Virus record (IMG/VR): IMGVR_UViG_3300032280_000315
Coordinates: 1-39,416 of that record
Direction: 5' to 3' (one strand)
Length of the DNA: 39,416 bases
Source: a virus
Taxonomy: Duplodnaviria; Caudoviricetes
In this document: piece by piece, positions 1 to 39,416 of the stretch
Numbering within the stretch: the stretch's first letter is position 1
How the letters are laid out: each line of letters starts with the position of its first letter
Program-made: the position numbers and the translations under genes
The notes under the pieces: generated by a model
Databases searched by the model: none
Seen by the model: the letters and a program-made list of their open reading frames with translations, nothing else
What the model was told of the DNA's origin: nothing

Positions 1-50
1 CCCAAGGCCAAGAAGGGTGGTCGCAAAGTGTCGGCCGAGGCGTAAGCACC

Positions 51-80
51 TAGCGTGGCCCCCCTTGGCCGCGCTATACT
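51..80 (+). promoter_or_regulatory. Putative sigma70-like promoter for the replication module
   Basis: TAGCGT-18-TATACT, upstream of the ORF at 139. It resembles the TAGAC-type promoter family in this genome. Confidence 0.45.
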
Positions 81-82
81 AT

Positions 83-119
83 AGGGGCCGGTCGAGCAAT
101 CGCCGGCCCCTTGTTACTT
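83..119 (+). terminator. Hairpin, putative intrinsic terminator after the 38868..39338 gene
   Basis: Stem AGGGGCCGG(83-91)/CCGGCCCCT(103-111) followed by TGTTACTT. Confidence 0.5.
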
Positions 120-138
120 GTACCCCTGAGGACCCTAA

Positions 139-528
139 ATGCCTAAGTTCAAGCCCGTCCCCGCAGTGCCGAGCCTCAAAGAGTACGTCGACATCCGTAC
201 TCGGCGGCTCGCCCTCCAGCACGAAGCCGATATACTCAAGCAGCAGGAAGATCTGGCGCTGGAATATCTTATTGCGCTCAGCAATTCCAATGGGCTCCTC
301 CCCATTGTCGACCCCGAGCTCAAGCTACAGCTGGTCGTCTCCAAGACTGAAGAGCCGCAGACCAACGATTGGCCCGCTCTTCTCGCGCATATTCGTGCGA
401 CTGGAGAGGTCGACCTGTTGGAAAAGCGCGTACTGAAGTCGGCCGTCAAGCTCCGCTGGGCAGACAAGATCCAAGTCCCCGGCGTCGGCTCCATTTCCAA
501 GTTTTCCACCGTTCTGAAGGAAGCCTAA
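139..528 (+). CDS. Hypothetical phage protein (replication module)
   Basis: 129-aa ORF with a GAGG RBS, directly followed by the next gene. Confidence 0.8.
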   Translation: MPKFKPVPAVPSLKEYVDIRTRRLALQHEADILKQQEDLALEYLIALSNSNGLLPIVDPELKLQLVVSKTEEPQTNDWPALLAHIRATGEVDLLEKRVLKSAVKLRWADKIQVPGVGSISKFSTVLKEA

Positions 529-529
529 T

Positions 530-1306
530 ATGGCCACCGCTAAGCCCCCCGTCACCGTGGAGGCAGAGCCTCCCAAGCATGCTCTCGTCGCCTGGAAGGA
601 TAAGGTGGCAGCCCTCGCCAAAGACGTTGTCGCCACCGAGAAGCTCGGGGGCAACTACATCAGCTTCCAGGGCGGTCGCCTCAAGATTGGCGAGGATCTG
701 GTCCCCGGCGACAAGATGAACATCGTCGTGGTCAACTACGTCTGGGAATATGCCTACTTCCCCAACGCATACGATCCGACCAAGGTCGTCAGCCCCATGT
801 GCTACGCTTACGGCATGGGCGAAGAGGCAATGGAGATCCTGGGTGAAGACGTTCAGTCCGACTCCTGCGCCGGTTGCCCCAAGAACGAATGGGGCAGCGC
901 GGGCGGCGGATCGCGCGGCAAGGCGTGCAAGAACAGCAGGAAGCTCGCGCTGATGCATGTCGACTCGCTGAGCGGCAACATCGCCAAGGCTGAGATCCTG
1001 TACGCTCGCCTCCCCGTGACGTCCGTCAAGAACTTCCAGAAGGCGGCGACCGACGTTGCGAAGGTTCTCGGGGTGCCGCCGTTCGGCGTCGTGATGGAAA
1101 TGTCCGTCGTCCCCAACCCCTTGTCGCAGTTCCAGGTGAACTTCAAGGTTGTCGACCAGATCAAGGACGACGCCGTGCTGGAAGCGCTGTACGTCCGACA
1201 CGTAGCCCTCAACGAAGAACTGCGCACCCCCTACCCGACCAACGCTGAGCTTGACGAGCGTCGGACCGGGGGCGGCAAGGCGGGCGCGGGCGGAAAGAAA
1301 TACTGA
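530..1306 (+). CDS. Putative ssDNA-binding/annealing protein with conserved Cys cluster
   Basis: 258 aa with CYAY...CAGCPKNEWGS...GKACKN motif, typical of phage proteins found upstream of DNA polymerase. The function is inferred from position. Confidence 0.6.
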   Translation: MATAKPPVTVEAEPPKHALVAWKDKVAALAKDVVATEKLGGNYISFQGGRLKIGEDLVPGDKMNIVVVNYVWEYAYFPNAYDPTKVVSPMCYAYGMGEEAMEILGEDVQSDSCAGCPKNEWGSAGGGSRGKACKNSRKLALMHVDSLSGNIAKAEILYARLPVTSVKNFQKAATDVAKVLGVPPFGVVMEMSVVPNPLSQFQVNFKVVDQIKDDAVLEALYVRHVALNEELRTPYPTNAELDERRTGGGKAGAGGKKY

Positions 1307-1416
1307 ACACCTGTAGCGGGTGAAAACGCCGAGGCCACCGTGGCGTGTAACGGAGCCAGTCGGAGGGGGATCAAAATCGTGGTTGCGGTCTCCTACCCCC
1401 TGATCTGATCGCGAGT

Positions 1417-1446
1417 GCCGGGGCGCGTCATCCCCGGCCTTTCCTT
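1417..1446 (+). terminator. Hairpin, putative intrinsic terminator upstream of the polymerase
   Basis: Stem GCCGGGG/CCCCGGC followed by CTTTCCTT. Confidence 0.5.
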
Positions 1447-1466
1447 GACCCCTACACACAAGCTCA

Positions 1467-3365
1467 ATGTACTCCGTCATCGACTTTGAGACAGAAGAAA
1501 TTGTGGACGGTTCGGGGCTGGCGCCCGTCCCCGTTGGCGTCGCAATTTACTACCCCGACAACGACAACAGCCGCTACTACGCTTGGGGACATCCAACAGA
1601 GAACAACTGTACCGTCGAGGACGGCATCCGCGCGTTGCGCTCCGCTTACCAGCGCGAGTGCTTGTTTCATAACTGCAAGTTTGACCTTGAAGTAGCGCGT
1701 CAGCACCTGGGTCTGCCCTACCCGAAGGCGTATCATGACACAATGTTCCTTCTGTACCTCGACTACCCAATCAGTCACGACCTCGGGCTCAAGCCAAACG
1801 CGGAGCGCCTGCTCGGCATGCCTCCAGAAGAGCGCGATGCGGTACGGGAGTGGCTTGTTGCTAAGGGGATCTGCCGGTGGAACGACAAGCGTTGGGGCCG
1901 CTTTATCTCCAAAGCTCCTGGCGGCCTTGTTGGTCGGTACGCAGAGGGCGACGTCAAGCGTACCTGGCTATTGTTCGACATGCTACACCCGGGAGTGCTC
2001 GGGCGGGAAATGGGTCCAGCGTATGATCGCGAACGCAAGCTCGTCCCGATCATTGCCGCGAGGGAACACGCCGGGGTGCGCATCGACCGTCAGCGCCTTG
2101 AACAAGACCTGTTCTTGTACCAGGTGTACTACGAACAGATTACTCAGCACATTTGTCAAGTCCTGGGAAAAGATGTAGACCTGGACAGCGGCGCGGCGCT
2201 GGCTGAAGCTCTGCTGAGCGGCGGTCACGTTGAGTCCCTGCCTCGGACCCCCAAGGGCCGCATATCGGTCGCCCGCAAAGGGCTCAACGCCGCGCTGCGC
2301 AACTCCCCCCTCAGCAAACTCATCGGCTACCGGGGCGCACTCAAGACGTTGATGACGACGTTTATGGGGCCGTGGCTCGACTTCAGCGCCCGCGACGGTC
2401 GCATCCATCCCGCGTACAACCAAGTCAGAGGGGAGGAATATGGTACCCGGACCGGGCGGCTCAGTTCCTCCAAGCCCAACTTCCAGAACGTGCCCAACGA
2501 GTTTGAAGGGCTCGACCTTGACGGGTTCCCTCTGCTCCCCCTTATGCGTCAGTATGTCCTGCCCGACGCTGATGATGAGGTTATCCTCGTGGGAGACTTC
2601 AACGGGCAAGAAATGCGACTTCTTGCGCACTTTGCTGAGGGTCGGTTAGCTCAGATCTATCGTGAGGACCCGACGGCCGACATTCATGAGGTAGCCGCTC
2701 AGATTGTATCTGAGATCCTCGGCATCATGATGAAGCGTAAGCAGACCAAGATCGTCGGCTTCAGCTTGGTGTACGGCTCCGGGGTTCCCCATTTGGCTGA
2801 CGGTCTGGGCGTAGAATACGACCTTGCGCGTAAGATCAAGCAAGCCTATTTCAAGGGTATGCCTGGGCTGGAGGAGTTTCTTGACGACGTGGGCGGACGC
2901 TCCGAAGTGCGTACTTGGGGCGGTAGGATCATCCCCGTCGAACCCCCGCGTGCGAACCCTAACGGAGGCATCTGGAGCTTTGGTTACAAACTGGCTAACC
3001 ATTTGATTCAGGGAACCGCCGCAGATCAGACCAAGGAAGCCATTATCCGGTACAATGCGTCGTCTAAGCCTGGCCGGTTCTTCGCAACTGTCCACGACGA
3101 GAACGATACCAGCGTACCGCTGGCCAAGCTCGGGGAGGAAATCGCAGTTCTACGCGCTGCGATGGAGGACTTACCCGACTTTGATGTCCCATTCAAGGTT
3201 GAGTTCAAGTACGGGCGGAATTGGGCCGACCTTACCAAAATTGAATCGCCGCCGTCTCCAGCCTCGACCCCCGCAGCGCGCAGTTCACTGCCTCAGCTGC
3301 TCAACGCCTTGGATAAGCAACAATGGAAATCAAGCGTCCGTCCCGATGGTCCTACTCCGCACTAA
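1467..3365 (+). CDS. polA: Family A DNA polymerase with 3'-5' exonuclease domain
   Basis: ExoI IDFET, ExoII HNCKFD and ExoIII YAEGD. Also TGRLSSSKPNFQN, motif A DFNGQEMR, motif B KIVGFSLVYG and motif C VHDE. Confidence 0.96.
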   Translation: MYSVIDFETEEIVDGSGLAPVPVGVAIYYPDNDNSRYYAWGHPTENNCTVEDGIRALRSAYQRECLFHNCKFDLEVARQHLGLPYPKAYHDTMFLLYLDYPISHDLGLKPNAERLLGMPPEERDAVREWLVAKGICRWNDKRWGRFISKAPGGLVGRYAEGDVKRTWLLFDMLHPGVLGREMGPAYDRERKLVPIIAAREHAGVRIDRQRLEQDLFLYQVYYEQITQHICQVLGKDVDLDSGAALAEALLSGGHVESLPRTPKGRISVARKGLNAALRNSPLSKLIGYRGALKTLMTTFMGPWLDFSARDGRIHPAYNQVRGEEYGTRTGRLSSSKPNFQNVPNEFEGLDLDGFPLLPLMRQYVLPDADDEVILVGDFNGQEMRLLAHFAEGRLAQIYREDPTADIHEVAAQIVSEILGIMMKRKQTKIVGFSLVYGSGVPHLADGLGVEYDLARKIKQAYFKGMPGLEEFLDDVGGRSEVRTWGGRIIPVEPPRANPNGGIWSFGYKLANHLIQGTAADQTKEAIIRYNASSKPGRFFATVHDENDTSVPLAKLGEEIAVLRAAMEDLPDFDVPFKVEFKYGRNWADLTKIESPPSPASTPAARSSLPQLLNALDKQQWKSSVRPDGPTPH

Positions 3366-3985
3366 GCACCTACAAGGGTTGCCCGGCTCAATACAAGTAT
3401 AGTTACATCGACGGCCTCTCCAGCCCGCCATCTGCTGCGATGGCTCGAGGGACGCGCCTTCACACGCTTTGCGAGGACTACGTCACCGGCAAGATTACTC
3501 ATATGCCGAATGACCTCCGCAAGATCAGCCTTCGGCTTGAGGATCTACGACAGAGAAAGGCTCAAGCGGAGGCCGTTTGGCTTCTTGACAAAGAATGGTC
3601 GCCGGTGACTGACCAATCCAAAGCCTGGATCAAGGCAATCGTTGACGTACACTGGTTGGCTGGGGACGTACTCCATTTGGCCGATTATAAAAGTGGTAAT
3701 TCGTACCCCGAACACGACGACCAACTCCAACTGTACGGCATCCTCGGTCTACAGCAATACTCTGAGGCCAAGAGAGTCGAGTACAGCGCAATCTACATTG
3801 ATAGTGGAGCCGTTGGTGCTGTGGGCGGACTCATTCGACCGATGGCCGAGAGACTTCGTGAGAAATGGCACGGGGACGCCCTTATGATGGAGGCCGATAC
3901 CGAGTTTCAGCCCAAGCCAGGCTCGGCGTGTAATTGGTGCGCTTTCAAACCTTCCAAGGGAGGCCCCTGTGTTGTTGGAAAGTGA
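3323..3985 (+). CDS. PD-(D/E)XK nuclease, Cas4/RecB-like, probable Fe-S cluster
   Basis: WSYSAL...CP, GTRLH, IVD...DYKSG, QLQLY and a C-terminal CNWC...C. Confidence 0.88.
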   Translation: MEIKRPSRWSYSALSTYKGCPAQYKYSYIDGLSSPPSAAMARGTRLHTLCEDYVTGKITHMPNDLRKISLRLEDLRQRKAQAEAVWLLDKEWSPVTDQSKAWIKAIVDVHWLAGDVLHLADYKSGNSYPEHDDQLQLYGILGLQQYSEAKRVEYSAIYIDSGAVGAVGGLIRPMAERLREKWHGDALMMEADTEFQPKPGSACNWCAFKPSKGGPCVVGK

Positions 3986-4256
3986 TATCGAGATCCGTGC
4001 GGTAGGCTACGCCAAGTCAATCGGCATTCGCAACGTAATCAAGCTCAACGTGACCGGCTCTGTAGGCTGGCCCGACCGAGTGTTCTTCAAGAACGGCCGA
4101 ACCCTGTTCATCGAGTTCAAGCGGCCCGGCGAGCAGCCCCGTCCCACTCAAGTATTCAAGATGGACATACTACGCAACGACGGCTTCCAATGCGAAGTAT
4201 GCGACAGTTTCGTTCAAGCGAAACAGGTACTGGACAACTTCTTGAAAGCGGTATAA
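3969..4256 (+). CDS. VRR-NUC domain nuclease
   Basis: LESDIE...GWPDRVF...FIEFKRPG...Q motif in 95 aa. Confidence 0.88.
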   Translation: MLLESDIEIRAVGYAKSIGIRNVIKLNVTGSVGWPDRVFFKNGRTLFIEFKRPGEQPRPTQVFKMDILRNDGFQCEVCDSFVQAKQVLDNFLKAV

Positions 4257-4257
4257 T
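4231..4257 (+). promoter_or_regulatory. Possible promoter for the amino acid:DNA transferase gene
   Basis: Perfect TATAAT at 4252-4257. TGGACA lies 15 bp upstream, which is suboptimal spacing. Confidence 0.35.
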
Positions 4258-4285
4258 TAGCATCTGCTAACCGTAGGAGAATGAA

Positions 4286-5131
4286 GTGACAACACTCATC
4301 ACTAGTCTCAAGCAGTTCAGTGAAGTACTCATACAGACCGGCGAGATAGACCCCAGCTATTACATGCTGTATTCCGCCCGACGCTATTCATCTCACGGAG
4401 AGGATTGGGTCAAACGCTTCTGCGTTGCTTACTTGCTGTTCTACCACACCGGGACCGCCGCCAAAGCAGCCGACCACGAGGGCGCAGACTTTTGGCGTTG
4501 TTTGAAGGACGCTTGGGAAAATACTCGGTCGAGGGGGCCGGAACGTCGCCACTTCCGAGGGGACAAATCGTGGGACGCTCTCAAATTTTGCTCCCAGTAC
4601 CACCCCAATAAGCCCGAAGACATGTTTGATGCGCCCCGATTCGCTATCAACTACAAACGGTTCCACGCCGCAGCCGCGAAGTACCCTCAGTTTGGGGACT
4701 ACTTCATTTGGAAATGGAACGACTTCAGCACTTGCGTGTTCGACGACGTTCGCAATATGAATGACTGCGAGTCCTACTTGCCTGACGTCCCCAAGAAAGC
4801 TCTCCAGCGCGTATGGTCGGATCGGCATTGGCAAAATTCGTTTGAGTACCTGATCAACTTGATCAGCGACATTCCTGAGCCGTTTTGCATAATCCCCCGT
4901 CGTCCATGCGGACCTCAAGAAGCGGAGACCATTGCTTGCTCGCTCAAAGGCTACGTTCTGGAGCACCCCCCGACGTACATCGGTTACGATATTCACGAGA
5001 AGCACGCACAGCTTGAGAAACTGATGGGGGAGGACAGCTGGCTTAGCAAGCTCCTGCCGGGTCGCGTTGCCCCCTCCGAATACAAGGTTGACAAAGATGC
5101 CATCCTGGACTCCGCACGGTTACCAGCTTAA
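4286..5131 (+). CDS. Amino acid:DNA transferase (aG/PT-PPlase clade 2, HhH-glycosylase fold)
   Basis: GTG start with AGGAG RBS. Motifs IDPSY, RFCVAYLLFYH, RGPERRHFRG, FGDYFIWK, QEAETIAC and YIGYDIHE match the clade-2 proteins of thymidine-hypermodifying phages. Confidence 0.85.
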   Translation: MTTLITSLKQFSEVLIQTGEIDPSYYMLYSARRYSSHGEDWVKRFCVAYLLFYHTGTAAKAADHEGADFWRCLKDAWENTRSRGPERRHFRGDKSWDALKFCSQYHPNKPEDMFDAPRFAINYKRFHAAAAKYPQFGDYFIWKWNDFSTCVFDDVRNMNDCESYLPDVPKKALQRVWSDRHWQNSFEYLINLISDIPEPFCIIPRRPCGPQEAETIACSLKGYVLEHPPTYIGYDIHEKHAQLEKLMGEDSWLSKLLPGRVAPSEYKVDKDAILDSARLPA

Positions 5132-6485
5132 AGCGGTCGAATGGCTGGTAGCCAAGGCTACGTCTGGGCTGCTGCTGAACCCGGGCATGGGCAAGACCAG
5201 CAGTACCCTCGCCGCCATCAGCATTCTGAAGGGAGTGGGGTACATTAGCAAGACTCTGGTAGTGGCCCCCCTTCGCGTCGCCAAACTTGTGTGGCCCGTC
5301 GAGGCGCGCAAATGGAATGACTTCAATAACCTCAAGGTAGTCCACCTGTGCGAAATGGACAACGAGAAGCGGTCGCGGCTGCTCAAGGGCGATTACGACA
5401 TCTATGTGATCAACCCAGAGTCGCTCAAATACGTTCTGGAGCGTATGCCCGACGACATGGACTGTCTCGTCATTGACGAGTCGACCAAGTTTAAGGACTA
5501 CAGCACTCAGCGGTTCAAGGCTCTCAAGAAATTCCTGCCTCGGTTCAAGCGTCGCTTCATCCTGACGGGGACTCCTGCCCCCAATGGTCTCGAAGATCTG
5601 TTCGGTCAAGTGTACATCCTCGACTTGGGTAAGCGACTGGGTAGGTACATTACTCATTTTCGTCAGGAGTTTATGGTTCCCGACGCCTGGCAGGACTACA
5701 CCTATCATCCGGCGGTCGGCGCGGAGAAACTCATTTATGAGCGGCTTGCGGATCTGCTGCTACGGATGGACCCGAAGGACCATCTTGAGATGCCGGAGTT
5801 GATCAATCGGTTCACGACCGTCGCGCTGCCGCCGTCGGCCCGCAAAGTGTACAAAGATATGGCGGACAATCTGTTCACCATTATCAAGGAGGACCCCGTG
5901 TTTGGGGTCAACGCTGCCGTCGCTGGGGCCAAATGTCGCCAAATTGGCAACGGATTCTTGTATGTACAGAACGAGGACGATTCACGGCGGGTTGAAGTAC
6001 TCCACGATGAGAAAGTTGAGGCTCTGCTCGAGCTTGTCGAAGAAATGCAGGATCGGCCTCTGCTTGTCCTGTATGAGTTTATTGCTGACCGGGACCGATT
6101 GCTCGCGGTTATCCCCGGCGCGGTGGACATTACAACAACGAGGGATCTTGAGGGTACGGTCGATGCCTTTAACAAGGGGACTCTGCGCGTCTTGCTTGCG
6201 CATCCGAAGTCTGCTGGCCACGGGCTCAATTTGCAGGGAGTCTGCGACACGGTCGCGTGGTTTGGCGTTACCTGGGACCTTGAGCTTTATGAACAGGCCA
6301 TTGCTCGGATTTGGCGTCAAGGCAATCCGAACCCGGCGGTGATCGTACACCACCTGATGGCCGATACTGAAATTGACCGACGAGTACAGAAAGTGCTGGA
6401 GTCGAAGGCCAAGACTCAGAACAACTTTCTCGACGCGCTGCGCGACTTGGCTAAACACCCCGCTACAGCCTCGGCCGAGGTATAA
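5097..6485 (+). CDS. SNF2-family (SF2) helicase
   Basis: PHGYQ, PGMGKT, VIDEST, LTGTP, SAGHGLNLQ and QAIARIWRQG. I preferred ATG 5097 over TTG 5067 as the start. Confidence 0.93.
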   Translation: MPSWTPHGYQLKAVEWLVAKATSGLLLNPGMGKTSSTLAAISILKGVGYISKTLVVAPLRVAKLVWPVEARKWNDFNNLKVVHLCEMDNEKRSRLLKGDYDIYVINPESLKYVLERMPDDMDCLVIDESTKFKDYSTQRFKALKKFLPRFKRRFILTGTPAPNGLEDLFGQVYILDLGKRLGRYITHFRQEFMVPDAWQDYTYHPAVGAEKLIYERLADLLLRMDPKDHLEMPELINRFTTVALPPSARKVYKDMADNLFTIIKEDPVFGVNAAVAGAKCRQIGNGFLYVQNEDDSRRVEVLHDEKVEALLELVEEMQDRPLLVLYEFIADRDRLLAVIPGAVDITTTRDLEGTVDAFNKGTLRVLLAHPKSAGHGLNLQGVCDTVAWFGVTWDLELYEQAIARIWRQGNPNPAVIVHHLMADTEIDRRVQKVLESKAKTQNNFLDALRDLAKHPATASAEV

Positions 6486-6494
6486 TAGGAACAG
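6481..6494 (+). promoter_or_regulatory. Putative -10/start region for the modification operon
   Basis: TATAATAGGAACAG is nearly identical to TATAATGGGAACAG of the promoter at 34823 (- strand). No clear -35. Confidence 0.5.
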
Positions 6495-6496
6495 CT

Positions 6497-7060
6497 ATGG
6501 ACCTACTCGACCAACGCCTGTACGCCAAGATGAACATCTTCTTCATTGATAGAGATCCCAAACAAGCCGCTATGTGGCTTAAAGACGCCCACATACTTAA
6601 GATGGGCATCGAGTCGGCTCAGCTGCTGTCGACCGCCTGGCACATTCTCAATCCTGGCGACCTACGCTGGTATGAGGGCGTCCCGTTCCTTGAAGATAAG
6701 CCCATTTACAAAAAGACCCACGAAAACCATCCTATGGCGATCTGGGTACGTCAGTCAGTTGGGAACTACAGCTGGTGCTGGCGCCACGGTAAGGCCATTA
6801 TGGCCGAGTACCAGCACCGCTGGGGCGACAAGTCTAAGATCATTCACGCAACCACCTGGATACTTAACACGCTTCAGGAGCTACCCGACAACCTGCCGGA
6901 CGGCGACTTCACTGAACCGCCTCAGTGCATGCCCGAGCAGTACCACGACGCGGACTTTGTGACGGCATATCGCCGCTACTACACCCACGAGAAGATCAAA
7001 CCCAACATTAGCGGTATCGACAAATACACGGACCGGGAGAAGCCAGAATGGAACATCTAA
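6497..7060 (+). CDS. Pyrimidine-dimer DNA glycosylase / endonuclease V-like protein
   Basis: MNIF...D.H.LKM..ESAQLLSTA, YKKTHENHP..IWVR and PPQCMP...AYRRYY motifs. The true start may be ATG 6530 (MNIFF). Confidence 0.8.
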   Translation: MDLLDQRLYAKMNIFFIDRDPKQAAMWLKDAHILKMGIESAQLLSTAWHILNPGDLRWYEGVPFLEDKPIYKKTHENHPMAIWVRQSVGNYSWCWRHGKAIMAEYQHRWGDKSKIIHATTWILNTLQELPDNLPDGDFTEPPQCMPEQYHDADFVTAYRRYYTHEKIKPNISGIDKYTDREKPEWNI

Positions 7061-7638
7061 TTATCAAGCTTCACGGATGCTCGGGCGCGGGCAAAACTAC
7101 CGCAGCGCGGGAGCTCATGGCGTCCTACGGCATCGTCTATCCTATGGACAATTTTGAGCACGCCGGTCGCCGGTACAAGTACGCACATGCGCGACGGCTG
7201 GACGGTAAGCCCGATCTGTACCTCATTGGAGACTACAGCCGACCCGGCTGCGGGGGGACCGACACGATCCCCACGTATACTGTAACAATGGAAATGGTAG
7301 ACTACTTCGTCAAGTACGGTCATGTGTTGTACGAGGGTCTGCTGCTGAGTACCTACTACGGGGCACCCGGCAAGCTGACCGAGCGGTACGGGGACAGCCA
7401 CCTGTTCGCGTTTCTCGACACCCCCGCCGACCTGTGCGTAGAGCGCGTGCGCTCGCGGCGTGAGGCCGCGGGCAGTAAGAACAAGTTTGACCCGCAGCTG
7501 ACCCGCGACAAACACGCTACCATCGAGCGGCTGAAGACCCGAGTCCGAGCAATGGGTCGTAGGGTCGTTGAGCTCGATCACGCCAAGCAACCTGCTCTCC
7601 AGCTGAAGGGACTTTATGACGCACATGTTCCTTCCTGA
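7048..7638 (+). CDS. P-loop kinase, putative 5-hydroxymethyl-dU DNA kinase
   Basis: Walker A GCSGAGKTT, IGDY...CGGTD, VLYEGLLLS and LDTP..CVERV..RR. It sits next to the clade-1 aG/PT-PPlase gene. Confidence 0.82.
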   Translation: MEHLIIKLHGCSGAGKTTAARELMASYGIVYPMDNFEHAGRRYKYAHARRLDGKPDLYLIGDYSRPGCGGTDTIPTYTVTMEMVDYFVKYGHVLYEGLLLSTYYGAPGKLTERYGDSHLFAFLDTPADLCVERVRSRREAAGSKNKFDPQLTRDKHATIERLKTRVRAMGRRVVELDHAKQPALQLKGLYDAHVPS

Positions 7639-8443
7639 GCGGCTGTCAGAGGTCCAGTACTGGATTGAGGAACGCGAGCGGGTCCGAGTCAAACATGACA
7701 GCAATGCCCCCGGCAAATGGTCAGACGACCCCGCCTTCCAGACCATACGATTTTGTAACGTCTACCGGGAGCACGATCGGGTTACTCGTTGGATCGACAT
7801 TAACTGGAGGGAGCCGTTTTTGGAGCACCATATGCTCCCCCTCGCAATGATAATTGCTCGACTTGTAAACTGGCCCGATACGTTGCTCCAATTGGGGTTT
7901 CCGATCAACGGTTGGGACCCTGATTGGTTCAAGAAGGTTCTGGCTCTTCGCAAATCATCAGGGGAGAAGGTCTGGACCAACGCTTACATGGTAACGGGCG
8001 GCTACAGCGAGGGCGGAGAGTCCAAGGAAGTCATCATAGCTCGGGTGATCGACGGAGCCAATTACGCCCTCAACAATTTTCCCCATCCTGAGACCCTCAA
8101 AGGTTGGTTCCAGATGCTGTCGACGCCGGGGCTGGGCCCATTCCTCCGGGGGCAGATCATAGCAGATCTGAAGTACACCCCTGTTCTGCGGGAAGCCCCC
8201 GACTGGTGGACTTGGTGCGCCCCCGGACCGGGGTCGCAGCAAGGGCTGAACTTCTTGATGGGCAAGCCTCAAGCCAAGACCTGGCGCAACGACGACTTTA
8301 TGGAGGCTATCAACAAACTGAGAGAACATCTGCCGGTCGAGATCCACGCTCAAGACGTGCAGAACGTCCTGTGTGAGTACAGCAAATGGTTCAAGTTTAC
8401 TCACCTGGGTACCCCGCCCAAGAACAAATACGTGAGAGTCTAA
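7616..8443 (+). CDS. aG/PT-PPlase clade 1 protein (HhH-glycosylase-like helical fold, thymidine hypermodification)
   Basis: WIEERE...WSDDP...RFCNVYREHDRVT.WI, NAYMV, GLGPFL..QIIADLKY, GPGS..GL and QDVQNVLCEYSK. Confidence 0.88.
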   Translation: MTHMFLPERLSEVQYWIEERERVRVKHDSNAPGKWSDDPAFQTIRFCNVYREHDRVTRWIDINWREPFLEHHMLPLAMIIARLVNWPDTLLQLGFPINGWDPDWFKKVLALRKSSGEKVWTNAYMVTGGYSEGGESKEVIIARVIDGANYALNNFPHPETLKGWFQMLSTPGLGPFLRGQIIADLKYTPVLREAPDWWTWCAPGPGSQQGLNFLMGKPQAKTWRNDDFMEAINKLREHLPVEIHAQDVQNVLCEYSKWFKFTHLGTPPKNKYVRV

Positions 8444-8670
8444 TGTCTTTTATTCATTACATTGTGCACCCCGAGGGGCAAATGGATAAAGTTGAAGGGT
8501 ACATATCAGAGATAGAGGCGCGCAATCGCGCCAAAGAATGGGCGGTTAAATTGACCGGAGTCGAGATCATTATTATGTCGACCCTTGCGATCTACCGCAA
8601 CGTGCCGAAGGTCGAGGAGCAAAAGCTGGAACACATGCCGGAGTCGGTTGCCCCTCTTTACCAGCGTTGA
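8443..8670 (+). CDS. Hypothetical protein (75 aa)
   Basis: ATG overlaps the upstream stop (TAATG). Sequence begins MSFIHYIVHPEG. Confidence 0.65.
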   Translation: MSFIHYIVHPEGQMDKVEGYISEIEARNRAKEWAVKLTGVEIIIMSTLAIYRNVPKVEEQKLEHMPESVAPLYQR

Positions 8671-8805
8671 CCAGCAGTTTTGGGTCATGCGGGTAAAGAG
8701 AGGCAGGCCCGTAGAGCCGCCGCCGGAGGGGTCTGTCCCTTCTACTGTCCCCCCTCCCGGCGACGCCCGCTAGCAGGCAGATTTTTGGCCGTATAGGGAT
8801 CAACT

Positions 8806-9567
8806 ATGACCGAACGACGAACGGAAACGGCGCTGGTAAATGGGTACAATATCACCCTTCCCGTAGGTGTAACCGAGACAATGAAAACCAAAGTGAAAGA
8901 CTCGTACCAGAGCTTCACGCGCGACGGACTGTACCACGTGATGAGGCATATCTATGCCTACACGACAATGATGCCCCCGCTACTTAAGGAGCAACGTCCG
9001 ACTCACATTTTGCACCCCTTTGGGGGCCTGGGCGGAATGGCCCAACTGATCGAACAGGTCTGCGACTGGGATGTGTACCAAGAGTTTTGGGAGCGCGATC
9101 CTGATTGCGTAGCTTGGCTCAGAGAGCATTGGCACGACGTAGTTCTCGCTCAGGACAGCATTAAATGGTTACTGAGAGAAGAGCAGTGGCTTGACCAATG
9201 GGACTGGATCATCTTCGATCTGTCCGTCAGCACGATCAAGACGCCGGGGGTCAAAGAATGCTGGGAGCGGTTCGGCCACTACTTCCGCAAGGGTACACTC
9301 AAAGCTGTTTGGTTGACGGATACAGCGTGTCACAAAATCCACCTGAACGGCCGCACCTACGCCAAGGACTTTGGGTACGATACCCCCACATCTGAGGAAT
9401 ACCTGCGCGCCTACGACGAAGTGATCCTCAGACCCAAAGGTATGTGCATCAACCGAGCTATGCGAGAGGCGGGATCATACTACGCGATGATCACCGCCGC
9501 CAAGCCTGAGCGATTCGGGGAGATTACTTACATGGGTTCTCTGGATTCGCTCAACCTTAGCAAGTAG
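8806..9567 (+). CDS. Putative class I SAM-dependent transferase (Rossmann fold)
   Basis: Motif I ILHPFGGLG, acidic motif II WERDPDC, motif III QDSIKWL and motif IV WDWIIFDLS. No (D/N)PP(Y/F) or PC motif. Confidence 0.65.
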   Translation: MTERRTETALVNGYNITLPVGVTETMKTKVKDSYQSFTRDGLYHVMRHIYAYTTMMPPLLKEQRPTHILHPFGGLGGMAQLIEQVCDWDVYQEFWERDPDCVAWLREHWHDVVLAQDSIKWLLREEQWLDQWDWIIFDLSVSTIKTPGVKECWERFGHYFRKGTLKAVWLTDTACHKIHLNGRTYAKDFGYDTPTSEEYLRAYDEVILRPKGMCINRAMREAGSYYAMITAAKPERFGEITYMGSLDSLNLSK

Positions 9568-9593
9568 ACGGAGAAGTTGATCGAAGCTAGACT
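9565..9593 (+). promoter_or_regulatory. Putative promoter for the nucleotide-metabolism operon
   Basis: TAGACG-17-TAGACT, followed by a GTCGGC...GCCGAC hairpin and a GGAG RBS. Confidence 0.6.
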
Positions 9594-9641
9594 AGAAGGG
9601 TCGGCGGCTATGGGGGTCGCCGACACTATACGGAGAACAAC

Positions 9642-9911
9642 ATGGCCCATTTGAAAGTCGTCAAGTCCGCTACCGAAGCAGTCAACAATATCGCCCGTTG
9701 CCGCCCGCGACCCTACACAACTTACTACTTCAAGCGAGGCCAGCTCAGCCCAATCCGCATTGCTCGGTCTACCAGCCCGACCGCCGCCCTTTGCGCGGTC
9801 GTTCGTCGCATCGGAGAGGGGGAGCCCATCTACGTCGCAGAGATCATCAATTCCACCGGTAAGCTGCTTAAGACCGTCCGCGTCCATTACAGAAAAATCG
9901 AGATCAAATGA
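9642..9911 (+). CDS. Hypothetical basic protein
   Basis: 89 aa with a GGAG RBS and an ATGA overlap with the next gene. Confidence 0.75.
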   Translation: MAHLKVVKSATEAVNNIARCRPRPYTTYYFKRGQLSPIRIARSTSPTAALCAVVRRIGEGEPIYVAEIINSTGKLLKTVRVHYRKIEIK

Positions 9912-10897
9912 AGACACTGACCTGTCGTAACGTCAACGACGGGTTCGTGGAAGCCCTGTGGTACATGCGTATCCAGGGCGTCCGCGAAAACACCCGTAAC
10001 GGTCCCGTCAGATCAGCTGAGGGGCCGGTTATTGTTGAGTTCCAAAAGCCATGGGAACGTACCCATTTCTGCGCCGTCCGCGACGCCAACCCGTTCTTCC
10101 ACGTTATGGAAGCAATGTGGATGCTCGCAGGGCGGAACGACGTCAAATGGCCCGCTTCGTTCGCCTCCAACATTGCCAACTACTCGGACAATGGTCTAAC
10201 CCTTCACGGCGCCTACGGGTACAGGTGGCTGAACCATTTCGGTCCCGATCAGATCCAAGAAGTTATCGACCACCTTAAAGCTGACCCCCAGACCCGTAGG
10301 GCCGTCATCAGCATGTGGGACCCGGTCAGCGACCTCAAAATGGTGGAAACTGGGGGCAAAGACGTCCCGTGCAACACGCACATCTATTTCCGACCGCGGG
10401 GCGCATTTCTCGACATGACGGTGTGCAACCGTTCCAACGACCTTGTGTGGGGGCTGTTCGGGGCCAACGTCGTACACATGTCGTTCCTTCACGAGTTCAT
10501 CGCGGCGGCGACCGGCTTCCAAATGGGCAGCTACTACCAGATGACCAACAATTTGCACGTGTACGAGCAGCATTGGCCCCTTCTGGAACATCCACCTATT
10601 GCCCTTCAAGGGGCCGATCAAGGTACGCGAGTACCGCTCACAGACGACGGGTACTACGCAGGTTTGTACCGGGATCTAGTATGGTTCCTGAATGACCCCG
10701 AGGGCGAGTACAGATACCATAATTCGTGGTTCGTCTCGGTTCTCAAACCGATGTACCTGGCTCACAAACTCTACAAACAAGACAAGCTGGGCGAAGCGAT
10801 TGACCAGTCGGCGCTGATTGCCGACTCAGATTGGAGCGCAGCTTGCTGCCTCTGGCTCAGCCGTCGTGCGAAAAAGAAGGAGCAACTTGATGCGTGA
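9908..10897 (+). CDS. Thymidylate synthase homolog, putative dUMP hydroxymethyltransferase
   Basis: TRNG, RDANPFFH..EAMWMLAGRND, HGAYGYRW, TRRAVISMWD, catalytic PC (DVPCN), RSND and NLHVY. Asn occupies the uracil-specificity position (GANVV). Confidence 0.9.
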   Translation: MKTLTCRNVNDGFVEALWYMRIQGVRENTRNGPVRSAEGPVIVEFQKPWERTHFCAVRDANPFFHVMEAMWMLAGRNDVKWPASFASNIANYSDNGLTLHGAYGYRWLNHFGPDQIQEVIDHLKADPQTRRAVISMWDPVSDLKMVETGGKDVPCNTHIYFRPRGAFLDMTVCNRSNDLVWGLFGANVVHMSFLHEFIAAATGFQMGSYYQMTNNLHVYEQHWPLLEHPPIALQGADQGTRVPLTDDGYYAGLYRDLVWFLNDPEGEYRYHNSWFVSVLKPMYLAHKLYKQDKLGEAIDQSALIADSDWSAACCLWLSRRAKKKEQLDA

Positions 10898-11375
10898 TTT
10901 CGGAGCACTGTACCGGGCGGGGGCAGTGGAGCGGTTCCATACGATGCCGACCCACCAGCGGCAGACGATCGCAGACCACTCGTGGGGGGTTATCATGATT
11001 GTGCTGGCAATCTCCAACAACCCCAACGTCAATCTGATCAAAGCTGCGGCGACCCACGATCTGGCGGAGTCCGTCACAGGCGACCTCCCGGCCACCGTCA
11101 AATGGGACGAGCCTCAGCTTTGTCGTGAGATCGAGGCGCTGGAGCAGAAATTCGCGATCAAACACAACATTTTCCCGTATTTGGATAAGCTTGAGGAAGA
11201 AATTCTGCGCTGGGCCGATATGGCCGAGCTTGTCATGTTCTGCGAGGGGGAGATCCGGCTTGGCAACCAGAACCTGGCTGCGGTATGGCGGCGCGGTATC
11301 CTACGTTTGGAACAGATGGGGTTCCCTACCGATAAAGCTGAAGGATTTTACAATGACCACATTAATCCCGTCTGA
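10890..11375 (+). CDS. HD-domain 5'-deoxynucleotidase (YfbR-like)
   Basis: VERFH...TIADHS...THDLAESVTGDLP...WADMAE. ATG 10890 has an AAGGAG RBS. Confidence 0.88.
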   Translation: MRDFGALYRAGAVERFHTMPTHQRQTIADHSWGVIMIVLAISNNPNVNLIKAAATHDLAESVTGDLPATVKWDEPQLCREIEALEQKFAIKHNIFPYLDKLEEEILRWADMAELVMFCEGEIRLGNQNLAAVWRRGILRLEQMGFPTDKAEGFYNDHINPV

Positions 11376-11637
11376 CGCTAATTCCCGCCAGGTCGGCGGT
11401 TCTCATTACAAGTCCGAGATCCAGCACTGGGACTACGTTGTAGCCAACAATCTGGACTACTTCCAAGGGCAGATCACAAAATACGTGACTCGGTGGAAGG
11501 AGAAGAACGGCATTCAAGATCTGAAGAAGGCCCAGCATTTCCTGGAGAAGTACATCCAGGTGCAAGAGGCCAAGCTAGGCCCGATTCACGCAGCACTTGA
11601 TGGGGAGGCAGACTCCCGATACGTCAACCAAGATTGA
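11353..11637 (+). CDS. DUF3310-family protein (related to T7 gp1.7 nucleotide kinase)
   Basis: QVGGSHY...WD...YFQG..TKYVTRWKEKNGIQDLKKA.HFL. ATG 11353 has an AAGGA RBS. Confidence 0.85.
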   Translation: MTTLIPSDANSRQVGGSHYKSEIQHWDYVVANNLDYFQGQITKYVTRWKEKNGIQDLKKAQHFLEKYIQVQEAKLGPIHAALDGEADSRYVNQD

Positions 11638-11644
11638 ACCTCAA

Positions 11645-11740
11645 ATGGCTATCCTGCTGATAGGAACGCTCATTTATATCCTCTTGCTCGGAGCGATATT
11701 AGCGCTGCTAATGTCCAACGGCAAAGACGACGAAGATTGA
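11645..11740 (+). CDS. Small single-pass membrane protein (31 aa)
   Basis: Manual translation gives MAILLIGTLIYILLLGAILALLMSNGKDDED. It starts 8 bp after the DUF3310 stop. Confidence 0.5.
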   Translation: MAILLIGTLIYILLLGAILALLMSNGKDDED

Positions 11741-11808
11741 GCAGGTAACGTCGGGAGACTGTGACCCCCCAACTGGATGCTGGCTCTCCATAGCTCAAAA
11801 ACCAGCAC

Positions 11809-11925
11809 CTACCACTTAATTTTGATTCCAATCATTAGCGCTGCGCGCTTCCAGACTGGTGTAGAAAGGCCCGGCAGGTCCGGCTGAACTTTCGACCAGA
11901 CGCGAACCCACCGGAGCCAACGCAC
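11809..11925 (-). CDS. Small cationic Trp-rich peptide at the end of the lysis cassette (38 aa)
   Basis: GTG start 3 bp after the holin-like stop. Manual translation gives MRWLRWVRVWSKVQPDLPGLSTPVWKRAALMIGIKIKW. Confidence 0.45.
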   Translation of the reverse strand: MRWLRWVRVWSKVQPDLPGLSTPVWKRAALMIGIKIKW

Positions 11926-11928
11926 GAC

Positions 11929-12105
11929 TTACGCCTTGCGCTCGGGGAGAAACACTGCGATTGCGGCAAAGACCGCAGCGACCGCATTGGTGATCGCGCT
12001 CAGCTGCTCGGGGGCGACAGCCCAACCAAACGTTGCGGTCAGACCCCCCAGACCCAGGTAGGTCGAGGGCTCTTTGAGACGATTGACGATGAAATCAAGA
12101 AACAT
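11929..12105 (-). CDS. Holin-like membrane protein (58 aa)
   Basis: RLKEPSTYLGL motif, two hydrophobic segments and a GGAGG RBS. It overlaps the endolysin stop. Confidence 0.7.
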   Translation of the reverse strand: MFLDFIVNRLKEPSTYLGLGGLTATFGWAVAPEQLSAITNAVAAVFAAIAVFLPERKA

Positions 12106-12625
12106 TGGGAGCCTCCAAGGCAGTTGCGAAAAGACGAGTGAGCCAGCCATAGCCGTACCGCCCATACTTCGGATGCTTCTGGTACCGAAGTGCGCGGAGG
12201 GCCATAAACCGAGCCGGGCGACGGTCATCCCCCGACCTCATTGCGGTCAGCGTGCGCTGACCGAGCTTGCCGTCCACGGTCACTCCAACTGCGTCTTGCA
12301 GTAGAATGATCGCGGTCGGCACGCCTTGGTTGACAGCGCAGTCAAACATCAGCAGCTGCCATGTAAAATTGGGGTACTCATCAGCTCTGATTCGGCTCCA
12401 GTAGTCCCGCAGGTAGATCGCTCGCGCATCTTCCAGAGACAAATTGCGTATGTCCAGATCGGGGTACGCCCCCGCACTGATACCGTACTTGGTACCTTCA
12501 AGCTGACCCAGGCCGATTTGTCCCCCGGTCCAGTTGCCGCTGTCTTGGGGGTCGTCATCAAAGACCCCCTCGCTGTTGACAATTGCGCGGAAGCAGCGAT
12601 CAAACGGGTTGACGACGACGGTCAA
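12095..12625 (-). CDS. Endolysin, glycoside hydrolase family 108 with peptidoglycan-binding domain
   Basis: EG...DPQDSG...GTKYGIS, IY.RDYW, FDCAVNQG, LQ.AVGV..DG.LG and YG.GWL.R. Confidence 0.92.
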   Translation of the reverse strand: MTVVVNPFDRCFRAIVNSEGVFDDDPQDSGNWTGGQIGLGQLEGTKYGISAGAYPDLDIRNLSLEDARAIYLRDYWSRIRADEYPNFTWQLLMFDCAVNQGVPTAIILLQDAVGVTVDGKLGQRTLTAMRSGDDRRPARFMALRALRYQKHPKYGRYGYGWLTRLFATALEAPNVS

Positions 12626-12834
12626 TGGTCACCCTCTTCATGGCGAAAGGTATTGGGCCGACGACACATGCGATACCAGCGATGAGCCAGATAGCCGATC
12701 TGGACCAAAACGTAAATAATTGTTAAAGCAACAAGTATTGTATTCAGGTTAAACCCCGCAACTAGAGCCGTAGTAGCCCCAACTGCGGGGGCGCCTTTCA
12801 GCGCTTCAGCGACGACCTCGGCTTTCTGATCCAT
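12622..12834 (-). CDS. Putative holin
   Basis: 70 aa with a hydrophobic core and basic C-terminus, directly upstream of the endolysin. Confidence 0.65.
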   Translation of the reverse strand: MDQKAEVVAEALKGAPAVGATTALVAGFNLNTILVALTIIYVLVQIGYLAHRWYRMCRRPNTFRHEEGDH

Positions 12835-12882
12835 AATTACAGCTCCGCATCGAGCAGTGGGCTTGGGTCGCGGGACTGGCCG

Positions 12883-13284
12883 CTACGCTTCGATCGACGC
12901 TGCCGCGACGAACAGCGCGTCGATGTCGGCGTCCGACATGCCGAGCGCGGCCCCCATTGCGGCGACCGTCGGCGACTTGCGGCGGAACTCGATCGCTTCC
13001 TGCCAGGCCAGGCGCGCGAGAACAGGCGTCGACGGGCTCTGCATGAGCGCCTCGACTGCGGCAAGCTGGCCGGCAAGGTGCAGCGCGGCCCGGGCTTGGA
13101 ATCGGGAAACGGGCGACGGCACAGGCACCGGGGGCTCGGGCTCGATGTCGGCCACGCCGCCCTCGGTCTGCCACGCGAGGAATTCCACATAGTCGCGGTT
13201 GCCGGGGGCGGCAGGTATGAACATCGCCTCGTCATCGGCGCCTTTGCGAATCATCCCGCTGCGCAAAATCGTATACTGGGGCAT
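12883..13284 (-). CDS. Tail-fibre-associated protein (putative assembly chaperone)
   Basis: FIP..PGNRDY.EFLAW and VSRFQARAAL...W..A.EF.R.SP...LG....ID.LF..A motifs, typical of genes following tail fibres. Confidence 0.7.
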   Translation of the reverse strand: MPQYTILRSGMIRKGADDEAMFIPAAPGNRDYVEFLAWQTEGGVADIEPEPPVPVPSPVSRFQARAALHLAGQLAAVEALMQSPSTPVLARLAWQEAIEFRRKSPTVAAMGAALGMSDADIDALFVAAASIEA

Positions 13285-13285
13285 G

Positions 13286-14563
13286 TTAGACCTCCGCATC
13301 GAGAGCATAGTTCATAAGCCACCAGTTGCCGGCAGCGGACGGGATAGACATGTCAATTCGGAAACTACTGTTTGAAGCCGTTACTGCGCCCCCACTCGGC
13401 GTGACGTTGTTACCGCTGGCCGCCGTAGTGACGCGGTTCGCGTTCCCGGCAGCGTCAAAGAAAGTAATACTGGGGGTGGTGCGCATCACAACAGGCAGCG
13501 TCAAAGAATGACCAATGTAGGTCGTCGTGCTGTAGGTGCCAACTTGCCCTACTTGGTAGTACCGCTGGCACAGCACCAGCTCGATCGTGAGTGGGCGCTG
13601 CTCAAACTCAGTTTCGAATGTACTTTCTTCAACCTGAACATTCGCAATATCGAATGTCCCGGACTGCTGACCCAAGGAAGCTGTTCGGTCATTCCAGGTT
13701 GAACCTGCGTCGAACCAGAAAATTAACTCCAGATTATCGTTGTCGGCACTCCCCAGTACTTTGCCGACGATAGATGGTATCGCTATCGTCGCAGAAAACC
13801 TCTGCCAAGCAGTCGTAAGGTTGAACTTTTGCGACCCGATAGCGTTGACTGCGGCAGATGGCGAGCCACCCGTGCCAAAGTTTTGCGCCATTGAAATAGC
13901 AATTGGTCGTGCCGCGTCAGCCTTTGCCGAAAAACTGACGCGCGCGTTCACCCCAGAAAGAGTCCGGACGTTCTCTATTTCCTGTGCTTTTATAACCAGG
14001 TTGTTAGCGCCAGCCACGCTAGTCACGACGGTACGAGAGAAAAAAGTCGGATTACCCGGTACATCCGTCTGTCCCAGCGGAAAAACCTCCCGGGAGTGTA
14101 GCTTCGTGGAGCCTTGATGGTAGTTGATCCAGCGATCGTCCGAACCATACCCGGGCGTGCTTTGCGACGCCCCGCGCTGCCATACGGAAAAGTCGCCATT
14201 GATCAGCTTGTTCCGAAACGTCGGCTGGTAGTTTGTCAGCTGTTGAAGGGGAACAGCTTGCAAAGGCTGCGTAACGTTACCCGGCAGCTGCAGCGGACCG
14301 GTTGAAGCAAGTACGCCTGCTGCCGGTCTGTAAAACCCAAGCGTCGGCTCCGAACTGAAAGTATACGCCGGGAGCAAAGCAGTACCGTTGACCCCAGCGA
14401 GGGGGGCCGTCATGCCCCCATTTCCGGTCCGCGACAGGGAATCCGTGAGAGCATCTTTGATGTCGTTCAGCGTGTTGTTAGCCCACGTGGACGTTATCGG
14501 CGTTGCCGTCACCACCGGATTGCCGACGGGAAGGGTGTAATTACCGCTTACGTCACGCGACAT
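13286..14563 (-). CDS. Tail fibre / receptor-binding protein
   Basis: Podophage fibre N-terminus MSRD.SG.YTLP.GNPV, and a RNKLINGDF.VWQRG...DRW...EL.LCQRYY domain. Confidence 0.85.
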   Translation of the reverse strand: MSRDVSGNYTLPVGNPVVTATPITSTWANNTLNDIKDALTDSLSRTGNGGMTAPLAGVNGTALLPAYTFSSEPTLGFYRPAAGVLASTGPLQLPGNVTQPLQAVPLQQLTNYQPTFRNKLINGDFSVWQRGASQSTPGYGSDDRWINYHQGSTKLHSREVFPLGQTDVPGNPTFFSRTVVTSVAGANNLVIKAQEIENVRTLSGVNARVSFSAKADAARPIAISMAQNFGTGGSPSAAVNAIGSQKFNLTTAWQRFSATIAIPSIVGKVLGSADNDNLELIFWFDAGSTWNDRTASLGQQSGTFDIANVQVEESTFETEFEQRPLTIELVLCQRYYQVGQVGTYSTTTYIGHSLTLPVVMRTTPSITFFDAAGNANRVTTAASGNNVTPSGGAVTASNSSFRIDMSIPSAAGNWWLMNYALDAEV

Positions 14564-16413
14564 TATTGGCGCTCCATGGCTGCCCCGGTCTGACCGACAG
14601 ACTGGGATTCAATTTGTCTGAGATAGTCCACCAACTGCTTGGGAGTCAGATTGCCTTGTTTGCCGACAATCTCTGCGAACCGCTCGGGGTCCAGCAGCAT
14701 GTCGTCAAGCTCGCGCAACGTAGACTTGCGGGTACGACCCCGCAGGAAGTCGATCAGTTGGGCCGGACCCGCTCGATTGAACGGGTTGTGCCAGCCCCGA
14801 CGGAACATACTTGCGGGGTCGTCCCCGGTGGGGGGAGTGGCTTGAACCCGCCTCGGAGCTTCAGCCTGTCGCAGCCCTTCGACAAGATACCGAAGATCAT
14901 CCGAAACTGGCGGAGTGAGCAAAGGACCGAAGTCATTCCGCGCACCCGCTTTGGCACGATCCACCGCATCGGCCGTTATATTGCCCATCCGTTCCCCACC
15001 GGGTCCGACGAACTTGCGGAGGATGTTCTCTGCAGCATCCGATTCCGCCACTGCGTTGGCCCGCTCCCCGTACTCATCCAGGAAGTTTTGCCATTTGTTA
15101 CCCGTAGCTGTGTTGAGCTCCGAGTCAATCTTAGCAATCAGATTACGGATCTGACGCTCGCCCTGCCCCGCCTTGGGGGCCTCATCAGTCAGCCAGGAGC
15201 GCAGATTGTGCAAATGATCAATGCCGGCCCCGTTCAGTCCAATCATACGTCGAGCTTCCGTCAATGCCTTCCTGACGGGAGGCACGTTGCCGGCTCCAGT
15301 CTGGCGCATAGCGCCGATCTCAGCGTTGATAGCGCTCAGGGCTTGACGAGTTGCCGCCGGGTCTGTGTTCTTGTCGATGTCTCCAATGATCCGCGCACGA
15401 GTGGCCGCTTGATCGCTGAGCCGACCCCCGCGCTGATTGGCGACCGGCTGGAGGACGTTCGTGAGCATGCCACGAGACTCCATTTCCAGCGCGTCATCCT
15501 TGTCCCGCCATTTTGTCGCAGCGCGGCCACGACTTTGCTTCTCAAGACCGGCGATAGCGGCCGAATCCGTGGCCCCCGCTGTCGAGACGGATCGCGGAAG
15601 GGCAGTCCTACCCTGGGCGCTGAGCGCCCTATCTGCCTCTTCCTTTACAAGATCGCGCCGAACCCATTCATCCAGCCCGCGACCCTCATCGAGCGCATTT
15701 TCGACCGTCTCAACGGCTCGCTTCTGGGCCAACTTAGGGCTGTCCCTGAGGGCGCCAAACGCGCGGCCCGTCGCTTTGGCGGTTCCTACACCGGCTCCAA
15801 CCACCGCCGGAGCAGCCGCTCCGAATGCTGCGCCTCGACCCACGTTTGAGCCCCGGGACTCATCGCTGGTGACGGGGGCGAGGGCACCACCCGCAGCGCC
15901 GCCCGCCGCCCCTCCAATAGTGTTGCGTGCGGAGAAGATGTTAGGATTGGCGGCAAACTTCCTGGCGCTCTCCTGGACGGCGGCTCCCATTGCTTGGGGG
16001 AGGGCACGCCCTGCGACCTTGGCTCCAGTAAGGGTGGCGGCTCCAGTGAGACCTCCAAACGGAACCATGGCCAGGGGAGCAGATTCGCCTGCACCCTGAA
16101 GAAACTCCCCGAAGGGCATTTGACCAAGACGCTCGTCACGAATCCGCCGTTGCCGGATTTGCTCATCAGTTTCTTGCTCCCCCAGACCGGTCACTTGACG
16201 CACGCCACGGGTGAGGTTCTCAAACCCGGCCGTGATGTTTTGTTGAGCCCCCTTCATAGTGAAAGGTTGCTGCTCAAATTGCGACGCAGATTTGGTGTGT
16301 ACCGGCTTCGGGCCAGGCCGACGAAGAATCTCATCCATGGACCAAACGCCGCCCGTGGACAGTTGAGCGTTGGGATCTTCTCCCACAACCTCGTCAGATT
16401 CCCAAGCGTTCAT
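14563..16413 (-). CDS. Internal virion / DNA ejection protein
   Basis: 616 aa, Ala/Gly-rich (GGAAGGAAGGAL), located between the tail genes and the fibre. Confidence 0.65.
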   Translation of the reverse strand: MNAWESDEVVGEDPNAQLSTGGVWSMDEILRRPGPKPVHTKSASQFEQQPFTMKGAQQNITAGFENLTRGVRQVTGLGEQETDEQIRQRRIRDERLGQMPFGEFLQGAGESAPLAMVPFGGLTGAATLTGAKVAGRALPQAMGAAVQESARKFAANPNIFSARNTIGGAAGGAAGGALAPVTSDESRGSNVGRGAAFGAAAPAVVGAGVGTAKATGRAFGALRDSPKLAQKRAVETVENALDEGRGLDEWVRRDLVKEEADRALSAQGRTALPRSVSTAGATDSAAIAGLEKQSRGRAATKWRDKDDALEMESRGMLTNVLQPVANQRGGRLSDQAATRARIIGDIDKNTDPAATRQALSAINAEIGAMRQTGAGNVPPVRKALTEARRMIGLNGAGIDHLHNLRSWLTDEAPKAGQGERQIRNLIAKIDSELNTATGNKWQNFLDEYGERANAVAESDAAENILRKFVGPGGERMGNITADAVDRAKAGARNDFGPLLTPPVSDDLRYLVEGLRQAEAPRRVQATPPTGDDPASMFRRGWHNPFNRAGPAQLIDFLRGRTRKSTLRELDDMLLDPERFAEIVGKQGNLTPKQLVDYLRQIESQSVGQTGAAMERQ

Positions 16414-17861
16414 TGAGCAGCCTTCCTACGAATGGTACCATCAGGGGCTTTGTACATCCCACCAGCAGGCACGGCGTTGTAGGAATCCGTGTCGGTAACC
16501 GTGTAGTCGAAACCTGGGCCGCCGTCCGTAACGCCCGCCGGGGCCGGGGTCTGTACCCCCCTTTGGGGGGCCGTGGGCGGAGGCGCGCTACCACTGGCCC
16601 CGCCCGTCCCCGGCCTGAAGGAAGGGGCCGGGGTTCCCCCCGATCCGCCAGAGGACATTTCACCCTTTAGCAGATCATGTCGCTTCTGGACGATCTCTAG
16701 AATCCCTTGAGCTTTACGCATAAGCTCGGGGACATCATCAGCCTCACCGGGGAGGTACGACAACGCAGAGGCTTTCTCCACCGCGGTGAGCGCGGAGCCG
16801 AACCGGCCATGACGGATGCCGTCAGTGATGTACATGAGCTTCTGAATGGCGTTGGCCGTCGCCGGATCGCGCATGTACTGGTTGACGATCGAACTGCCCA
16901 TCCCGAACGGCACAGCGTTCTGGATGAGACCGGGGATCAACCCCGTACCCTTGCCGGGCGCAGACGACAGCTCAGTGATGGCTTCCGACAGCTGGTCCAG
17001 ATCCGCCTGGGTTTCAACCAGCCCTCGACGGGTTTTCTCACTAGCAGGGTTGCGATTACCTTTCATCCCTTCGCGAGCCAGCCCGTAGTCGCCCCGCATC
17101 ATTTCGGCGGCGACGGCTTGCTCAGCGCGAATGCGAGCCAGTTCGCGGCGGTTATCCATTTCCGCACGTTGGAGCGTCTCACGGGACTCCCGGTCCAACC
17201 TGCGGTCATTCAGTCGGTCCCGAATTTCCATCGCACGCTGCTCCAGCTGCATGCGTTTGTTATCCGCCCAAGCCGGGTTCTGCTGAACGTTACCTTCAGC
17301 GTCAACGTACATCGACTCGCCCAACGCCTTAGGCTGTTGGTCGATCATTTCAGTGAACCCTTTCGAGGCCGCTTGACGAGCCATGGGGATCGCCATGCCT
17401 TGCCCCAGCCACGCAAGCTTGTCCTCTCGCGTCGGCTGCTGAGTGAACTCCATAGAATGATCGACCATCGGCATAGCGTTACCGTCGTCGTCATTGGGTA
17501 CCATAGGGGGCGCTTGGTAGTTCTGCGTTACTTGGCGCGCACGAGGAATCGCAGACACCCAATTGCCGAAGGCTTTCTGCTCCTGCTGCCCCAGCTGCGC
17601 TTCCTCTTGGTTGAGACGGTAGTCCTGATACTCATTCAGTCCTGCCCCAACTCCAGCACTTAGTTGTTCCAGCGGATCGGGGGCGACATAAATGCCGCTG
17701 ACCATTTGACCCTGCGGAGCTTTGCGAGTGCGCAGTTCGTCAACCATTTTGCGTTGACGAGAAATGCGCCCCCGAGCCGCATCAAAGTACGGAGGCTCAT
17801 TGGGGTCGGCCGGGGCGCCAACGCCCGGCATGCCGTATCCCATTCCAGGAGCAAAAGCCAT
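16410..17861 (-). CDS. Internal virion / DNA ejection protein
   Basis: 483 aa with a PQGQMVSG.YVAP motif and coiled-coil character. Position fits an ejection protein. Confidence 0.65.
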   Translation of the reverse strand: MAFAPGMGYGMPGVGAPADPNEPPYFDAARGRISRQRKMVDELRTRKAPQGQMVSGIYVAPDPLEQLSAGVGAGLNEYQDYRLNQEEAQLGQQEQKAFGNWVSAIPRARQVTQNYQAPPMVPNDDDGNAMPMVDHSMEFTQQPTREDKLAWLGQGMAIPMARQAASKGFTEMIDQQPKALGESMYVDAEGNVQQNPAWADNKRMQLEQRAMEIRDRLNDRRLDRESRETLQRAEMDNRRELARIRAEQAVAAEMMRGDYGLAREGMKGNRNPASEKTRRGLVETQADLDQLSEAITELSSAPGKGTGLIPGLIQNAVPFGMGSSIVNQYMRDPATANAIQKLMYITDGIRHGRFGSALTAVEKASALSYLPGEADDVPELMRKAQGILEIVQKRHDLLKGEMSSGGSGGTPAPSFRPGTGGASGSAPPPTAPQRGVQTPAPAGVTDGGPGFDYTVTDTDSYNAVPAGGMYKAPDGTIRRKAAQ

Positions 17862-17870
17862 GGTTTCCCC

Positions 17871-18806
17871 TTAGCCCATCCGGGAGCCGATTTGCGACCC
17901 GATTTGCGCCCCTTTGAACGCCCCCGCAGGACCTCCAGCCAAGAACCCGCCCCCGGCCCCAAGAAGAGTGGTTCCTGCTCTAATCAGTCCGCCGCGACGA
18001 TTGCTACGAGCCGCTTGTTGAGCGTTGTACCGCTGGATGGCCGCCGCGTCTTGATCTTGACCAGCTTGGTAAACTTGCGCAGCGTCGAACTGCGTACCCG
18101 TGTTGAAATTCTCAAACTGGGGCTGCATACCTTGCTCAGTAGCTTGAAACTGAGCGTATTCTTGCATCGGCAGCGAGCGGCGGCGCAGGGCTTCGCTCAA
18201 CTGCTGAGCGCGAGTCTGATTTTGCTGAGTAGCCAACCCGGACTGACGATCCACGAGGTTCCCCGACACGTCAACCGCCGACAGCAGCGCTTTGCGTTCT
18301 GCGTCGTTCTCGCGGATGCTAATGTCCTCGTTGGTGCGCTGAGACAACCGAGTGTTGCCAACGTTGCCCATTGCCGACAGACGAGTTTGGTCCCGCTCAC
18401 GAGCGCGGTCGAGTCCCGGCTGGAGCGCCCCCATCATAGCGTCTTGGACTTCCTTCACGTATCCAAACTCGCCCTTGGAGGGGTCAACCGTGGCGTAGTC
18501 TACCATGTTAGGGTTGAACTCAGACATTGCGGTTTCAGACGCACGCCCCATCAGCCCGCCTCGGGCCGTCCGAGACTGGTCTAGCAAAGCCTGGTCTTGC
18601 GCGTTCAAACTTGTGGTCTGAGTCCACTGGCCATTCGGCCCCTCGTTCCATTGTACAGACCCCCAAGGGTTGACTTGGTTGGGTCGGTTGGTACGAGTCT
18701 GCTGCTGAGCCGCTTGACGGCCCAGATCCGCTTGCTGAGTAGCAAGCGCAGCGTAATCAGGTGCCGGCGCAGGTGCCGGCGGCGGCGCTGCTGGCTTTTT
18801 GGCCAT
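17871..18806 (-). CDS. DNA transfer / pilot-like virion protein
   Basis: APDY...NRPNQVNPWGS N-terminus, Gln/Ala-rich body and Gly-rich hydrophobic C-terminus. Confidence 0.7.
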   Translation of the reverse strand: MAKKPAAPPPAPAPAPDYAALATQQADLGRQAAQQQTRTNRPNQVNPWGSVQWNEGPNGQWTQTTSLNAQDQALLDQSRTARGGLMGRASETAMSEFNPNMVDYATVDPSKGEFGYVKEVQDAMMGALQPGLDRARERDQTRLSAMGNVGNTRLSQRTNEDISIRENDAERKALLSAVDVSGNLVDRQSGLATQQNQTRAQQLSEALRRRSLPMQEYAQFQATEQGMQPQFENFNTGTQFDAAQVYQAGQDQDAAAIQRYNAQQAARSNRRGGLIRAGTTLLGAGGGFLAGGPAGAFKGAQIGSQIGSRMG

Positions 18807-19239
18807 GTGAGGTTCCTCTTGCCCAACGGGCGCGATTATACGTGGCCCGGCTTAGGCAGTAAAGCTCGCCGGTACGACCAGGTCCATACCAATCTTGAAG
18901 TCTGCCTTCGTTCACGAAACCCAGCCGTTCTAACTGCTTACCCCAAGCTACGTTGCGAGTATCTGTGATAGAAGTGAGGCGAGTACGAGCATTGTCGGCA
19001 AAGCAGAAATCGCCAATTGCTCGCAGAAACCGACGGTTGGCCCAACGCTTAGAGTGATCCGTGACCAAAGTAAGCTCGACATTGTGTTCCCCCCAATCCG
19101 AAAGGGCGCAAATGGCCAAGGCAAAGCCGAGGTCGTCAACGAGCGTGATCAAATATGAGGTACGCGGAGAATGCGACGAATCCAGCTCCTGATTGAGCAG
19201 CCAGAAGAAGGCAGGCAGCTGATCGTGCACAACCTTCAC
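18757..19239 (-). CDS. GNAT-fold protein of the podophage tail module
   Basis: N......ERLGF..EG.L motif, located between the tail tube and pilot genes. Confidence 0.75.
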   Translation of the reverse strand: MKVVHDQLPAFFWLLNQELDSSHSPRTSYLITLVDDLGFALAICALSDWGEHNVELTLVTDHSKRWANRRFLRAIGDFCFADNARTRLTSITDTRNVAWGKQLERLGFVNEGRLQDWYGPGRTGELYCLSRATYNRARWARGTSHGQKASSAAAGTCAGT

Positions 19240-20810
19240 AGCACGCCTCCCGACTCAGTGAGCCAGTCTGTGCTAACCCAATAAGTGTTGTACAAAGAGC
19301 TGATACGGATACGGACTGTGATAGCCATTCCGACTCCGCGCGATTGAATCCAGTACCGGAGGACATTTAGCGAACCGCCCCATGTGCCGCTGTCCCAAAA
19401 TCCCGTATCCCATAGCCCAGAAAATATCGTAGGCAAGGGGACCGTTGCCGGTTGGGTGGTAAGGTCGAAGTCGAACAAAGTAATTGCGTTCAGCGAGTAG
19501 GGGCCATCCGTCACAAACGTCGGTCGGAACATCTTAGGATGCTTTTGCTGACCGGGCGCGTCAAAATAATTGAAAGCTTGGATAACTTCAGCTTCTATCG
19601 CGCTGCCCCCGGCACCTACCCGAGACACGTTATCGGCGTTGTAGTACCAACCGCGGTATACAATACTACCGCTGGCAAAGTACATTTCTCCATCCATCAA
19701 CCCGAAACACGTTGCTGCGTACCCTTTGAACGTACACCAAGACCGCAGAATCGTGTTACTGACAACTTGGTTTAGATCAACAGGCCCCGGTACGTTGATC
19801 ATGAGCATATTGTTCGCGGGGTACACGAACGGCTCCCAACCAAAGTTTGCTCCGTGCTCAGTTGTTAAATCAGCAAGAAGTTGCTGAATCTTGGCGCTGT
19901 AATTGTTGTAGCGGGATTCGTTGACCTTGGTTGACGCCAGAGACTCGCTGAGGGCCACAACGCCCTTTTCGGTCATAATGACCGCTTCTCCGCCAAGTTT
20001 AGTGACGCAACGTCGCCCAATCGGGGCGCCAATGTAGTACACCCCTTGTAGGGTAAAATCTGTACCAGGGTCGATGCCGCTGAATACGGCAACTTCGCCC
20101 TCGCTACTGATCGCAATTAAATGGTCGTCCGCGCCGTCGCCATCGTCAATAGCCCAAGTGTGAAGGGCCATCAAATAGCCGCCTCGACTGAACAACGGGC
20201 CAAAGTCAAACTCTTCCATTGACCCGTACAGTACTTCAACGGGCAAATACCAACCAGAACTGCTGTTCTTTTCTACAACCCAGATCCGCCGTTGGTGGAT
20301 CGTAATGTGAATCGCGTTCTTGGGGTCGAGACCAAACCACTGATTTGCTCCGCCCCCGGCACTGATGCGAATATAAGCGGTACCGTTGTACCAAATTGCG
20401 TCGTCAGCCCCGTTGACCGCTAGCATATGCGAGCCGGCAGGATTGGCAAAGTTGACAAACTGCCAACGAGCGTTCGTCAGACCAGTAACCGCCGCAGCAG
20501 GCGCATTGCTAGAAATGCTAGCGTCGTACATAGTGCCGTTGGTCGACACTGCCCACATTTTGTTAGTGCCGTCTTGGGCCGCGTAGGTTAGCAGCGACTC
20601 AATGCTACCGGCCATGCCGGTAGTCCATTCTTGGTAGCCTTTCCGCATCACTGCCCCGTAGGGCTGCGGATACATGTTTTTCATCAGGACAGCGTCCTGA
20701 GTAGGCATGTTAGCAATGGAGTCGTACGCATTGAGGCCCCCGATGGGGGCAGCAATGGTCGTCGCCTTGCTGACGGCGCGGATAGACTGAGAAAACAGAC
20801 CGTCGATCAC
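19236..20810 (-). CDS. Tail tubular/nozzle protein (P22 gp10 / T7 gp12-like role)
   Basis: 524 aa, beta-rich, with APIGGLNA.D..A.M at the N-terminus and WD..FWD near the C-terminus. Confidence 0.8.
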   Translation of the reverse strand: MIDGLFSQSIRAVSKATTIAAPIGGLNAYDSIANMPTQDAVLMKNMYPQPYGAVMRKGYQEWTTGMAGSIESLLTYAAQDGTNKMWAVSTNGTMYDASISSNAPAAAVTGLTNARWQFVNFANPAGSHMLAVNGADDAIWYNGTAYIRISAGGGANQWFGLDPKNAIHITIHQRRIWVVEKNSSSGWYLPVEVLYGSMEEFDFGPLFSRGGYLMALHTWAIDDGDGADDHLIAISSEGEVAVFSGIDPGTDFTLQGVYYIGAPIGRRCVTKLGGEAVIMTEKGVVALSESLASTKVNESRYNNYSAKIQQLLADLTTEHGANFGWEPFVYPANNMLMINVPGPVDLNQVVSNTILRSWCTFKGYAATCFGLMDGEMYFASGSIVYRGWYYNADNVSRVGAGGSAIEAEVIQAFNYFDAPGQQKHPKMFRPTFVTDGPYSLNAITLFDFDLTTQPATVPLPTIFSGLWDTGFWDSGTWGGSLNVLRYWIQSRGVGMAITVRIRISSLYNTYWVSTDWLTESGGVL

Positions 20811-21526
20811 GGGATGGGCCAGTTACCGTCAGGCAAGCTATACGGTCCAATTAGAATGGATCGCACTCGCGGGGCCATGTTCAGTACCGGTGCCCCCTTC
20901 TCCTTACCGGTCAAAGTGGTAAAGACAGTGAGGAAATCTTTCAGTACCGCGTCAGTACTCAAACCTTTTGCCTCAAAGAATCGGAGCTTGACTAGTTTGA
21001 CCAACAGCCAACAATCAAGCAGAGGAATCTGAGAATCAAGAGTCACAGAATCTGTATACGTCGCAGGCGAGCCGGGAACTTCCACCCAAGTTTTCTTGAT
21101 GTACTCCATTGCCAAAGTCCACGGAGTCGCGCCAGGAACGGGGTGGACATAGAAGCGATCTTCCATCACTCGGAAGCGAAGCCGTGGTCCCTGAGACAGC
21201 AGTCCACCTTTGAGCCATTGCCATTCTTGGGCCGACTTAGGGCCCATCAAAGGCCAATGGTTAGTCCGATCCCATTGCGTCTGATCCAAGTAGTACAGCC
21301 AATCATTTGGCATACTGTAATACTGGGTACCAGAGACTGTCGTGATCAGCTGCTCCCCTCGCAGTTGTTGCCACGGGTAGCCAAGGGTCAGATCCGCCCC
21401 TGAGCTATTCAGCAGAGCAAGAAGCTGAATAGTTTGGGTATCAGTGTTTGTGACAGAGACGGTCGGAACCAGTCCCAGCTCACCAGCCGCCTGGTTGATG
21501 ATCCAAAGGCCTGTGTTCCGACGCAT
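20807..21526 (-). CDS. Head-to-tail adaptor (tail tubular protein A-like)
   Basis: TQWDRTNHWPL.GP.S.QEWQWLK motif and C-terminal SLPDGNW. Position fits an adaptor. Confidence 0.78.
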   Translation of the reverse strand: MRRNTGLWIINQAAGELGLVPTVSVTNTDTQTIQLLALLNSSGADLTLGYPWQQLRGEQLITTVSGTQYYSMPNDWLYYLDQTQWDRTNHWPLMGPKSAQEWQWLKGGLLSQGPRLRFRVMEDRFYVHPVPGATPWTLAMEYIKKTWVEVPGSPATYTDSVTLDSQIPLLDCWLLVKLVKLRFFEAKGLSTDAVLKDFLTVFTTLTGKEKGAPVLNMAPRVRSILIGPYSLPDGNWPIP

Positions 21527-21534
21527 CTGTTACC

Positions 21535-22119
21535 TCACTTGGCGGGGGTTGCCTTGACGGCTGCAACCTTGCGCTCGGCGGCGATCATGGCAATCTGCTC
21601 CTCCAGAGCTTTGATGCGATCGTCCCGCTCCGCAAGCTCGGCGTCACGCTTGTTCTGATCGGCTACCCCTTTGGAGGCGTCGAGGAACTTGCGAGCTTTC
21701 TCACGAAGGGCAAAATTGCCCATCATTTTCTGAGCCAGCTGATCAGCCATTTCGGCCAGCTGCTCAACGGTGTGAACGTGCATCGCTTTGAGCTCAGCAG
21801 TTTGGGACGGGGTGACGCCCGGCAGACTGTCGAGCGGAGTGCCGACGACAGCTTGGTCCATCCCGTCTTTGTACCGCTTCCATTGCTCGGGCCAGCGCTG
21901 CTGGTAGTGAAAATTGGCTTCCGTATCAATCATCGTGTTGCGGTCGCCCGGCACGTGGATCTGGACGTAATCCACATCTTTGTAGATCGCACGACCTTCC
22001 TGTTCCGACTTGAAGGTCTGCTTCACTGCGCGGCGGTAGAACCGCACGTGGAGCCGCTTGTCCTGCTGGAACACCGGCTGAGCGAAAACGTCGACATCGA
22101 CGGGGTTGTCGTATGGCAT
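21535..22119 (-). CDS. Conserved hypothetical head-module protein
   Basis: S..EGR.IY...DYV.I.VPGD and GTPL...TVEQLA motifs, with a C-terminal coiled coil. Confidence 0.8.
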   Translation of the reverse strand: MPYDNPVDVDVFAQPVFQQDKRLHVRFYRRAVKQTFKSEQEGRAIYKDVDYVQIHVPGDRNTMIDTEANFHYQQRWPEQWKRYKDGMDQAVVGTPLDSLPGVTPSQTAELKAMHVHTVEQLAEMADQLAQKMMGNFALREKARKFLDASKGVADQNKRDAELAERDDRIKALEEQIAMIAAERKVAAVKATPAK

Positions 22120-22144
22120 GTTATTTCCTTCTGGGCTGTGGCGG

Positions 22145-22330
22145 TTAAACTAAGTTGTTAACTAGCATCGTGTATTGTTGCTCATATTCGTCGGCGTAGT
22201 CTTGTAATTGCGTTTGCAACGCTACGCCGGTATTAGCAGACACAATGATTTGTCCAAACGATTGGTCGGCAAATTTCACAAGAATTGTGTAATAGGGTGG
22301 CTCAAAGTCAATGACGCCAACCGTTGACAT
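22145..22330 (-). CDS. Hypothetical protein (61 aa)
   Basis: ORF starts 2 bp after the stop of the 703-aa gene. Confidence 0.6.
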   Translation of the reverse strand: MSTVGVIDFEPPYYTILVKFADQSFGQIIVSANTGVALQTQLQDYADEYEQQYTMLVNNLV

Positions 22331-22332
22331 AA

Positions 22333-24444
22333 TTACACCGTGCGGCTCAGCTTGACCTTGACTTGGCCAGCCGCCACGGCGGTCGTGTCGGAATCGGCCG
22401 CGCCGCCGGTGATGGCGATGCCCAGACCCAGCGAGAACCGCAAACCAAGGTAGCCAAGCGACAGCGGGGGAGCTACACCAGGCACGCCGGCAATTGCCGC
22501 CGGAATCGGGATGATCATCTCAGGAACGTCGGTACCAACCGTGGGGGCCGTAGCCTTGTTGTACAGCTTGACGTAAGCTGCGCCTGCGCCCGTGTTGGTG
22601 GCGTAGAACGATTGAAGGCCCGAAGTGCCCGTAATAATCAGCGCACCGTTGGTGGTCGCAGCGCTGTTCAGGAAAAACGCCGTGGCCGGGACCGGAGGTA
22701 CGCCTGCAGTGGTGACCGTGGCGATGTTCCACGTGCCCGATTGAGTAGCGGCAGAAGTGCCGCCTTGAAGGACTACGGGACTGGCCGCCGAAGCGTCACC
22801 CGACGGACGGGCCAGCATTTCGACGCGCTCGCGCTCATAGTCGAAGATGCGAACAAACGACACGCGAAGATCGGTGCGCTTGAGAATCGCGCCGCCGCAG
22901 TTGACCGACCCGAAGTCCGCCGGCAGCACTCGCTGATGCGCATACGGCAGCACCAGCGCCAGCGTCGTGGTTGCAACGTTGGCAACTTTCCACGGGCCGT
23001 CCACGTCAAGCGACGCGCCCGCGACCGCTTCTCGCACGCTGACTGCTTGAACCGTATCGCCAATCGACAGACTTGCCCAGTTGGTGTTGCCGGTCAGCAC
23101 CAGTTGGCGAGTACCGTCGGACAGCGTCGACAGTACAGCAGTCTGCGCCACGATAACCGATGCGCCAATCGCGGACATCAGGTTGCCGCCGTTGACCTTA
23201 GCGACAAAGCCGCCATAGGTGGTAGCGGTGCCGGCCGTACCTTGGATGATGGTGAACGTGTTCGCGTCCACAACCGAAGCAACCGCAGTCGCTACCAGCA
23301 GGTTGGGGAACGAAGTAGCCGTCTGATCGCGGTTGCCGTAGATGACAACAGGATCGCCAAGCGCAAGCCCGTGCGGGGTCGCCGTGACGTGAGTCGCCGT
23401 CGTTGTGCCGGACTTCGTGGACGAAACAATTTGAGCGCTGGGGACGGTCAGCGAGTCATTGTTGGTTGTACGGATGCGAAGCTTGTACTGGCGACTCGGG
23501 TCGGGAACAACTTGCGTACGAAGCAGCCGATTCGACGTCTGCGTCAGAGCGTCCGGGGCACTGTCGTACCATTGAATCCTGTCGGCTTGAATGTTGAGAC
23601 GATACTCGGTCGCCGCAGCAAAGGCGTAAGTGTTCGCAGAGTTGATCAGCTGCGTCGAAGCAGTCGTGCCGACAGTAACCGAATGCGAACCTCCGGCCGT
23701 ACCTGACGGAAACGCATCGCCTGCCTCGGAGCGCGTGTACAGGCTTGCGTTCGTCGCGGTGCCGTTCTCGAAGATCTGCGACACGCCGTTGACTGCTCGG
23801 CCCAGCCGCTCGCGGAAGTACACGAAGCCCTTGGCGCCTGTAGGCTCAGTGATCGTCTGCGACGCAATGGTGCCGCCGGGGCCGGCCGTGCAGGTGAACT
23901 GGTTGGGCGCGGGGACGCTCGCCACTACCAGCGACGGGTAGTTGGCAACAGAATTGCTGCAGTTGCGGATACCGATGGACTTGCCGACAGTCAGTCCGTG
24001 CGACAGAACGGTGGTGACCGCCAGCACGGTCGTGGTCTGAGTGATCGATGAGATTTCCAGATCGTCTACATCGGGTAGAGGATGTTCAACGCTGACCATT
24101 TCAAACGAGAATTCTTGACCCAGAGTACGCTGCGACAGCGACGCTCCAAAGGCCAGTTCGATTGGCATATCGTAGTTGCCAACCGTTTCGATGAACGATT
24201 CGTTGCCCGCCGTCAGCGGGTCTTTGGAGATGACGAGGTAGCTTGACGCAACCGCGTTACCATCGACGTAGATCAGGTCGCCGTCTGCTTTGGTCTCGTT
24301 CCAACGGTCACCGTTGGGGACGTAAACCTCAAAGGCGTCTCTGAACTTGCCGGTGATGTTTGATGTCGTGACCGGGAGAGGGTCTTCAGGCGACGACGCA
24401 ACGGGCACGCCGTTGCGCATAAAGCATGCTACGTTCGTTGACAT
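22333..24444 (-). CDS. Large beta-rich virion protein (putative head fibre/appendage)
   Basis: 703 aa, Thr/Val/Ala/Gly-rich, with repeated T..HGL..G(K/D) modules and a GGAGG RBS. Confidence 0.6.
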   Translation of the reverse strand: MSTNVACFMRNGVPVASSPEDPLPVTTSNITGKFRDAFEVYVPNGDRWNETKADGDLIYVDGNAVASSYLVISKDPLTAGNESFIETVGNYDMPIELAFGASLSQRTLGQEFSFEMVSVEHPLPDVDDLEISSITQTTTVLAVTTVLSHGLTVGKSIGIRNCSNSVANYPSLVVASVPAPNQFTCTAGPGGTIASQTITEPTGAKGFVYFRERLGRAVNGVSQIFENGTATNASLYTRSEAGDAFPSGTAGGSHSVTVGTTASTQLINSANTYAFAAATEYRLNIQADRIQWYDSAPDALTQTSNRLLRTQVVPDPSRQYKLRIRTTNNDSLTVPSAQIVSSTKSGTTTATHVTATPHGLALGDPVVIYGNRDQTATSFPNLLVATAVASVVDANTFTIIQGTAGTATTYGGFVAKVNGGNLMSAIGASVIVAQTAVLSTLSDGTRQLVLTGNTNWASLSIGDTVQAVSVREAVAGASLDVDGPWKVANVATTTLALVLPYAHQRVLPADFGSVNCGGAILKRTDLRVSFVRIFDYERERVEMLARPSGDASAASPVVLQGGTSAATQSGTWNIATVTTAGVPPVPATAFFLNSAATTNGALIITGTSGLQSFYATNTGAGAAYVKLYNKATAPTVGTDVPEMIIPIPAAIAGVPGVAPPLSLGYLGLRFSLGLGIAITGGAADSDTTAVAAGQVKVKLSRTV

Positions 24445-24460
24445 TCAGAGCCCTCCAAGA

Positions 24461-24482
24461 CTCGGGGGCCGAAGCCCCCGAG
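24461..24482 (-). terminator. Stable cUUCGg hairpin after the capsid/decoration genes
   Basis: CTCGGGGGC-TTCG-GCCCCCGAG on the - strand, followed by a weak U-tail (TCTT). Confidence 0.65.
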
Positions 24483-24490
24483 GTTGCCAG

Positions 24491-25000
24491 TTACAGCGTG
24501 CGGTAGACAGTCGGGTAGTTGAACACCGCGGCGGTGTTCGCAGCGCCAGTGGCCGTGGTCGTGATGACCAGACCCACCAGTTGCTCCGAACCTGCCGTGG
24601 CGTCATCGTCCAGCGTGCCGGCCGTGGCCGTGGTGTTCAGCAGGGTGTTGCGGACGCACGAGGCGGCCACACGAACCGTACCGATGCCACGAACCAGCAG
24701 CCAACCCGCGCCCGAAGCCGGGATGGAAACGCCTTGGGGAGCGCCGACCATGCAGCCGACCGTACCACCATCCGTGCCCGGAGTGGAATTGGTCGTATTG
24801 AGCATCGTAGCGACAAAGCCCGCCCGAATACCCGCTGCGAATCGGTCGGTGATGCCGCTGGCGTCTGCTTGCACAAACACGTACTCGTTGCCGGCAATGT
24901 CGAACCCCCGGTCGCCAAGACCGAAGGGCGCCTGACCAGCAGCCAGCTGAGCCGAGGTATAAGCGTTGGTCGGGTCGAGCCCAATAAGAGCGATAGCCAT
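24491..25000 (-). CDS. Capsid decoration / minor capsid protein
   Basis: 169 aa, Ala/Gly/Thr-rich, with G.EYVFVQA and GW..V.G motifs, immediately after the major capsid gene. Confidence 0.72.
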   Translation of the reverse strand: MAIALIGLDPTNAYTSAQLAAGQAPFGLGDRGFDIAGNEYVFVQADASGITDRFAAGIRAGFVATMLNTTNSTPGTDGGTVGCMVGAPQGVSIPASGAGWLLVRGIGTVRVAASCVRNTLLNTTATAGTLDDDATAGSEQLVGLVITTTATGAANTAAVFNYPTVYRTL

Positions 25001-25004
25001 GTTC

Positions 25005-25985
25005 TTACTCCTTGAACTTGCCTTGGAACTGCAGGCCCGACGAAGTCAGGTTACCGGCCCAAGCCATGATCTGCACAGAGGCGTCCTGGTTAACGCTGTA
25101 GCGTTGACCCGGCGACAGCGGAACCATGTTGCGGTCGCGGTGCGGACGGTAGTGAATGAACTTCGTGTTCAGGAAGTACATCTCCTGTGCGTTCATGAAG
25201 CCGCCGATACCGCCGTCAAGGATGACGTCGCAACCCATGAATTTCTGGCTGACAAAGCCAAGGTTGGCATCTTCCGTGGACGTAAACCGCTGCAGAGCCT
25301 GCAGACTTTGCATGAACAGCGCCCAGTAGGTGTTGTCCATGATGATCAGGTCGCAACGATCCTGACCGCGAACCAGCTGGGACCACAGACGGTTCATGTA
25401 CGTCTGGATGTTCGCCGCAGTGGTGGCCCCGCCGCCGTCCGAAGTGGCGTCGAACACTTTGGAGCGCCAGAAGGCCCACGTACCGCGATCAATGCCGCCG
25501 ACAGTGCCGGTAGTCGGATCGCTCGGAACCTGCACTTGCAGACCGGTCAGGGTCTTGCCGCCGAAGCCAGTGCCGTCGCTGTAGATGCCCTGGGCGATGT
25601 AGTTCGCCATGGTCGATTCCGCGACGGTCATGCGCGCTTCCAGCAGATCGATGATCTGCTCTTTGCCGGCGTTCTGGAGTTGCTCCAGGCCGCTGATCGT
25701 CACCGGGACGGCGATCTGCTTGATATCGAACTGCGCGGCGCTGATGACGTCTGCTGCCGCGATGCTCAGTGCCTCGTAGCCCGAGTACCAGCTGGCGTTG
25801 CCGTTCTCAGCGAACGACAGTTCTTGCAGGATCACGTTACCGCCCGAGAAAGGCTTGGTGTTCCCGCGTTGCTTGAGACGCGACAGGAGCGCGTTGTTTT
25901 TGGTGACGTTGTCTGCGATCTGACCGCTGCGCGACTGGATCGTCGTCGCAATGATGTCGCTGATAGAGCTATTGGCGAATGCCAC
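25005..25985 (-). CDS. Major capsid protein
   Basis: MAFAN...DIIATTIQSRSG.IADNVT.NNALL, SGLEQLQNAGKEQIIDLL and WAGNLT.SG. GTG start with GGAGG RBS. Confidence 0.92.
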   Translation of the reverse strand: MAFANSSISDIIATTIQSRSGQIADNVTKNNALLSRLKQRGNTKPFSGGNVILQELSFAENGNASWYSGYEALSIAAADVISAAQFDIKQIAVPVTISGLEQLQNAGKEQIIDLLEARMTVAESTMANYIAQGIYSDGTGFGGKTLTGLQVQVPSDPTTGTVGGIDRGTWAFWRSKVFDATSDGGGATTAANIQTYMNRLWSQLVRGQDRCDLIIMDNTYWALFMQSLQALQRFTSTEDANLGFVSQKFMGCDVILDGGIGGFMNAQEMYFLNTKFIHYRPHRDRNMVPLSPGQRYSVNQDASVQIMAWAGNLTSSGLQFQGKFKE

Positions 25986-25995
25986 TATAACCTCC

Positions 25996-26087
25996 GGGGT
26001 TGAAAAGGGGTCAAAACGGTGCTCGGCATCTCACCGGTGGGTCCTTGGACTCCGGTGGGTTCCCCGAACAGGAACCGCTTCAACCCC
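25996..26087 (-). ncRNA. Candidate multi-stem cis-regulatory RNA in the capsid gene leader
   Basis: A 9-bp closing stem GGGGTTGAA/TTCAACCCC encloses hairpins GGTTCC/GGAACC and CACCGG/CCGGTG. It abuts the RBS. Confidence 0.5.
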
Positions 26088-26102
26088 CAGTGCTGGCTAT
26101 CG

Positions 26103-27290
26103 TCAGATGCGGTTTGTAGCTTGCTCAAACGCCGCTGCGATAGTGCCCCGAAGATCTGCTCCATTGGGTTGCCGTGGCCCCACGCCTCCTTGTGTCGGCG
26201 CACCCCCCACGCTGACCGAGGCGTTCAGTGCGCGCTGGGCTTGGGCGTTTGCCGAAGCTGCGTGCTGCCTAGTCTGCTGCTGAGAAACTTGCGCTTGGAC
26301 CCGCGAGGATAGCTCAGGGTTCATGGCTACGGCCCGAGTATACGCCTCCGCCGGTGACAAGTAAACCCCCCGCCTAGCTTGGATTTCGATCAGGTCTGCC
26401 ATGTCATCCCGGACAGTCTCAAAGTCTGGGAAATTCTGGGTGTCCTGCTCCATCTGCTCGACGGTAGTGCGAGCCTCGTTGCGCTCGGCAATCTCCATTG
26501 CCTGAGAATGTCGTTGCTGCTGGCTCAGAAACTGCTGTACCGGAGCCAGCCGCTGCTCGACAATCTGCGCCACTCGGGCTTCCACCGGATCTGGCGGGGC
26601 TCCGTCAGCCACCAGCGCCCGGTCAAGCTCAGTGAAGTCAATGCCGTAGTCCTTGATCAGTTGCGCCATGGCCTTCGCCCGCTGGGGCATCGGGGCCGAC
26701 GACAGGGTGTAGTCGATCTTCAGCATCTGATGGATCGCTTCCACCGGGTTCTGATACCCGTTGGACTGAATACGAGCCATGAACGGCGACACCACTTGCG
26801 CAAACTGCTGCTGGAACTGGCGAGCACTTTGCGAGACAGCAATGGCTTGGTCGGCCATCGACTCCCTGCGGTGAACCTCCTGACGCGCCTCCAGCGGAAC
26901 CTCAGCCCATTTAGCCTTGGCCGTACCGCGCCATGCGGCAGGCGGTCGGTCCACACGGCTGCGGCGCGACTCGGCCGAAGCTGCGTCACTCTGCGGGGCC
27001 GTAGAGCCGTCGACGGGCGGGGTCTGTCCGGTCGTCTGGCCGTCGGGCGCGGCGGGCGGCTCGGCCTGGTCCGTTTGGCCGACGGGCTTGTCGGACGGGG
27101 GCGAGGCCCCTAGAAGTCCCCCAGCATTGTTGTTTGCTTTGCCAGCGGCAGCAGGCTCAGCAGCATTCTGGTCCGACGTACCAGAATCAAATGACGACGT
27201 TTGCGCGGGGGCAGACGTACCAGCATTGCTTGCAGGGGTTTCCGCCGCACTGACGGCTTGTTCAAGAGCTTCACGGAGTTCAGCAGCCAT
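26103..27290 (-). CDS. Capsid scaffolding protein
   Basis: Disordered N-terminus, PP.AW...W..VP...R.EV.RRE motif and helical body, located upstream of the capsid gene. Confidence 0.8.
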   Translation of the reverse strand: MAAELREALEQAVSAAETPASNAGTSAPAQTSSFDSGTSDQNAAEPAAAGKANNNAGGLLGASPPSDKPVGQTDQAEPPAAPDGQTTGQTPPVDGSTAPQSDAASAESRRSRVDRPPAAWRGTAKAKWAEVPLEARQEVHRRESMADQAIAVSQSARQFQQQFAQVVSPFMARIQSNGYQNPVEAIHQMLKIDYTLSSAPMPQRAKAMAQLIKDYGIDFTELDRALVADGAPPDPVEARVAQIVEQRLAPVQQFLSQQQRHSQAMEIAERNEARTTVEQMEQDTQNFPDFETVRDDMADLIEIQARRGVYLSPAEAYTRAVAMNPELSSRVQAQVSQQQTRQHAASANAQAQRALNASVSVGGAPTQGGVGPRQPNGADLRGTIAAAFEQATNRI

Positions 27291-27393
27291 TTTTCATGGT
27301 TCCTTTCCGGCGCAGGGCTTGCGCCATTTTGTTCGCCTGCTGGGGACTGACAGGCTTTTTGTTGGGAGCGGGTTTCTGCGGCATTTTTGTCAT
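27280..27393 (-). CDS. Small basic protein (37 aa)
   Basis: ATGA overlap with the stop of the 826-aa gene. Manual translation gives MTKMPQKPAPNKKPVSPQQANKMAQALRRKGTMKNGC. It overlaps the scaffold start. Confidence 0.55.
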   Translation of the reverse strand: MTKMPQKPAPNKKPVSPQQANKMAQALRRKGTMKNGC

Positions 27394-29870
27394 AGCAAAT
27401 TATCTCCATCCGGGGGGATGTCATTTACAAGATCGCCTGGGGCTGCGGCGGGTCCGTCAGGGAGCAAGCGGGGACCCCCTTCATCAATCAGCCCTCGGAT
27501 TCGCATTGCGTTGATGATACGATCCACCAGTCGCTGATTGCCGTTGTTAAGCTGCTCCTCAAGCATAGTGATCAGCCGCTCGGCGTCGGCCATAAGCTCG
27601 TTGTTTGCGAATACTGCGTCCGCTATGCGATGACCCGTGAGGTCTTCAAACTCCCACATCTGCTGGGTCAACGGGCGACCAAAATTGACTGCTTGAGGGG
27701 CGACAGGAGCGGCCTGAACAGGAGCGTCGTACACGTTGCGCTCGCCGCGCAAAGCGCGCATAACTCGATGTGCTGCTTCGCGGTCGTGGCCACCTTCTCT
27801 GATATCAAGTAGTAGCTGGTTCCAATTATCGCCCTGCCGATGAAGCGCTTGTATGATATCCCTTCGATCCAAGGTGCGAACAAACCGGCGCTCGTCAGGA
27901 TCTAAGAAATCCATGTAACGTAGTCCATCAGCTACGTTCATAATTTCATCAGGATTAAACTTGTATTCAGTTTTGGGAACCTTGTCCGCCAAACGATTCA
28001 AGTCTTCATCCGTAATCCATCTACCCTCTTTGTCAACGGTACGCAGATTTTCAAGTTCTTGCGCTACGCCCTCGGGCAAATTGTCGTTGAGGGGATCCAA
28101 GGCATCTGCTACCTTGCTCTTGTCTCTTAAACCGTACGCATAGGCGATCGGGTCTTGCCGGGACATGTTCGCAAAGCGGTCGTTTACGAAGTCAGGCTCG
28201 GGGAGGCCGACCGGCTCGATCAGATTGATGCTGTCCGGGTTGGTCTTACGCAGGAAATCCTGCACTTTGGCCAAATACTTGTCGGGGAAAGAGTTGCCTC
28301 TACCCATTGCCTGGCTAATGTTGCCCATACCTTCAGGATCTGCTCCTTGGGGACGGCGGTATCGGTACAGGTTGCCTTCAGCGTCAATCGTGACGTTGGG
28401 CATGCCCTGCGCGTCTCGCAGAGAAAGAATGCGCTTCTCGCCGCGCTCTATCATCGCACAGTAGTTGCCGACGCAGTGCCCCATAAGATCGCCTTCAGCT
28501 CGCAGCTGATTGTGATTGGGAGGGATCTCCACCCATTTGGAGCCGTCGTCGTACTCCAGCCCTTTGAACGCCGGCAAGTCTTTGGTAGATTGAGCGCTGA
28601 TAGTCTTGGGCTCGTCAATCGCAGACTTAACCAAACGCTGAGCCGCGTCCGGGATGCCCACCTGAATGCGACCTTGGTTGTTAAGAGGGATCTTGCCCGC
28701 GCGCAGTTCCTCGGCAATAAGCTCTACCATGCGGGGGAAGCCCAGATCGTCAATTCTTTCTTTGAACTCCCTTCTCATGTAAGGGTCGCCGTCCACCGGC
28801 AGAGTATGAATGGCGCGCTCGCTGGGAAGCTTCTCCATCCATTCTGGAAGCTCTACCCCTGCGTCTTTGCTGGTCGCAACGTAGTTTCTTGCGGATTCCG
28901 GTCGAACCACCGCGTCGGTGATATTCTCAAACAAGATCCCGCCGGTAAAATCGTGGTTTCCATAAGGGTCGGTTGCGTCACCAATTTTCTCCGGGTTGTC
29001 AAAGGTGTTCTCCAGAATGCCTAGACCCTTCTTTTGAGCGTCGTCCAGCGTTGCGATGTCGCTGGCTTGCTGTCGATTCTCTTTGGATGCTATGTATACC
29101 GCATCAGTTTCATCGCTGGGGTCCGCGCCGCCCCAGCCCCCGCCTTGAGTGTACTTGTCAAATTGATCATACGTCATGTGTCCCCGGTTAGGGTTGTACG
29201 GTACGTTGGGCCGACCAAGCGAAGCTGCCTTGACGGGGTCATCCTTGGTACCCCAATCATTCTTGAGGTACTTGCCCATGGTACCGGTGATCCAGTTGTC
29301 CAGCGCGGCATCCTGCGTCGGGTCGTCCATCTTGGGACGCTTGGACCGCAGATAATCCGTAATGAACTCGATGTGGCCCGGGGCCCAGTTGCCACCCTTG
29401 CCCTTGATGATCTCTGCCACCGGACCGGAGCCGACAACCGCCTGCTGGATCTCACGAGCGCCCTGCTTGATCCCCTGAGGAACCTTGGCTGCGACCTGCT
29501 CCAGCCCCTTGCTGACCGCTCGGCCCGCAGCTTTGTGAGCTATGTTGGCAACGGGGGCCGCATCCATGCCCAGCAGCATCAGATCCGCCACGCCTTTCTT
29601 GCGCCCGGTCTTCATCACCGGGATTTTGGACATTTCCGGCATGCGCATGGGCATATCGCCATACGCGAGGTTCTCAGCCTCTTTGTCGGCGTCCCCGATG
29701 AAAAGCTCGCCCAGCGGGTTGTCCTGCGTAGTCTTGAGCGGCTCGCCGCCTTTGGACATCCAGGCCGTGGTGCCCTTGGGCGTCGGCTCCTTCAGCTTAC
29801 GCAGCGCGTTGGCGATCCGCATTCCCAGCGGATTGGGCTCAAGGTTCTCGATCTTGCCGGTTATTTCCAT
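27390..29870 (-). CDS. Large protein with PcfJ-like domain (putative virion-packaged, polyvalent-type protein)
   Basis: L.AEG..MGHCVG.Y...ILSLRD..G.P.VTI is the PcfJ-like signature. 826 aa, between portal and scaffold. Confidence 0.7.
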   Translation of the reverse strand: MEITGKIENLEPNPLGMRIANALRKLKEPTPKGTTAWMSKGGEPLKTTQDNPLGELFIGDADKEAENLAYGDMPMRMPEMSKIPVMKTGRKKGVADLMLLGMDAAPVANIAHKAAGRAVSKGLEQVAAKVPQGIKQGAREIQQAVVGSGPVAEIIKGKGGNWAPGHIEFITDYLRSKRPKMDDPTQDAALDNWITGTMGKYLKNDWGTKDDPVKAASLGRPNVPYNPNRGHMTYDQFDKYTQGGGWGGADPSDETDAVYIASKENRQQASDIATLDDAQKKGLGILENTFDNPEKIGDATDPYGNHDFTGGILFENITDAVVRPESARNYVATSKDAGVELPEWMEKLPSERAIHTLPVDGDPYMRREFKERIDDLGFPRMVELIAEELRAGKIPLNNQGRIQVGIPDAAQRLVKSAIDEPKTISAQSTKDLPAFKGLEYDDGSKWVEIPPNHNQLRAEGDLMGHCVGNYCAMIERGEKRILSLRDAQGMPNVTIDAEGNLYRYRRPQGADPEGMGNISQAMGRGNSFPDKYLAKVQDFLRKTNPDSINLIEPVGLPEPDFVNDRFANMSRQDPIAYAYGLRDKSKVADALDPLNDNLPEGVAQELENLRTVDKEGRWITDEDLNRLADKVPKTEYKFNPDEIMNVADGLRYMDFLDPDERRFVRTLDRRDIIQALHRQGDNWNQLLLDIREGGHDREAAHRVMRALRGERNVYDAPVQAAPVAPQAVNFGRPLTQQMWEFEDLTGHRIADAVFANNELMADAERLITMLEEQLNNGNQRLVDRIINAMRIRGLIDEGGPRLLPDGPAAAPGDLVNDIPPDGDNLL

Positions 29871-30154
29871 CGCTTGTTCACCTCATGAATGATACGCTCT
29901 TTGAGCCCTGCGTCGGGAACGTAAGGAGTTTGGGATAGCTTAGGGGGCAACCCCTTGAGTTCAGCCGAGGGCACCACATCATGTATACGGCAGTGTTGCC
30001 TGAGCCCGGCTCGTCCGGTGTATACTTTCCCATCAATGGGTGACACGAAGTCGGGAAGATCGGGCAAGATGGTTGCTGTTGACCCAGGTTGCCCGTAATA
30101 TTCATCTTTGGGCACCAGTTTCCCGTTCACTTGAACCCAAGTCTTGCGAGTCAT
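29861..30154 (-). CDS. Conserved hypothetical protein downstream of portal
   Basis: PDLPDFVSPIDG...GRAGLR.H motif. Confidence 0.78.
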   Translation of the reverse strand: MTRKTWVQVNGKLVPKDEYYGQPGSTATILPDLPDFVSPIDGKVYTGRAGLRQHCRIHDVVPSAELKGLPPKLSQTPYVPDAGLKERIIHEVNKRWK

Positions 30155-32193
30155 TATTGCGTCCTTTGCGGTCCACGGCCGCCACCTTGGGGTTGTACGG
30201 TGGGATTGCGCATTTCGTTCATTAGTTGAACGGTATCCAGCTGCATCTGGTTCTCGGCTTGCTGAGTCTTGACCTGCTGCTGTAGCTGCGCGTCTTGCAT
30301 CTTGGTCTGGCGATTGATCTGAGCTTCTTCGCGCTTGAACTGCATCTTGTCCGTATGTTCTTCCCGACGCATCTGCTGCTTGTCGCGCTCGCCCTGGATC
30401 TCAGCCTCGACCTTCTGCTGCTCAGGATCGGGGGCTTCCTGCTGGCCGCCCTGGCTCTGCTGCGACATCAGCACTTCCAGCTCCCGGTCGATCATGCCTT
30501 CAATCTCTTTCGCACCCCGGAAGCCTGCGACGCCGAACTTCAGCAGGCCGACAAGTAACGGCAGCGCTTGCGGCATTATCTGGGCCACGGCAGCGCCTTT
30601 CTCCAAGTACTGGGACACCGCAGTGAGGAACTCAGTCCGTTCCAGCTTTTCCTGCGAATAGTCGATCTGAGCCAGCGAGTCGCTGGTAATCTCAATACGC
30701 CACTCGAATTGCTCTGCGTTCTGAATAAGCTGAAGGGCCGGTTCGGCAAGTTGGGCGTCATCAGTGAACTCGATGCCAGACCTGGCAATGAAGATATCAG
30801 GAGTAAAATGCTTGGCCATGATCTCCGCTTTGATCCGCAGAATCTCAGCGGCAAACTTGGCTACCTCTCCTTGAAGAGACTGAATGCGGATCGAAGCGAA
30901 TTGAGCCTTGATCTGTTGTGCCCCAAGCGTCTCAGAAGCCTTCGTAGCTCCACGAACGATGTCAGCAATGCCAGTGAGTTCGTAAATCTGTTGCTTGATG
31001 TCTTCCCGAGCCTCACGCAGTCGCTGCAGCGCGTTAACGACTTGTTCGAGAGGAAGCCACGACGTAGCTCCATCAATTCCGCCAGACTCGGCAAACGCTG
31101 CCCAATTGGCGACAGGAATGAGAATGTTATCCACACCTTCCTGGAGCAAACGCTGCACACCTTCAGCTGACTGGTCGTAGACACCCACAGCCTTACACGC
31201 GTCCGTGAGCCGGTCGATCCGGTCGTTGACCTTGTCCAGTTCATTGTACTGGTCCTGGATGAAGTAATGATCAGGGCGCGGGACGCAGTTGGACGTCGTC
31301 AGATTGGCGAACATCGGAGTCGGGCACGGCTCAAACCCTTTCAACTGCAGCGGGTCGTCCCGTTTGTCCAGCATCGTTTTATGCGCTTTGGAAAGCCACA
31401 CTACTTGGCGTTTCTCTCGGTCCCAGATCTCATAGATCTGAGCCTTTTGCAGCGCATCGTTCTTCGGTGCGTTAGAGTCGGTGATGTTCTTCTGCTGGGG
31501 TGAGTAATCCAGCGGGACTTCCTTGCCCTTTTCCTCGCCAAACCGCTTCACCAGCGCGTCGCGGTCCATGTATACGCGACGCCCAACCCAGCGGCGGTCG
31601 TTCCACACGCGGCAGGGGGAGTACAGGAAGTCCTCCCAATGAACGTGCTCAACGATCACGTTCTGCTTCGCGACAATCTTGTACGGCTGCGCTTCCAACC
31701 CCAGCTGCTCGTTGGCAGGGATCATTTGATCTTGAGTTTCCGTCTCCAGCCGTAGCCACGCAGCGGCCATACCTGGCACAAGCCGATCCTCGACGGATTG
31801 TTGCATGATCGAGTCAAACTCGTCATTGGGGTCGTCTAGATCCGCAGAAATGGAACGCTGAAGCATGACGCCGGCCACTCGGGCGACATCGTCTTGGTAG
31901 TCCTTCCATTTGCGACTAACGTCGGGGCGCGGCGTGCGCGAGTACAACGCGCTCTTCAAAATGTTGACGTTGGAGTAAAAAATGTTGAACTTCTTCTCAG
32001 TCGTCTCCAACGCATCGCGCTCGTCCAGGAACCGACGCACGACTTTGCGACCCCGCTCGTGGAACTTGTACAGTTCCTTCTCAGCGTACTGGATCTCTGT
32101 GATCCATCGCTCGTACTCACCCTCGGGGGTCCTCATCAGCTCGTCAATAGAGCTGATCTTGCCCGCGCTCTGAGGACTTGTGTCCATTGCCAT
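30154..32193 (-). CDS. Portal protein
   Basis: 679 aa, immediately after TerL. FNIFYSNV..LK..LY...P.P.V and IYELTGIADI.RG motifs, with a Gln-rich C-terminal coil. Confidence 0.9.
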   Translation of the reverse strand: MAMDTSPQSAGKISSIDELMRTPEGEYERWITEIQYAEKELYKFHERGRKVVRRFLDERDALETTEKKFNIFYSNVNILKSALYSRTPRPDVSRKWKDYQDDVARVAGVMLQRSISADLDDPNDEFDSIMQQSVEDRLVPGMAAAWLRLETETQDQMIPANEQLGLEAQPYKIVAKQNVIVEHVHWEDFLYSPCRVWNDRRWVGRRVYMDRDALVKRFGEEKGKEVPLDYSPQQKNITDSNAPKNDALQKAQIYEIWDREKRQVVWLSKAHKTMLDKRDDPLQLKGFEPCPTPMFANLTTSNCVPRPDHYFIQDQYNELDKVNDRIDRLTDACKAVGVYDQSAEGVQRLLQEGVDNILIPVANWAAFAESGGIDGATSWLPLEQVVNALQRLREAREDIKQQIYELTGIADIVRGATKASETLGAQQIKAQFASIRIQSLQGEVAKFAAEILRIKAEIMAKHFTPDIFIARSGIEFTDDAQLAEPALQLIQNAEQFEWRIEITSDSLAQIDYSQEKLERTEFLTAVSQYLEKGAAVAQIMPQALPLLVGLLKFGVAGFRGAKEIEGMIDRELEVLMSQQSQGGQQEAPDPEQQKVEAEIQGERDKQQMRREEHTDKMQFKREEAQINRQTKMQDAQLQQQVKTQQAENQMQLDTVQLMNEMRNPTVQPQGGGRGPQRTQ

Positions 32194-32195
32194 TG

Positions 32196-33557
32196 TTAAA
32201 TCCTTTTGTTGAAGCCGTAAGCTCGCCGTGCGGCGTGGTCTGCCCAGAGATTGTGAAGGCTAAATTCCGCAGGCTTGCTGAAACTGTTGGTAAGCTCCAA
32301 CCCCTGATCCGACCGAGGGCTGACCATGCACATGTACCGGAAGGCGTCAGCGTAGTGGCTGGCCCAGTCGTGTACGGGGCGGTCCATGAACATCTTCAGA
32401 TCGATGTTCCACTCACGTCGGTAACTCTTGAGCGCCTCGACAAGCGTGTCCGTCTGCGCCTCGGGGGAGGTATCAATCGTGACCGAGGGGAACACCTGCC
32501 TAGCTGCGCTAATGCCATCCCGCAGTTTGTGGTTAGGAACAATGCGAAGGATCGGCGCACGGACACCCTTCTCCATGAAGAGTTCAACAATGGACTTGCC
32601 CGTCTGAAGGTTCTTGGCCTTGGCGTCGTGGGGCAGCCAGACGTTCTTGTACTTCTTCACGGGGAAGGAGTGCAAGTAGTCGATGTGTGTATCGATGGCC
32701 GCGCCCGAGGTAGCGTAGCAATGGACAATCCTGTTCTCGCCGTCGGGCCGGTGCTGCCAGAATAGGCTGACCGTAGCGTCGGTGAAGCCGAGGTCATAGA
32801 TCACGGAAGTGGGGTAGTCCCAATCCGTTTCCGGGAATTGTCTGACTCGTCCCTCACGCTCCAGCAGCGTCATTTCGTCGGCCCAGATGGCCCCGACTAG
32901 GGCAGCTTCAAACGAACACTCGTACTCCTGCTCAAACTCCTCACGCGACATCTGTTCGCGCAGGGTCTGTAGCTCATCAGCGGCAATGATCCCCGACTCG
33001 CTGGCCTTGAGAATCATGCTGAAGTACTTGGTCGGGTTCGCCTGCGCCGTTTTCAGCAGTTCCCAGAAATGGTTCTTGCCCTTGGGGGTGCCGGCAAATA
33101 CCGCCCACCCCTGACGATCTGACAGCGCCGGCGCAATGATCTCCGGGTACACGTTCGGGCGCTGGATAGAATACTCATCCAGTACGACTCCATCGAGATA
33201 CATTCCACGTAGCTGGTCGGGGTTGTCGGAACCAGCGACAAAGAGCTTTGCCTTGTTGTACTTCAACGTGATCGTCAGTTCGCTCTCGGACGGCGGCTTG
33301 TCCCAGAAGGGCCGTGAGTATTCTTTCAAGTATTCCCACGCGTTCCTCTTGGTTTGAGTATACGTCGGGCCCACAAACGCAAATTGGGGTCGCGTTTTCG
33401 GGCACTCCATCATCCCCATGATGAGGTCATTGCCCAGACCCACCGTCTTTCCCGCTCGCCGGTGCGTACACAGTACCGCATACCGTTGGTAGCGGTTGTG
33501 GAAGCTAATGAACTGCTTCCGGGGGACGTATGAATACTCTGGCTGAGGGGAGGACAT
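32196..33557 (-). CDS. terL: Terminase large subunit
   Basis: Walker A HRRAGKT, Walker B VVLDEY, GTPKGKN, and nuclease motifs DLGFTD and HDWASHYADAFRY. Confidence 0.95.
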   Translation of the reverse strand: MSSPQPEYSYVPRKQFISFHNRYQRYAVLCTHRRAGKTVGLGNDLIMGMMECPKTRPQFAFVGPTYTQTKRNAWEYLKEYSRPFWDKPPSESELTITLKYNKAKLFVAGSDNPDQLRGMYLDGVVLDEYSIQRPNVYPEIIAPALSDRQGWAVFAGTPKGKNHFWELLKTAQANPTKYFSMILKASESGIIAADELQTLREQMSREEFEQEYECSFEAALVGAIWADEMTLLEREGRVRQFPETDWDYPTSVIYDLGFTDATVSLFWQHRPDGENRIVHCYATSGAAIDTHIDYLHSFPVKKYKNVWLPHDAKAKNLQTGKSIVELFMEKGVRAPILRIVPNHKLRDGISAARQVFPSVTIDTSPEAQTDTLVEALKSYRREWNIDLKMFMDRPVHDWASHYADAFRYMCMVSPRSDQGLELTNSFSKPAEFSLHNLWADHAARRAYGFNKRI

Positions 33558-33940
33558 CAGTCGTTGGCCGGGACGTCAATGATCTTTGCGTCGTCCACAG
33601 GTTGGTACGTGACGAGATTCCGCTTGGTCAGCCAGGGCACGTTCCATTTAACGTTGTGATTGACCTCCGCCTCCACCGTTTGCGGGATCATTTTGCTGAA
33701 CAGGGGGTAAAACTTGGAGGGATTCTGGTCCGCCCATAGGGCCAATCGGGGGACACCGCCAATTAGTTCAAATGCCTGTTGGAAAGCTTTAGCAGCTTTC
33801 TGAGTTCGCAAAGGGGCCGGTAGGGCATTCTCCCCTATCAGCCCCAGGTCGAGCATCTTTTGCAGTTCGGGGGACACACCACCACCCTCGTCCACAAGTC
33901 CTGCGGGCCATCCCGCAAACGCGACAGGCGGGTTTTCCAT
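33557..33940 (-). CDS. terS: Putative terminase small subunit
   Basis: AF.LIGGV.RL..WA..NP..FY.LFSK.IP motif, directly upstream of terL. Confidence 0.75.
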   Translation of the reverse strand: MENPPVAFAGWPAGLVDEGGGVSPELQKMLDLGLIGENALPAPLRTQKAAKAFQQAFELIGGVPRLALWADQNPSKFYPLFSKMIPQTVEAEVNHNVKWNVPWLTKRNLVTYQPVDDAKIIDVPAND

Positions 33941-34265
33941 GTGAAGTGACCTAGGGGTTGAATGGCCTAGATATTATCCTACGTAGCACAGCCAGGTAAA
34001 GGGGCAAATTTTGTATTTGGATAGCTAAGTTGCGTGGAACCAGAATTTTGTACCACTATAAAATTGGGTGTGTGGGTCGCTCAGCAGCTAAAGTTGTTGG
34101 TAACCAAAACTTTGTCCCAGCGGGAGAGGGAGGGAACAGCACCCCACACCACCACCCCCTCCCGCCGATCGATGTGGGTGTGGTGCGCGTGCTGCTGGTG
34201 GCGTGGTGTGTGGGTGTGGTGGTGTGCTGAGCACAGCAGCCACCATGGTGTCTGGGGCAGCGCAG

Positions 34266-34303
34266 ACAACAAGAAGCCCACCCAGCGCTGGGCTGGGTGG
34301 GCT
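34266..34303 (-). terminator. Intrinsic terminator for the 34340..34774 gene
   Basis: 12-bp stem AGCCCACCCAGC/GCTGGGTGGGCT followed by TCTTGTTGT on the - strand. Confidence 0.65.
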
Positions 34304-34339
34304 GAGGGTTGGGGCGGGCTGGGGAGCCCGCCTAGGTGG

Positions 34340-34774
34340 TTACATGAGGGCGGGCTGCTCGGTCACCACTCGGCGACCCTTGCGCTTAGTCACCTTCGGC
34401 TCGGTCGGCTCGGCGGGCTGCTCGGCCGCCGGTGCCTCGGTCGGCGCGGGCTGCGCGGTCGGCTCGGCCTTGACCGTGACGCGGTTGGTGACCGTGACGG
34501 CCGCGCCCGCGTCGATCGCCTTGGCTTCGTCGGCCGTGAGGTCCGTCCAACGCGCGACACCTTCCTCCCGCCAGTACACAAACTCCAGGCGCTCGCCCTT
34601 CCAGGTCCCGTTCACTCGCTTCACTTCAACCTTCTTGCCGTCGAGGGTGAACGGGGCGGCGCTGGGAGCGCGCTTGGGGTAGGTCGAGTGCTTGCCGGAA
34701 GCGGTGTCCCGCGTGGCGAGACCGTGGACGGCGAGGGTGATCGACTTGGGCGAGATTTTCTTGGTAGCAGGCAT
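34340..34774 (-). CDS. Hypothetical early protein with Pro/Ala/Glu-rich tail
   Basis: ATG 34774 with GGAG RBS. Strongly biased codon usage, with its own promoter and terminator. Confidence 0.8.
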   Translation of the reverse strand: MPATKKISPKSITLAVHGLATRDTASGKHSTYPKRAPSAAPFTLDGKKVEVKRVNGTWKGERLEFVYWREEGVARWTDLTADEAKAIDAGAAVTVTNRVTVKAEPTAQPAPTEAPAAEQPAEPTEPKVTKRKGRRVVTEQPALM

Positions 34775-34817
34775 TTTCAACTCCAGGTTAGTGTCGGCGG
34801 TAGTGCCGACTGTTCCC

Positions 34818-34846
34818 ATTATACTGGTTTTTCGTGTGTTCGTCTA
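34818..34846 (-). promoter_or_regulatory. Strong sigma70-like promoter
   Basis: TAGACG-17-TATAAT on the - strand with AT-rich upstream sequence. Confidence 0.75.
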
Positions 34847-35013
34847 ATTGTATTTTCTAATTGGATCGGTTGAGTCAATAGGCGCAGCCTATCAGCACCT
34901 TCGCCAGGGTCGGCTAGCATAGGAGCGCGCCCGCGCTCGCGCGTACTACGGATCAGGGCTCGCAGTCTACTATACCCGACCGCGCCGGAGGGTCTTTCAA
35001 GCAAGCACATGCT

Positions 35014-35074
35014 AACCACACACCATGGTGCATGTGGGCACACCAACCACCCACCATGGTGCATGTGGGCACAC
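35014..35074. repeat. Tandem repeat, 31-bp period, containing the palindrome CACCATGGTG
   Basis: CACCATGGTGCATGTGGGCACAC at 35021 and 35052. CACCATGGTG also occurs at 34241. Confidence 0.8.
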
Positions 35075-35312
35075 AGCACACACCACTTGGCATGTCGCGG
35101 GGCGCATGCTTTACATGGTTTTTGCGAACTGGGCGAATGGAAAACGTGGCAGCGATATGCGTCTTGGCAATGTGAAAACTGGGCGCGAAGGGCTGGCGGA
35201 CGTGCGTGACATGCCCCTCCCGCCAGGGTTGCCAGACCGTTACGTGACTTTCGCGTGGCCGTTGGGGTCAGCAGCGGTCGTTGTCAAAGCCAGCCCGTCT
35301 AGGTAAATGAAA

Positions 35313-35509
35313 CCTAACCCCTAACCCCCTAACCCCCTGTCAAAAATCCGCTATAGGATACGTACTATTGACCTGTGGTCTCCTATCTAGGATTAGGGGG
35401 TTAGGGGGGTTAGGGGGTTAGACAGCTACCGCGAACCCTGGCTACGACAGCGATTCACACCCTAACCCCCGACCTAACCCCGTCACAGCACCAATTGGCC
35501 GGGGTTAGG
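35313..35509. repeat. Inverted clusters of CTAACCCC / GGGGTTAG repeats, putative replication origin iterons
   Basis: Three CTAACCCC(C) at 35313-35337, three (G)GGGGTTAG at 35396-35421, two CCTAACCCC at 35461 and 35473, and GGGGTTAGG at 35501. The cluster lies immediately downstream of the primase-helicase. Confidence 0.8.
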
Positions 35510-35518
35510 TTTTCCCAA

Positions 35519-37516
35519 TCAGACGCTGTACTTGGTCAACAACAAATTCTTGATTTCTGCGAGAGCAGCCTTCAATTGCTCCCCGTCAACGAGGTCGGTG
35601 TCGATTACAAACTTGCCGTCTGCGCCCTTACGCTTGGCCAAAGGCTTGGCTTTACTGTAAATGCTGACCTTTGCGGCCTTGCCGTTGACCCACATCGTAT
35701 GGCGAGCGTAGTCGGCAGACTTGCCCGCCACGTACCGCAGCGGTTGCCTGAACCGAGGGTCATTGGTAAGCTCAGACGTTAGTACGAACAGGTCAGGGAG
35801 TTCGTCCCAAATGACGGACCCAATGGCTTCGTTGTTAGACAGCGCAGCCTCGGCTACAAACTCGCGTGTCTCAGTCCACGGCGCGTCGTCCTTGGGGTTG
35901 AACCCCTCCAGATCGACGTTGCTCAGGTACGAATGAATGGCCCCCAAAGCTTCTTCATCGTCAACAAGCGGCCCGACGCTGCCCTTCAGAAACTGCTTCC
36001 AGCTAGCGTCCCCCGCGAGCAGATCGGGCCGGTACACAAAGTGGCGACGCGAGTCGGCTGTAAGCCTGAAAGGGTAGTCACGGTTGGTCGTGAAGTACAT
36101 CCTGAACAACGCTTCCACCGCGTACTCTCTCAGCCCCTTGGGATTGATCCAGCAGCGCTCGGCGGTGACTAGATCTTTCAGCTGATCTTCGTGGCGTTCA
36201 TAGCCCGACTGAAGCTCGTTGACGACCGCCAGCAGCGTACCGCGAGGCCATTCGGTATGTTTCTCGAACATCTGGTTCACACCAATATACTTAGCGTGAG
36301 TTGACCCAATGATACGAGCCAAGAAGTCCCCGAACAACGTTTTACCAATCCCCTCCTGGGCCGAGAGTACGGTGATAGTGATCGTACATTTCTGCTCTGG
36401 GCGTTGCGTCAAATGCGCACACCAGCGCTCCACCCAAGGCCAATGCTCTCCGAACAGACGGCGAGAGAACGACAGCCACATATCTAGCTTGCCCCGCGCC
36501 GAGTCGTCCAAACTCATCAAAGGCTGTACTCCAAACCCCTCCCACAGGTTGTAGTACATATCTGCCGTCAGCCCAGGGGGCTCGCCCGGTCGGAAGCAAT
36601 ACCCCAAGACGGTCAGGCGTTCCTTTGAGTCCAGCCATACCTCAGTGGTCCTCTTCTGCGCGATCTTACCGTTCACGACGGCGTGAGTAAAGCGGTGACG
36701 GTTACGGGACTGCCACGAGGCCAGAGTCTGCGTCGAGCCATCCTCCAGATCGATGATCGTCGCGGCGGGGGTCGGCGCATAGAACGCAAACCCGTTCATC
36801 AGTTCGGACAGGTTGGGGTCCCCGACGTACTCCACCCGTGTCCCTAGCAGCTCATCGGGGTCGCCTCCGGCCTGGATATAGTCGTCCAGTCCAGACTTAC
36901 TCCCAGGAACCGCCCGCGCGGTCTTTCCTATGTAGAGGAAACTGACCTTGGACCCCAGCCCGCTCAGCTTTGCGGCGAAGGACTGGGCTGCGATCTCCAC
37001 GCTGGGCTTGTACCCTCCGCCCGGTGTCCCGTCGTAGTCAAAGACGATGAACACGACCCGATTGACCCAAACGAACTGGTCCAGCGGGCGACATAGGTTG
37101 GCTTTGGGTTCTTTCTTGCCGGGCGACCAGCTGTTGACGCCCCCGAGTCCAATACATGGGAGGCCCCATTTACGGCAAGCCTCCAACGCCTTGAACTCCC
37201 CCTCCGTGATCATGATCGGCGTATCAGCGTCGCCGGCCACGAAGGGCCATACAATCTCTGGATGCTGCGGTAGGTACGCTGCGGTGCCGGAGCCGGTCCG
37301 CTGGAGATACTTGGTCTTTGGCGTGGGCTTATACAGCCGCATACGCTCAAAGGGCTTACCATCTACTGCCATCAGCACGTCATCGTCCAAATCCTTGTAG
37401 ACGATTCGTGCTCCCTCAGCTTCAGTTCCCAGGATCTGGTACTGAGCTGCCTCCTCGATCGACAGCTTCCTCTGATTGAGGAACGCTGTGTACATGCTGA
37501 GCTGTATAGCTGACAT
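35519..37516 (-). CDS. Primase-helicase (DUF3854 TOPRIM domain plus DUF5906/SF3-type P-loop)
   Basis: KYLQ, ITEGEFKA, IGLGGV.SW, IVFDYD and GLDDYI. Helicase motifs QEGIGKT, VVNEL and FTTN. Confidence 0.9.
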   Translation of the reverse strand: MSAIQLSMYTAFLNQRKLSIEEAAQYQILGTEAEGARIVYKDLDDDVLMAVDGKPFERMRLYKPTPKTKYLQRTGSGTAAYLPQHPEIVWPFVAGDADTPIMITEGEFKALEACRKWGLPCIGLGGVNSWSPGKKEPKANLCRPLDQFVWVNRVVFIVFDYDGTPGGGYKPSVEIAAQSFAAKLSGLGSKVSFLYIGKTARAVPGSKSGLDDYIQAGGDPDELLGTRVEYVGDPNLSELMNGFAFYAPTPAATIIDLEDGSTQTLASWQSRNRHRFTHAVVNGKIAQKRTTEVWLDSKERLTVLGYCFRPGEPPGLTADMYYNLWEGFGVQPLMSLDDSARGKLDMWLSFSRRLFGEHWPWVERWCAHLTQRPEQKCTITITVLSAQEGIGKTLFGDFLARIIGSTHAKYIGVNQMFEKHTEWPRGTLLAVVNELQSGYERHEDQLKDLVTAERCWINPKGLREYAVEALFRMYFTTNRDYPFRLTADSRRHFVYRPDLLAGDASWKQFLKGSVGPLVDDEEALGAIHSYLSNVDLEGFNPKDDAPWTETREFVAEAALSNNEAIGSVIWDELPDLFVLTSELTNDPRFRQPLRYVAGKSADYARHTMWVNGKAAKVSIYSKAKPLAKRKGADGKFVIDTDLVDGEQLKAALAEIKNLLLTKYSV

Positions 37517-37531
37517 GACACCACTTAATAT

Positions 37532-37613
37532 AGGTAGACTTGGACACCTGTCTTCGCCTATACTTAGTAGGCGCTCATGACAGGTAGACTTCTTCTTGAG
37601 CTGAGGTAGACTT
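37532..37613. repeat. Three direct repeats AGGTAGACTT in the primase leader
   Basis: Copies at 37532, 37582 and 37604. Confidence 0.85.
37535..37564 (+). promoter_or_regulatory. Putative antisense promoter within the primase leader
   Basis: TAGACT-18-TATACT. Confidence 0.55.
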
Positions 37614-37665
37614 GATGACCACTTCCCGGCCCGTACAGGAGCAACTCCTGGCGGGCCGTCTTTTT
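37571..37665 (+). ncRNA. Candidate ~95-nt antisense RNA to the primase mRNA leader
   Basis: Bounded by the promoter at 37535-37564 and the terminator at 37627-37665, with no convincing ORF. Confidence 0.45.
37627..37665 (+). terminator. Intrinsic terminator
   Basis: CGGCCCG..CAGGAG-CAA-CTCCTG.CGGGCCG followed by TCTTTTT. Confidence 0.7.
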
Positions 37666-37695
37666 AGTATAGCGGAGCCAGTGGCCGCAAATCTA
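37666..37695 (-). promoter_or_regulatory. Putative primase-helicase promoter
   Basis: TAGATT-18-TATACT on the - strand. Confidence 0.55.
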
Positions 37696-37728
37696 CGGGT
37701 CAGGCTCAATTCCCCCACGCGATTCAGA

Positions 37729-37758
37729 TAGACGGGCCCAAAATCCGTCAGTTATGAT
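37729..37758 (+). promoter_or_regulatory. Putative rightward early promoter
   Basis: TAGACG-18-TATGAT upstream of the ORF at 37790. Confidence 0.6.
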
Positions 37759-37789
37759 CGGGGCTACATAAATCTGGAGTTACGACTGT

Positions 37790-38083
37790 ATGAGCGATAC
37801 CAAAGACTCGGACGCCTCACCGGAGTCACTGCCGCTAGCCCTACGCTTGCGAACCTGGTCAGACATGGCGTGGATAGACCGGCAGTCTCTCAAGCAAGAC
37901 CTCAAAGCCGCCGCCGAAATGCTAGACGCACATTCAGCGCTTCGCATGTCGTGGCGAACCCTCGGCGAAGAACTCTCCAAACGAACCAGGGAGGTAGAAC
38001 GTCTACTGGAAATTGAAGCCGAGTACAGCGCTCTCAAGGCTCGCTACAATGAACTGTTGCTAGACTCAATGAGGAAGAAATAA
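37790..38083 (+). CDS. Hypothetical coiled-coil protein
   Basis: 97 aa with a GGAG upstream. Confidence 0.7.
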   Translation: MSDTKDSDASPESLPLALRLRTWSDMAWIDRQSLKQDLKAAAEMLDAHSALRMSWRTLGEELSKRTREVERLLEIEAEYSALKARYNELLLDSMRKK

Positions 38084-38148
38084 TGCTTACTACCATCGTG
38101 ATCGGTATCATTTTCGTCCTTTTCATTTGGGTCTACAATCAACCATGA
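38083..38148 (+). CDS. Tiny hydrophobic peptide (21 aa)
   Basis: MLTTIVIGIIFVLFIWVYNQP, with a TAATG overlap at the 5' end, an ATGA overlap at the 3' end and a GAGG RBS. Confidence 0.55.
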   Translation: MLTTIVIGIIFVLFIWVYNQP

Positions 38149-38396
38149 ACATTCAAGTCGAAGTCCCCGAAAGCATGCCAGCGCCCACCGCCCCGACCGC
38201 CGCGTGCGTGGATGCGATGGATGTGCTGCTGGCCGAAGCGCGTGAAGCGCTGCGCGACATGCATGCGGGGTGGCGATACATCCGCCTCTCGCACGGTGAT
38301 CTTTACGGCGTTGGATGGGACCGCGCAGAAACCAAGGCGGCGAACGCTATGGCCGCCATCGACGCCGCCCTCGCGGCGAAGGAGCAGACGCAATGA
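38145..38396 (+). CDS. Hypothetical protein
   Basis: ATG 38145, coupled to its neighbours. Contains W.YIR..HGDLYGVGWDR. Confidence 0.7.
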   Translation: MNIQVEVPESMPAPTAPTAACVDAMDVLLAEAREALRDMHAGWRYIRLSHGDLYGVGWDRAETKAANAMAAIDAALAAKEQTQ

Positions 38397-38788
38397 GCGA
38401 ATGGAAGATGGTGCCGTGGGTGCCGACGGACGAGATGGTGCAGGCTGCACTGCGGAAATTCCAAGCCGATACAGGCTACGTGTGGGACACGGAAGCGGCT
38501 CCGGTATGGATGCTCGACGCCATCAAAGCCGCCTTCGCAGCCGCCCCGCCCGGCCCGGTCACGACGTTCAAGGTCGACGGCCCCGGCACCGTGACCGTCA
38601 GTGCGACGGGCGTGCGGTTTGAGTCGCCCGCACCGAGCGTGGAGCCGACTGTGCAGGCGGCGTCCGTGAACTGGCTGCTAGAGCAGTGCGATGAGTACCA
38701 GCGCCGGGCGCACGCGGCCGAGCGTGAGGTGCTGGCACTCCGCGCGTATTTTAACAGGCCCCACCCGAAAGTTCGTGGCTCCCAGTAG
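38393..38788 (+). CDS. Hypothetical early protein with WxxVPxxPTxEM motif
   Basis: MSEWKMVPWVPTDEMVQAA, a motif common in small early phage proteins. AAGGAG RBS and ATGA overlap. Confidence 0.72.
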   Translation: MSEWKMVPWVPTDEMVQAALRKFQADTGYVWDTEAAPVWMLDAIKAAFAAAPPGPVTTFKVDGPGTVTVSATGVRFESPAPSVEPTVQAASVNWLLEQCDEYQRRAHAAEREVLALRAYFNRPHPKVRGSQ

Positions 38789-38814
38789 ACTGCTACTAGA
38801 GGACACGATAGAAT
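38786..38814 (+). promoter_or_regulatory. Putative sigma70-like promoter
   Basis: TAGACT-17-TAGAAT followed by hairpin TGGACCG/CGGTCCA (38821-38839). Confidence 0.65.
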
Positions 38815-38867
38815 AACCTCTGGACCGACTAGCGGTCCAAAACACCCCATTTTAATCAGAGGATAGT

Positions 38868-39338
38868 ATGCCGAAAGCCCAACCAAAGCTCCTGAACAAC
38901 GACAGCCAGGAGGTTCTGGAGGTCAAGCAGTACCCCTTTCCCGTGCGCGGCGAGCCGATCACGCTCCTGATCGACGGAAACGAAGTCCACGCCCGCCGCA
39001 CCGCGTGGCGCGACCTGAAGTACACGTATTTCAAGATCGAGAAGGACGGCGTGCTGGGCCAGTACTTCGTGGCGGGCCACATCGGTGACGAGCCGGGCTA
39101 CACGATGCAGTACCCCGAAGCCTTCCAACCGACGCAGTTCAAGTCGGACCGCGAGAAGATGGCGGAGCGGGCCAAAGAACTGCGCGCTGAGAAGGGCGAC
39201 AAGCCGGCGGAGGACGAAGAGGACACCGTCGAGGACGAAGAGGACACCGTCGAGGACGAAGAGGTCACCGTCGAGATTGTGAAAGCTCCGGCCCCCAAGG
39301 CCAAGAAGGGTGGTCGCAAAGTGTCGGCCGAGGCGTAA
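38868..39338 (+). CDS. Hypothetical early protein with acidic repeats and basic tail
   Basis: 156 aa with an AGGA RBS, (EDEE[D/V]TV)x3 and C-terminal PKAKKGGRK. Confidence 0.82.
   Translation: MPKAQPKLLNNDSQEVLEVKQYPFPVRGEPITLLIDGNEVHARRTAWRDLKYTYFKIEKDGVLGQYFVAGHIGDEPGYTMQYPEAFQPTQFKSDREKMAERAKELRAEKGDKPAEDEEDTVEDEEDTVEDEEVTVEIVKAPAPKAKKGGRKVSAEA
39210..39272 (+). repeat. 21-bp tandem repeat x3 (coding EDEEDTV)
   Basis: GAGGACGAAGAGGACACCGTC at 39210 and 39231, and at 39252 with one mismatch. Confidence 0.9.
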
Positions 39339-39416
39339 GCACCTAGCGTGGCCCCCCTTGGCCGCGCTATACTATAGGGGCCGGTCGAGCAATCGCCGGC
39401 CCCTTGTTACTTGTAC
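39294..39416 (+). repeat. Terminal direct repeat, copy 2
   Basis: Identical to 1..123. Confidence 0.95.

What the first reader, a model, noticed from the sequence alone, without database searches (positions are those of the whole stretch)
4286..11637. Thymidine-hypermodification pathway in a 39-kb podophage, with an atypical enzyme set
Seen: a TS homolog with the uracil-specific Asn, a P-loop kinase, clade-1 and clade-2 aG/PT-PPlase genes, an HD nucleotidase and DUF3310. Known: in phages M6/YuA, ViI, phiW-14 and SP10, 5-hmdU is incorporated into DNA, phosphorylated by a 5-hmdU DNA kinase and substituted by an amino acid:DNA transferase. The adduct is then tailored by PLP decarboxylase, radical-SAM, flavin or acetyltransferase enzymes. 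Those phages are larger sipho- or myoviruses. Here I recognised none of those tailoring enzymes, and a SAM-binding Rossmann protein is present instead. Inference: T is replaced by 5-hmdU plus a hypermodified base of possibly new chemistry, serving as an anti-restriction shield.
Basis: partly seen in the sequence, partly recalled or inferred. Interest (0 to 1): 0.9.

Follow-up and report, generated by a model that had tools for sequence, protein, structure and literature searches.

The report
Phage thymine-decorating pathway with new methyltransferase
A small, complete phage genome carries the gene set that likely attaches a chemical group to thymines in its DNA, plus an unnamed methyltransferase-like protein, found next to such genes in many other phages, that likely methylates this decoration and would give a DNA base not yet described.

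Summary
The cluster is real, in a complete 39.4-kb phage genome. It encodes an M6-type dUMP hydroxymethylase, an HD hydrolase, DUF3310, a 5-hmdU DNA kinase, clade-1 aGPT-PPlase and an amino-acid:DNA transferase (AADT) with an intact catalytic core (TM 0.78 to PaMx11 gp46). No PLP, radical-SAM or flavin enzyme was found. Two points are not unusual: the cultured 36-kb podovirus P26218 has the same core, and phiW-14 needs no tailoring enzyme. Two are: (1) the AADT donor pocket (Ser219/Thr230) matches neither the glycine nor the diamine signature; (2) 8806 belongs to an unnamed class-I SAM-methyltransferase family (180 representatives). That family lies beside an AADT in 70 of 78 loci fetched by the methyltransferase itself, including TET/JBP-AADT-kinase cassettes and the M6-type cluster of cyanophage Pam3. 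Best reading: the AADT adduct is N-methylated, giving an undescribed base; no activity is shown. New variant of a known kind.

The parts
4286..5131 (+). Amino-acid/amine:DNA transferase (AADT, aGPT-Pplase2), 281 aa; catalytic E214/C218 kept; donor-pocket positions S219/T230
7048..7638 (+). P-loop kinase, likely 5-hmdU DNA kinase (M6 gp54/YuA gp13 type)
   Evidence: (PF18748, below cut-off)
7616..8443 (+). Clade-1 aGPT-PPlase (Pfam HMUDK_hel, PF18723); function unproven
8806..9567 (+). Unnamed class-I SAM-dependent methyltransferase-fold protein, 253 aa; candidate tailoring enzyme
9908..10897 (+). Thymidylate-synthase homolog of the dUMP hydroxymethylase group (C155, N187)
10890..11375 (+). HD-domain nucleotide hydrolase (YfbR/DatZ-like), likely removes dTMP or dTTP
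   Evidence: (phrog_7076, 1.9e-15)
11353..11637 (+). DUF3310 protein, likely a nucleotide kinase
5097..6485 (+). SNF2-type helicase inside the cluster (replication gene, not assigned to the pathway)
6530..7060 (+). DenV/pyrimidine-dimer glycosylase-like protein; present in some relatives; role in the pathway unknown
8443..8670 (+). Small unknown ORF (75 aa), start overlapping the PPlase1 stop; not found in the other fetched loci
9642..9911 (+). Small unknown ORF (89 aa) coupled to the TS start; not found in the other fetched loci

Best explanation
The phage likely replicates its DNA with 5-hydroxymethyluracil, likely phosphorylates some of these bases and swaps the phosphate for a small amine or amino acid, and the methyltransferase-fold protein at 8806 then likely N-methylates that adduct, which would give a thymine derivative not yet described. 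Shown here: the genes, their folds, their conserved catalytic residues and their recurring gene context. Inferred from characterised homologs: 9908 makes 5-hmdUMP; the HD protein and DUF3310 reshape the nucleotide pool; 7048 makes 5-phosphomethyl-dU in DNA; 4286 attacks C6 with Cys218 and transfers a donor to the C5 methylene. Inferred from context and fold only: the donor is neither glycine nor a diamine, and 8806 uses SAM on the adduct's nitrogen. The function is probably protection from restriction enzymes. Rough odds: hypermodification pathway 0.85; 8806 acts in it 0.75; that step is N-methylation of the adduct 0.5 overall.
For: AADT core residues defined in solved structures (D24, E96, K159, E243, C247, D262) are kept as D22, E86, K143, E214, C218, D235; TM 0.78 to 8z2n. 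TS ranks with M6/YuA (41%, 1e-75) and a Bacillus-phage dUMP hydroxymethyltransferase (3e-39), far above T4-like td (about 1e-11). The kinase shares Walker A and the EG and FLDTP motifs with M6 gp54. 8806: pLDDT 85; top fold matches are RNA amino-methyltransferases (Trm1 Z 14.2, rmsd 4.2, 220 aligned; TrmM 13.4; RlmKL 13.3; RsmD). In 136 family members G74 and G76 are invariant, position 96 is acidic in all, and D138/D172 are 98-99% conserved. Context: an AADT lies in 70 of 78 loci fetched with methyltransferase queries, and 7 of the 8 misses are cut short. In 63 loci of a distant subfamily, 58 have an AADT, 56 a TET/JBP and 53 a kinase. Pam3, L219 and L223 pair it with a glycine-signature AADT, PLP and radical-SAM genes, whose M6-type product is a free amine. 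Among podophage loci it occurs in 18 of 34 with an AADT and 0 of 15 without.
Against: No activity or base has been measured. The fold search does not single out N-methylation: O- and C-methyltransferases, a spermidine synthase-like protein, TYW2 and AzeJ score within about 2-3 Z. The 18/34 versus 0/15 split is phylogenetically clustered (4 changes on the TS tree), so its Fisher p (2.5e-4) is overstated. Many of the 78 loci are near-copies. L016 has the family between radical-SAM and PLP genes with no AADT within about 10 kb. 16 of 34 AADT-bearing podophage loci lack it, so it is optional. The kinase misses the Pfam cut-off. No dCMP deaminase, Nmad5 or dUTPase-type dTTPase was found. The protein is not basic (pI 6.1). 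Six-base palindromes are still avoided (451 against 638 expected), so any shield is incomplete.
Confidence: 0.5

Rival explanations
1. 8806 is an O-methyltransferase in the same pathway. It esterifies the carboxylate of an amino-acid adduct (as Trm9 does in tRNA, recalled) or caps leftover 5-hmU as a methyl ether.
For: With no PLP decarboxylase here, an amino-acid adduct would keep its negative charge; K143, the equivalent of carboxylate-binding K159, is retained. O-methyltransferases are among the fold matches. PMC13229309 lists O-methyltransferases near T-dioxygenases.
Against: The family also sits with PLP decarboxylases (Pam3, L023, L219, L223), which would remove that carboxylate. It was absent from all 15 podophage loci without an AADT, although those loci would still have 5-hmU to cap.
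Confidence: 0.15
2. 8806 works before or differently from methylation of DNA. It makes the free donor for the AADT (for example a methylated amine), or transfers an aminopropyl or aminocarboxypropyl group from SAM.
For: The unusual donor pocket S219/T230. Spermidine-synthase-like, TYW2 and AzeJ/BelI folds score Z 11-12.6. The protein is acidic.
Against: The family pairs with AADTs of several pocket types, including the glycine signature, which argues against its defining the donor. The best-scoring folds act on nucleic acids.
Confidence: 0.12
3. 8806 is an independent DNA amino-methyltransferase (N6-A, N4-C or N2-G) hitch-hiking in the cluster, and the final thymine base is a one-step AADT adduct as in phiW-14.
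For: The closest folds methylate exocyclic amines of A and G. One-step pathways are known. The gene changes position within clusters.
Against: Motif IV is D-L-S-V rather than DPPY/NPPY. No DNA-methylase Pfam hit was found in 136 members. The coupling to AADT across unrelated phage lineages and both 5-hmU routes is tight.
Confidence: 0.13
4. No hypermodification: the genes give plain 5-hmU DNA or ordinary dTMP, or are decayed.
For: The kinase is below the Pfam cut-off and 4286 has no direct Pfam hit. No dCMP deaminase was found.
Against: All ORFs are open and their catalytic residues are conserved; TM 0.78 to a proven AADT; the order is conserved in dozens of loci.
Confidence: 0.07

Closest known systems
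Thymidine hypermodification of Pseudomonas phages M6/YuA (5-NedU) and PaMx11 (5-AcNmdU) (PMC8989533, PMC11472151)
   Same: dUMP hydroxymethylase, HD, DUF3310, 5-HMUDK, clade-1 PPlase and AADT with the same fold and catalytic Cys/Glu.
   Different: No PLP, radical-SAM, flavin or Nmad5 gene; the AADT lacks the glycine determinants K248/Y257; a SAM-methyltransferase-fold gene is present.
One-step polyamine pathways of Delftia phage phiW-14 (putT) and Acinetobacter phage SH-Ab 15599 (dapT) (PMC8989533, PMC13458397)
   Same: Kinase plus AADT without PLP or radical-SAM tailoring; Tyr at the W146/W155 position.
   Different: The diamine determinants G227/D238 are replaced by S219/T230; no methyltransferase step is described for these much larger phages.
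Rhodoferax podovirus P26218 (NC_029061; PMC4657236)
   Same: 36-kb phage with Pol A, VRR-NUC, helicase, AADT, kinase, TS, HD and DUF3310.
   Different: Lacks clade-1 PPlase and the methyltransferase; different AADT pocket; no modification is mentioned in the passages read.
Clade C1 phage T-dioxygenase (TET/JBP, ParB-linked) clusters (PMC13229309)
   Same: The paper links them to AADTs and P-loop kinases; the 8806 family fills the slot between the dioxygenase and the AADT in most loci.
   Different: This window uses the pre-replicative dUMP hydroxymethylase route; the passages read assign no role to this methyltransferase family.
RNA amino-methyltransferases Trm1, TrmM, RlmKL, RsmD
   Same: Class-I Rossmann fold with motif I glycines and an acidic residue after strand 2.
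   Different: About 10% identity, no DPF/DPPY motif, and a family-specific TD..K.HLN...Y segment; substrate not established.

Membership tests
AADT / aGPT-Pplase2 (PF18724) | Profile match above the curated cut-off | tested here: inconclusive
   No hit for 4286 itself; an 89%-identical homolog has a precomputed PF18724 hit and syntenic ortholog L012 passes the cut-off.
AADT / aGPT-Pplase2 (PF18724) | Fold of gp46/PUGT | tested here: met
   TM 0.78, E 5e-10 to 8z2n; the next unrelated hit has E 0.39.
AADT / aGPT-Pplase2 (PF18724) | Catalytic Cys with proximal Glu, Arg-rich loop, D24/K159/D262 pocket | tested here: met
   E214, C218, R88, H89, D22, K143, D235 (against 99, 108).
Glycine-specific AADT (M6 gp51, YuA, PaMx11 gp46) | K248 and Y257 (and W146/W155) | tested here: not met
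   S219, T230 and Y139 by alignment; register at 230 is uncertain by one residue.
Diamine DNA transferase (phiW-14 gp109, SH-Ab 15599) | G227 and acidic D238 | tested here: not met
   S219 and T230; Ser in 10 of the 10 closest homologs, no Asp at the D238 position.
5-hmdU DNA kinase (PF18748) | P-loop kinase of the M6 gp54 group next to PPlase genes | tested here: inconclusive
   24.6 bits against cut-off 27; 29% identity to YuA gp13, E 6e-14, motifs shared.
5-hmdU DNA kinase (PF18748) | Phosphorylates 5-hmdU in DNA | not testable with these tools
   Needs an LC-MS assay.
dUMP hydroxymethylase | TS fold with catalytic Cys and uracil-selecting Asn; groups with M6/SPO1-type enzymes rather than td | tested here: met
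   C155 and N187; ranking. The Asn alone does not separate it from ordinary TS (own knowledge).
dUMP hydroxymethylase | Product is 5-hmdUMP, not dTMP | not testable with these tools
   Needs an enzyme assay.
Clade-1 aGPT-PPlase (PF18723) | Profile match above cut-off | tested here: met
   119 bits against cut-off 25.
Class-I SAM-dependent methyltransferase | Rossmann fold with motif I GxG and acidic residue after strand 2 | tested here: met
DNA N6-A/N4-C methyltransferases | Motif IV (D/N/S)PP(Y/F) | tested here: not met
   DLSV here; D-F/Y/P-x in the family; motif definition recalled.
DNA C5-cytosine methyltransferases | Catalytic Cys of motif IV | tested here: not met
   No conserved Cys follows D138 in 136 members; those in PMC8256090 all keep it.
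M6/ViI/PaMx11 tailored pathways | PLP decarboxylase, radical-SAM isomerase, or flavin lyase plus acetyltransferase | tested here: not met
   No Pfam, PHROG or tblastn match in the complete genome (the flavin lyase was tested by profile only); only a GNAT in the virion module.

The most novel reading that the evidence does not exclude
The 8806 family is a widespread, uncharacterised fifth class of thymidine-tailoring enzyme, a DNA-adduct N-methyltransferase that plugs into both the dUMP-hydroxymethylase route and the TET/JBP route. In this podophage it follows an AADT that uses a donor other than glycine, serine or a diamine, so the virion DNA carries a base new in both its side chain and its methylation, possibly a permanently cationic, multiply methylated amine.
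Probability: 0.35. Interest if true: 0.8.

Novelty: new variant of a known kind. Interest (0 to 1): 0.62.

Why it matters
The known tailoring steps on hypermodified thymidine are decarboxylation, radical isomerisation, flavin cleavage and acetylation. No methylation step turned up in the searches made here (term look-up). A methyltransferase family recurring in small podophage-type contigs, T4-like contigs and a cultured cyanophage would add an enzyme class and several predicted bases. The S/T donor pocket adds a test case to the two-residue specificity code published in 2026. It is directly testable with four small genes on 5-hmU DNA, and Pam3 and P26218 give cultured with/without comparisons.

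Tried and rejected
Pfam gave nothing for 8806 or 4286 and no family covering the 136 relatives of 8806 (best 8 of 136). tblastn of 8806 against 50,697 phage records found none; Pam3 was reached only through distant member P0040. The 19-sequence profile found no real PDB match. A single-sequence locus search with 4286 found none. The scan of metagenome contigs with subfamily A9 and of prokaryote genomes with A8 found none; each used one pattern, so they do not show absence. The AADT tree did not place 4286 with any characterised enzyme (no supported set). Small genome size and lack of tailoring enzymes were rejected as novelties. The GNAT at 18757-19239 was set aside as a PaMx11-type acetyltransferase because it lies among virion genes on the other strand and no flavin lyase is present; it had no homolog in the fetched loci, most of which do not reach the virion module, so it is not excluded. 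TG enrichment is strong in P26218-type loci (median 1.32) but absent here (1.06), so composition gives no target context. Iyer et al. 2013 could not be read; its neighbourhood lists, Lee 2021 Fig. 2 and Dataset S10 of PMC13229309 were not seen and may already show this methyltransferase.
Full report
Observation. The window is a whole phage genome with direct terminal repeats, rated 100% complete. It has a Pol A, exonuclease, VRR-NUC and helicase arm on the + strand and terminase, portal, capsid, tail and lysis genes on the - strand. The TS homolog has Cys155 and Asn187. It ranks with M6/YuA-type enzymes (41%, about 1e-75) and a Bacillus-phage dUMP hydroxymethyltransferase (3e-39), far above T4-like td (about 1e-11, 60 of 667 records shown in spread order). 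The kinase is a weak PF18748 match (24.6 bits, cut-off 27), as is P26218 gp15 (24.3), but it aligns with M6 gp54 at Walker A, EG and FLDTP. 7616 is a clear PF18723 member; in M6 its counterpart gp55 was not needed for glycine transfer (PMC8989533 section 16). Profile scans of 30, 41 and 37 ORFs found no PLP, radical-SAM or flavin enzyme. tblastn with M6 and ViI PLP enzymes, M6 radical-SAM, Nmad5 and dCMP deaminase, a dTTPase and a TET found no real match. One GNAT lies among virion genes at 18757-19239.

The transferase. 4286 has no direct Pfam hit but matches phiW-14 gp109, YuA gp10 and P26218 gp14. Its AF2 model (pLDDT 93.6) matches PaMx11 gp46 at TM 0.78. The residues that the two solved structures place at the active site (PMC11472151 section 14; PMC13458397 section 36) are kept: D22, E86, R88, H89, K143, E214, C218, D235. 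PMC13458397 showed that two positions switch the donor between glycine (K248/Y257) and diamines (G227/D238). Here they are S219 and T230, with Tyr at the W146 position as in phiW-14. Ser is kept in 10 of the 10 closest homologs and Thr in 9. The register at 230 is uncertain by one residue. The donor is therefore probably none of glycine, putrescine or diaminopropane; this is an inference from alignment. A tree of 18 AADTs did not tie 4286 to any characterised enzyme.

What is not unusual. The cultured podovirus P26218 (36,315 bp; PMC4657236 passages) carries AADT, kinase, TS, HD and DUF3310 next to its helicase. Of 81 fetched loci spanning VRR-NUC to HD/DUF3310, reduced to 49 at 95% TS identity, 34 have an AADT. 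phiW-14 gp109 alone gave putT in trans and SH-Ab 15599 makes dapT in one transfer step, so missing tailoring genes are not strange in themselves.

The methyltransferase. 8806 has 19 close hits including itself and 180 representatives at E <= 0.001 in the 50%-identity library. None is covered by a Pfam family (best 8 of 136). The model (pLDDT 84.7) is a class-I SAM fold. Best matches are Trm1 (E 1.3e-8; Z 14.2, rmsd 4.2, 220 aligned), TrmM and RlmKL (tied within 1 Z), and RsmD in the Atlas; many other methyltransferases follow at Z 11-12.7. In 136 aligned members the motif I glycines are invariant, position 96 is acidic, and D138, D172, Y185 and Y199 are 98-99% conserved. There is no DPPY motif or conserved catalytic Cys.

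Its context. Of 13 loci from the close-family search, 12 are podophage-type clusters like the window; 10 show PPlase1-methyltransferase-TS and two end inside the gene. Other podophage loci carry it at other places in the cluster. A distant member lies in the M6-type cluster of cultured cyanophage Pam3. L023 reads TET/JBP, kinase, AADT, PLP, methyltransferase, radical-SAM. A second subfamily gave 64 loci. After dropping one duplicate of L023, 58 of 63 have an AADT, 56 a TET/JBP, 53 a kinase, 2 a PLP and 1 a TS, mostly as a tight dioxygenase-methyltransferase-AADT-kinase cassette, in T4-like and small-phage contigs. Over all 78 loci fetched by methyltransferase queries, 70 have an AADT, seven misses are truncated, and L016 is a true exception; many rows are near-copies. 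At 50% identity 22 of 23 clusters have an AADT, a count biased by loci fetched with AADT and PPlase1 queries. Among the 49 podophage loci it occurs in 18 of 34 with an AADT and 0 of 15 without. The 18 include the window and four loci first fetched with the methyltransferase, and the label is clustered on the TS tree (4 changes), so this is weaker than its p-value.

Mechanism. Inferred: 9908 makes 5-hmdUMP; the HD protein (YfbR/DatZ-like) and DUF3310 favour 5-hmdUTP over dTTP; Pol A incorporates it; 7048 makes 5-PmdU; 4286 forms the Cys218-C6 adduct and transfers a donor to the C5 methylene (scheme). 8806 then most likely methylates the adduct. Nitrogen is the preferred acceptor for three reasons. 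The family accompanies glycine-signature AADT plus radical-SAM plus PLP sets (Pam3, L219, L223), whose M6-type product is a free amine without a carboxylate. It was not seen without an AADT in podophages. Its nearest folds methylate amines on nucleic acids. O-methylation, donor synthesis or aminoalkyl transfer, and an unrelated DNA methylase remain open. Against a complete shield, six-base palindromes are still under-represented (451 against 638).

Literature seen. PMC8989533: abstract, introduction, sections 15-17, 21, 23 and passages. PMC11472151: abstract, sections 13, 14, 16, 22 and passages. PMC13458397: abstract, sections 33, 36, 38, 43, 45, 48; 'methyltransferase' occurs 0 times. PMC13229309, PMC8256090, PMC13697223 and PMC4657236: passages only. 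PMC5889632: listing and a term look-up with no hits. Iyer 2013: not held. No figures or supplements were read. Searches showed no paper assigning a methyltransferase to thymidine hypermodification; PMC13229309 mentions unspecified O-methyltransferases near T-dioxygenases. The scan's note e1-9787189 states a similar idea for another genome. A sequence look-up with 8806 found no look-alike window, so I could not tell whether it is the same family.

Verdict. This is a new variant of a known kind: an established pathway with an AADT of untyped donor pocket and an uncharacterised methyltransferase family tightly tied to such pathways. Interest 0.62; 0.8 if the novel reading holds.

Noticed in passing
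L160-L218 (for example L210, L170, L204): A four-gene cassette TET/JBP dioxygenase - 8806-family methyltransferase - AADT - P-loop kinase, often with ParB, recurs in T4-like and small aquatic-type phage contigs. Its AADT has a distinct pocket sequence.
   Followed up: partly
L017 (Pseudanabaena phage Pam3, ON014755.1, Pam3_39 to Pam3_54): A cultured cyanophage has an M6-type cluster plus the methyltransferase (Pam3_39, annotated hypothetical). It is the easiest in vivo test.
   Followed up: partly
L001 (P26218 gp14-gp18) and L002, L118, L121, L128, L138, L143: Minimal AADT+kinase module without clade-1 PPlase. All 7 non-redundant loci show TG enrichment (1.27-1.36), like the phiW-14 stretch (1.34), suggesting an undescribed TG-targeted modification in a cultured podovirus.
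   Followed up: partly
L055, L063, L067, L068, L069, L098: Podophage clusters with kinase and clade-1 PPlase but no detectable AADT, hinting that clade-1 PPlase acts on 5-PmdU by itself.
   Followed up: no
L071, L073, L078, L082, L088, L091, L094, L096, L097: Clusters with clade-1 PPlase and TS but neither kinase nor AADT; some hold a TET-associated glycosyltransferase (L088), a radical-SAM/SPASM protein (L097) or a sulfotransferase-like protein (L091).
   Followed up: no
L016:8772-14405: 79-kb phage contig with radical-SAM-like, methyltransferase, PLP, radical-SAM and a GNAT-like (LPG synthase C) gene but no AADT, kinase or TS within about 10 kb: a different modification module.
   Followed up: no
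window 1-39416: TGCA is strongly avoided (64 against 134 expected). Median observed/expected is 0.54 in methyltransferase-bearing clusters against 0.85 in PPlase1-only clusters, and 0.22-0.43 in YuA/M6 stretches; could be restriction avoidance or a cost of opposed TG adducts.
   Followed up: partly
window 6530-7060: DenV-like glycosylase gene sits in the cluster; it directly precedes the methyltransferase in 9 of 18 podophage loci and lies just upstream of the TET cassette in several T4-like contigs.
   Followed up: no
L119:13137-13568 and 15 other loci: A small unknown ORF recurs in 16 AADT+PPlase1 podophage clusters, 14 of them with the methyltransferase; it has no Pfam match and is absent from the window.
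   Followed up: no
window 18757-19239 (-): GNAT acetyltransferase among virion genes.
   Followed up: partly
window 27390-29870 (-): 826-aa protein in the head module with a PcfJ-like domain, between portal and capsid genes; unexplained.
   Followed up: no
L023:4482-6887: The radical-SAM gene of this cluster is 801 aa and carries what looks like an intein (read by eye).
   Followed up: no

Follow-up and report, generated by a model that had tools for sequence, protein, structure and literature searches.

Closest described systems

The pathways nearest to the one considered here are those of phages M6, ViI, PaMx11 and PhiW-14 (PMC8989533) and of SH-Ab 15599 (PMC13458397). As the passages on thymidine hypermodification in these papers describe them, they share a core composed of a dUMP hydroxymethylase (dUMP-HM) or a TET enzyme, an hmU kinase and an amino-acid/diamine:DNA transferase (AADT), complemented by modular tailoring genes. 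The tailoring enzymes described there are radical SAM enzymes, PLP enzymes, a flavin lyase and an acetyltransferase; the same passages contain no methyltransferase step, and the one proposed below is only predicted. The term 'methyltransferase' occurs 0 times in the main text of PMC13458397 and was unmatched at word start in PMC5889632. Passages of PMC13229309 and its preprint include 'O-methyltransferases' when listing the Pfam annotations of genes next to TET, and the methyltransferase Pfams named in those of the preprint are not among the Pfams matched by the family described here. Our literature search turned up no publication in which hypermodified thymine is acted on by a methyltransferase; figures, supplements or Iyer 2013 may already show the gene.

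The DNA analysed in this study (hereafter the window) is a complete virus record of 39,416 bases with direct terminal repeats, from an uncultured phage. An earlier note on this DNA had singled out the gene at 8806-9567 as encoding a SAM-dependent transferase in a modification cluster. Our analyses support its reading in part, namely that the product is a predicted SAM-fold enzyme unlike standard DNA methyltransferases, which travels with hypermodification genes.

The modification cluster of the window

The left arm of the genome carries, in this order, genes for DNA polymerase A, a PD-(D/E)XK nuclease, a VRR-NUC protein, AADT, an SNF2 helicase, a glycosylase-like protein, a P-loop kinase and a clade-1 aGPT-Pplase, then a small ORF, the gene at 8806-9567, another small ORF, a thymidylate-synthase-family gene, an HD nucleotidase gene and a DUF3310 gene. 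The AADT (a clade-2 aGPT-Pplase; 4286..5131, plus strand, as are all genes of the cluster detailed here) matched 25qc (E 2e-16) and 8z2m (E 2e-10) in phmmer searches, and PhiW-14 gp109, M6 gp51 and PaMx11 gp46 in tblastn searches. The pyrimidine-dimer-glycosylase-like gene (6497..7060; PF03013, E 1e-4, just under the cut-off) belongs to a family that is a frequent neighbour, being present in 17 of 85 loci. The P-loop kinase (7048..7638), a predicted 5-hmdU DNA kinase, matched PF18748 under the cut-off (E 2e-5) and is 31% identical to M6 gp54 (E 2.5e-15), and the clade-1 aGPT-Pplase (7616..8443; PF18723, E 3e-34) is 31% identical to M6 gp55.

As the earlier note had placed it, the gene at 8806-9567 lies between this clade-1 gene and the thymidylate-synthase-family gene (9908..10897; PF00303, E 4e-22; phrog_5131, E 1e-101), of which the product is, judging from the context, probably a dUMP hydroxymethylase rather than a synthase. 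The small ORFs on either side (8443..8670, within ORF 8386-8670, and 9642..9911) appeared not to be conserved in the cluster, with no match in loci L001-L013. Downstream are the HD-domain nucleotidase gene (10818..11375, likely start near 10890; PF12917, E 1e-14) and the DUF3310 gene (11125..11637, likely start near 11353; PF11753, E 1e-7). The AADT-type thymidine hypermodification set, comprising an hmU source, an hmU DNA kinase and an AADT with catalytic Glu/Thr/Cys, was thus found entirely in the window. Pfam scans of the complete genome (12 + 37 = 49 ORF entries) detected no PLP, radical SAM or flavin enzyme. Far from this cluster, the virion module carries a weak match to GNAT acetyltransferases (18760-19239, minus strand; E 0.001), and an 826-aa protein with a PcfJ-like domain is encoded between portal-like and capsid-region genes (27393-29870, minus strand).

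The AADT sequence bears on the side chain to be expected. According to passages in PMC11472151 and PMC13458397, glycine:DNA transferases (M6, YuA and PaMx11) carry Trp146 and a Lys after the catalytic Cys. Diamine:DNA transferases (PhiW-14 and SH-Ab 15599) carry Tyr139, a small residue at 227, Asp238 and Asp243; a Tyr in place of the diamine-binding D238 abolished diamine transfer (PMC13458397). The window AADT keeps the PaMx11 gp46 residues D24, E92, R94, H95, K150, E243, T244 and C247, with the catalytic E-T-x-x-C intact. It has Tyr for the glycine-binding Trp146, as does PhiW-14 gp109, and Ser after the catalytic Cys, at a position occupied by Lys in glycine transferases and by Gly in diamine transferases. 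Among the diamine determinants, Tyr (139), a small residue (Ser, 227) and Asp243 are present, and Thr stands at 238; AADTs of the sister clade have an apparent Tyr at the D238 position, where the alignment is gapped. The window AADT grouped with those of PhiW-14 and nACB2 (SH-like support 91; FastTree); our FastTree trees raised long-branch warnings and carry no claim on the order of events. As the glycine determinants are missing and the protein groups with diamine transferases, the adduct in the window phage is probably no amino acid, and the 'amino-acid adduct' suggested earlier as the substrate is probably wrong for this phage. Glycine is an unlikely donor on these sequence grounds, and a diamine or other non-glycine amine is the probable one; the Thr at D238 and the apparent Tyr in the sister clade leave a diamine plausible and unproven. 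A separate case is the AADT of the cultured Rhodoferax phage P26218 (L085, 8956-9789), the pocket of which resembles neither the glycine nor the diamine type (the catalytic Cys is followed by Val, and Arg replaces D243), making it a candidate for producing another undescribed base.

The gene at 8806-9567 and its viral family

The gene starts with ATG, preceded by a purine-rich stretch, and encodes 253 aa. Its GC3 (0.67) falls within that of the neighbouring genes (0.63-0.71). Promoter and terminator searches around the gene gave nothing above chance, the region 8640-8810 upstream folded no better than shuffled sequences (z -1.38), and no RNA holder was listed. A 17-base inverted repeat (8649-8705, 88% complementary) overlaps the small upstream ORF at its end. 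The protein is a small single domain without an extra DNA-binding domain, and is not basic (30 K+R vs 34 D+E). It matched no Pfam or NCBIfam family; a weak PHROG match to phrog_363, 'DNA methyltransferase' (E 0.003), covers motifs I-III.

A word search with the protein retrieved 19 close proteins including itself (41-84% identity), and the profile built from them retrieved 180 representatives at E≤0.001. After fragments, over-long entries and some near-duplicates were left out, 139 proteins were aligned. The profile of the window's clade matched that of 91 distant members across 219 columns (probability 99.9). All four motifs noted earlier, HPFGGLG (aa 70-76), ERDPDCV (96-102), QDSIKWL (116-122) and WDWIIFDLS (132-140), are present in the translation, and they exceed chance, as (i) the motif I pattern is kept in 136 of the 139 aligned relatives, (ii) D138 is kept in 99% of them, and (iii) the predicted structure has a class I fold of the Rossmann type. 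Further conserved positions are E/D96 (in all members), D117, T143, D172 (99%), H179, Y185 (98%) and Y199 (99%); position 70 is His in the window's clade instead of the usual acid. The claimed lack of the catalytic motifs of DNA methyltransferases holds throughout the family: neither [DNS]PP[YFW] nor G[FPS]PC occurs in any of the 139 members, and the window protein contains no PC dipeptide.

The family seems to have escaped annotation. For ten members looked up in databases, nine had no named cluster member and one had only a 'hypothetical protein'; the clear structural relatives are two uncultured-phage models with the sole label 'AdoMet_MTases domain'; and an Atlas search placed unnamed viral clusters on top, followed by RsmD-like folds. 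Pfam matches of the 139 members were weak, the commonest being TRM5-TYW2. No match was obtained by tblastn with four members against 50,697 records of annotated phages, a collection that includes M6, PaMx11, PhiW-14 and SH-Ab 15599, at a sensitivity that a distant member could escape. GTDB genomes yielded no relative in two scans with short-motif patterns, which may miss some, and a viral scan with the single protein P0151 found none. We regard the group as a widespread unannotated viral family, likely representing a tailoring enzyme of a known pathway.

Predicted fold and nearest structures

The Rossmann-type SAM-enzyme fold proposed earlier is predicted with confidence. AlphaFold2 models of the window protein and of a distant member, P0072, reached pLDDT values of 94.7 and 97.9, respectively; the two lie in the 26%-or-less identity range of the family. 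In the window model, strands and helices alternate and a hairpin closes the C-terminus. A fold search with this model yielded 402 chains at Z≥8, and the top 50 were nearly all class I SAM enzymes.

The best and longest structural match for both models was Trm1, the tRNA G26 N2,N2-dimethyltransferase (3axs, 3axt and 2dul). For the window protein, Trm1 came first in Foldseek (E 2e-7) and in VIA-align (Z 14.4 across 221 residues and Z 14.8 across 218), and for P0072 it came first in VIA-align (Z 15.5 over 212 residues). Next came mostly RNA base methyltransferases aligned over about 165-195 residues, the structures ranked after Trm1 being RlmKL, TrmM, Trm5, RsmD-like proteins and TYW2. Trm1 ranked first in four fold searches by a lead of about 1 Z only (0.9-1.3 above RlmKL for the window protein and <1 over Trm5 for P0072). 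Given this margin, we take the models as firmly indicating closeness to RNA base methyltransferases in fold, and a derivation from Trm1 as a lead.

Although the class I fold is shared, the family differs from Trm1 in several respects. Identity is 10-12%, and Trm1 has 367-387 aa against about 250 in the family, which is found in a phage DNA-modification setting. The Trm1 motif, DP[FY]G (DPFG), occurs in none of the 139 members. PF02005 (Trm1) had no match in the window genome although the controls rang, and is absent from the families matched by the 139 members. A C-terminal family profile compared with PDB sequences gave chance matches, with no Trm1 at E≤10.

Gene neighbourhoods of the family

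Loci were collected by seven viral scans and one metagenome scan; the sampling was motif-driven and covers only some clades. The 111 sequences examined comprise five control phages without the gene and 106 sequences with it, and dropping ten same-contig repeats left 96 carrier contigs, including the window. Marker profiles were built from neighbouring gene families that were identified separately: kinase PF18751, TET PF12851, PF00303, PF18723 and PALP, the M6-type AADT via PDB, and the PLP and radical SAM markers via M6 gp52 and gp53. The second, ViI-like AADT marker was identified by a profile match (probability 94.8); in addition, phage Montesquieu has an annotated homolog, and a Kuttervirus protein is 27% identical.

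In the fetched DNA, 85 of the 96 carrier contigs bear an AADT (M6/PhiW-14 type in 23, ViI-like type in 62), 84 an hmU kinase and 81 an hmU source (TET in 57, dUMP-HM in 24); a PLP gene was found in 19 and a radical SAM gene in 14. As many of the contigs are close kin, the count was repeated over 20 clusters at 40% identity, in which AADT appeared in 15, kinase in 14, hmU source in 11, PLP decarboxylase in 15 and radical SAM in 11. At least one pathway-type neighbour is present in 20 of 20 clusters, across podo-, T4-like and other contigs and with shuffled gene order. The published background, as given in a passage of PMC8989533, is about one phage in 2000, and our comparison rests on that figure, not on random contigs.

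The predicted co-occurrence of homologs with AADT and kinase genes was thus seen, with one exception. Nine of the 11 contigs missing AADT end 0-2.2 kb from the gene on the relevant side, and in L107 the AADT lies further upstream on the contig, outside the fetched DNA. The remaining one (L013) belongs to G001, a complete 79.7-kb genome in which a scan of 59 ORFs detected no AADT, kinase, TET or dUMP-HM, and which is the one true exception. In G001, two radical SAM genes, a gene of the family, a PLP enzyme gene and an LPG-synthase-C-like gene form a cluster (8772-14405, in the order radical SAM, family gene, PLP enzyme, second radical SAM, LPG-synthase-C-like gene), possibly serving a different modification route.

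In 13 of the 15 PLP-bearing clusters, some member has a PLP gene (M6-gp52-like or a second type) within 300 bases of the family gene, as measured between stop-to-stop frames. The PLPa genes beside the family are M6 gp52 homologs (32-74% identity), and a passage of PMC8989533 assigns the M6-gp52-like PLP enzyme to the production of a primary amine. A PLP gene is absent from the window and from most TET clusters. The cluster most similar to that of M6 is L105 (9825-16774; gp52 74%, gp53 76%, gp54 84%, gp55 73%), in which a 198-aa family member (9825-10418) precedes the AADT immediately. Contigs L017-L069, both T4-like and ParB-bearing, share a recurring TET - methyltransferase - ViI-like AADT - kinase cassette, the AADT of which had no Pfam match at E 0.01.

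Several other features of these contigs were observed. Two family paralogs each are present on L102 (two matches) and L107 (9818-12184), the L107 pair flanking a PLP gene. The M6-gp53-like radical SAM gene of L014 (4482-6884, 801 aa) has a long insertion within its cysteine motif, which, judged by eye, looks like an intein. L013, L015, L075 and L107 encode a DNA polymerase A that is joined in one protein with a uracil-DNA-glycosylase-like domain (Pfam-confirmed for L013); the same fusion is described for T-modified phages in a passage of PMC13697223.

Phages with an AADT but no family gene also exist: the family profile, which rings in the window genome, had no match in the genomes of five AADT-family phages (P26218, ctfPj964, Zemanar, Montesquieu and RHph_I65), marking the gene as an accessory one. 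Rhodoferax phage P26218 (KP792623) and ctfPj964 (MW202557) are small phages similar to that of the window and share polymerase, helicase, AADT, kinase, dUMP-HM-like, HD and DUF3310 genes; they have no family gene and, in the fetched 18 kb, no clade-1 gene, and may serve as natural unmethylated controls.

Proposed function and alternatives

We propose that the enzyme N-methylates the free amine of the thymine side chain on phage DNA, a reading to which we give slightly more than an even chance. In the window phage, dUMP hydroxymethylase would place hmU in the DNA, the kinase would phosphorylate it there, AADT would replace the phosphate with an amine other than glycine, putrescine or another diamine being the probable choice, and the enzyme would finally methylate the free amine once or several times. 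In relatives, the side chain to be methylated would be aminoethyl (5-NedU), as expected in M6-like contexts, or aminoethoxy (5-NeOmdU) or seryl, as expected in ViI-like ones (with or without PLP); the other expected side chain is a diamine. The products expected in all these gene contexts would have a free amine in common, and this, together with the PLP gene within 300 bases and a fold nearest to N-methyltransferases, makes N-methylation on DNA the simplest reading. Within thymine hypermodification, the enzyme would likely act last, as an optional tailoring step. Trm1, which N-methylates with repeated turnover, may serve as the model for the chemistry; on the other side stand the small Trm1 lead with no sequence backing, a protein that is not basic, and G001, which lacks the thymine pathway.

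PaMx11 gp48, the acetyltransferase that yields 5-AcNmdU, offers a comparable case, in which the free amine of a modified thymine receives a terminal cap, except that its acetyl-CoA GNAT chemistry removes the charge, which methylation would keep. A further parallel is MnmC, which N-methylates aminomethyl-uridine in tRNA, an amine on uracil C5, in a SAM-dependent manner; the substrate proposed here would be DNA, and MnmC is neither a sequence match nor a top structural match of the family. A tRNA parallel has been drawn for the flavin step in a passage of PMC8989533.

An attractive, if rather unlikely, possibility is the recruitment of a Trm1-like enzyme to DNA, where repeated methylation would give permanently charged trimethylammonium side chains on thymine. 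The particular products, an equally tentative and doubtful matter, would then include a trimethyl-diamine in the window phage; M6-like phages would carry a trimethyl-aminoethyl group and ViI-like phages a choline ether, with paired paralogs (L016 and L107) splitting the steps.

The enzyme might instead modify the side-chain amine by transfer of an aminocarboxypropyl group, as TYW2 does, or of an aminopropyl group, after which the PLP enzyme could trim the product; we judge this decidedly unlikely. TYW2 appeared in the fold searches (Z 11.4 and 13.7), weak TRM5-TYW2 matches occur in 8 of the 139 members (best E of the TYW2-type profiles, 6e-4), the Taw2 NCBIfam matches two or three members, and the PLP genes are tightly linked to the family. 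These PLPa genes are, however, already explained, as homologs of M6 gp52, by decarboxylation of the amino-acid adduct, and the trimming partner is missing where no PLP gene exists, as in the window. GGGDG, the motif I of spermidine synthases, occurs in none of the 139 members, PF01564 matches one of them weakly, and a probable spermidine synthase came only at rank 22 (Z 11.6) in the window fold search. Spermidine synthases thus rank below RNA N-methyltransferases, so that the likeness to them noted earlier did not stand; their chemistry is unsupported, and a TYW2-like transfer is possible.

Clearly improbable, in our view, is methylation of the hmU hydroxyl or of the phosphate of phospho-hmU, which would cap the residues that AADT leaves. 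Nearly every context also shares hmU and phospho-hmU, as the counts of hmU sources and kinases attest, so co-occurrence cannot separate O- or phosphate methylation from N-methylation, and BCDIN3D, which we take to be a phosphate methyltransferase, ranked third in Foldseek for the window protein. The best aligned structures are nevertheless mostly base N-methyltransferases. None of the 11 AADT-less contigs that has full flanks carries both kinase and hmU source; six of the 11 have an hmU gene, and these contigs stop close to the family gene. G001 has the family gene without any hmU gene.

The order of events could also be reversed, with the enzyme methylating a free donor such as a diamine or serine before AADT loads it and a similar final base resulting. 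The small non-basic single domain, weak matches to the lipid amine N-methyltransferases OlsG (10 of 139) and PmtA (7 of 139) and the altered AADT pockets in the window's clade would suit such an enzyme. We consider it very unlikely, as the closest folds act on nucleic-acid polymers, and as in M6-like clusters the primary amine arises, according to a passage of PMC8989533, only after on-DNA steps, yet the family gene is present in L105.

A conventional methyltransferase for nucleobases, tRNA or proteins that merely rides in the replication region is highly improbable: the phrog_363 match, G001 and the two contigs in which the family gene lies 6-9 kb away from AADT (L073 and L100) would fit, but DPPY/NPPY and PC motifs are absent in 139 members and pathway-type neighbours accompany every cluster in shuffled gene order.

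Implications

N-methylation of the side-chain amine is cheaply testable, because substrates exist (M6, ViI and PhiW-14 DNA) and L105 is an M6-like cluster differing mainly by the family gene. Labelling is a possible use of the enzyme. If the proposal is true, it would be a fifth kind of tailoring enzyme in thymidine hypermodification, and several undescribed DNA bases would be predicted in phages known from sequence databases and apparently not from culture collections. If the trimethylammonium version were true, a whole series of undescribed bases would exist in uncultured podo-, T4-like and other phages. A methylated amine could shift the recognition of the phage DNA by modification-dependent host nucleases.
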